DNA of 48,714 bases from Bugula neritina (Eukaryota > Animalia > Bryozoa). This document shows positions 1 through 48,714 of the stretch, in pieces (the first letter of the stretch is position 1; each line of letters opens with the position of its first letter). Position numbers and translations under genes: made by a program. The stretch covers positions 1 through 48,714 of the forward strand of contig CAXIUT010000229.1 in the NCBI GenBank assembly GCA_964035545.1, written 5' to 3'. The notes under the pieces were generated by a model. The model searched no databases. It worked only from the letters and a program-made list of their open reading frames with translations, and had not been told where the DNA came from.

Positions 1-75
1 CCCAACCCCAACCCCAACCCAACCCCAACCCCAACCCCAACCCCAACCCCAACCCCAACCCCAACCCCAACCCCA
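1..75 (+). repeat. Left telomere (CCCCAA)n
   Basis: About 12 C4A2 units starting at base 1 with CCCAA; one C3 variant. Tetrahymena-type telomere repeat. Confidence 0.98.
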
Positions 76-110
76 CATAAAATGATTGATATATATTATA
101 TTGCTTGAGT

Positions 111-438
111 ATTCGATAGATTTATTTATTTGATTATTCGATAGATTTATTTATTGATTATTCGATAGATTTATTTATTTGATTATTCGATAGATTTATT
201 TATTTGATTATTCGATAGATTTATTTATTTGATTATTCGATAGATTTATTTATTTGATTATTCGATAGATTTATTTATTTGATTATTCGATAGATTTATT
301 TATTTGATTATTCGATAGATTTATTTATTTGATTATTCGATAGATTTATTTATTTGATTATTCGATAGATTTATTTATTTGATTATTCGATAGATTTATT
401 TATTTGATTATTCGATAGATTTATTTATTTGATTATTC
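111..438. repeat. Subtelomeric 25-bp tandem repeat (ATTCGATAGATTTATTTATTTGATT), about 13 copies
   Basis: Near-identical units with no spacers; one unit is 24 bp. Confidence 0.95.
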
Positions 439-489
439 AATAGTATGATCGAATATGCTATTAATTATAGATAAAAGAGGAATAATCAA

Positions 490-840
490 TCAATAGTCTT
501 TCCACTCTTTGATGGTTTATTGATACTGATTTTAGCATTTCATACATTTGACTGTTTTAATATAGGTGATATATTTTCCATATATTCTCTATTTTCTAGT
601 TGTCTTTCCTGCATATTTACCATCTTTGTCATACTGTTTATCCTATCTGTCGATATCTTTAGCTGCTTCTTATTATCTTATCTTCTACTTACTTATTGTC
701 CTTTGACTAAACCATTTATCACACTTTTTGCAACTACCCAACCACCCTCCCAAACATATTAAACCACCTATCACCACTCCGATTCCCAATAAAACTCCTG
801 CTGTCTTGGCAAATCCGTTGTTGTCAATAGATCTGTCCAT
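490..840 (-). CDS. Small hypothetical protein with N-terminal Gly-rich transmembrane segment
   Basis: ATG 840 gives MDRSIDNNGFAKTAGVLLGIGVVIGGLICLGG; open to TGA at 490 under UAR=Glu. The downstream frame is ambiguous (possible indel in a G run near 745). Confidence 0.5.
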
Positions 841-982
841 CCTAATCTATATTATATGTTAATTATGATCAATACCAATAATTCATCTTTATATTTTAGT
901 TTATATATTTATTTTAGATAGCTAAGAGATGATAAATAGTTTGTCTAAAATAATTTTGATTTGTCTGTTTATAATAAATTGA

Positions 983-1809
983 ATGTCATTGAATTCTCCT
1001 CGTTCGAATAAACTAGATTTAACTCCAAAGATAACTGACACTCGTACGACTGTGCTCCGTTCGAGTCCTTTTTCAATAAGTCGACATCATCTTGATGATA
1101 GCTAGATGTACATAGATAATCAGTCAGGAGGAAAGTCTTCAACTACGATGGATATAATCCTAAATAACATAGAAATAGAAAATATAGCTATCAAGCCTAA
1201 TATAGAAATTGTATCAATAGTAAAATCAGTCAAATATCCCCATCTTCTCATCAATACTAAACTGATAAACATAGAAATAACGATTAGTACTATCATGTCA
1301 ATCAACCTAGTAGGAATCAGCAAAAACCTAAATATAGTACACAAGAAGCTCCATACTTTAATAGCAGCAATGGACGACCGAAACGAGCTCAAACTGAGAA
1401 CCAAGATTCAGGGTATTAAACGAAAACAAAAGAGTACCAGCAGCTAACTGAAAGAATAATAGCTAATGAAGAATATGGAATGAGATAGATGCATAATGCT
1501 AGGAAGAAGATTGAAAAGTAGGCCAAAAAGTTAAGAAAACTATTTAAAAGAAAAGTAAAAAAAGATCTATAATAAGCCAATTAGATAGAATATCTTCAAA
1601 AATAGATAAAATCTATGAAGATGCAAACTTTATAGCTATAAAAATAGAAATGGGAAGAAGGAATCAATAAAAAAAATAAAGGATATAATTTGGATAATCT
1701 TTAAATCAATAAATTAAGAGGAAATCTTATCCTTAATAAACCACCTTATCAGCAAAAATACCCTTCAGGCAATTCAGATTCCTCATTTTCATCTTTCTAA
1801 TTCGAATGA
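983..1809 (+). CDS. Hypothetical coiled-coil protein, one 20-nt intron (1108-1127)
   Basis: ATG 983; removing GTACATAGATAATCAGTCAG gives a 269-codon frame ending TGA at 1807-1809. Confidence 0.6.
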
Positions 1810-1825
1810 TATAATTCATCAATAT

Positions 1826-2973
1826 TCAATCAAGTCCCATTGTCCTTACAATTGTATCAGTGATGTTAGTCCTGGCTTCGATCAGCAAGGTGTTGATTGA
1901 AGTTGGATGCACTCTTTGAGTGAGAATAACCACAATCAGATTTTTATCTCTGTCTGCCCATATTGAAGTTCCTGTGTAACCTGTATGTCCGAATGAGTTG
2001 AGAGAGAAGAGAGTGCCGCAAGGAGGATGGGTTTGGATAGGAACTGTGTCCCAGCCTAAGGCTCTTCTGTTGTCATAGGGAAGGCCATCTTCTCTTGTGT
2101 AGAAAGTTTAAACAGTTTTTTCTGAGTAGATTCTGGTTCCATTGGGAAGTAGGCCTTTATTGAGGTGTATTTGCATATATTTTTCCATATCTTCTATAAT
2201 AGAAAAGAATCCTGCATGCCCGGCTACTCCACCAAAGAGATAAGCTGTCGGATCATGTACTTATCCTCTAATAACTCTCTTTCTCGCAACTAAATAACAA
2301 TATATCTACCACTATATTATGTCGGTGCTATTCTGTACGTCTTTTCTCTTTCAGGAAGATAGCTGGTATTCCAGATCCCCATCGATATCATCATTTCTTT
2401 AGCATATATTTCTAGAGGTTTTTTCGTGATTCTTTAGACGATTTATCCAAGTAAGATGAAGGAAAGGTCGCTATATACAAATTTTGATGCGATAGGGTAG
2501 TTAAGAGTACAATTATAGGTCCATTGTATGACTTATGATTTAGTTTTAGGAAGTGTTCCTGGATAATCTGGTAGTAGACCAGCATTATGAAGTAATAAAT
2601 TTTTTATAGTAGTTTTTTATTTGTTGTTATTGGCATATTCAGGAATAAATCTACTAACCAAATCATTTATATCCAACTGACCTTGGTCATACAGTTTCAT
2701 GACCGATGATAAAGTAGCTGTAACTTTAGTGACAGAAGCCATGTCGAAGATAGTATTGTTATTGAAGAAGGGAGAGCCAAAGGGTAGATTGTTATGTGAT
2801 AGATGTCCAAAGGGAAGGTTATAGATAGTATGAGTATTATTGGATATTCTGAGTATACCTCCCTTGAATGCTCCATTTGATTGATAGTAGTTTACGATGT
2901 CTTATACTTGTGTCCAGTCGTACTGTTGGCAGTAGATGGTAGCAAATATTGTGATGAGTATTAATAATTTCAT
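1826..2973 (-). CDS. Secreted beta-lactamase-family (AmpC/PBP-like) serine hydrolase
   Basis: Signal peptide MKLLILITIFATIYC; motifs FDMASVTK (SxxK), LLLHNAG, YSD, GEVHD, FGHTGYTG; 20-nt intron near 2290-2309; 376 codons after splicing. Confidence 0.9.
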
Positions 2974-3001
2974 ATATAATCGAAGTTAAATCAGTTAGCC
3001 T

Positions 3002-3656
3002 ATGAAAGCTATCGACAACACTAAGCAGTACTTTATCTTTAAAGAAGAGAAAGCATGGAGTTAGAACAAAATGAAAATCCACAGAAGAGGTTGGGTGAGA
3101 TGCAGAATAGTAACAAAGACAAAGAAGCTATGATCATTCAACTATAAAAATAGATAGTTGAGTTGTAGGAGGGTAATAAGAAGTTAGAGGAAGAAGCAGT
3201 GAAGTACTAGAAAGAGTGGGATTAGATGCAATAAAAACAATAATAATAAAGTACTATCATTGATATAAAGAAAATTAGAGTGAAGACGAGGAGTAGATGC
3301 AAAGTTGGATCTAAAATGTCCAGAAAAACAACGGATTGTCCAAAGAGGCAATTAATTCGTTGCTATCGATTGAATTTTAGGGGGAACATGAGATGTAAAT
3401 ATTGTGTAAATAAGTTGTCCATCGTGTTATGGCTAGCTGGTTCAAGGTTAACTATGTACATATTTGCCTTGTTCGCATTTGTTCCATAAGAATTGTATCG
3501 AGAACCATTTGAAGGTGAATAAGTTTTGTTTGGCATGCCAGGAGCCAGTGGTGTTGTGAGGTACATGATGAGATAGTTATATATATTTAAAGATATTCAT
3601 GATAAAAGATAAAGTGGTGGCTATGATGAAAAATAATGGGTAATAAATGAAGGATG
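3002..3656 (+). CDS. Hypothetical protein, acidic coiled-coil N-terminal half
   Basis: Coding-like frames with a probable 20-nt intron at 3251-3270 and TGA at 3654-3656. Start is uncertain (3002 or 3055) and there is an apparent 1-nt indel near 3463. Confidence 0.45.
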
Positions 3657-3667
3657 ATCTATAATAT

Positions 3668-4112
3668 ATGACTGAGCTTTAAAAATACAATAAATTGGCG
3701 GATCGTTTACGAGACTTAGAGAGTGCCTGCAGTCGAGACCAACTCTCAGAATTCTACTTTAAACAGCTCGAACGACTCGAAATAGACCTTCTTCTCTCCG
3801 AACTAGAGGTAATGATCTACATATTGAGGTGGCTGAGCAGTAGAAGCAGTTGAGTGCTTTATAGAGCAAAATAAGCATCATAAAATAATAGCAAAAACGT
3901 ATATTTGATGATATGCAGAAAACTAGCCTTAGAAGCGAGTGATGGAAAGTAGTAGCGAGTAGTTGATATGGTAGTATGGGTGTGGAGTGAAGTAGTGCGG
4001 ACGTCGATTCGAGAAAGAAGGCAATTTACGTCTACATTCTGAGTTGGTGCATGGGAAAGGTAGTAAGTTTCGGGAAGCAATGGTTTACACCATAGAATTG
4101 TAGTAGTAGTGA
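3668..4112 (+). CDS. Small coiled-coil protein with a C-terminal C2H2 zinc finger
   Basis: Two 20-nt introns (3809-3828, 3899-3918); YGCGVKECGRRFEKEGNLRLHSELVH; 135 codons. Confidence 0.75.
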
Positions 4113-4154
4113 TTGTAGAATGTTATTTTATGGTGTATTAATATAGAGATATAT

Positions 4155-4830
4155 ATGGATAACTAACCTGTTCCTGTTAAACTTGTTATTGTTGGTGATG
4201 GAGCCATCGGAAAAACTTGTATACTTGTCAGGTACTACTTCATTTCATACAGTTTTGTTTAAAACAGATTTCCTAAAGACTACGAGCCTACCGTCTTTGA
4301 CAATCTTACCACCACCATCAAGATCGACGGAAAGATCATTAACCTAGGATTGTGGTAAAAATAATATTAGCTAGGGATACAGCTGGTCAGGAAGAGTTTG
4401 GACGATTGCGACCTCTTGCTTATCCAGGTACAGATGTCTTCCTGATTGCCTTTTCTGTTGTTGATCCTTCATCTTTTACCAATGCTAGAAAAAAAGTACA
4501 TCCTCATCTATCTAGTGGTACCCAGAAATTCAAAATGTGGTTCCTGCTGCAGTCAAAATATTTGTAGGAAATAAAGTAGATCTCAGATAAACTGCTGCCA
4601 AAAATGCAAAAGATCCAAAGTCAGCACCAATAGCCAAAGATACAGCTAAAGGAGTAATTGAAGGATAGCTAAAATGCAAATATCTGGAATGCAGTGCTTT
4701 AACACGAGATGGATTGAGATAAGTCTTTGAGGAATCAGTGCGAGAAGTTCTCAGAAGAAAAGCTGGAGGAAGAAGTGAAAAAGGAATGAAAAATAAAGAT
4801 GGATCCAGTTGTAACTGTCAATTGATTTGA
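4155..4830 (+). CDS. Rho/Rac-family small GTPase
   Basis: [43 protein letters not shown], CaaX box CQLI; introns 4232-4252, 4355-4374, 4496-4515; 205 codons. Confidence 0.95.
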
Positions 4831-4994
4831 GATAACATATTTATACCAATATTTTTATTTTTGAGAATTATCATTGACTTATCAATATGGGAATTTGCAT
4901 AAGCAGTTAATATATAAGCTAAGATTAACCGTCCTCTATATATTAGATTAGTTTATGCGCAAGACCAAACCTAAGCCGATTCCCATCGACTTAG

Positions 4995-5285
4995 ATGCTC
5001 AGGGAGATTCAGGAGAGGACCAGCAAGAGGGACGCTAACCAACGCCACATGATTGCAGATAAAATATATTCACGTATGAGAGGATCAGTATCAGCTTTGA
5101 CCAGACAACCAACCCATGGAAGATCAAAAGGTGGAGGATTGAGATTCGGAGAGATGGAAAGAGATTGCGTTTTGACTCATGGAGCCGCCTCATTGATGAG
5201 AGAAAGGATGATGGAAGTGTCAGATTCCTTCAACATCTTTGCCTGCAAGAGAGTAAGAATCATCATGATCTCATTCAGTCAATGA
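4995..5285 (+). pseudogene. Isolated fragment of an RNA polymerase second-largest subunit (RPB2-like C-terminal region)
   Basis: [10 protein letters not shown]...[23 protein letters not shown]...HGAA...RERMMEVSD. Only about 70 aa of a subunit normally over 1100 aa, flanked by unrelated genes. Confidence 0.8.
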
Positions 5286-5796
5286 TCATCTATTATCATC
5301 TATTGTCTTTCTATTTTTATTTGAGTTTTTAATATTTTTCTAAAAAGGTGAATACTATATTTATTAAGAACTCTAAAAAGGTAAGAATTTGGAGTTCTTT
5401 CAATATTTTTGATGTTAATAATCAAATAGATGAAGATATATTTATCTTTATAACAATTTTAATTAAAATGAAGGTTTCAGAGGAGAAAAGATACATCCTT
5501 TTTTTGATTAGATAGTTAAAAATAATATTATTAATTGATATAATTATCATTTTATATGAACTTTAACATTCAGACAGCGATAAAAGTGATTAATCATGTA
5601 GAGAACCTTACATTCAGTATTGAAGGAACATCCCATATTACCATTAATACTGCATTCCTACAAGATACTCAACAGAAGTTGTTTATCTTTACATTTAAAT
5701 AGTTTAAATAGTATCATTAATTAATAGAATTGATATTTGAATCATAATCCCTATATTAGTCATTCCAGCTAGGATTAATCTCTATGACATCATAAT

Positions 5797-6483
5797 ATGC
5801 CTTCGATAATCCAACAATATCCCCAAATACTTAAAGGCCTTCGCAATGGTCTTTAGTATGGAAGCAAAGTTCGATTCGTGCATACTCTCGTTATGACACT
5901 TCTCTTCAAAGACATTAGACTTAATCAACTACCTATTCTACTCAAAGGTATCTTCTCCATGGCTGCTGAACATGGCATGAACCTTGGACTCTTTGTGGCC
6001 TGCTATAAAGCCTCCTATAAATGTCTCAATCAGCTATTTGGTACTTCTTCCTTGAACCATTTCATGGCTGGACTTCTTTTTGGAACTTTGATCTTTGGTA
6101 AAAGAACAGGAGTCAATACCCAAATCGTACTTTATCTTCTGAGCAGAGTAGCTATCGGTTTGGCAACTCTACTGTATACACGTCTTTGTAAGATAGGCAA
6201 ATCTAAATGTTCCTTTATTGAGAAGGGGTATATGTACTATTTATTGGCTGCAGTGTGTTGGGGGACGGTTATGTGGTTGTTTTAGAGAGATAAATCTCTT
6301 TTGCAGCCAAGTTTGAGTCAATCTATGACATTTTTGTATAAAGAAAGTGACCAGGTGAGCAGTTGGTCTGATTTGATTCCTTATTATCCTAAGAAAAAGA
6401 AGAGAGTGAGAAGAACAAGTAATCAGTAGTAACAAATTAGATAATAACCTAAATAGCCTAAATAATAAAAGAAATAGAGATGA
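5797..6483 (+). CDS. PXMP4: Peroxisomal membrane protein 4 (PMP24, Tim17 family)
   Basis: LKGLRNGLEYGSKVRFVHTLVMTLLF, QIVLYLLSRV, WLFERDKSLLQPSLSQSMTFLY match the PXMP4 pattern; TGA at 6481-6483. Confidence 0.9.
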
Positions 6484-6539
6484 TATTTTTAGATTTGATA
6501 ATATTAAGTAATGCATATCAAGTTTTAGCATATAAATTG

Positions 6540-7702
6540 ATATAATCTACATGAATTTATTTGATCTATTAGATTTTTCTATCTAGTTTTTTACTATTGA
6601 TTTTTATTTATTCTTTTTATCTTTTTATTGTTTTTATTTGTGATATTTTTTATTTTTATTGTTATTCTAGTTGCAGTATTATGATTTATTTTTCCAAGGT
6701 GTTTTTCGGTTAATTTAAATCTCCATCATCTTATATTTTTTAATTGGTTCCTTCTGTTTTAAAGGCCCCAATAGATAGCCGTTGTTTATCATCTACGTTA
6801 TTCCAGTTTTTATTGGTACCTAGTGGTGTTAGAGGACTTCTTTTTTATAGCGATTGACGATAGACTGGTTACTATTTACTGATTTAGTATTGATATTTTA
6901 GTTTTTAAACCTATCCTATTTGTTTTTCTATGGTTTTATTGGTCTGTTTTATTTATTTTTTGAGTGTCTATGATTGTTGTTTCAATTATTATTTTAGTTG
7001 GTATTGTTGCTAGTTATAGTTATGTTCGTGTTGATTGGTTGTTCTCAGATGATTGCATAGTGATATGAATTATTTCATTTAGAAAATAGACAATTATTGT
7101 TTTATTTTCTATTTCTAATTATTGTATTTATTGTTATCTTCCTACAATTGTTTATTTTATTTTTGTAGTTATTCACTCCATTAGATTTAATGTTGGTATT
7201 CTTTTTGTTTGTCTTAGTATGATCCTATTAGTTGTCTATTTTATTGTTATAAATTTTGAAATCTATCTATTATTTGTTTTATGTCTGCCAATTAGTATAT
7301 ATTCTCACCTACTCGTTCAAGAACTAGCATTATCGAGGTTTGAATTTATTCGTCGTATTGCATTATCTTAAGAACTAACTCTGTATTCAAGTCACTGTTG
7401 ATACATAAGTATAGTACTAGATCTATAAGTTGCTAAATCTCTAAAGAACTCATTAGTTTATTTCTATATTACTTCTTAATCTTCTTCATCTATTTCTGAT
7501 AAAGATATTTCTATATTTCCACAATAACTCCATGATATACTTTAGCATGATCGGAACAGTCTATATATCTTTATAGTTCAACAAAAAGAATTTAATCTAT
7601 TTTGGTTAGTATTTTGATGAGCTAGGTGATGAGGACATCTTAGTTGTGAGTGTTTGATGGCTAGATATTGAGGGCTGCCAGCATGAGTTGTAGTAGCCAC
7701 AT
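6540..7702 (-). CDS. Coiled-coil protein with HOOK-like N-terminus (3' end approximate)
   Basis: ATG 7702; EIEQLIDLVLYLCINS...KIMQYDEEIQTSIMLVLE resembles the Hook-domain pattern; E/K/Q-rich coil follows. Confidence 0.5.
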
Positions 7703-7750
7703 GCTATTCGTTAACTATTATATAATATTAATTAGTTTCACTATTTATAG

Positions 7751-9389
7751 ATGTCTAAAGCTAAACCCAAAGGAAAAGATAAAAAAAATTAAATACTATC
7801 TCCGTATATACTCTATTACATAGATAACAAGAAATGATAGAACAACAGAAGAGGTAGGTCTTGGAACAAGAGTTTACCATCAAACGACTACAAGATCGAT
7901 TGAGTATTATGTATCTAAAAGATGATATAGGGCAGAATAGAATCATATTTTTACTACTACTCGAGATAAGACGCAGCAGGAGTATTAGGAAAGAGTCGAT
8001 AAGCAGGTTAGAAATAGAATATATAGAGAATTATTATTGAATCCCATTAAAATAACATCAAAGAAAATAGACTCAAAATTTATGATCTTGAAGTTGTTAA
8101 AATGACTCACTAAAATAAAATAAAAGATCTATAAAAAGAACTCAGTACTATCTATCTCATTTAGAGGAACAATAAGCAATGAAGAACAGATAGTTTTAAG
8201 ATTACAGACGTATTACTCAAAACTAAATAAACAAGTTGTAGATTCAACTCAAGGAATATAACGTTTATATGAGTGAGAGAGATTAAATTAGCTATATGAA
8301 CAAAAACTTAAAGGAAACACTATAGGTCCATAAAGAGGATAAGACTCGTGAGTTGGCTGATAAGTAGAGGTAGAAAGTGCAGGCGATTGACAAGTTGAGA
8401 GACGAGATGTTGACTAAAATAAAAGATATGAGGTCTAATTTGCTATCTCTTAAAAAGTAACAGCTGGATACGACTACTCGGCTGGCAGTGTTGCAAAATC
8501 ATCAGTTGACTAGTGAGTTGTAGTTCCAATCGAAGCAGTCTTAGAAGTTGATTTTTTAGAATTAGCAACTTTTGAAGAAAGTGAGTAATCTTCAAAAGGA
8601 TTTGTAGATACATAAGTAGATATAAGAGTAGTTGGCAAAGAGATCTCATTATTCTAGAGGAATAATAAAGAAGTTGACGAATAAGATAGCCTAATTGTAA
8701 GAGAAGATGAAGTAGTAATCGTCGAAATCCCCTCAGAAGATAGAAGAGAATAAATCGTTGTTGATAGAAGATAATAAGAAAAGTGAGATAATAAAGACAT
8801 TGGATAAATCTTTGTAGAATAACTAGAAGAAATATATAAAGTTGTAATCTTAGAATAGTATGGTTAAAAATTAGTTACAAAGTATTAGAAATAAACTCAA
8901 TAAATATTAACAAAATACACATAATATTGTATCCATTCTGTACAAAGTTTATAATTAATTTTAAGAAGATAACCTAAAAGCGTAAGAAAAAGGCTATAAA
9001 ATAGATCTTAAAAATATTAGACTAAAACCTGTTGAAGAATGGTCAAGATAGTAACTGAGGTTGGTACTTAATGCACTACTTCAACAAATATCTGGTTTTA
9101 TTAATCGTAAAACTTTGACCTTGCCTCCTCCCTTGAAACAATAGGAGTATTCTGTACTCGATAGTGATGACACAATCAATAACATCAAACTACCAAGTAA
9201 TTAGTATTAAATATAGAAATAGGAGAGCATTCTACTAATAGCAAGTTGGAGCTGTCGATGAAGTTGAAGGATTTGCCTGTGGGTATCGGTAGCAAGTTGG
9301 TGGGGAATCAGATTCGGGAGTGGGGGAGGACAGTTCACTCAAGTTCTCATGCAAATTTGACAAGGAAGTATAAGATGTATGATAAATGA
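7751..9389 (+). CDS. CFAP157-like ciliary coiled-coil protein
   Basis: MSKAKPKGKDKK start; IKRLQDRL, DKLRDEMLTKI, LDTTTRLAVLQNHQLTSEL, LAKRSH...IIKKL resemble CFAP157; several ~20-nt introns (e.g. 9197-9216); TGA at 9387-9389. Confidence 0.6.
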
Positions 9390-9400
9390 TATTTCTATTA

Positions 9401-12266
9401 TCATAAGTGACTATAGTAGTCTGGGTATAGAGGCATCTTTTTTCTGAAGGTTTAAATGTCTGGGAATAGTTGGAAATTGATTTATTTGGCTATTCTTTCA
9501 CTTTTGAGTTATTTTGCCTTCTCTAGAGTAGGTTTTGCTATTTGATGGATTTCGAATATTCTGGTGTTGTTGTAGAAGATGTGATTTAAAAATCTGAATA
9601 AGCTAATGGGTACTATTTGAATTATTGGATGGATATTTGTGGTATAATTTATATTTATTTTTATTTTTTATCAAACTCGTAAGAATGTTTTACAATTTAT
9701 GTCCAAAATCGATTGGCTTCTGCACTTAGATTTTTATCTTTTTGTTTTTTAGTATCCAAAAGAGCACTTTTATACTCTTAAAATGTTTTTTCATTCAATT
9801 CCTATATCTTTTATTTCAATATCTATTGAATAAATTTGTCAACATATTGTTGTAATTAATATGTATTTTTAACATTGCTTTGAACTAAAATCGACATCCC
9901 GATTACTCCTCTATGATCATCAGATAAACACATTACTATATATCCTAGTTGTTATTTTGTACGGAGGTAATCGAAAGCTGGCTCTTTCACAAATGATTGA
10001 GCTAGTTCTTGAAGTAATTTTGTTTTCAAGTTTAAATGCTAGTATTGGTAATGCACTATCAGGGAGCTATTGTCCTATTACTAGGAGAGAAGAGTCTACT
10101 CAACTGCGCATACTTTGTTCAAAGGTAGAAATATTGGTCGAATTGTTCCGATTAATGATTTGTTTAAAGGAGAAGAACATTTGCTTGCAAAATTTTATAC
10201 TTATTTTGCTATTTTTAGACCTTGATTTTAATTTAGGTTTCCTGTCATATAAAATTATAAATATAATTTACTTTTCCAAGTTTTTGCATAATGAACAAGA
10301 TCATCAAGAGTAACCTGATCGATACCTTTAAGTTTTTAAGTAGGTGACGAGGATCCTCCTTATCTGAGTGCATTTATGATGGCATTATAGGCAATTTGAT
10401 AGGGGTTATTGAGGAAGTAGTTGGCATATTATTTTTTTTGTTTTTATTTTAAAGTCGAAAACAGTTGTTTATCACTGGGAATGAATTATAATATCTGCTG
10501 GAGGTATTAGTTGGTAAATCTATCGAAAGAATCCCTGAAACCAGCGATTTTGATGTTAAGAGTATAGTATGAACTAAAAGAGAAACTTGAATCGAGTTCT
10601 GCCATTTCTGCCATGTATGCAAATTATCTTAATTTTTATGTTAGCATTTTTTCAAAAAGAGATCTTACTATTTCTTATTTGACTGAGGTTTGACCGGTGA
10701 AGTAAACTCGAATATCAAGTTGTGCTTTTGGTAATTTAAATTAATGATCTTATTTGAAGTATACCTAGATAACTTCTGATTCGTATAATTTTCTGGGGAG
10801 ATTTTTAGTTCCAAGAGGAAGAATATTGAGGTCATCAGGAATGAAAGGGTTACGTTCTGGCAGAGCAATAGAACATGGTCTTGGAGTTAGTTCTTAAAAT
10901 GGTTTTACGATATATTTTGTCTGGTAAATGGGCTCGACCTAAGTGCATTATTGTTAATATGATTTTGATTATGCGAAAATAAGAAGGTTGTCTGTTTTTA
11001 GTTGTTGAAGGTAGTTTTTAATAAGTTGTGGTTTGTAGTCTTCCATCAAATAGGCATAAACTAGTACTTATTACATTTTTCTTTTGTGAAGAAGTTTGGC
11101 AAGTCTAGAACAGTAGTTCATTCCTTATGATTTTTGTAAAAAGTCAAATTTCATTAAATTTACTCTCTTGATCTATTCAATAACCCACTTTTCAGGCTCT
11201 CCTGATTTAAGCATCTAGATGTATTGAAGAATATATCCAATGATCTCTTGAGTTTGGCCTAGTCCCTTGTCTGAAAGTTGAACAGAAACTTAAAATTATG
11301 AATAGCAGTTGTAGCTATCTGATCCTCCAGCTGAGAGGGAAGTGGCTAGTCCTTCACTGATGAGAAAACTGAGTAGTGAACCTTTTCCTTAATGTCCAAG
11401 CAAGTGGGAGATATACTTAGCTGGGGAATATCGATAATGCATCTCTTGATTTTCAATGACCCAAGTCAGCTAAAGGGTTCTTTTGTCTTTTACTGGTACT
11501 AGTTTAACTACTTTTCCATAGATAGTTTAAAAAGGGGAATCTTTCATTTGGAATTTGCTGTATTCTTTATTTTTAATATCACTGAACTTCTATTCAACCT
11601 ATTTGGTTAGCTTTTCAATATCTTCTTGCCCATAGACGACCAATTTCATCAAATTTGAAGAATACTTGCTGTTGTAGAAGTTGAAAAGCATTTCTCTGAG
11701 GTTGGGATTGCCTAGAGATTTTTTATCTCCTGTTGAAAATTTATGATAGGGGTGGTCTGGTTTAGCTAGATGTTTGCTTAAGTGGTACTTTCGCCACGAA
11801 TCATTCTGTAAATTTTTGGAATGCTAGCTGTGAACTGCATTTAATTCTCTTTATGAGGAAGAGTCGAGCATCAAGGGATCAATGAAGAACCTTGAAAACC
11901 TATCAAGAGCTCCTTAAAAGGCTCCATGTGCAACTTAGAAGAAGAAATTTGTTTATTCTAGAGAGGTGTAGGCATTATAAGATCCTGCATTCTTGCTGAG
12001 GTACTAAATAAATTTTGATTTACTGTGCTGTATTCATTTTATTCTGGATATTTGGACGTTCCCATGAAAAGCATGTGTTCTAGATAGTGTGCTAGACCTT
12101 GTGCTTCTTGTGGATCTAGTAGAGATCCGATGCCAACGCTAAGAGCTGCTCCTGATTTTTGTGCATCTTTATCCGAGATGACGAGGCATTCTATGTTGTT
12201 TTTCAGGATCAAAGGTTGATAGATGCGTTTGTCACTGAGACTTTTGATGACTTTGGATATGCTCAT
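9401..12266 (-). CDS. IDE: Insulin-degrading enzyme / insulysin (peptidase M16A)
   Basis: GLAHYLEHMLFMGTSKYP (HxxEH), NAVHSEH, HLLGHEG, FDYLRTKEQLGY; intron at 12004-12023, and the frame requires at least one more. Confidence 0.93.
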
Positions 12267-12371
12267 AAATTAAATATTATTCAAATATAATCAAAAAATG
12301 ATAAAAAATGATTCTTATCAGAAATGAATAAAACATAAAAATATTCTAAATTAACTTTCTTCTTTATTTTA

Positions 12372-12438
12372 TTGGGGTTGGGGGTTGGGGTTGGGGTTGG
12401 GGTTGGGGTTGGGGGTTGGGGTTGGGGTTGGGGTTGGG
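12372..12438 (+). repeat. Internal telomeric tract 1, (GGGGTT)n
   Basis: About 11 units, two G5 variants, ends TTGGG. Confidence 0.97.
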
Positions 12439-13163
12439 TAATTCTCCTTTCAACTCTTGTGCTATCTCAGCAGTATTCATACTAGGACAAAAAGCTGCAT
12501 TATTAACTTCAATCAGGAGAAGTGATTACATTTTTTTGGCTTTAATCTGGATACTATCTTTTCGGAAATTCATTTCCAGATGAATATAAGAATAAGCTTC
12601 GTAACCTTTCCTATCCCTGGACAATGGTGAGAGAATGCGAGATGCTTGTAAAGAAAACATAGTAATAAATAGGTAGAAAATTTCATATAAGTGTCATTAC
12701 TGATCAAGTGGATCTATGTCGAACTTGCTATCTTTATCATTATGGAGGAACTATTGCTGATCTAGACTACGATATCAACTACACAAGACATCTTTAGCTC
12801 ATCAAAGAACATGATGTTTTCTTTTCAACTAGGTATGGAACTATTGATAGTTTTTATGTTTTTGTCAAATAAAAAAGGAGTCCTTTGATGCTATAGGTAC
12901 TCAAACGTTGGGATGATACTCTTTACCTGTTTGGAGATTCACCTCATGATATCATTAAGTATCGAGTGCATTTGTTACCGGATGATTCTGAACATCATCA
13001 GAGAATAAATACCTGGCATTCTTCATATATCATCAAACGACAGTGGAAATATATTGTGATTTTGCTGTTGATCTTATCGTTTTCAGTGTACCTTTTGAGG
13101 AAGTGGTACAAAGGTACAAAAACAAACCAGAATTATGATATGGTTGACAGAGTGACTGATTGA
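12439..13163 (+). CDS. 5'-truncated DxD glycosyltransferase (GT32/OCH1-like) with C-terminal transmembrane helix
   Basis: Frame is open from the junction (ILLSTLVLSQQY, the tail of a signal peptide, no ATG); DQVDLCRTCYLYHYGGTIADLDY matches the GT32 D..R...LY..GG...D.D motif; TGA at 13161-13163. Confidence 0.75.
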
Positions 13164-13451
13164 TTTGTCGTTTGAACATATTTATCCATCTTATTCAATA
13201 TTATCTTAATTGTCTATTTATCAAAATGACCTGCTTGAATGTTGGTGGTCAGATTTAATGACTCTTTATTTGAATTATCAGAAATATCAAATATGCTAAT
13301 TTGAATTTAAATGATTTATTGGCAAACAACTTTCTTGTTTTTGATTGTAGATGAAGAAATAAGTCTCATTAGAGTGTTTTTGTATGCTTTATTTTTTTTT
13401 TGAGATTTGCTTAAATACTCCCACCAATTAATAATATATACGCATTCATCG

Positions 13452-16400
13452 ATGGAGTAAAAAATCTAAAAAATATTTTGTTACTTTAAAAGTATCAAAA
13501 ACGAACCTTTCTACACCAGCTGCATTAGTCAACTAGTCGAAATATACTAACTTAACCCTTCAGCTCTCAAATTCCTTTTATATAATCTAAACCAACTCAT
13601 ATTTGCCAATTGCAAAGAACCTAGACTAAGGTTAAAGCACAGACTCATCGCTGCCAGTCTTGTGCAAAAACTAAACAACATCTATACAAGGAGAACAGAA
13701 TAATTTATGAAATAAGATGCCAATTTTTAACTTTAGCATTTCCAAATTGACACAGTTGGTAACTTTAATGTCAAAGAGCCAACTCCCAACTGGGAAGAAA
13801 TCGATCTCTTCAAGATCATAGAAAGTCAACCTCTGCTATTTTCAACCAAAGGAAACGATTTCGCTGCTAATCCGAATGAACATTAAGAAGAAAAGAAAAT
13901 CTTTGATGAATTTCTCGATATGAATCATGCAACTATGCTCAATATCGAGAGTTCATTCAAAGATATTTCATCAACTAGTCAGGCTACAGAGGAAGTAATT
14001 AAAAATTAAGGCCTAAAATACAAAAATAAAATTGAAAAAATCAATAGAAAAGCACAGGAAGAGCTTGGAAGCATAGAAATAACCATCAGCAATCCTTTTA
14101 ACCTGATGTTTTAGATCTGTGTCAACAATCTATTGAACACAGAGTGGGAACTGAGGCATCTTTCAGTGCTCATAATCAAGGAGCTCTTTAGCCACTCAGA
14201 ATTTTTGGGATTTTCTGAGTGTTTTAGGCTGAGTCCTAATGATAGCAGAGAAAGTCGTTTCGCCAATATTGCCACTATCACTCGATAAGGTTTAAGGATG
14301 CATTTAGAGAACTCAAAAAAGAAGAAAGATCTCATAAATGAGATTATTTATAAGAATATGATTCTTCTTAGTTTGGATCGTTTTGCTGACTATCAGACAG
14401 ACGAAAGTATTATTCTGGTTCGCATGATTTCTGCAGATATTTTAGCACAGGCTGTTCTAACTTTAGAAAGTAGACAGCATACTATTTTACTAAAGATGTT
14501 AAAAAGATTATTTGACCATGATACACCTTTCAACAAACAAAACCAAAAGATAACTTGGTAGGTAAAACATTCCTTTCTTTATTTTTTGACGATCCTGATC
14601 AAGTTGGATCCATCATTTAGCAAGCCTCTTTGTTCAACTCTTGAGTAAAGTTTTATCAAAATGCTTGCAAATGATCAAATAGACGAAATAATTCTCTGCA
14701 TTTGTAAAATAATAGAACATTTTATTGGACAAACCTTTTTTAGTACTCAAAAAATAGAGAGAATGAATAGACAGATATGGGCTATAGTTTAAAATTTGGA
14801 TGATTTGAGTACATCAGCCAAAGAAACTCTTAGTTTGCTTATTAAACTTTTTCCATATTTTAAACTTAATGAAGGCAATTGTCTTGATAGGTTGAAGAAA
14901 TTCTTTATTAGTAAAATTCAGTAAGTAAGAGGAGAACTATACAGACTAACTACATCATTATACTAAAGAAAAAAACCCATTTAAGATAGCAAAATCGTTG
15001 AAAGAAACTTAGTTCAATTACTACAAGGGTCAATCATATAATCAACTTAGTAAAATTTCAGAGCAATAGGTGAAGTGATGCCTGAGATTCATCCTTACAT
15101 AATAAAGTCAAAGAATGTTCGTAAGTTGGTAGAATTTATAAATCTTTGTGTGACTCCTCATCAATATAGCGAGTAGATAGTGAATTCTAAATTTTTAATG
15201 AGTATCTAGAAATAAAAAAGCTAATATATTTCTAATGAGTATATGTATATCATAGAGCATTAAAATGTACATGCTCCGATCAATTCTTACATCGATAAAA
15301 GAATTTGGAAAGTCGGAATGGTTTTGAAGGAACTATTTAGAGTGTCGAGTGATGGGCTAGAAGAGTTAATTAGAGGAATTGCAAAAAATAACTAAAAAAA
15401 TCATAGAGGAAAAATACTTATCTTCAATATCCTTATATAATTATTGCCTAAATACAAAAAGGCCAAAATATTCGAGGAGCATAAAGAGATGGCAATCAAA
15501 ATTATTAATCTTTAATACAATGAATTCACAGACAACTAAATTCAAAAAATATATATACCTGCGATTTAAAAACAACTGGCAAATATTTTAACCATTAAAT
15601 AATATGAAATAGCTTAAAATAATGAAGCTTTAGCTACTATCAAAGAGACAGCATAGATGTTCAGTAAAAATGAATCAAATGGTTTGAAAAATAGTTTAAT
15701 AATTGCTAAAAAACTTGATGCTTTCTACAAATCTTAGTTGAAGCCTGTTTTTCTGGGAGAAATAGAGTTATTGCTTAAGATGTTCAACAATGTAATGAAA
15801 ATTCAAAGATAACTAATGAGAAATGTAAAAATAGTAGCTTTGAACTATTTTATTCAATATATCTTTCCTAACTAGGTTCAAAATAATCTTAACATCATTA
15901 TCAAATGTATTATGGACTCAATCGTAGAGGACGGATATCAATTCATAAGTGAGGCTACAGCTGATGCAGCAGTCGGATTATCAAGAATATTAAAAGATAA
16001 AAAGAAATTAGTCTATACTAAATTTAATAGCAATCTTTGTTTAAATGTATCGAACAATTATAAGTTATCGTAGTTGAATCTTAAAGAAAGAGGCGAGATA
16101 ATGTTATAGGGGAGATATATGGGTGCTATGTGCCTTTACATAGAAAAGATGGGCAAGCTGCTTCCATAGTATTTGAAAGATAGTTGGAAATACTATCTTT
16201 AGATAGATGATAAAAAAAATGTCCATGAAGAACATCTTCGATTATTAACTCTTCTAAGTGGCACTATAAATTCTATTTTAAGTATCGATAAGCATCCTAT
16301 TGATGGCTAGTTATTATTTATTGATAAATTTACAAAGAAAACGAATGATATAATTGAAAAAAACAAGGTAGAAAATGAGTTTAGCTAATCAATTAATATA

Positions 16401-18432
16401 AAGTTGAAGAGTATTCTTGAAAGTGTAGCTTTGTTTTGCAGTAGTAGTTATAGATAGATGCCAAAAGTGTCAAATATATTTTTCTAGTGGTTTCTTGCAT
16501 AGCTATAGGCATAAAATATATTGATTTATGAGGTATTAGAGAAGGCATGTGCTGATAACATAGTATAGATCGCTCCTATTTGTTCTTTATTCATTCTGAA
16601 TATAATAAAGTCGATAACTAAGATAAATCTACATGATTTGGCAATGAACAGTCTTTCCAATATCATCGTTGGAGTGTATACCAATATAACTAAGATATAG
16701 TTGAGTCCTTCTTTGCAAAAAGTATCTGATTAAGGAGTTGAATTTATCAAAAACTTTAAAAATACTTCTAATTTTAATTATCCAGTTGACGTTAGGTATA
16801 AACAAGATATAGTTTTGAGAGAGTATCAGATGGAAGGCATAAACTGGTTGGGTTTTTTGACTCGATATAATTTGAGTGGAGCTCTTTGCGATGATATGGG
16901 TCTTGGTAAAACTTTGCAAACTCTTACAGTTGTCTAAAACTAGTATCTGAAATGTGATAATAAAGACTATTTGCATAGTTTGATAGTCTGTCCGAATACA
17001 TTGATGCAGCATTGGGCTTTTGAGTACCAAAAGTATTTTTAAAACCCTTTGTGTGAGCTTGTGATAATCGACAATAAGAAAAAATTTGGATAGATATAGA
17101 AGTATGAAAATTCAAAGAAGCCTATTATTTTTATAACTGGTTATGGCGTAGTATAAAAGAATGACTGTTTGTTTGATAAGATACATTTCAAGTTTATCAT
17201 ATTGGATGAAGGTCATCTGATTAAAAATACTAAAACGCATAAGTTTAAGGCTATTAAAAAAATAAAAGGCTTGCATAGATTTATACTAACTGGAACTCCC
17301 ATTCAAAATAAACTCATCTAACTGTGGGGTCTTTTTGATTTCTTAATGCCTGGCTATCTATACACCGAATAACTCTTCAGAAAACATTACTAAAAACTAT
17401 TTAGTGTTAACTTGACTACTTTCAAAGAAGATGAGCTTCTTTTTTCAGACTAACAAAGAAAAACCTTATAAAAATTGCATTATAAAGTGATGCCGTTTAT
17501 TATGCGTCGCATGAAGACTGAAGTGCTGAAAGAACTACCTGAAAAGATAATAAACGACCAAGCATGTGAACTAACACCTTGTCAGTTAAAGCACTATTCT
17601 GACCTTTAGTAGCGTATTAGATTTCAAACTTAAAATAAGACGCTAAATCCATTAAAGAATTTACGTGATATGATCGATATAGTGAACCATCCTTATTTGG
17701 GAGATTTGGTTAGTCAGATTCATTGGGAAGATTCTGGCAAATTTATAGCATTAGGATAGATATTTTAGAACATAGGATTGACTGAAGAATAGTCAGTGTC
17801 ACAAAATAAAGTAATTATTTTATTATTTAGGTCATTATCTTTGCTAGATAAAAAGCCACTGTAGATTTAATTTAAAAATACATCAAGTAGGTTTTTGGAC
17901 ATATCAAATATTTAAAACTCACCTCAGATGTCAAAGAATCTTAACGTTTCGTTGTTGCCCAAATCTTCAATGGAGATAGCGATATAAAAGTAATATTATT
18001 TTTATTTAGATTTTAGTAGTTACTAAGGCTATTGGGGGTGTTGGTCTCAATCTCACATCAGCTAATGTGGTTATCATGTTTGATAGCGACTACAATCCAA
18101 CAATAGACATGCAGGCGATCGATAGAGCCCATCGCATTGGTCAAAGAAGAGTTCTGAATGTTTACCGTTTGATAACTAAGAATACTCTTGAGTAGAAGAT
18201 AATGGGAATTCAACAATTTAAGGTGAATATTGCTAATGCGATAGTAAATATTGATAATTCTTCAATAAAAAACATCAAAGAAAGCAAATTACCAGATCTA
18301 TTGGAAAACATCAACGATTTAGTCAAAACTAAGAAGAACTAAGAGAAGATTAGCCATACTATGTATGGAGCACTGGTAGCTGAAATGGAAAATAATAGTA
18401 TAGAGCCTTAATAGTTTATGAAAAGATATTGA
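13452..18432 (+). CDS. BTAF1: Mot1/BTAF1 TBP-associated Snf2-family ATPase
   Basis: [71 protein letters not shown]; 20-nt introns 17811-17830 and 17990-18009; 1647 codons. Confidence 0.9.
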
Positions 18433-18534
18433 TTTTATCTTTATTTACTATAATTTATCCTTTACTTATTATGATTTATCAATTATTCATTATAATTTAT
18501 TTTTTATTCACTATAATTTATCTTCATCATCTAA

Positions 18535-19518
18535 TCATTTGAGCTAGAGGGATAGTTCAATGGGACAATGGTCGCTTCCCATGATGTCGTTATTGATTTG
18601 AGAATCTTTGACATCAACTATTGATTTATCATTGATAAGGAAATAGTCGAGTCTCCAACCGATGTTTTTAGCTCTTCCGCCTGTTCTCATGCTCCACCAT
18701 GAATATTTGACAGTTTAAGGATAAAACTTTCTAAAGGTATCGACCCATCCTGTTTCTAAAAACTTGGTAAAGCTTTATCTTTCTTCAATAGTAAATCCAG
18801 CTGTTTTTTAGTTGCCTTTAGGCCTGGCAATATCAATTTCTTTATGACATACATTGAGGTCTCCACAAATGATGACAGTTTTCTTTTTTCTGAGTTAATT
18901 ACAATAATCTTGAAAACATTTATCATAGTCTCCTACTCGATAGCTGAGTCTATCAAGTTTTTGTCCTGAATTGGGAATGTAAGCTGTTATTAAATAAAAT
19001 TTTTAAAACTATACAGTAATAACTCTTCCTTCTTGTGAATGCTACTTTTGAGGTAAATCTTCTGAACTTGAAATAGGTAGATATTTTGAAAAGATAGCTG
19101 TACCTGAGTATCCTGCAGAAGTTTTACAAAAATTCCAATACCCATGATAGCCTGGTATCTTTATTGGATCTTTAGAGTAGGTAGCATGGTCGATTTTTGT
19201 TTCATTCAAACAAAATATATCAGGTTTCACTTTCTATAAATAACCTTGCAGATCTTGTCTATTTAACACAGCCCGGATTCCATTGACGTTCCATGATGAT
19301 ATTAGAAGTTTGTTTGGAGTTACTCCACTGCCATACTACCATAGAGATGAATGATTTTGATTTGAAAAGTTGACTGAGTTGACGTTGAATTGTTTTCCTT
19401 TGGACTTGGCTCCTTTTGATGACTACTCAGCAACTGACCCTGAGGATACTAGTTTGGTTTGTTTTAGAGCTTTACTGGGTTATTTTTAAGCTTTCTGAGC
19501 TTATTTTTTTGGAGGCAT
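18535..19518 (-). CDS. APEX1: AP endonuclease / exonuclease III
   Basis: SWNVNG, CLNETK, GYSGTA, QEGRVI, YIPNSG, GDLNV, GWRLDYF, GSDHCP; intronless, 328 codons. Confidence 0.95.
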
Positions 19519-19643
19519 TTTATTATAAGATTTAGCAAGATATGAACGCATTTGAATGACAAGATGACATTTATTGAGAGATGTTATTTTATTGCATTGA
19601 AGCAGATATTTAGCAATCATATGAATTATAATTAATTGGGGTA

Positions 19644-22328
19644 ATGTCTAAAAAATACTATGTTCTTTATTCTCTCTCTTAATTCTTTTTGCCTAGAATC
19701 TTTAAAACTAAAACCACCATCAATAAATACCTACGGTAAAACAGAAATCTCACCTATAAACCTTTCTACTCATCACAACAAGCTAATATCTTTGCCAAAT
19801 CCATCGAAGAATAATTACAGGAAAAGTATGTTAGAAATATTTAAAAAGATCATAATTAGGATCCTTAGTATGGTAAAAAACCTTTCTATCCCTACGATAT
19901 TTTTATGAAGACTAGTATAGAAGTAGAAAAGAAATAAGAATAAAGATATAAGGAAATTGATATCAACAACCAAGTTGAAAAAAATTAAATTAAAGAAGAA
20001 AAATAATAAATCAATCAAATGAGTAATATAAAACATGAAGAATAAATAATAGAAAATCCATAAGGAAAAGAATCAAGTGAAAATGTAGAAGTAAAAGAAG
20101 TAAGTTAGAATATAACAATTGAAGAAGTCATTGATCAAAAAGAAGTAAAAGAAGAAGTTATTGATAATATAGAAAGTCAGAAAGAATAAATCTTAAATGT
20201 TTTAGGAGAATAAATAGGTAATAATAAGGAAGTAAAAGAAGAAGTAAGTGATAAAATAGAAGTAAAAGAAGAAGTAAGTGATAACATAGAAGTAAAAGAA
20301 GAAGTAAGTGATAACATAGAAGTAAAAGAATAAGTAAGTGATAGCATAGAAGTAAAAGAATAAGTAAGTGATAACATAGAAGTAAAAGAATAAGTAAGTG
20401 ATAAAATAGATGTAAAAGAATAAGTAAGTGATAGCATAGAAGTAAAAGAATAAGTAAGTGATAAAATAGAAGTAAAAGAATAAGTAAGTGATAAAATAGA
20501 AGTAAAAGAATAAGTAAGTGATAACATAGAAGTAAAAGAATAAGTAAGTGATAACATAGAAGTAAAAGAATAAGTAAGTGATAAAATAGAAGTAAAAGAA
20601 TAAGTAAGTGATAACATAGAAGTAAAAGAATAAGTAAGTGATAACATAGAAGTAAAAGAATAAGTAAGTGATAAAATAGAAGTAAAAGAATAAGTAAGTG
20701 ATAAAATAGAAGTAAAAGAATAAGTAAGTGATAAAATAGAAGTAAAAGAATAAGTAAGTGATAACATAGAAGTAAAAGAATAAGTAAGTGATAACATAGA
20801 AGTAAAAGAATAAGTAAGTGATAACATAGAAGTAAAAGAATAAGTAAGTGATAACATAGAAGTAAAAGAATAAGTAAGTGATAGCATAGAAGTAAAAGAA
20901 TAAATAAGCGAAAATATTATAGTTGCAGAATAAGAGTAAGAAGCAGCTTTTAAAGTTTAAAAAGAAAAACATTTTTAGATGAAAACTGAGGATATTTCAA
21001 TAGAAAGTATTGATAATTAAGCGGATTTTAGTTTAAAAGTGTAAGATGAATAATAGTATAGTAAAAAGTAGCTTTTGGAAGCTCTTTAAAGCAATGTTAG
21101 AAAAGTTGAATCGTAAATGTATTCAAAGAATAAAAGATAAGAAAAGAATAAAATAGCAGAATAGTAAAAATAAAAATAAAAATAACTAACATTTGGAGAA
21201 TAAGAGAAATTTAAAGAGCAAATTAATTAAAAATAAGTCTAAGAATAGAAGTCAAACAAAAATTAAATATTAATTGAAGATAAATAATTAACAAAAGAAG
21301 TTAAATAATATAAAGTTTAAATATTAAGTTAAAATATTAAAAATAAAGAAAATGATGAAGAAATAATGATAAATCCAATAAATTAAGAAATAAGTCCAAT
21401 ATCAATAGTTGATATTATTCAATAGTAAGCAATACAAAAATAAGAAGTAATAGTTAAGGCAGTATCTTCATAACCATTATTTGAAGTTATTTAAGAATAA
21501 AAAGGAGAAAAAGAAGAAATATTAGAATAGTTACTAGTTAAATAGTCAATAGTTGAAGTTATTGAAGAATAAAATATCGAAAAATACTAAAAAATAGTAA
21601 ATCAATAGCCAATAGTTTAAGTTAATCAATAAAAAGTATAATAAGAAGAAATAGTAGTGAAGATAGAAGCTTCATAGTCAATAGTTGAGACTATTTAAGA
21701 ATAAAAAATAGAATAAGCTATCTAAGAACAAATTTAAACAGTTTAAAGTATAATATTCGATTCAAATAAAAACTAAAATATCAATATATCTCATAAAGAA
21801 CATCAATAGGATCTTTAAAAATAAATTAATCCTGAAGTAAAAGAATAATAAGAAAATAATATAAAAATATAAGAACTATAATTAATTTAATCACCTTCAT
21901 AGACATAAATAATGCAATATAATCCTTTGCTATCATCTAATTCAATCAATTTGAACTCTCTTCACTTATATTCCAAATTTTTATAACTAAATTCTCAATA
22001 CCCATAAGAATAATAGGCTAATTTAACAATAAACCTCACTCAAAATCAAAATCCAGGCATATCAGTCGCATAATACCATCTTTAGACTACTAGTACATCG
22101 ATTCATAAGATAAAATTGTTAGGAGTCCATAATAAGGCAAATTCTTTGGTTCTTAGTTTGTTTTCAGGTTTGAAATTGGCATCTGAATATAAGATAAGAT
22201 CACTTCGAGTGAAATCAGATATGGGCAATAGAAAAAGGTTTTAAAAATCAATAGATAAAAATCTAAAGAAGATGATATAGCCTTATAGTGAACTTTAGTT
22301 ATAGTTTAATAATATAAAATACATGTGA
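19644..22328 (+). CDS. 894-aa acidic repeat protein with RNase H1 hybrid-binding-like N-terminus and degenerate RNase HI-like C-terminus
   Basis: ATG 19644 and TGA 22326 are in the same frame. N-terminus KKYYVL...IFKT...LTYKPFYSSQQANIF; C-terminus NQNPG...LG...SLFSGLKLASEYKIRSLRVKSD. Domain calls are by eye. Confidence 0.7.
20229..20903 (+). repeat. Coding 30-bp tandem repeat, about 22.5 copies, EVKEEVSD(N/K/S)I
   Basis: Unit GAAGTAAAAGAA(G/T)AAGTAAGTGATAACATA, in frame with ATG 19644. Confidence 0.95.
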
Positions 22329-22338
22329 TTGTTTACTA

Positions 22339-23076
22339 TCATTGTTTCTTTAATATCTAAAATGGATTTATATCTCTCTCTTCCTGTTATTTTGATAACA
22401 TCTTCTCTTTCATCTTTTATAGAGTTTGCTGTGACATCTTTTCTTTTGTTTCTTATTTTGTTTTATTTACAGGTTCTTTAGCTTTAGTCTGTTCTTTAGT
22501 TTTAGTCTCTTATTTTGTTTTTGTCGGTTATTTAGTTTTATTTGTCGGTTATTTAGTTTTATTTGCAGGTTATTTAGTTTTGTTTGTAGTTTACTTTGTT
22601 TTATTAGTTGTTTATTTATTTTTGATTATTTATTTGGGTTTGATTTTGTTTGATTTCTTTTTTTTATCAATTTTATTACCCCATTTTATTTTTTATTGAT
22701 CTGTTAAAGCTTTCCATAAATTCTTTATCTTCTTATTACGTTATTTATCGCATAAATCTAAATAATTTATCTATTTACTTTTATTTTATTAGAGAAATGT
22801 TGAACTTTTTATTTTACTTTTAACAAAATTTTTAAGTCCGAGTTTTATTTGTTTTTTCTTTTACTAACTTAGTTCCATCTTCTTATCTTTAGTATCTTTC
22901 TTTATCATTTTGCTTTTATTCTATTTTTTTGGCAATGAATATTATTAAGCCAATTGAAACTGTGTTTGATTATGTGATATCTTCTTGAAGAATATATTCA
23001 TTGTATTTATTAATTCTGTCATCTGAGTTATTGTAGTTAGTACGAAGTATTTGGTGGAGTTGGCGGGGATTTTCAT
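22339..23076 (-). CDS. Basic protein with HMG-box-like motif and 21-bp repeats (TNKTKEP)
   Basis: 246 codons ATG to TGA; KKIKNLWKALTDQEKIKW resembles HMG-box helices 2-3; repeats near 22510-22610. Confidence 0.6.
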
Positions 23077-23143
23077 TTGATCTTTAATTAATAATTATAA
23101 AAAGTTGATAATTATTTATACTATCATTTAATTCTTGTTTCTG

Positions 23144-23878
23144 ATGGTAGATAGATACAAATCATATATCAATAGTTAGATCCACTAACCTCTCGATCCA
23201 TCTCTACCTAAACCTGCATACAACAAATAACTACTTCAAAGAGTTAACAATCATACTACAAGAATGAGATAACATATAAATAAGTATAAAAGAAATATAA
23301 ACAATGATACTAATCTTATAATAAATGATTTTAAGAGTTAGCAGGTAATGTTGGTTCGAGATCGGAAGTTGATGCAGTAGTAGTTGGATATTTTGTAGAG
23401 GTAGGGGAAATAGAATAAGCCTGAATATAATTTTGTGAAGAAGTAGTTGTTGAAAGCAGTTAAGAATGAGATTAATTTGTAGTTGTAGCTGAACCAGGAA
23501 ATAACTAAACAAAAATAGAATAAATAAAGAATTAAAGCACAATTACAACTATCGTCACCTCAAATAGCCAATGCAGTCAAAGATATATAAGCTAAATTAC
23601 AAGATATACTCTATCTAGAACAACAAATCAACTAGTGCGTTCAACTATTGTAAATAATCGGAGTGCTTACACATGCAAACGGGTAGAAAATAGACTAGAT
23701 AAGCTAGAGAGTAAGAAATGCCAATCAAAATATCGAAAGAGCTGAGGCCAATATCGATAAAGCCAAAATAGCTATGTAGAGGAGTAGATGTAGAATGTGT
23801 TGTATAATATTGTTGGCTCTAGTAGTAATAGCTATTTTAGTAGGAGTGCTATTTGGATTTAACGTTTTTGGTTTATGA
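23144..23878 (+). CDS. Syntaxin-like Qa-SNARE
   Basis: SNARE motif DIEAKLQDILYLEQQINE...NGEKIDEI followed by a C-terminal transmembrane helix; 245 codons. Confidence 0.8.
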
Positions 23879-23909
23879 TTCTATTTTATATTTATAATAA
23901 TAACAAACT

Positions 23910-24380
23910 ATGAATTGGAAAATCGTTGTGATTGGTTTGTTTGTTTCTGTGGCAACTTCTCTGAAATATCATCAGTAGAAGTTGAGTGTATCGAAAGAAA
24001 GATAGCATAACAAAAGGCTGTTGGTCAGCGATAGGAGTTCTTTGTAATCTGATAGACATTCTTTGAATGCCCATCCTTTTTTGAATAAGAAAGAGGAGAA
24101 ATAGTAGGAGTAGAAAGTTGAGGAGGAAATAAAGTAGGAGCAGGAGGAGATGTAGACGAAGACAGGTGCAAAGTAGAAGCAGAAGTAAAAATAGTAGTAA
24201 AAAAAGTAGCTTTCTTCTGTTTGGCATTTTTACTTTATCTCATTGATTTTACTAACATTACTGGGAATGAAAATATTGTCTCATTTCGAGCAAGGAGTTC
24301 ATAAAATGTCTAATCTAAATCATCATCAAACCATATCAAACCAATCAGAATAAGATCAATACTAAAACGATATTAATTGA
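23910..24380 (+). CDS. Small type I membrane protein (signal peptide, acidic stalk, TM)
   Basis: MNWKIVVIGLFVSVATS...E/K-rich...VWHFYFISLILLTLLGM; 157 codons. Confidence 0.7.
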
Positions 24381-24471
24381 CTACTTGATATCATTACTAT
24401 CTTAATCAAATTAAATTACTTTGATAATTGACTACTTGATATCATTACTATCTCAATCAAATTAAATTACT
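24375..24471. repeat. 51-bp tandem duplication spanning a stop codon and the intergenic gap
   Basis: AATTGACTACTTGATATCATTACTATCTYAATCAAATTAAATTACTTT occurs twice with one mismatch. Confidence 0.9.
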
Positions 24472-24486
24472 TTAATATTATTAATA

Positions 24487-25547
24487 ATGATGATCTTAAC
24501 CAAAATAGTCAAACAATCTTTCTCTCAGTTTTCCCATTTGACTCGTTTGCTGCAACCAATATAGTTTCCTCTTCATTAGGCTCCTTAAATGCCAACTCTC
24601 AAATTGAAATCATAGAAGTATATGTTGCATAATTGGTGGTCCTAACAACCATTTCAACTAGATGTCAATAGTTCAATGCATGTACCTGTTTTTTCCTTTC
24701 TGAATGGTTAGTATCTTCAAAAACAAATAGGTATTTTATTGTTCATTCAGCTTTACCTCAAGATATATTCAACTATCCTTTGAGAAGAGATCTTATTTAT
24801 CGACTCTACGATTTCAGAATCAATTTGGACAAATTCACTACGAAAAGAACGAGAAATAGAGCTATGACTCATGGTTCTGGCAAAAAAGTAAGACCTCAAA
24901 AAGGAATGGGAACAGCTAGAATGGGGGACAGAAGAGCACCCCATCTTTACAAAGGAGGTAAAACTCATGGAGCAAAACCAAAGGTATATTCTTATCCTTT
25001 GAATGCCAAGATAAAAATAAATGCATTGAAAGCGTTATTTTCTGCAAAACTAGCATAAGGCAAAATAAAGATAGTCGATAGTTAGGAAATAAGTGAACCT
25101 AAAACTAAATATGTATCTTCTATTTTTTAGAAACATATCAGCGATGATAGAGGTATTCTTTGTGTGATTACTAGTAAAAATCGTGATTAGAATTTTTAGA
25201 GAGCTCAAAGAAATATGAAAAGAATACTATGGCATGATAGTTTCAGTCTAGATGTTTTTAGTCTCTTCAAGGCTGATAAAATAGTTATCACCCAGAAAGG
25301 ACTTGAATAACTGGTGTAAAATATATATAAAACGATCTATGTGGCTTATAGACCTTCAGCTATGAAGTATCAAGATGACAAAAAGGCAAAATAGACTGAG
25401 TAGAGAGAGGAATAGATCGACCCTTCTCAACCTTACGAGTTCAAGTTCAAAATATTAGCAGAATATATGCAAAAATACTAGCAGTTGAAGAAAGATAAGC
25501 CAGATTTATTGGAAATTCAAAAATTCAAGACCCGAAAAGTAAGATGA
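24487..25547 (+). CDS. MRPL4: Mitochondrial ribosomal protein uL4m
   Basis: GSGKKVRPQKGMGTARMGDRRAPHLYKGGKTHGAKP; presequence-like N-terminus; intron 24731-24750; 347 codons. Confidence 0.9.
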
Positions 25548-25604
25548 TCTTCAATAGACTAATCAATAATATAAAAAGTTATTAAAATATGATAGTTGAA
25601 TATA

Positions 25605-27263
25605 TCAGGAAGGCCAGTTGACAGGTTGATCAACCATGGTGAAGATCCTACCGACTTATAACTTTCTGAGATCATGGCTCCAACTGAACAAGTAGAACAC
25701 AGTGAAATCGATTTCTTCGTAGAGGAAGGTTTAGCTTTGCAGAGAACTGAGGGTATTTTACAAAGAATCAATGAGAATTTATTGACTGACAAATATGTTT
25801 TTACAACTTTATCTTGAATTGAGGCCTTATTTGATTTAAAGTGACTGCTGAACTAGCCGTCCAAATTTGAAGAGGATGGGACCGATTTATAATCTTAGTT
25901 TTTAAGCTTGATCTTTTGAGAACACCTTGACTTATCCTATCAATTTGCTAAGAATAGATTTGATAATCGATGCTGATTGACTGGTATCCATATCTTCGAG
26001 GAAGTATCCATCTCCTGAATCCTAGACTGTATATCTAGCGACAAGTAGTGCTTAATTTTAGTTATCAAGACAAAAAGGATACTACTTCAATATGCTGGTA
26101 ACTTCTCTGATGGAATATTATTCATTCTATTTAAAGTAATCATTGATTTGTTTACGTGATATTTATCTTAAAGCTAGATTGTAGTTAAGATTTCCTCCGA
26201 TGTATTTGACTTGTTAGTAGTTAACTCTTTTTACTTATTTTTTCAGGTTGATAACAGTTTTTATCTAACTTAGTCGTTTGACTGATCCTTGACTGACTTT
26301 GATTCTTTATTAGTAATCTATTTTCATTTTAGATAGTTGCAGTTATAGGTTTTTGATTGCATTATTTTATTATTATTCCATGATTTTATATTTATTTTTC
26401 AGAGAGTCTAATTTTTTTATTTATTAATTTTTTTGATTTTGCAATTATTATAAATATGTCTTATTGCCTGCTATCCTCTGTTATTTCTTCCTTTTTTCTT
26501 CTTTGAAAACTTACTGTGCTCTCAGGTATTAATTCTACATCTATTTTATAGTTTTTAACTAACCTTTTTTTTTAGCCAATTCCTGCATCAACCCTTTAAC
26601 AGCCTTTTACTACTATTGATATATTTTCTATAATATTTACAATTTTACTTCTGCTTATAATATTTAGCTTTATTTTTATCGTATTTATTGTTCTGTCCAT
26701 ACTACTTATTTGATAGCTGATAGTTCATATGGTTATTTGAGTTAAATAGATTAGTTTGTTATATTTTATTTTTTAGCAAAGTTTATTATTTATTCTAGAC
26801 AATCGATTTAGCTTTGTTTTTGTCTGATAGTATCACTTTATGGACTGAGTATGATATCAGTGATGTTTTTTTATTTATTTTATATCTTGTTTTTTAGTTC
26901 ATATATTTTGTTATTTAATTTGAAAACTAACCAACTAAAATTATTCCCTTTATTTGATAGTTCTTTTGATTTCTACTCAACTATTCTCTCTACTGTAGAT
27001 ATCAAATTTTGTCTTTAGTGTTTTATCTATTACACTTTCTAACATTATTCTTTTAATTCTTTATTTTCTCTCATTAACTATTTATAATTTGTTGCCAATT
27101 CCAACGACTCTTCATACATTTTTTACTATATAATTATCAATCGTACTATATCTAACTTAGTTGTTGATGGTCTCTTCTTGCATAGGTTTTATATTGATTC
27201 AAAAGGTAGTGTCCCGTTATTACCTCGACGATACACTACGTTGCTTTTAGAATGAGTCTCCAT
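25605..27263 (-). CDS. Hypothetical coiled-coil protein
   Basis: ATG 27263, probable 21-nt intron near 27125-27145, long E/K/Q-rich frame; stop assigned at 25605. Confidence 0.55.
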
Positions 27264-27401
27264 GCTATTTTCTATTTCTATTTTTAAAATATAGATTAAT
27301 CCCAAAGAAGTAATAGTAGTAATATTCATGTTAGCAATAGTAGCAATAGTCATACGATGGTGATAGGGATGAATAGATTTGTATGATGATGCAGATCATG
27401 T

Positions 27402-27935
27402 TCATTTGCTGGCGAATTGAGCTACAATTCTGTAGAATTAATCGAAAGTAAAGCCTTCGTTGGTAGCTGTCTTTTGGTTAATGCTGGTGCTGTGCATCAT
27501 TTCCAATATGTCATCGTCGTTCATGCCTTCTTTCAAGTATTTGCACATATTTTTGAATTCTTAGAAGTCAATCACTCCGTTATCGTCCTTATCGAAATTC
27601 TTGAATACTCTTTTAAGTCCGTCTTTGGTCTTGCACTCTCCAACTGAACTGCCAACAATGTCGACAAATTCTTCAAAACCGATAGCTTTATGCTTATCTT
27701 TCAAGCCGTTGATGATGTTAAGCACGTAGGGATTTCTTCTGTCGAGACCTAACTCTTCGAGGACTTTGTTGATTTCTTCTGGGTCAATGGTTCCGCTTCC
27801 GTCTTCATCGAACACTTCGAAGGTTTGTTTAAGCTCATCGTAGTCTTCTGGGGCGAGACGGTCCTTCCAGGCTGATGAGGCTGGCTTGGAAATCTTGGCT
27901 GAACTGGTTGATGCCTTAGCTGCTGATCTACTCAT
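27402..27935 (-). CDS. Spasmin/centrin-like EF-hand calcium-binding protein, 177 aa
   Basis: EF loops DEDGSGTIDPEE and DKDDNGVIDFEE; the other two loops are degenerate; C-ending codon bias suggests high expression; frame reads through TAA to TGA at 27402. Confidence 0.88.
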
Positions 27936-28253
27936 AATATCCTATACAAAGCAATAATTTTTAATTAGAATAAACAGCACATATAGCTTCATCAAAATTT
28001 GACAGCGGAATTAAACCACCTCGAAATACCCCACCAACATCCCTACATTTAACTCCTCCTGTCATAGCTCAAAACAAACAACCTTTTCTTATCTCGAATG
28101 ATAACCTACTTTATCTGTTATTTTATCATAAACTTATAAGTTACCAATAAATAATCACAAAAACACAAAGAAAAAGGATTAGAAGAGCATATGAAATACA
28201 GCTAAAAGCAATTTAGGATTGATAGACTATCATTTGGTTGTTGTTTAGATAGA

Positions 28254-28640
28254 TCAGATAACATCGAAACGTTTATCTTTGATATAAATTCTAATCTTCT
28301 TAGCATACTATCCAATGCTATCTCTTATCTATTTCAATATAGCAGTAAAACTTTCGTCCTCAACAATCCCATTTTATTAATCAATCTCCTTGCCACATGC
28401 ACAAACTTTACATTTTTACAAAATCTACCTCTCCACAAGACACAGCCCCTAACAACTCTCAGATCTACAGGCATGCACCACCTGCCTACCACTATACTGG
28501 CATGACAATGATACATCCATCCACTCGATTTAACTGCCTGTGAGTTACTCGTATCTATTCAAATCTAACCACGTTACTACTAGCTAGGATATTTTTCGAG
28601 TGTTGGTGTTGTCAGGCGTTGGCAGATTGGCTTGATCCAT
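28254..28640 (-). CDS. Small protein with a divergent SP-RING (MIZ) zinc finger
   Basis: VSLSCQYSGRQVVHACRSESCEGLCL...CKVCACGKEID...EDESFTAIL follows the MIZ pattern; the frame stays open about 47 codons upstream, so the start is uncertain. Confidence 0.6.
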
Positions 28641-28813
28641 TTAGTTTTTTACTTAGATATATAAAGAGTCAAATAATATATATTGAATAGATGAAAGGGA
28701 AAGATGGGATGAAAGGGAAGGGTGTAGGAGTGGGTATATATTTAGGCGGTTTCTTATCAGAATTACTTAATAAATATTAATTCAAGGATTGGATAACTAT
28801 AAATATAATTTGA

Positions 28814-30898
28814 ATGAACAAGTAGGCGGTGTTATTGCTGGTAGATGTGGGTTCTTCTATGGACTAGCCATTCAACGACTCGTCTTCTCGGGCTAAGATA
28901 GCTTTGTAGTGTTGCAAGTTGACTCTCCAACAAAAAATATTCAACAATTCCAGTCATGAATTGGGATTGGTTATTTTTGGAGATAATGATTCTGATGATG
29001 GCAACAGCTTATACCTTCAAGAACTGAGTAAACCTAATATCTAGTTTGTCCGTAAGGTTTAAAAGCTAAGTCATGCTAACTTTGATAATATTTCCCAAGG
29101 AGGCGATATATTTAGTTGCATTAACTTTTCATTGACCACTATGAACGACCACTGCGGTAAGAAAAAGTATAATAAGAGGATGTTTATATTTACTAATGGA
29201 GCTGGAAAATCAGCATTTACTAAAGACTAGCTGCAAAGACTGGCTAGAAAAATCAAACAGCTTTAAATCAAACTTAACATCATCCCCATCGACTTCATGG
29301 TCACTTATAATGCAGAAAACAACGAACTTGACGGATAACACCTTTTGGATAAAAAACAATAAGATAATGCCCAAATGATTATGCACTTGAAGTCGTTGGC
29401 TGAGGATTATATTCAAATCTTTCCTGCTTCATTGGCTATTGAGTTGTACAAACGTTTTAGGAAAAGAGATACTAATCCTGTTGCCAAATTTAGGGGTAGT
29501 TTGTAGTTTGCCCCAGGATTGGATATCTAGGTTTGTTGCTACAAAGCTGTTCGCAGGTAAAAATTGAAATCATTAGCTAGATATGATACGTCTGTACCCT
29601 TTGATCCCATCATCCACAAAGAAAAATAAATCATCAACGAAACAAACTATGTTATTCAAGGCGACTAGACAGGAAAGCTAATCGACAAGGATAATATCAT
29701 TAATGCATATTATTATGGACCTCAATTGGTGCCGATTAGTCCTATACTGGAGGCAGGCAGTAAGGTTTTTTAGGACAAGAATTTAAGATTGTTAGGATTT
29801 GTGGAGAAAAGCAAAATACCTCGACATGCTTTTCTCAGCGAGATCGATATAGTGGTGCCATCTACAGATAATATTGTTGGTAGAAAATTATTCACTGCTT
29901 TTATCTATTCCATGTTATCACTTAATAAATATGCCTTGGCGAGATATGTTCCTAGAAATTACAAGAACGGAGTCACACCCAAAATGGTTGTCCTGATTCC
30001 TTATAGATCAACAGAAAAAGAAATGTTTTACTTGGTTTAGCTGCCCACTGTAGAAGACGTAAGACAGTACCCTTTTAACTCTATGAAACAGTCATCTGCA
30101 TAGCAAAAATAACTAGTTAAAAACTTGATTAGTAAGATGAGGATGGATTAAGGAGAAGAGTAAACAAAAGTAGAAAATACATTTAATCCACAAATACAGT
30201 ATTTTTATCAATCTATTTTTTATAGAGCTATTGGCAACAACTAAGATTTGCCTCCTCTTGATCCTGTTATTAAAAATTATATCGCCCCATAAAATAAAAA
30301 ATACTAAGCTTCTGCAGCTTTAATGCCAGATCTAAAGAAACAGTTCAAGCTAGTAAAGAAGAAGATCAAAGTAGACCCAAAGGAGAAACAAAAGGCTGTA
30401 ATTTGGAAAGATGTGCTTGAAGAATTAAGTCAACCGAAAGAAGAGGAGATGATGAAAGAAGAAGAGATTTAGCATGAATATGTAAAACCAGCACATAAAT
30501 TTGCTTTTGAGTAGTAAGAAGACGAAATGGGCTTTAATCCATCGAATCCAGTGATATCTTTCAAAAAGATGGTGGCCTTTAATAAAGAAGATCTTGTCTT
30601 AAAAGCTCTTAAAGAAATGGATAAGTATATCCTGAACAAGTTGGCCTTTTCTGTTACTGGAGAGGCTTTTCAACACTTGAGTTAGTGCGCACTAGCTTTG
30701 AGGAAGGCTTGTATCAGTGAGCAGGAGGAGAAGTTTTGGGATGATTGGTTTGTTGAGATGGGACGTAAGGAAAGTAACTTTTACAAACATATGAAATCTG
30801 AAGGCTTGGGACTTATTAGAGGAGGAAATGTAGAAGTGTTTAAAGCATAGGTATTGCACCATGAAGAAATTGATGACGCGTTGTTGGACCTTGATTGA
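28814..30898 (+). CDS. XRCC5: Ku80 DNA end-binding protein
   Basis: MNKEAVLLLVDVGSSM vWA start, AYYYGPQLVP, LRLLGF, ALARYV, LPTVEDVRQYPF, NTFNP, acidic tail EEIDDALLDLD; intronless, 695 codons. Confidence 0.92.
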
Positions 30899-31129
30899 TC
30901 ATTATCGTAAATCATACCTATTCTAGCATTGAATTAAATTTATATAACTAATTATAGCATAGTTCTATCGATCTATTCTATTTTAATAATAATAATCATT
31001 TATTTTTATTTTATTTGTTTTCAGTTTTTTCTAAAGACCAAAGACTGGTAGTTATTATATTAGTAAAGTCTATGTAGTATTATTAAATAGAATTAAAGAG
31101 AATAAAAGAGAATTAAACAAATGAATGCA

Positions 31130-32487
31130 TCAGAAATCATCATAGACATCCAAGGTCTGTCCATTTTATCTTTGATCATAATCGAAGAAAGCTTTGGCAT
31201 CGATGAGCATAGAGACTATAATATCTCCTTGTTGGCATTTGATCAGGTCACTGAGGGTAATAGCCATGGGTAGTTCTGGTTTTGCCATATCGAATATCTA
31301 ATCTTTGATATCTTAGACATTGAATCCACACTTTTCCATAGCTTATAATTTTTGAATAATAGAACGGAAAAACATATTAATGATAAAAGAATCGATTGCT
31401 CCTTTGTGATACACATCCAAAATACGCCAAAAATATTGAATTGCCTCGGGAGCTTTCTTATTGTCCATTGCTAAAACAAATTATAAAAACCCTTTATAGT
31501 TCATCTAGCCATTCACTGTAGGATACTCTTCAAATATACGATCGATCACTATTGTCGACAACCCTTTTGAATACTTAGAAAGGTCTTCTTTCTTAAGATA
31601 TCCATTCTTATCTAAATCTAGCTTATTGAATTTCTGAAATAGTCCGTGAGAGTAAGGAATGCTGAACCAATTTTGTCCTAGATCTTCCTCAGAATATCTT
31701 TATTGTCTCAATTCGTATAGTTCAGCTAGAATGGTGGACGTAAGCATGTCTTTGATGTATATTCTTCCAGTTCTTTTGGGATCAAGGAAAAAGAAGAACT
31801 TTCTTATGGCTGCCAAGATGTACTTATCTCTGAATCCTTAGTCCATATTTTTAAGATGAACAAAGGTGGGAATGAGTTCTGATATGTATTAATTCAAGTT
31901 GGTCTAAGTGAGATATCCATTTCCAGCTGTATCGTATAAGCTGATGTGTATTCTAGTTTGGAAGAGGTTGTTTTTTCTGACGATTGAGTGGAAAAAAGAT
32001 TGCATATCTATGCGTCCATATTAATCTCTATCGAATTTGAGGAAAGTTGATGCTGAAAAGAAGTGTCTGAACTTGAGAGGTAGTTTTGAAGCTACAGTGA
32101 GGAAAGAATTGTAGTTTAGACGTTACTTGTTGTCGTGGGGAGGCGAGATGTTTTCTTTCAGGAGTTGATGAAGTTGCTACAAATCTATATCTATGCATTT
32201 ATACCTTATTTGTCAAGAACTTATGAAGTTTTGTGCTTAAGGAAACGGTTTCTGGCCTATTGTCTCACCTTTGAACTGAGAGGATTTTAGGCTTGTTGGC
32301 TTTTTTGAAAAAATTTAGGAACTTTTTTGAAGCTAGGATCTGATTCCTCTTCTTTTTTTTTTGCTTCTTCGATGAAGTTGAGGAAGAGTCTATCTGTTTC
32401 GTCATCGATTTATTGAGCTGAGCGTTGAGGTTTAGTGTTGACATATTTTTTAAGAGTGTCTATCCAATCGATTTTCTTTCTTGACAT
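31130..32487 (-). CDS. PPP2R3C: PP2A regulatory subunit B'' gamma (PPP2R3C/FASS-like)
   Basis: FSASTFLKF, YDTAGNGYL, RKFFFFLDPKRTGRI, LDLDKNGYL, DVKDEIFDMAKP, LIDAKAF; intron 32185-32204; 446 codons. Confidence 0.88.
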
Positions 32488-32559
32488 TCAAATTACAACT
32501 ATAAATAAATAACTACCGAACTCAATAACTATCCTTTAATAAAAGATAATATTCTTATA

Positions 32560-33530
32560 TTCTAATTAATAAAATAAAAGATCATGTTAAACTTGAAGCA
32601 GTGGCCAGTATAGGTTATTTCTTTAACATTTCTCCCTACAATTCTTCTGCCTAATATATTTATCTTTATGGATTGGCTGTAGTTATTTAACCTTCAAGTG
32701 AATAACTAGACTTGATTGACTTATATTTTTTGGATGATTATTTTTAGCATATCAACTTAATGATTTCTTGAATAGAAGTAGACTGTTATTCAATAACAAA
32801 TAGTTTGATATCAATTTTATGATGTTTGAAATGATAATATTTACAAAGATTAATTTTGTTAATTTATTAGTTGATGGTGGGTAGTATTTAATCTAATAAC
32901 CATTTTAATATTTATTTATATTTTAATAGTAATTATATTTACTTTTTAAGTCTTTTTATATATTTTAGCAAAGATAGTCTTAAATATAAATAAAACCTGT
33001 TCTTTAAAGTCATGAATGTTTAGCTAAAAAACTAGAATGTTTATTTTTATTCATTTTTTTACATGAAGTATCGGCCCATTTTTATTAATTTTTTTGATAT
33101 TTATGAAAGTTCAATCAACAGCTTTACTAAATATGGTAGCTCTGTTATAAAACAATCAGAATCAACCTAACAACCTTTTATTGAACTGAATAGATCATAA
33201 GTCTAGCAACAGCGCTTTAATATTTGTCTATAAGGAAGTATGACCTAAGTAAATAACCAACTGGATGCCTTTTTGCTTTTTTATAAAAATTATAGTAAAA
33301 TATTGTCTACATTATCTTTATAAAGAAGTAAAGTAGTGACTACTCCCAATGTTCTTAGTTGTTTGCACTAGTCTAGCTCTGAAATGATGTATTTTCCTAG
33401 TTTATTCATCTCCTTGGTGGATGATAAGTGGTGTAGCAGTTGCGAAGGAGGTGATTTTGGATTGAATAGATGTCCTTTTTAGATTATCTTTGAGATGTAG
33501 GAGTTTGAGAACACCTCTAAGAAATAATTC
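32560..33530 (-). CDS. Hypothetical protein (boundaries uncertain)
   Basis: Long TGA-free, protein-like minus-strand frame over about 32900-33500; start, stop and introns not resolved. Confidence 0.35.
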
Positions 33531-33663
33531 ATTGTTTCTATAATTATAAGTATCAAATTAAAATATTTTAGAATTACTGATCAGATTAAAACTAACACAT
33601 TTAAAGATAATTCTATTTTGAAATAAATACTTTTTCCACTTATTTTTAATAATAATAATAACA

Positions 33664-35400
33664 ATGCTAAACTAAAATAATAACGTAACATATTTGACCA
33701 TATTCAACTCGCATTCAAAACAAACAATACCACTCTAACAGTAATTACTATAAAAATCGATATAATAATTTTTAGCTATTCTTAGAGATCTATTTGGACA
33801 ATCTCCATACATATAATTATACATGTATCCCAATTGGCCTGGTTCTAGTTTAAGTTTTATAGCTAATAAAGCTAAACTAAGGTAGATATATAAATAATTC
33901 AATTAAATTTGTGTCAATATGAGCAATATTCAATTTCTTTAGGAATGCTAATATCATAAAAAAGTATAACTTTATAACCAGGTTTACATTATAGTCCAGA
34001 GAGTTGATAAAGATAGATGTAGATAGGTATTTTATCATTAAACGATGAAAGTTAAAACTGATCTTAATATTTTGTTTATCAAAAATATGATTAGATATGG
34101 AAGGTTTTCCTTCATACTCTATCATCACTTCAGAATACCCATCAGTGCATTTGCTAACTAAGAAACCATCCAAAATTCACTTCTACGATTTTGCTACCCA
34201 GACAATCATCTTGTCATATAAATAACTGATACTGATGATTTAAAGCCATTTAAATCTGTTAAAAATCATACAATAGTTGATTCATCAAAATATCATACAC
34301 TTTAGTTGCCATAAGGAGGAGAGCATCTTGTTGTTAGTAAGCTGGCCAATTGGTCGGTGGTTAGCTAAGTATTAAGTCTTATCTTTTAGAGGTAGATGAA
34401 GGTAGGAGATAAAGAGGGCCATTTTTATTAAATATAAAACATAGATGAGAATCTAGATCTATCATCTTTGCAGTTGTTTTATAAAAAATCAAACAAAGAA
34501 GAAATATAAACTGTTCATGGTCTATTTATTGGTTCAACTTAAAACTATCTTCTTTTTCTTTCAGATTCTAGAATTGTTCACATCTATCAATCTCACTGGC
34601 CTTACTCTTTGCTCAATACTTCTTTATTGCCCTGTCCGTAATCCTAGTACTTGGACTAGTAGCTACCTATAATTCGATAAGACAAGTTGATAATGTACAA
34701 TGTAACAAAATCTTTGATAATACTAAAATATTTTAGTCTGCCTGAAGCTAGATTGCTCTATACTAAGCATTTCAAGTGGTATTCTTAGTTATATGGATTC
34801 ATAGATTGTCAGAGTTTGGATATGCTAATAGTTCATTTGAAAGATTTATATCTAAAACGAGTATTTTATATCTATGACCCTTAGAATTATATGGATCTTC
34901 CTGGTGGAACACAAGGAGGAAAAGTTTGGATATCAAAACACGGAAATAACAACTTTTCTGATGGATCTGGATTATTTGCTGCTTCTTTTACCTATCCTGT
35001 TAAACTAGTAATCTATAATTTAAAAAATAAAGAAACAATATTGACTGTTCCATTGATAAATCCATCATAACTAAGATTCAATTCAGTTGAAAAGAAAATA
35101 TTGATGGAAGTCGATGGCAAGTTTGTAGAGATAAATTATAAAGGTCAATAAGATAGTATCTAGTAAAATGCTCCAATCTATTTTTCTAAAGGATAAAAAA
35201 TAGATCTACTTCATACTGACTTAAAATATAAAAATAAAATAAATATCCATCGATTGACAGGATGCCTGATAAAACAAAATAATATATTCTTCTCTAAAGA
35301 TACAGTTAACCAGCAACACTCTGTTTCCTACATTTATAGTCTATAAAATAATAGTTAATCTAAGAAAATAGAATAATAAGAAGGGACTATCAAACATTGA
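33664..35400 (+). CDS. Hypothetical protein, possibly a beta-propeller
   Basis: ATG 33664, protein-like frame rich in short beta-type segments, TGA at 35398-35400; no motif recognised. Confidence 0.55.
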
Positions 35401-36411
35401 CCCATTGCTCCTACAAATGATTGTTCTCATACTTCTCTTCCTTCCATACTCTTCTCAGATTGTTCAACATGTACTCTCTCATCTTCTCTTAGTCTTTCTG
35501 CTAAAGCTCTTCTTCACTCAACTCAACTTGGCCCAGTAGATCTCCTTTCTATGTCTCGATATCCATTATGAAATGAATTTTTGATTCTGAAATGTAGTGA
35601 CGATAAATGCGGCCCATATTGTATGCAGATTTTGTGTACCATTTCTCTCCAAAGGGAACTTAGAGATCTACTTCTTGATTTTTATCAATTTTTTTAGAAG
35701 ATATTGGTGATTCAACTGCATATTTGGCTTTTCTTTTGAGGAATGGTTTGATTTCTTCTTCATCTGTTCTTTTGTATTTTTTTGACTTAGAATTAGAAAC
35801 TTTGACTACTTGAGGACTATACTTTTGCTCTTTTGGCTCTCCTTTACGTTTTCTTCCTCTTGTCTCATGCTTGCTTGAATAACTTTCCTCAAATTGAAAA
35901 TTATGTTATTTTGTCTCTCCTTTCCGTTTTCTTCCTCTTGTTTCATGCTTGCCCGAATAACTTTCTTCAAACTAAAAATTTTACTATTTTGACTCTCCTT
36001 TCCGTTTTCTTCCTCTAGTTTCGTGCTTGCTTGAATAGCTTTCTTCGAATTGGACAGTTTGGCATTGAGGAGTGGAAGAGATAACAACATAATCGATTTC
36101 TTCTTCTTCTTAGTTTTTGGATTTGACTAATTTGACTTCATCTTATTTTGGTTTGCTTTTTCCTTTTTTTTTGTTGAATTCTTTATTGAAAGCATCGAGA
36201 AGCTCATCGAGACATTAGAGATTACTTTCTGGTTCCCATGTATAGTCTTTAGGACTTGGGAAAAGTTTCCATTTAACCAAGTACTCAAATTGACCTCTTT
36301 TTCCATTTCTCTACATAATAAAAGAGTTACTCGATCCATGATCCTTTAAACTTCATACAATTCTTCATTTTCAAGATCTTCGTACTTATTGACTTTAGCT
36401 TTTTTGGGCAT
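35390..36411 (-). CDS. HP1-like chromodomain protein with three AT-hook-like repeats
   Basis: YEVERIMDRR...EYLVKWK...TWEPESNL; intron 36309-36328; three 78-bp repeats encoding HETRGRKRKGE; 334 codons. Confidence 0.88.
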
Positions 36412-36509
36412 TATTATTGACTAATTGAGTATATATAATTATATCAATGATAAACGATATGTTTTTATTTATAAGTCATAAATAAATGGTTGATATATTG
36501 ACTTTTAAA

Positions 36510-36584
36510 GGGGTTGGGGTTGGGGTTGGGGTTGGGGTTGGGGTTGGGGTTGGGGTTGGGGTTGGGGTTGGGGTTGGGGTTGGG
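36510..36584 (+). repeat. Internal telomeric tract 2, (GGGGTT)n
   Basis: 75 nt of perfect repeat, ends TTGGG. Confidence 0.97.
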
Positions 36585-39500
36585 AGCATGTGAGGAAGGC
36601 TATTTTCTTTTTATGAATTTTAAATAGCTTTATTGGAACTATTATCACTCCAATGCTTGAATTATTATTCATTCTTACTAAATATTTACTATGAATCTCC
36701 TATAAACTTATTTAATAATTCATGTGCTGATTATTTTTATTATTCGATCTTATGTTTGCTACCTTTTCTAGAATCTTTCATTCCTTCCATCTTCCGAATT
36801 TGTTATTCATCTTGATCGTATTTTTTATCACTATAGTCATCTTACCCCTTGCCATCATCATGTTTCATAGCTGGACACCATCCTTTAGTCCTAATATCAG
36901 ATACAGTCAAATAGATTAACCATGTAATACATACAGCTAATGTGATAGTAATCAAAGAGATGCATAGTATAGCCATGTTATGTGATCCTTGAGTGGAAAG
37001 AACATCAAGTCCTAGAATGATTAAGCAGATAATATAAAGAGTGAGAGACGATTACATGAAGATGGTAATATAGTCTGTCATTTGGTTGTCGAATGGCTGG
37101 TAGAAGTATATGCAGATCATAATAAGAAAAGTAAGAACTAAAAGTAAACTCATCGTTGATATTGGTTAGAAAGGAGCTATTCCTAAACCTATCGCTAATA
37201 CTATCCTTCTTATATGGCCAAAAGGAGTGTACATTAAACCTACTTTACTTTAAGTTCTCTCAAAATCACCCAATAAACCTGATAACTCACTCAATCTTTT
37301 TACTTGTATTATTTTGTAGGAAATCCAAGCGACATAAGATATTGCTATTATGAGAATAATTATATTGATGAAGAGTACTCCTGGTTTTTGGTTGTAGAAT
37401 TGGCAAGCAAAAAGGAGTAGAGGTACCATGCAGATGGAAAAGAGATCATTGATCAGTCTATATCGAATATTGCGGACTAATCTCGGACAATGTTATGGTT
37501 TGTAGGTGTGAGCGATGATGATGGAGATGAAGGTAATAAGAAAGCCGATAAAGATGAGGAAGACCAGGAGTTGGTTTCTAAAGATGAGTGAATCTGTACT
37601 ATAGAAGATGAATTTGGGAGCAGAAAAGGTAAAAGGGACTGAGTTAACCATATTTTTTGTGAAAGCCAAAAGTGCAAATTTACATCCAGCTAGAAAGTGT
37701 TAAAGAATGGGAGGATACTGGATGTCGAGATAGAGAGTGACTGCTACGAGTTGAAAGTAGTCTAGAAGTTGTATAAATCTGCTGCTTTTATTGATCATAT
37801 TGATGATTATAAGAGCAAGCAGTAGTACAAAGACGATGATGGGGATAAAGGCAACAAACTGGTTAGATTTGTATTATTTGTAATTTTTATAGAGGTCTAG
37901 TTCTTTTTTAAATTTATTTTTGGATATTTTTTGTGGAGAGGATTGGCTTTGTAGATAGGGGATAGTGAGGGAAATATTGACCAGACTAACTTCTGTGTGA
38001 TCCAGCTTAAGTTCTATTTTGTACTATGTGATCTAAGATTAGGTAAGAGTGTGATTAATTGAATTTCCTTCAATGTCTACAAAAGATATTTCGATGTCTG
38101 CTAGATTGGCTATCTATGATTGTTGGTTATAGTAGAGCATGAGAGTGAGTTCTTCTATGTAGAGAAGTTGAAGGTCACCAAGAAAGAGGCTGTTGCAGAG
38201 TCCACCAGAGTTTTAGCAAAGGATACACTCTTGTTGCTAGTTGACGTAGTAGTCATTGCTGCACTAATCTATACAATTGCCATTCAAACTAACCATTTTA
38301 TTTCCACAAATTCCAGTATAGCAAGTCATAGTAGCAGTATACTTATTGTATGGACATTGTGAGTTACAAGTATTGTTGTTGGGGTAATACCAGACATCAC
38401 TTGGACAACTTGTGACACAATAGTTGTGGAAATAGATGTAGCCAGTTAGACAGGTGGTACATGTAAAATCTCCTGTACAGTTATCACATGGACTTAGACA
38501 GGGATTGCATTGGGTGCCTGAGTTGGGATAGTATTGGGCTGGACAACTAGCAACACAGGCGTTATTGTGAAGATAGGTCCCAATGCAAGTAAGACAGTGA
38601 GTTGAGTTAGTACACGTGGCACAATTTGATCCGCATTGTGAACAACTACTATTATTGACTGCGTAGTAGAAGATAGGACAAGAAGATTGGCAAAGTCCAT
38701 TGAATTGAATCAAATTGTTATTGCATTAGACGCAAAAATCATATGCTGTACAGTTAGTACAATCTGACTGACAACTTTGGCACTAGTCATAGTTGGTGAT
38801 GGCTTGGGTGCCTTGGAAGAATCCCAAAGGGCAACTAGCAATACAAGTATTGTTCATGAGATAGTAGTTCGTTGTACACCAGGTGCAGACTGAGGAAGAG
38901 GTGCAAGTTTGGCAGGTTGATGGACAAGCTTGGCATGATGAACTGTTGTCAGGATAATAACCAACTGGACAACTAGAAAAGCATCTATTAGAAAAAAGGT
39001 AGTAGTTAGTGAGACAACTGCTACAGAAGGTATAGTTAAGACAGTTTCCACAAGGAAAAGGGCAACTATCACAGTTAGCTTTAACTGCATTTGCGTAGTA
39101 TCCATCTGGGCAGCTACTAGTACAGCTAGTATTGAAGAGATAGTAGTTAGTATTGCAAGTAAGGCAACCATTGGCTGATCCACTGCAGGTGACACAGATA
39201 GTTTGGTTACAGGACTAGCATGTATTAGTGGAGTTATCTTGGTAGTAAGAAGTGGAGCAAGTGGTAAGACATTGGTTGTTGAAGTAGAAATAACCTGAAA
39301 TGCATGAGATACAATTCGATGAAGAGGAGCAATTGGCGCATGGAGAGATGCAGGCATCACAAGTTTTAGAGTACTCGTTGCCGAAAGTGAGTGAAGGACA
39401 TGAAGATATGCAGGAGGAGGCGTTTAGGAAGAATCCTGATGAGCAAGTGAGACAGGTTGAAGAGGTAGAATTGCAGGTGAGACAGTTATTGGTACAACTT

Positions 39501-42376
39501 GCGCATTAGTTGGCAGTGGAGTTAAAGAAGGTGGCAGAGGGACAGGTGGTAACACATTGTTTGGAGTAGAGAATGCCAGTTTGGCAAGTAATACAAAGAT
39601 ATGCGTTATAGCATTTGCCGCATGGTGCCACACAGTTAGTACAAATTCTGGTTTGATCGTTACCGTAGTAGTTATCTGGACAAGTTTACGTGCATGTATT
39701 GTTAAGATTGTTTAAATACATACCTGATGAGCAGGTTGTGCAGTTGGTGCTAGTGGTCTGGCATGTATAGCAGTTGCTGTTGCAAGACTAGCAGTTGGTA
39801 GAGTTTGCTTGGAAGTATCCAGTTGGACAAGAAGACACACATTTAGATGTCGATGCAATAAACAAATAACTAGCAACGCATGAAGTGCAAGTAACTGAGT
39901 TGGTTTGGCAAGATTAGCAAGGGAAAGCACAGAGACTGCATTATGCACTTGTAGAATTGACAGCGTTGGGACTATAACTAGGATAGTATCCACTTTTGGC
40001 TTGACATTATACGAGAGTTATGCAAGTTTGATTGAAAATCAAATGGGGAAGCGAGCAGGTCAAACAGGCAGTATCTGAATGGCATGTCAAACAGGGACTA
40101 ATACACTCAGTACAGGTAAAATTTGTGTTAATGTAAGCAGTTGAATTGCATTATAGAGTACAAATAGAACCATCTAAGTAGCCAGTAGTGCAAGACAAGC
40201 AAGATGCATTATTGGTGCATGTTTTACATGGTGGAGTACAAGCAGTACAGGTATTATTGGCGCTATTGGCGAAAGTACCTGAAGGACAGGTAGATAGACA
40301 GGATCCAGCAGAGAGATAGGTTCCAGATTGGCAAGATGCGCAGGTAGTTGATCCGACACAGGTGAAACAGTTGGATTGGCAGGGCTGACAAGTGATATTG
40401 TTGGATGTAGAATAATCTGAGTAGAAGGTTGCTGGGCAGCTGTTAAGACACTGATTGTTATGAAGGACTCCTTTTGCGCAAGAAGTGCAATTGGTTTATA
40501 CTAAATCACAGCTTCTGCAGGGATAATGACAATCCAAGCATCGATTATTGACTGAATCAGTGTAGTATCCAGAAGGACAGATCGATAAGTTACTGCAGGT
40601 GGTATTAAGTAGTAGAAATCCAGCTGTGCAACCAGAACAAGTCGTACTGTTAATGTAACAAGCAGAACAGCTAGATGAACAGTTGGAACATTGGACTGTG
40701 CCATTGATAGAATTACCATATTGACCAGTTGGACATGAAAAGAGGCAGGAACCATCTTGGAAGAGATATCCAGCTGCACAAGAGAGACAAGTAACTGTGG
40801 AATTCGATATTTGGCAAGTGACGCAAGGATTGGGGCATATTTCACAGGTTCGAGTGGTTGAGTTAGGGAATAGTTTATTATCAGTGCAGGTCGATAGGCA
40901 TTGTCCATTTTAGAGGAAAAAGTTGGTGAGACAAGATAGGCAGAGAGTAGTGTTGGAGCAGGTTTCGCAGGGAGAGACGCAATCTTGGCAAGTATAGTTT
41001 GATGAAAGTCTGTAGGTTTTATCCGGGCAAGTAAGATGGCAAACTTGTCCATAGAGATAAAATCCACTATCGCATGAAGTCACACAGACATTTTGTTGTA
41101 AATAATAGGGTGAGAAACAAGCTGAACAATCTACTGATGAAGTGCATTGACTGCATTTGGATACTTGACATATTGAGTGTTAGAAAACTGCTTATACTAC
41201 TTGCATCATGCCAGAACTATCTGTAATAGTTATGTTGGTGGGATATTGACCTGCGCTGTATGTGAAGGTACCAGATATGATTGAATATCCGTATGGACAG
41301 TTGAGGCAAGAAGAGTCAGTTTAACTAAGGGCGAGTTATGGTGCAATATTGGTCGAAAGGGATTGAGTAGAGAGGACTGAGGAATTTTAGTTGATAAGAG
41401 AGATGCTTATTGTTCGAGCAGCTGTGGTTCCATAAAATTTGGAGGAGATATAGAAGAGGAGTTAGTAGTATGTTTGAGTCGTCGAGTAAGAGATAGTGAT
41501 GGTATTGGTTGTGGAGCAAGTTCCACTGCAAGTGAAAGATGAGATAGAGTGATGGATATATTACTTTGTTTTTGATGATCCTTGAGGTAGACATACTGAT
41601 ACTTGACTTCCAAATATGCTCTGCACTTCTGAATATGTTTGGCATCCATAGTTGCCAGTTATACAATCAGTATAGTACTGTCCATCTGCTTCAAGACAAA
41701 GCAGACTTCCTCCCTGTTTGCATGATCCGCTACTGAGATACTTTCCCTGGGTACAAGAAATACAAATTCCATTGACGCAGCTGGCACAGAAAGGATCGAT
41801 TGATGTGCAGCTGTAGGCTGTACAGGAGTTATTAGAAATGAAGTAACCTTGGTTGCATGAAGAGCAGAAGGTTGCATTGGTGCAAATTCTACAGTTATCT
41901 GAGCAAGAAAGACAAGATGTACTGTCTGATGAGAGATAGTAGGTGAGAGAACATGTAGAGCAGCTGATGAAATCGGAACAGGTTTTACAATTCGATAGAC
42001 AGCCAGCACAAATATTGTCCAGTAGAAAGAAGCCATCGCTACAAGTTTGAATGGTGGCAATAGTGCAGGTAGCTGCTCCATTTGGGCAGGCACTGCATTA
42101 TCCACTGGCTGTTAGATATAATCCATCTATACAGGTTGAGCAGGAAGTTGAATTAGCACATACTGAGCAACCGAAAGAGCACTTGAAGCATTGGTGGTTA
42201 TTGATATAGTGCTATGGTACACATTGAGTGCAGACATTGGAATCAAAGCATGTCAGACAAGTGACTCCACATGGTGCGCAAGTACCTGTATTGGGATCAG
42301 TGTATTTGTAAGAGAAGAGGCATTGTGGACTGATGATTACAAAGATAAGAGCGAAGAGGAGGGGAAGGTGTGTCAT
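36585..42376 (-). CDS. Giant Cys-rich (furin-like CxxC repeat) surface protein with multi-pass TM C-terminus, 3'-truncated
   Basis: Signal peptide MTHLPLLFALIFVII; dozens of CxxC repeats; hydrophobic helices near 36900-37860. The frame at the junction matches ATG 42376 (about 1930 aa) and enters the telomere tract with no TGA. Confidence 0.88.
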
Positions 42377-42588
42377 GATTTTAAATATAGAGTAAAGAAT
42401 TTAAATTTATACCTTTATTAACATTCTATCTTATTCCAGAAAGAAGTGATTTATAAAGAAGTTATTAAAGATTTTTGTTTACCTCAAAGCAATATTATGA
42501 TAAAATAAGTATCAAAATAAGAATATTTAATCTGATAAGTTATCAAAATAATGTTTAATAGTGTTATTTAAACATGATAGTATTTAAA

Positions 42589-42667
42589 GGTTGGGGTTGG
42601 GGTTGGGGTTGGGGTTGGGGTTGGGGTTGGGGTTGGGGTTGGGGTTGGGGTTGGGGTTGGGGTTGGG
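42589..42667 (+). repeat. Internal telomeric tract 3, (GGGGTT)n
   Basis: 79 nt of perfect repeat, ends TTGGG. Confidence 0.97.
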
Positions 42668-42670
42668 TCA

Positions 42671-42681
42671 TATTTTTATTT

Positions 42682-42752
<71 letters not shown>

Positions 42753-42753
42753 T
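42671..42753. repeat. (TTTA)n microsatellite
   Basis: About 20 TTTA-type units starting 3 nt after telomeric tract 3. Confidence 0.95.
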
Positions 42754-42937
42754 AGATTTTAGTAAATACTCACATCCTTTTTAATTGATCATATTATATA
42801 TTTATATAATTTTTAAGATAACACTATTTTCTATTCTAATTACTAATCAATTTTATACTCTTTAATATCTATTAATAGTTATTTTATTTATTTATTGAAA
42901 TGATAGATATATTTATCATTAAATATATTCAATACTT

Positions 42938-43902
42938 ATGCATATTTTTGAAGTAGCTTTCTACTTTTCAGGAACATTTTATGCTCTTTTTATCTAAAGA
43001 TCTGTCATTCTACCATTCATAGCTGTTGTAGTTCTTTACTTCTTGGTTTCAGCTTTAATACTTCGATCAAACAATATCTCTATTAGAAAAAAGATAATGC
43101 TTGCGACTTGGACTCATCCAAAAGAGCCTAATATTTATGTTCGAGTTCCTGTTAGAACTGAAAAAGTAACTCAAATACTAGAATCCCTTCCCAAAGAGGA
43201 CAGACCAACTATGACTCATTTTTGTTTGAAAGCAATGGCCTAGGTACTAGCGAATCAACCTAATTTGAATGGAACATTAACCTTGGGCAAAGTAAATATG
43301 ATATAAAATAGTTTATTCCATATAAAGGAGTTGATGTAAGTTGTTTAGTGGATATTTAAAATGGAAGGGATTTGGCTTTGGTATGCATAAGAAATGCTGA
43401 TAAGATGTCAGTAGAGGATATATCGAAATATATGAGATCTAAAGTGATTAGGATGAAGAAGTCACAAGGAGGAGAGCAGCATAGAAGTCAGATGAAACCC
43501 TTTAGATTAATTCCTGCATGTATTGTAGATTTTATTGTTCCATTCATTAGTTTTGTAGCTAATCGCATTGGAATAGAGATACCTGCAATGAAGCTATAGA
43601 GGCATGCTTTTGGAGGAGCTTATTTGACTTCTTTAGGGTCTTTTGGAGGTGCTGGATTTGAAGATGTAACTGTTCCTTTTAGTAATTTTTGTAATACTTC
43701 TATGGTAGTTGCTCAAAACATTATTACTAGGAAAGCAGTAGTATAAGATGGAGAGGTAGTGATAGGAAATGTGATGAATTGCAATTTTACTGTTGATCAT
43801 AGATACGTAGATGGAGGAAATTGTACCAAATTAGTGTAAGTATTTCGAGAAGTGTTTTAAAAACCTGAGAAATATATGGATAGATAAATGAAAAAGTAGT
43901 GA
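42938..43902 (+). CDS. 2-oxoacid dehydrogenase E2-type acyltransferase catalytic-domain protein with N-terminal membrane anchor
   Basis: SIRKKIMLATW, THFCLKAMA, LTSLGS, TVDHRYVDGG; no lipoyl domain; intron 43292-43311; 315 codons. Confidence 0.85.
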
Positions 43903-43945
43903 TTATTCCAGTTATTAATTCAATTTTATAACTATTTATCAAAAT

Positions 43946-44794
43946 ATGACATCAGTGTTCAATAAAGATCTCTACAAAGGGAAGTTAGTTCTTATAAGCG
44001 GAGGGGCAACAGGAATATGCTACGGAATAGCGAAAGGATACCTCCAGCATGGCGCTTCAGTCTACATAATCAGTCGTAAAATAGATAACATCAACAAAGC
44101 AATAACCTCTCTCGCTGCATAGACAGGCAATAATCATATATATGGTAGTTCTTGTGATGTGAGGAAACAACAATAGGTCGAGTAGACTGTCAAATTGATT
44201 GTAGCTAAATATGGAGGGATTGATGTGTTGATAAATGGAGCTGCTGGTAATTTTTTATGTTCGATCGAAGATATGTCTCCTAATGCTTTTAAAACAGTCT
44301 TAATGATAGATACTGTTGGAACTTTTCTGTTGTCAAAGTATACAGTGCAGCATGGCATGAAAGCAGGAGGAGTTATTATCAATATTACGGCTTATTTGCA
44401 TCAAAATGGAACCATTTTACAGTCACATGCAGGAACAGCTAAAGCAGGAGTAGATGCTCTAACTAAACATCTGGCAGTGGAGTTAGGACCAAGAGGCATT
44501 CGAGTAGTCGGAGTTTGTCCTGGAGCGATTTAGAATACCGAGGGGTATAACCGGTTAAATGTGACTGGTAGGAATCGAGATGAGAAGTTGAAGGGGATTA
44601 TTCCTTTACAGAGAAGAGGTACTATATAAGATATGTCAAATATCTGTTTGTTTGTTGGTTGTGAGGGTGCTAGTTATATAAGTGGGACTACTATACTGGT
44701 GGATGGAGGAAAAGCTTTAACATCGCCTAATTTTCCTTTTCAGAGTTAGGAATTTGTTCAAAAGTATCCTAATTTTGGAAAAAGCAAGTTATGA
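43946..44794 (+). CDS. DECR2: Peroxisomal 2,4-dienoyl-CoA reductase (SDR)
   Basis: SGGATGIC, INGAAGNF, SPNAFKTVLMIDTVGTF, HAGTAKAGVDAL, VDGG, C-terminal SKL (PTS1); 283 codons. Confidence 0.92.
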
Positions 44795-44963
44795 TAAAAA
44801 ACATTTTATTGCAATAAATGCTATAAATAATAGTTTTATCTCGTAAAACACTAGTGATCAGAGTGAATAATAGACAATAAATTAATTTAGTTATTGGATC
44901 TAATTAATATAAATAATATATTCTTTTGATTTATTTATCACAATAAAATCTTCTTTTATATCC

Positions 44964-45966
44964 ATGTACTTCAATAAAAAATCAAACGATCTATCCTAGG
45001 CAACTCTTCCTTCTCGTTCAAAACACTTCAAAAGACTAAATAGCTTCTGTTCGAGTAGTGTCGATCAAAATCGCTCAAAAAGGTTTCAAACGATAGAGAA
45101 AAGAATGAGCAATTGAACCAACAGCTAGAAGTATCGATCAAAATGCCAATAAAAACTCAAACTTAAAGCATGAAGATAACTAAAAACAATGGAAATATTC
45201 AATAAGGAGTGCATAGACCTTACCCAGGGTCAATGAAGATGGTTGTTCCTAGCAAGAAATAGCCACAATTAGAATCTTTGTAGTTGTGGAATCGATCATC
45301 ATAGTTAGGTGGGTGAAAGTGGGACAGATAGAATTGAAAAACATGATCATTAGAAGTTGAAGATTTATATTAATTAGGAAAGAAGTAGACGAAAACAACT
45401 CGAAGAAGAGGCTAGATTGAACAAACAAGAAATAAAAGATTAGAAAAAAGAGTTTAAAAGCATATTTATCAATAAAATCAGTTAAAATAGGAGAATTAGA
45501 CAATGAAAAAACATATTGATCTTTTGGAAGCGGATCTTTTCAACAAATAAAATACATAGCTACAGAGTTATAGGTTGGTGCAAAGCGAAAGGGAAGTTGT
45601 TAGGTTGAAAGAAGAACTATAGAAAAATAGAACAGCCAGAGAAGAGGAGTTGGTCAAAGAGGTGCATGCTCTGATATAGTAAAAATACAAGTTGCAGAAA
45701 CAAACTGATGCAGTTAGTCTTACAAAAACAATACTATCCAAACAACTAGAATAGGCATATGACTAAATAGATGAACTAAGAGTATCAATCCAACAAAGAG
45801 TACAGGGTCTTCAGCCTATATCTAACTCAGATAACGTTTTAAGATTCTTTTCGCTGAGACAAAGGAATTGCGATAATAGGTGAGAGTACTAGAAAAGATA
45901 CAGGGTGAGAGTCTCTTGTCTCAAACTCTGCTGTCTGTTTCTTAGTCAAGTTTAATAGTATAGTGA
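44964..45966 (+). CDS. Hypothetical coiled-coil protein (exon structure unresolved)
   Basis: E/K/Q-rich frames between ATG 44964 and TGA near 45964; introns or indels are needed to join them. Confidence 0.4.
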
Positions 45967-46001
45967 TTTAAGAGTATTGATACATATGACAAGTATATAT
46001 A

Positions 46002-46569
46002 TCACTGATTGACAGGCAGGCTGCAGATGGGACATTGGTTTTTGATGTAAAGCCAATCCCACAGACACTATTCATGGAAAGAAGTGCTTGCATTTGAGGA
46101 TCATACAGTCATCATGGTTGGTTTCTTACAGACAAATGCGGCATTGGTTGTTGGAATCTGTTCTGATTTTCATCTTCTAGGCGAAGTAGATCAGCAAAAG
46201 AGTTGAAAAGATCTTAGCTAGGGTCTACTAGACCATGTTGATTCTTCTGAGTAAAGAGTAGCTGATTCCAATCATGATGAAGTTGAAGGCACTCAGGTAG
46301 AAAACAAAGGAGTAGAAAAAGATTGATTTGTAGGTCCTGTCTTTGATTAGTTGGACGACTGAAACAACTGAAAGTGTGAGGATGGTGATGAGTATGAGGA
46401 TGAGGATGTAAGTTTGGTTGTCGATATCGAATGTGATTCCGAGAGCTGCGTCGAAGAGAGAGGAGGAGATGATGCAGAGGGGAGATAATACGATATAGAT
46501 GGGGATGGCAAGTAGGTAGGGAGCATTTATGAGTAGTTATATGAAAGATGTGGTCGATGCTACCACCAT
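46002..46569 (-). CDS. Multi-pass membrane RING-H2 E3 ligase
   Basis: About four hydrophobic segments, then CRICLE...LKCKHFFHEECLWDWLYIKNQCPIC after removing one extra base near 46078. Confidence 0.85.
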
Positions 46570-46725
46570 TTTAATTATTATTTGGACATCAAAAACAGTT
46601 TCATAGCATAATTATTGCAAATTAGTAACATCCTTTTTATCGATTGTTTTAGATATTTTATCGATATAATGCAGTTAAATCAAACTAAAATAGAGTTAAT
46701 TTAAATAAATAAAATATACCAATAA

Positions 46726-47563
46726 ATGTCAGAGCCAATTCGATAGAAATTACCACAACCAATAAAAAAACCTAATATCGACCATTTCAAAATAAACCCT
46801 CTCTTCAAGACAACCTCTCCTTTCGACAACCTCTCCGCACCAACCAATACCTACCACTCACTGGATACTCGTTCTAATAGATAGCATCACCATTGCTAAT
46901 CCAAGCGGAAGTAATCAATTGAACTGTGGATAAGCAAGTGTTAGTATTTGCGTCGAGACAACTAGTTGTTGCAGAATCAGATAGTATACTTGAATGAACA
47001 TATTACTCAGTTGACAAAAACTAAGAAATAGCAGTAAAGCATCTTTTTGGAACATATGAAAAGTATATCTAAACAATTTATGCAGCTCATAGTCAATTGC
47101 CAGTCAGACAATCTTTGCTTCTCTTTACAGCCAAGAACAAAAAGTGACTAGAATAGATAAAGAGCTCTAAAGAGTAAGATAGAAAATGGATAAATCTGTC
47201 ACAACTGTCAGAAAGAACAGATGTTCCTAGTATATTAAAGATTGTTAGTTTTAAGATCTTTTCCAAACTAAAATAACTAATACCAAACTTATCAGTAGAA
47301 TAAGAGTGTTAGAGGAGGAATTGAAACAAATAACGAGTAAACATCTTAAAAACTACTAGTGGAATGCTCACAACCTGCCAACTCTTGAAGACTTTGAGGA
47401 GAAGTTGATAGAACAGATACTTCCTCCTTTGGGTCGATCAGAAATATATCAACTAGAGAAATCTGATATATTTCAAACTTTAGGCAAATCTGGGTGTTAA
47501 ATATCTGGCATTACTCTAGGAAACATGTCTAATTCTAAAGACAAAATTGTTGTATTCTAGTGA
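46726..47563 (+). CDS. Hypothetical coiled-coil protein
   Basis: ATG 46726, open frame, probable short intron from 47230, TGA at 47561-47563. Confidence 0.55.
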
Positions 47564-47574
47564 TAGTAGTTATT

Positions 47575-47720
47575 TTATTTATAAGTTATTGATAATTAAG
47601 GATTTATTTATAAGTTATTGATAGTTAAAGGATTTATACTTTAAGTTATTTATCTAATCTTTTTAGTTATTGATCTAATCTTTCTAGTTATTTATCTAAT
47701 CCTTTTAGTTATTTATTTTA
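47575..47720. repeat. Degenerate AT-rich intergenic direct repeats
   Basis: TTATAAGTTATTGATA-type unit of about 30 bp x2-3, then TAGTTATTTATCTAATC-type unit of about 20 bp x3-4. Confidence 0.75.
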
Positions 47721-47771
47721 AATGATAGATTGACTACTAAAATATAAGTATATAATTCTTATTGATAATAA

Positions 47772-48500
47772 TCATTTTGCAGCATAGATATTTTTTATCT
47801 TTTCCTTTTCCTAACTTAGTATACTAATCTTTATCTTTCTTATCACTTTTACTCTACTATTCCATTATATTTCTAGTTCCCAATCTTTATCCAGGATTGT
47901 GATTGACTCTACTTATTATTTTCTATCTTTCTCAATATTTATTAAGTCAATTTCATAAATATATCTTCAATATATGCTCCTGTTTTGGCTGATGTCTAAA
48001 TAAAAGGAATTCCTTGCTACTTTGCCAGCCTTAATCCCTCCTAATAGCTCACTTTTCGTCTATTTTATATTTAGAAGTACTCTGTTTGTCTGTCGCTTTT
48101 GTTGCCCACTAAAATGAAGGATAGAGTGGCTGGTCCATTGGCTTTCGCGTCATCTATCCATTTGGCAACATGTCTAAAACTTTATAGGTTGCTTATGTCG
48201 TATACCACTACAGCACCTATTGCATGCCTGTAGTATCCTCTTGTAATGGCTAAAAAACTTTATTGTCCTGCCTATGTAATAAACGATTAATACTGTGTCC
48301 CCATATTTGTAGTTTGATGTTGTTTTATTTAATTTTCAGCATTTTAGCACCAAATTAGACACCGATGGTTACTTAGTGTTTTTATCTGTAGCGTTTATCA
48401 GTGTAGTGCAGAAGCATGCAGGATTTACCTACACCTAAATGGATAAATATCTACCTGAATCTCCAATTATGATGTATTTTAGAAGAAAAGAGTAACTCAT
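47772..48500 (-). CDS. Rab2-like small GTPase
   Basis: MSYSFLLKYIIIGDSGVGKSC, TIGVEFG, WDTAGQESF, GNKSD, FIETSAK, terminal CC; three introns of 20-22 nt; apparent 1-nt homopolymer indels. Confidence 0.9.

Positions 48501-48714: not shown

What the first reader, a model, noticed from the sequence alone, without database searches (positions are those of the whole stretch)
19644..22328. Candidate pseudo-RNase H: hybrid-binding-like domain, ~700-aa acidic linker, apparently dead RNase HI fold
The N-terminus KKYYVLYSLSEFFLPRIFKTKTTINKYLRENRNLTYKPFYSSQQANIF follows the RNase H1 hybrid-binding (Cauli_VI) pattern K.YA......I..T.........YK.F.S..QA..F. The C-terminus LTINLTQNQNPGISVAEYHL...LGVHNKANSLVLSLFSGLKLASEYKIRSLRVKSD aligns by eye with archaeal/actinobacterial-type RNase HI (DG.SRGNPG...G..TNN.AEY..L..GL..A...G...L.V..DS). 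The first Asp and the Glu appear lost, and only the third acidic residue remains. Finding both remnants in the natural order supports the call. The normally short linker is expanded into a very acidic repeat region. Inference: a non-catalytic RNA:DNA-hybrid reader or nucleic-acid mimic, of interest in an organism with RNA-guided genome remodelling. It is invisible under the standard code.
Basis: inference. Interest (0 to 1): 0.75.

Follow-up and report, generated by a model that had tools for sequence, protein, structure and literature searches.

The report
Possible dead RNase H1 relative, ciliate
A real gene of a ciliate that travelled with a marine animal encodes a very acidic 894-residue protein. 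Its two small basic ends weakly but consistently resemble the two domains of RNase H1, without the catalytic residues, so it may be a non-cutting relative of that enzyme; this is not proven.

Summary
The ORF is real. Positions 19644-22328 (+) hold 894 codons with no in-frame TGA, against about 12 expected. It carries 107 in-frame TAA/TAG codons, read as Glu in the peritrich code. Strain differences show purifying selection, strongest in the last 139 residues (dN/dS about 0.08).

The quoted peptide strings, the 695-residue acidic linker (pI 4.2) and a 30-bp x 23 repeat are all present.

No curated threshold is met. Pfam finds nothing on the stop-free pieces, and the six-frame genome scans for PF01693, PF00075 and PF13456 skip this locus.

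- N-terminus against 374 hybrid-binding domains: HMMER E 1e-3, hhalign P 6e-4.
- N-terminus against the N-terminus of this ciliate's own genuine RNase H1 (contig C193): p about 2e-4, with a shared rare Gly-to-Arg change.
- C-terminus against RVT_3-type RNase H: HMMER E 1.5e-3, hhalign P 2e-4.

The catalytic set would be N, no Glu, D, with the last helix missing. A similarly strong but clearly false HBD match in the neighbouring APE1 gene shows how fragile such evidence is. No orthologues, no RNA data and no whole-domain fold could be obtained.

Verdict: partly supported, about 45% that it is an RNase H1-derived pseudoenzyme. Interest is moderate.

The parts
19644..22328 (+). Single-exon coding sequence, 894 codons plus TGA stop, read with the peritrich code (TAA/TAG = Glu)
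   Evidence: 0 in-frame TGA against 11.9 expected; 14 synonymous and 14 non-synonymous strain differences, overall dN/dS about 0.28.
19644..19793 (+). N-terminal basic module (residues 1-50), hybrid-binding-domain-like
   Evidence: My HBD HMM aligns residues 17-50 at 5.5 bits, E 1.2e-3. hhalign gives P 6e-4. A 47-residue ungapped match to the N-terminus of the C193 RNase H1 has p about 2e-4. None of 2169 other windows reaches the score.
19824..21908 (+). Acidic low-complexity linker (residues 61-755; Glu 30%, pI 4.2, net charge -153)
   Evidence: Composition. Relaxed constraint in the part covered by strain data (residues 423-755): dN/dS about 0.47, not significant.
20207..20908 (+). 30-bp tandem repeat, 23.4 copies, 96% matches, encoding a 10-residue V-K-E-E-V-S-D-x-I-E unit (residues 188-422)
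   Evidence: The first three units spell Glu-Glu as GAA GAA and the later ones as GAA TAA.
21909..22325 (+). C-terminal basic domain (residues 756-894) under strong purifying selection
   Evidence: 7 synonymous against 2 non-synonymous differences, dN/dS about 0.08, binomial P 5e-4. pI 8.75.
22032..22220 (+). Weak RNase H-like core (residues 797-859): Asn797 in place of the first catalytic Asp, N-P-G at 803-805, helix-strand motif 835-859 ending in Asp859
   Evidence: RVT_3 HMM on residues 827-859: 5.4 bits, E 1.5e-3, 13 of 5000 shuffles reach it. hhalign on residues 803-859: score 27.9, P 2e-4; 0 of 400 shuffles and 0 of 377 real-ORF windows reach it. Residue numbers.
19519..19643 (.). About 125-bp divergent intergenic region between the likely start of the APE1-like gene (minus strand) and this gene
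   Evidence: Inference only; the start codons have not been mapped.

Best explanation
The gene encodes a highly diverged, non-catalytic relative of the ciliate's RNase H1. It has a basic N-terminal module of about 50 residues derived from the hybrid-binding domain (HBD). The linker, which is 40-115 residues in known RNase H1 enzymes, has grown to about 695 acidic residues, largely by amplification of a 10-residue repeat. The basic C-terminal domain would keep the first two thirds of the RNase H fold (strands beta1-beta4, helix A, perhaps a short helix and beta5). It has Asn for the first catalytic Asp, no catalytic Glu, keeps the third carboxylate (Asp859) and lacks the last helix with the fourth. 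Such a protein cannot perform two-metal RNA cleavage. If it still touches nucleic acid, it would act as a binder or scaffold rather than as an enzyme. Shown: the ORF is real, the C-terminal domain is under selection, the ends are basic and the middle acidic, and there are weak, register-consistent profile similarities. Inferred: common descent with RNase H1, the fold, and any binding of RNA:DNA hybrids.
For: Both ends match in the natural order and in the pre-stated register. For the N-terminus, the HBD HMM built from 374 instances gives E 1.2e-3 and hhalign gives P 6e-4, or 3e-4 by a Gumbel fit to the real-ORF null. The pairwise match to the N-terminus of the ciliate's own RNase H1 (C193, L013) is an ungapped 47-residue alignment scoring 49-51. 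Only 1 of 2000 shuffles and 0 of 2215 real-ORF windows reach it. The two proteins share Arg at the near-invariant Gly12 column (Arg in 1 of 374 HBDs) and a loop 3 residues longer. For the C-terminus, the RVT_3 HMM, which scores C193 at 83 bits, gives E 1.5e-3. hhalign gives P 2e-4 and probability 46% over N-P-G to Asp859, and no shuffle or real-ORF window comes near. Four different RNase H profiles place the helix-strand motif in the same register. The C-terminal domain has dN/dS about 0.08. The termini are basic and the linker acidic.
Against: Pfam finds nothing on the stop-free pieces, even at E 10. The six-frame genome scans with PF01693, PF00075 and PF13456 do not list this locus, although they find C193. 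PDB phmmer and the protein atlas give nothing for the 52-residue piece. The PF00075-type profiles give E 0.03-0.45. With HMMER, another, surely unrelated ORF of the window (23081-23875) scores higher against RVT_3, at 8.6 bits. The best pairwise alignment to the C193 RNase H domain is out of register and not significant. The candidate lacks the near-invariant HBD residues Gly8, Gly12 and Trp17. An unrelated APE1 segment matches HBDs at 11.8 bits. About 35 residues follow Asp859, against about 57 in the family.
Confidence: 0.45

Rival explanations
1. Both resemblances are chance. The gene encodes a lineage-specific acidic repeat protein (for example a chromatin, nucleolar or structural protein) with two small basic end domains of unknown fold, unrelated to RNase H1.
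For: No curated family hit. Each resemblance is only about 5 bits over 24-34 residues. Chance matches of this size occur in the same window: ORF 23081-23875 against RVT_3, and the APE1 segment against HBDs. The finding was selected by eye from thousands of ORFs. No orthologues were found.
Against: Two independent weak hits fall at the right ends, in the right order and in the pre-stated register, with a joint chance of roughly 1e-6 per ORF. There is also specific similarity to the N-terminus of the ciliate's own RNase H1, including a rare shared Gly-to-Arg change.
Confidence: 0.3
2. Only the N-terminal module is an HBD relative. The C-terminal domain is something else. This would be one more of the many HBD-carrying proteins that have no RNase H domain.
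For: The N-terminal evidence is stronger and comes from three tests. In the top HBD hits, 83 of 152 proteins show no RNase H domain with my profiles. The C-terminal signal depends on the profile used and is truncated.
Against: hhalign gives P 2e-4 for the C-terminus against RVT_3-type RNase H, which is the type of this ciliate's own enzyme.
Confidence: 0.2
3. The ORF is not a functional gene. It would be either an open frame kept by chance in A-rich repeat DNA or a decaying duplicate.
For: No RNA run was found, so expression is not shown. The repeat is free of TGA in one other forward frame as well.
Against: There are 0 in-frame TGA in 660 non-repeat codons against 11.9 expected. All other frames are closed outside the repeat. 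The excess of synonymous changes has P 9e-4 overall and 5e-4 in the C-terminal domain. The ORF exactly fills the gap between two flanking genes.
Confidence: 0.03

Closest known systems
Eukaryotic RNase H1 (HBD, linker, type-1 RNase H domain); here the ciliate's own copy on contig C193 (L013:1009-1908, 273 residues)
   Same: Same order of modules. Both N-termini begin M-S-K followed by aromatic residues. Both share a P-R-[IL]-[FY] motif and a [YK]-x-F ... A-x-x-F tail. The C-terminal N-P-G ... G-L-x-x-A ... V-x-S-D pattern is in register with RVT_3-type RNase H.
   Different: C193 scores 83 bits against RVT_3 and keeps all four catalytic residues; the candidate scores 5 bits and keeps one. The linker is about 695 residues against about 85. 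The last helix is absent. No curated model recognises the candidate.
Hybrid-binding domain family (Pfam PF01693, Cauli_VI), including caulimovirus viroplasmin and multi-HBD proteins without an RNase H domain
   Same: Residues 17-50 align to profile columns 11-44, keeping Pro11, Ile13, Phe14, Tyr32, Lys33, Phe35, Ser37, Ala41 and Phe44.
   Different: It lacks Gly8, Gly12 (Arg) and Trp17 (Lys), which are near-invariant in 374 instances, and has a loop 3 residues longer. The score is far below the Pfam cut-off of 21 bits.
Engineered catalytically dead RNase H1 (first-Asp-to-Asn mutants used as R-loop probes; from my own knowledge, not checked here)
   Same: If the alignment holds, the first carboxylate is Asn (Asn797), the classic change that abolishes cleavage while keeping the fold.
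   Different: The natural protein would also lack the Glu and the whole last helix, so even substrate binding is uncertain.

Membership tests
RNase H1 (type-1 RNase H with HBD) | RNase H domain recognised by a curated model (PF00075 or PF13456) above its cut-off | tested here: not met
   The genome-wide six-frame scans do not list the locus at E 10. The 52-residue stop-free piece gives no Pfam hit at E 10. My own RVT_3 profile gives 5.4 bits. The whole domain could not be given to Pfam, because a read-through translation has no reference.
RNase H1 (type-1 RNase H with HBD) | Four catalytic carboxylates (Asp-Glu-Asp-Asp) | tested here: not met
   In the profile alignments the first Asp is Asn797, the Glu falls on Leu/Ser or a gap near 835-836, the third is Asp859, and the region of the fourth is absent.
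RNase H1 (type-1 RNase H with HBD) | Complete five-stranded sheet with helices A to E | tested here: inconclusive
   The extended hhalign alignment ends at template column 106 of 127, so the last helix has no counterpart. No fold of the whole domain was possible. AlphaFold2 on the 52-residue piece gave one long helix, but so did the matching piece of a genuine RNase H.
RNase H1 (type-1 RNase H with HBD) | HBD at the N-terminus, catalytic domain at the C-terminus | tested here: met
   The weak matches lie at residues 17-50 and 797-859 of 894.
Hybrid-binding domain (PF01693) | Match to the curated model above 21 bits | tested here: not met
   There is no hit in the window in the six-frame scan and none on the 24-residue piece. 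My own 374-instance profile gives 5.5 bits, E 1.2e-3.
Hybrid-binding domain (PF01693) | Conserved core residues (Gly8, Gly12, Trp17, Lys33, Phe35, Ala41) | tested here: inconclusive
   Lys39, Phe41 and Ala47 are kept. Gly12 is Arg18 and Trp17 is Lys23. The ciliate's genuine RNase H1 shows the same Gly12-to-Arg change and also lacks the Trp.
Hybrid-binding domain (PF01693) | Binding of RNA:DNA hybrid | not testable with these tools
   This needs recombinant protein and a gel-shift or similar assay.
Peritrich nuclear code (NCBI table 30) | TAA and TAG at conserved Glu positions, TGA the only stop | tested here: met
   All six Glu in the RNase H domain of C193, including the invariant catalytic Glu, are TAA or TAG. 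There are three GAA/TAA polymorphisms in this ORF, and GAA and TAA interchange at one repeat position.

The most novel reading that the evidence does not exclude
A ciliate keeps, besides its working RNase H1, a selected non-catalytic copy. In that copy both nucleic-acid-binding modules survive at the ends of a roughly 700-residue polyacidic repeat spacer, giving a natural 'dead RNase H' that reads or scaffolds RNA:DNA hybrids or double-stranded RNA instead of cutting them.
Probability: 0.25. Interest if true: 0.55.

Novelty: new variant of a known kind. Interest (0 to 1): 0.35.

Why it matters
If the kinship holds, this would be a natural RNase H1-derived pseudoenzyme. I found no paper on RNase H1 hybrid-binding domains in ciliates, and a search for HBD/RNase H pseudoenzymes listed none among its ten top papers. 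It would come from a group of organisms whose genome biology depends on RNA-guided DNA processing, and it would have an unusually large acidic spacer. It would then offer a natural counterpart to the engineered dead RNase H probes used to map R-loops. If the kinship does not hold, this is an ordinary lineage-specific acidic repeat protein. In either case the locus shows that genes of this ciliate cannot be seen at all under the standard code.

Tried and rejected
- Pfam on the five stop-free pieces at E 10: nothing relevant.
- PDB sequence search and protein atlas with the 52-residue piece: nothing.
- Word search for relatives of that piece, metagenome scan, and own-genome protein and DNA searches: only the locus itself.
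- The word search with E. coli RNase HI gave only close relatives, which were of little use for a profile. The word search with the Olsenella-type HBD gave 3 hits because of the length window.
- HBD search in 301 actinobacterial genomes: 2 hits.
- Reads: all holders were DNA-like contigs from three studies under three host labels. There were no joints and no RNA, so expression and introns remain open.
- AlphaFold2 on the 52-residue piece gave one long helix at pLDDT 88. A control piece of a genuine RNase H (L106) gave the same, so the test is uninformative.
- phmmer of the N-terminus against HBD proteins gave a nominal E of 4e-4. I set this aside because 30 of 937 control windows reach E 0.01 and an APE1 segment reaches 9e-7.
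- Left out: Pfam, HHpred-type or structure prediction on the whole table-30 translation of either end. The read-through protein has no reference and the tools take no read-through by reference.

Full report
**Setting.** The window is a whole 48.7-kb contig (C238) of a 216-Mb assembly. The large contigs of that assembly carry standard-code retroelement ORFs. C238 is AT-rich and is capped by C4A2 and G4T2 repeats. Earlier notes of this scan describe such contigs as small chromosomes of a peritrich ciliate that travelled with a marine animal and that use TAA/TAG as Glu. I checked the code myself. The ciliate contig C193 carries a genuine RNase H1, and all six Glu of its catalytic domain, including the invariant catalytic Glu, are written TAA or TAG. 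In the ORF under study, three strain differences are GAA/TAA exchanges. One position of the tandem repeat is GAA in the first three units and TAA in the rest.

**The observation.** The frame has 107 TAA/TAG and no TGA. The other frames have 8-44 TGA, and shuffles of the non-repeat 1980 bases give 11.9 in-frame TGA on average and never zero. The ORF fills the space between an APE1-like gene and a Lys/Thr/Glu-rich repeat gene, both on the minus strand. A 30-bp unit repeated 23.4 times (20207-20908) encodes a 10-residue acidic unit. The linker (residues 61-755) has pI 4.2 and net charge -153. The first 60 and last 139 residues are basic.

**Is it a gene?** No RNA run was found. The stretch occurs as DNA-like contigs in three studies under three host labels, without joints. 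Differences between those strains and the window give 14 synonymous and 14 non-synonymous changes where 22% synonymous are expected. In the last 139 codons the counts are 7 against 2 (dN/dS about 0.08, P 5e-4). In the covered part of the linker the counts are 7 against 12, which is not significant. So the frame is coding, the C-terminal domain is constrained, and the linker is relaxed.

**Curated tests.** Six-frame scans of the whole assembly, reading through stops, with PF01693, PF00075 and PF13456 do not list this locus at E 10. They do find the host RNase H1 exons and the ciliate gene on C193. Pfam on the stop-free pieces gives nothing relevant, and PDB and atlas searches of the 52-residue piece give nothing.

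**My own profiles (built in scripts).**
- *N-terminus against an HBD profile.* I collected 374 HBD instances from 152 proteins found with a near-consensus bacterial HBD. None of 2169 equal-length windows from the other ORFs of the contig reaches that score. hhalign gives P 6e-4, and a Gumbel fit to 450 real-ORF windows gives 3e-4.
- *N-terminus against the ciliate's own RNase H1.* The N-terminus of the C193 enzyme scores even lower against the HBD profile (1.0 bit), so ciliate HBDs are diverged. Yet the candidate and C193 align without gaps over 47 residues from position 3, scoring 49-51. One of 2000 shuffles and none of 2215 real-ORF windows reach this, and the Gumbel estimate is 2e-4. Both proteins have Arg at the Gly12 column (Arg in 1 of 374 HBDs) and a loop 3 residues longer.
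- *C-terminus against RNase H profiles.* A profile of 30 actinobacterial RVT_3-type domains scores C193 at 83 bits. It scores the candidate at 5.4 bits, E 1.5e-3, over residues 827-859, and 13 of 5000 shuffles reach that score. hhalign against the pooled RVT_3 alignment gives score 27.9, P 2e-4 and probability 46% from N-P-G (803-805) to Asp859. The maximum of 400 shuffles is 20.7 and of 377 real-ORF windows 19.4, and the Gumbel estimate is 1.6e-4. Four profiles place the helix-strand motif in the same register, but the PF00075-type ones are weak or blank.
- *Catalytic residues.* In these alignments the first catalytic Asp is Asn797, the Glu is lost and Asp859 is kept. The ORF ends near strand beta5, so the last helix with the fourth Asp is missing.

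**Cautions.** With HMMER, another ORF of the contig (23081-23875) beats the candidate against RVT_3, at 8.6 bits. A segment of the neighbouring, certainly unrelated APE1 catalytic domain matches HBDs at 11.8 bits, and phmmer E-values are inflated in this composition. The C-terminal signal is mostly one motif of 24-33 residues. I tried several profiles, so about 1e-3 is the fair figure for each end. The ORF was chosen because of these resemblances. No orthologue or paralogue was found that could raise sensitivity. AlphaFold2 on the only foldable piece was uninformative, as a control from a genuine RNase H showed.

**Weighing.** Two roughly independent events of about 1e-3 fall at the right ends, in the right order and in a pre-stated register. 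There is also a specific likeness to the organism's own RNase H1 N-terminus. Against this stand a low prior for such a paralogue and the cautions above. I put descent from RNase H1 at about 45%, an HBD-only relationship at about 20%, pure chance at about 30%, and a non-gene at about 3%.

**Likely working (inference).** This would be a non-catalytic protein with two small basic modules that may hold duplex nucleic acid, separated by a very long acidic, repeat-expanded spacer. The Trp of the HBD binding face is missing, as it is in the ciliate's true enzyme, so hybrid specificity is doubtful. From my own knowledge, aromatic and lysine residues of the human HBD contact the hybrid (Nowotny and co-workers, 2008); I did not check this here. 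I found no paper that combines RNase H1, the hybrid-binding domain and ciliates. A search for HBD/RNase H pseudoenzymes listed none among its ten top papers, and the listed Drosophila RNase H1 paper gives a linker of 115 residues.

**Verdict.** If true, this is a new variant of a known kind, of moderate interest.

Noticed in passing
window 1-74, 12381-12439, 36510-36585, 42593-42668, 48633-48714: Besides the C4A2 and G4T2 caps at the two ends, the contig holds three internal G4T2 tracts of about 60-75 bp, all in the same orientation. These could be alternative chromosome ends, joined chromosomes or an assembly artefact.
   Followed up: partly
L013:1009-1908 (G000 contig C193, match 4423-4788): This is the genuine RNase H1 of the ciliate: 273 residues, with an HBD-like N-terminus, a linker and an RVT_3-type catalytic domain with all four catalytic residues. 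All six Glu of the domain, including the catalytic one, are TAA or TAG, which is direct proof of the Glu reassignment.
   Followed up: yes
window 13404-18080 (+), 18538-19518 (-), 28814-30895 (+): The neighbours on the same 24-kb segment are DNA-metabolism genes: an SNF2-family ATPase, an APE1/ExoIII-type endonuclease transcribed divergently from the candidate (about 125 bp apart), and a Ku70/80 protein (Pfam hits on stop-free pieces). This may be coincidence.
   Followed up: partly
window 19045-19233 (-): A segment of the APE1 catalytic domain (P-G-Y-H-G-Y-W ... S-G-T-A-I-F-S-K) gives a false 11.8-bit match to hybrid-binding domains. It is a useful warning about motif-level matches in this proteome.
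   Followed up: yes
window 20207-20908: Each 30-bp repeat unit contains GTAAGT...ATAG (16 nt), which looks like a tiny intron. Removing it would break the frame, and no spliced form was seen in the reads laid beside it. The first three units use GAA where the other units use TAA.
   Followed up: partly
window 22342-23235 (-), repeats 22444-22623: The convergent downstream gene ends 14 bp after the candidate's stop. It encodes a Lys/Thr/Glu-rich protein with an 18-21-bp tandem repeat (K-T-K-E-P-T-N-like units). It has no Pfam hit.
   Followed up: partly
window 36479-42511 (-): A 2011-codon cysteine-rich repeat ORF lies in the most GC-rich part of the contig (40-42% GC). It has a weak match to Giardia variant-specific surface protein repeats.
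   Followed up: no
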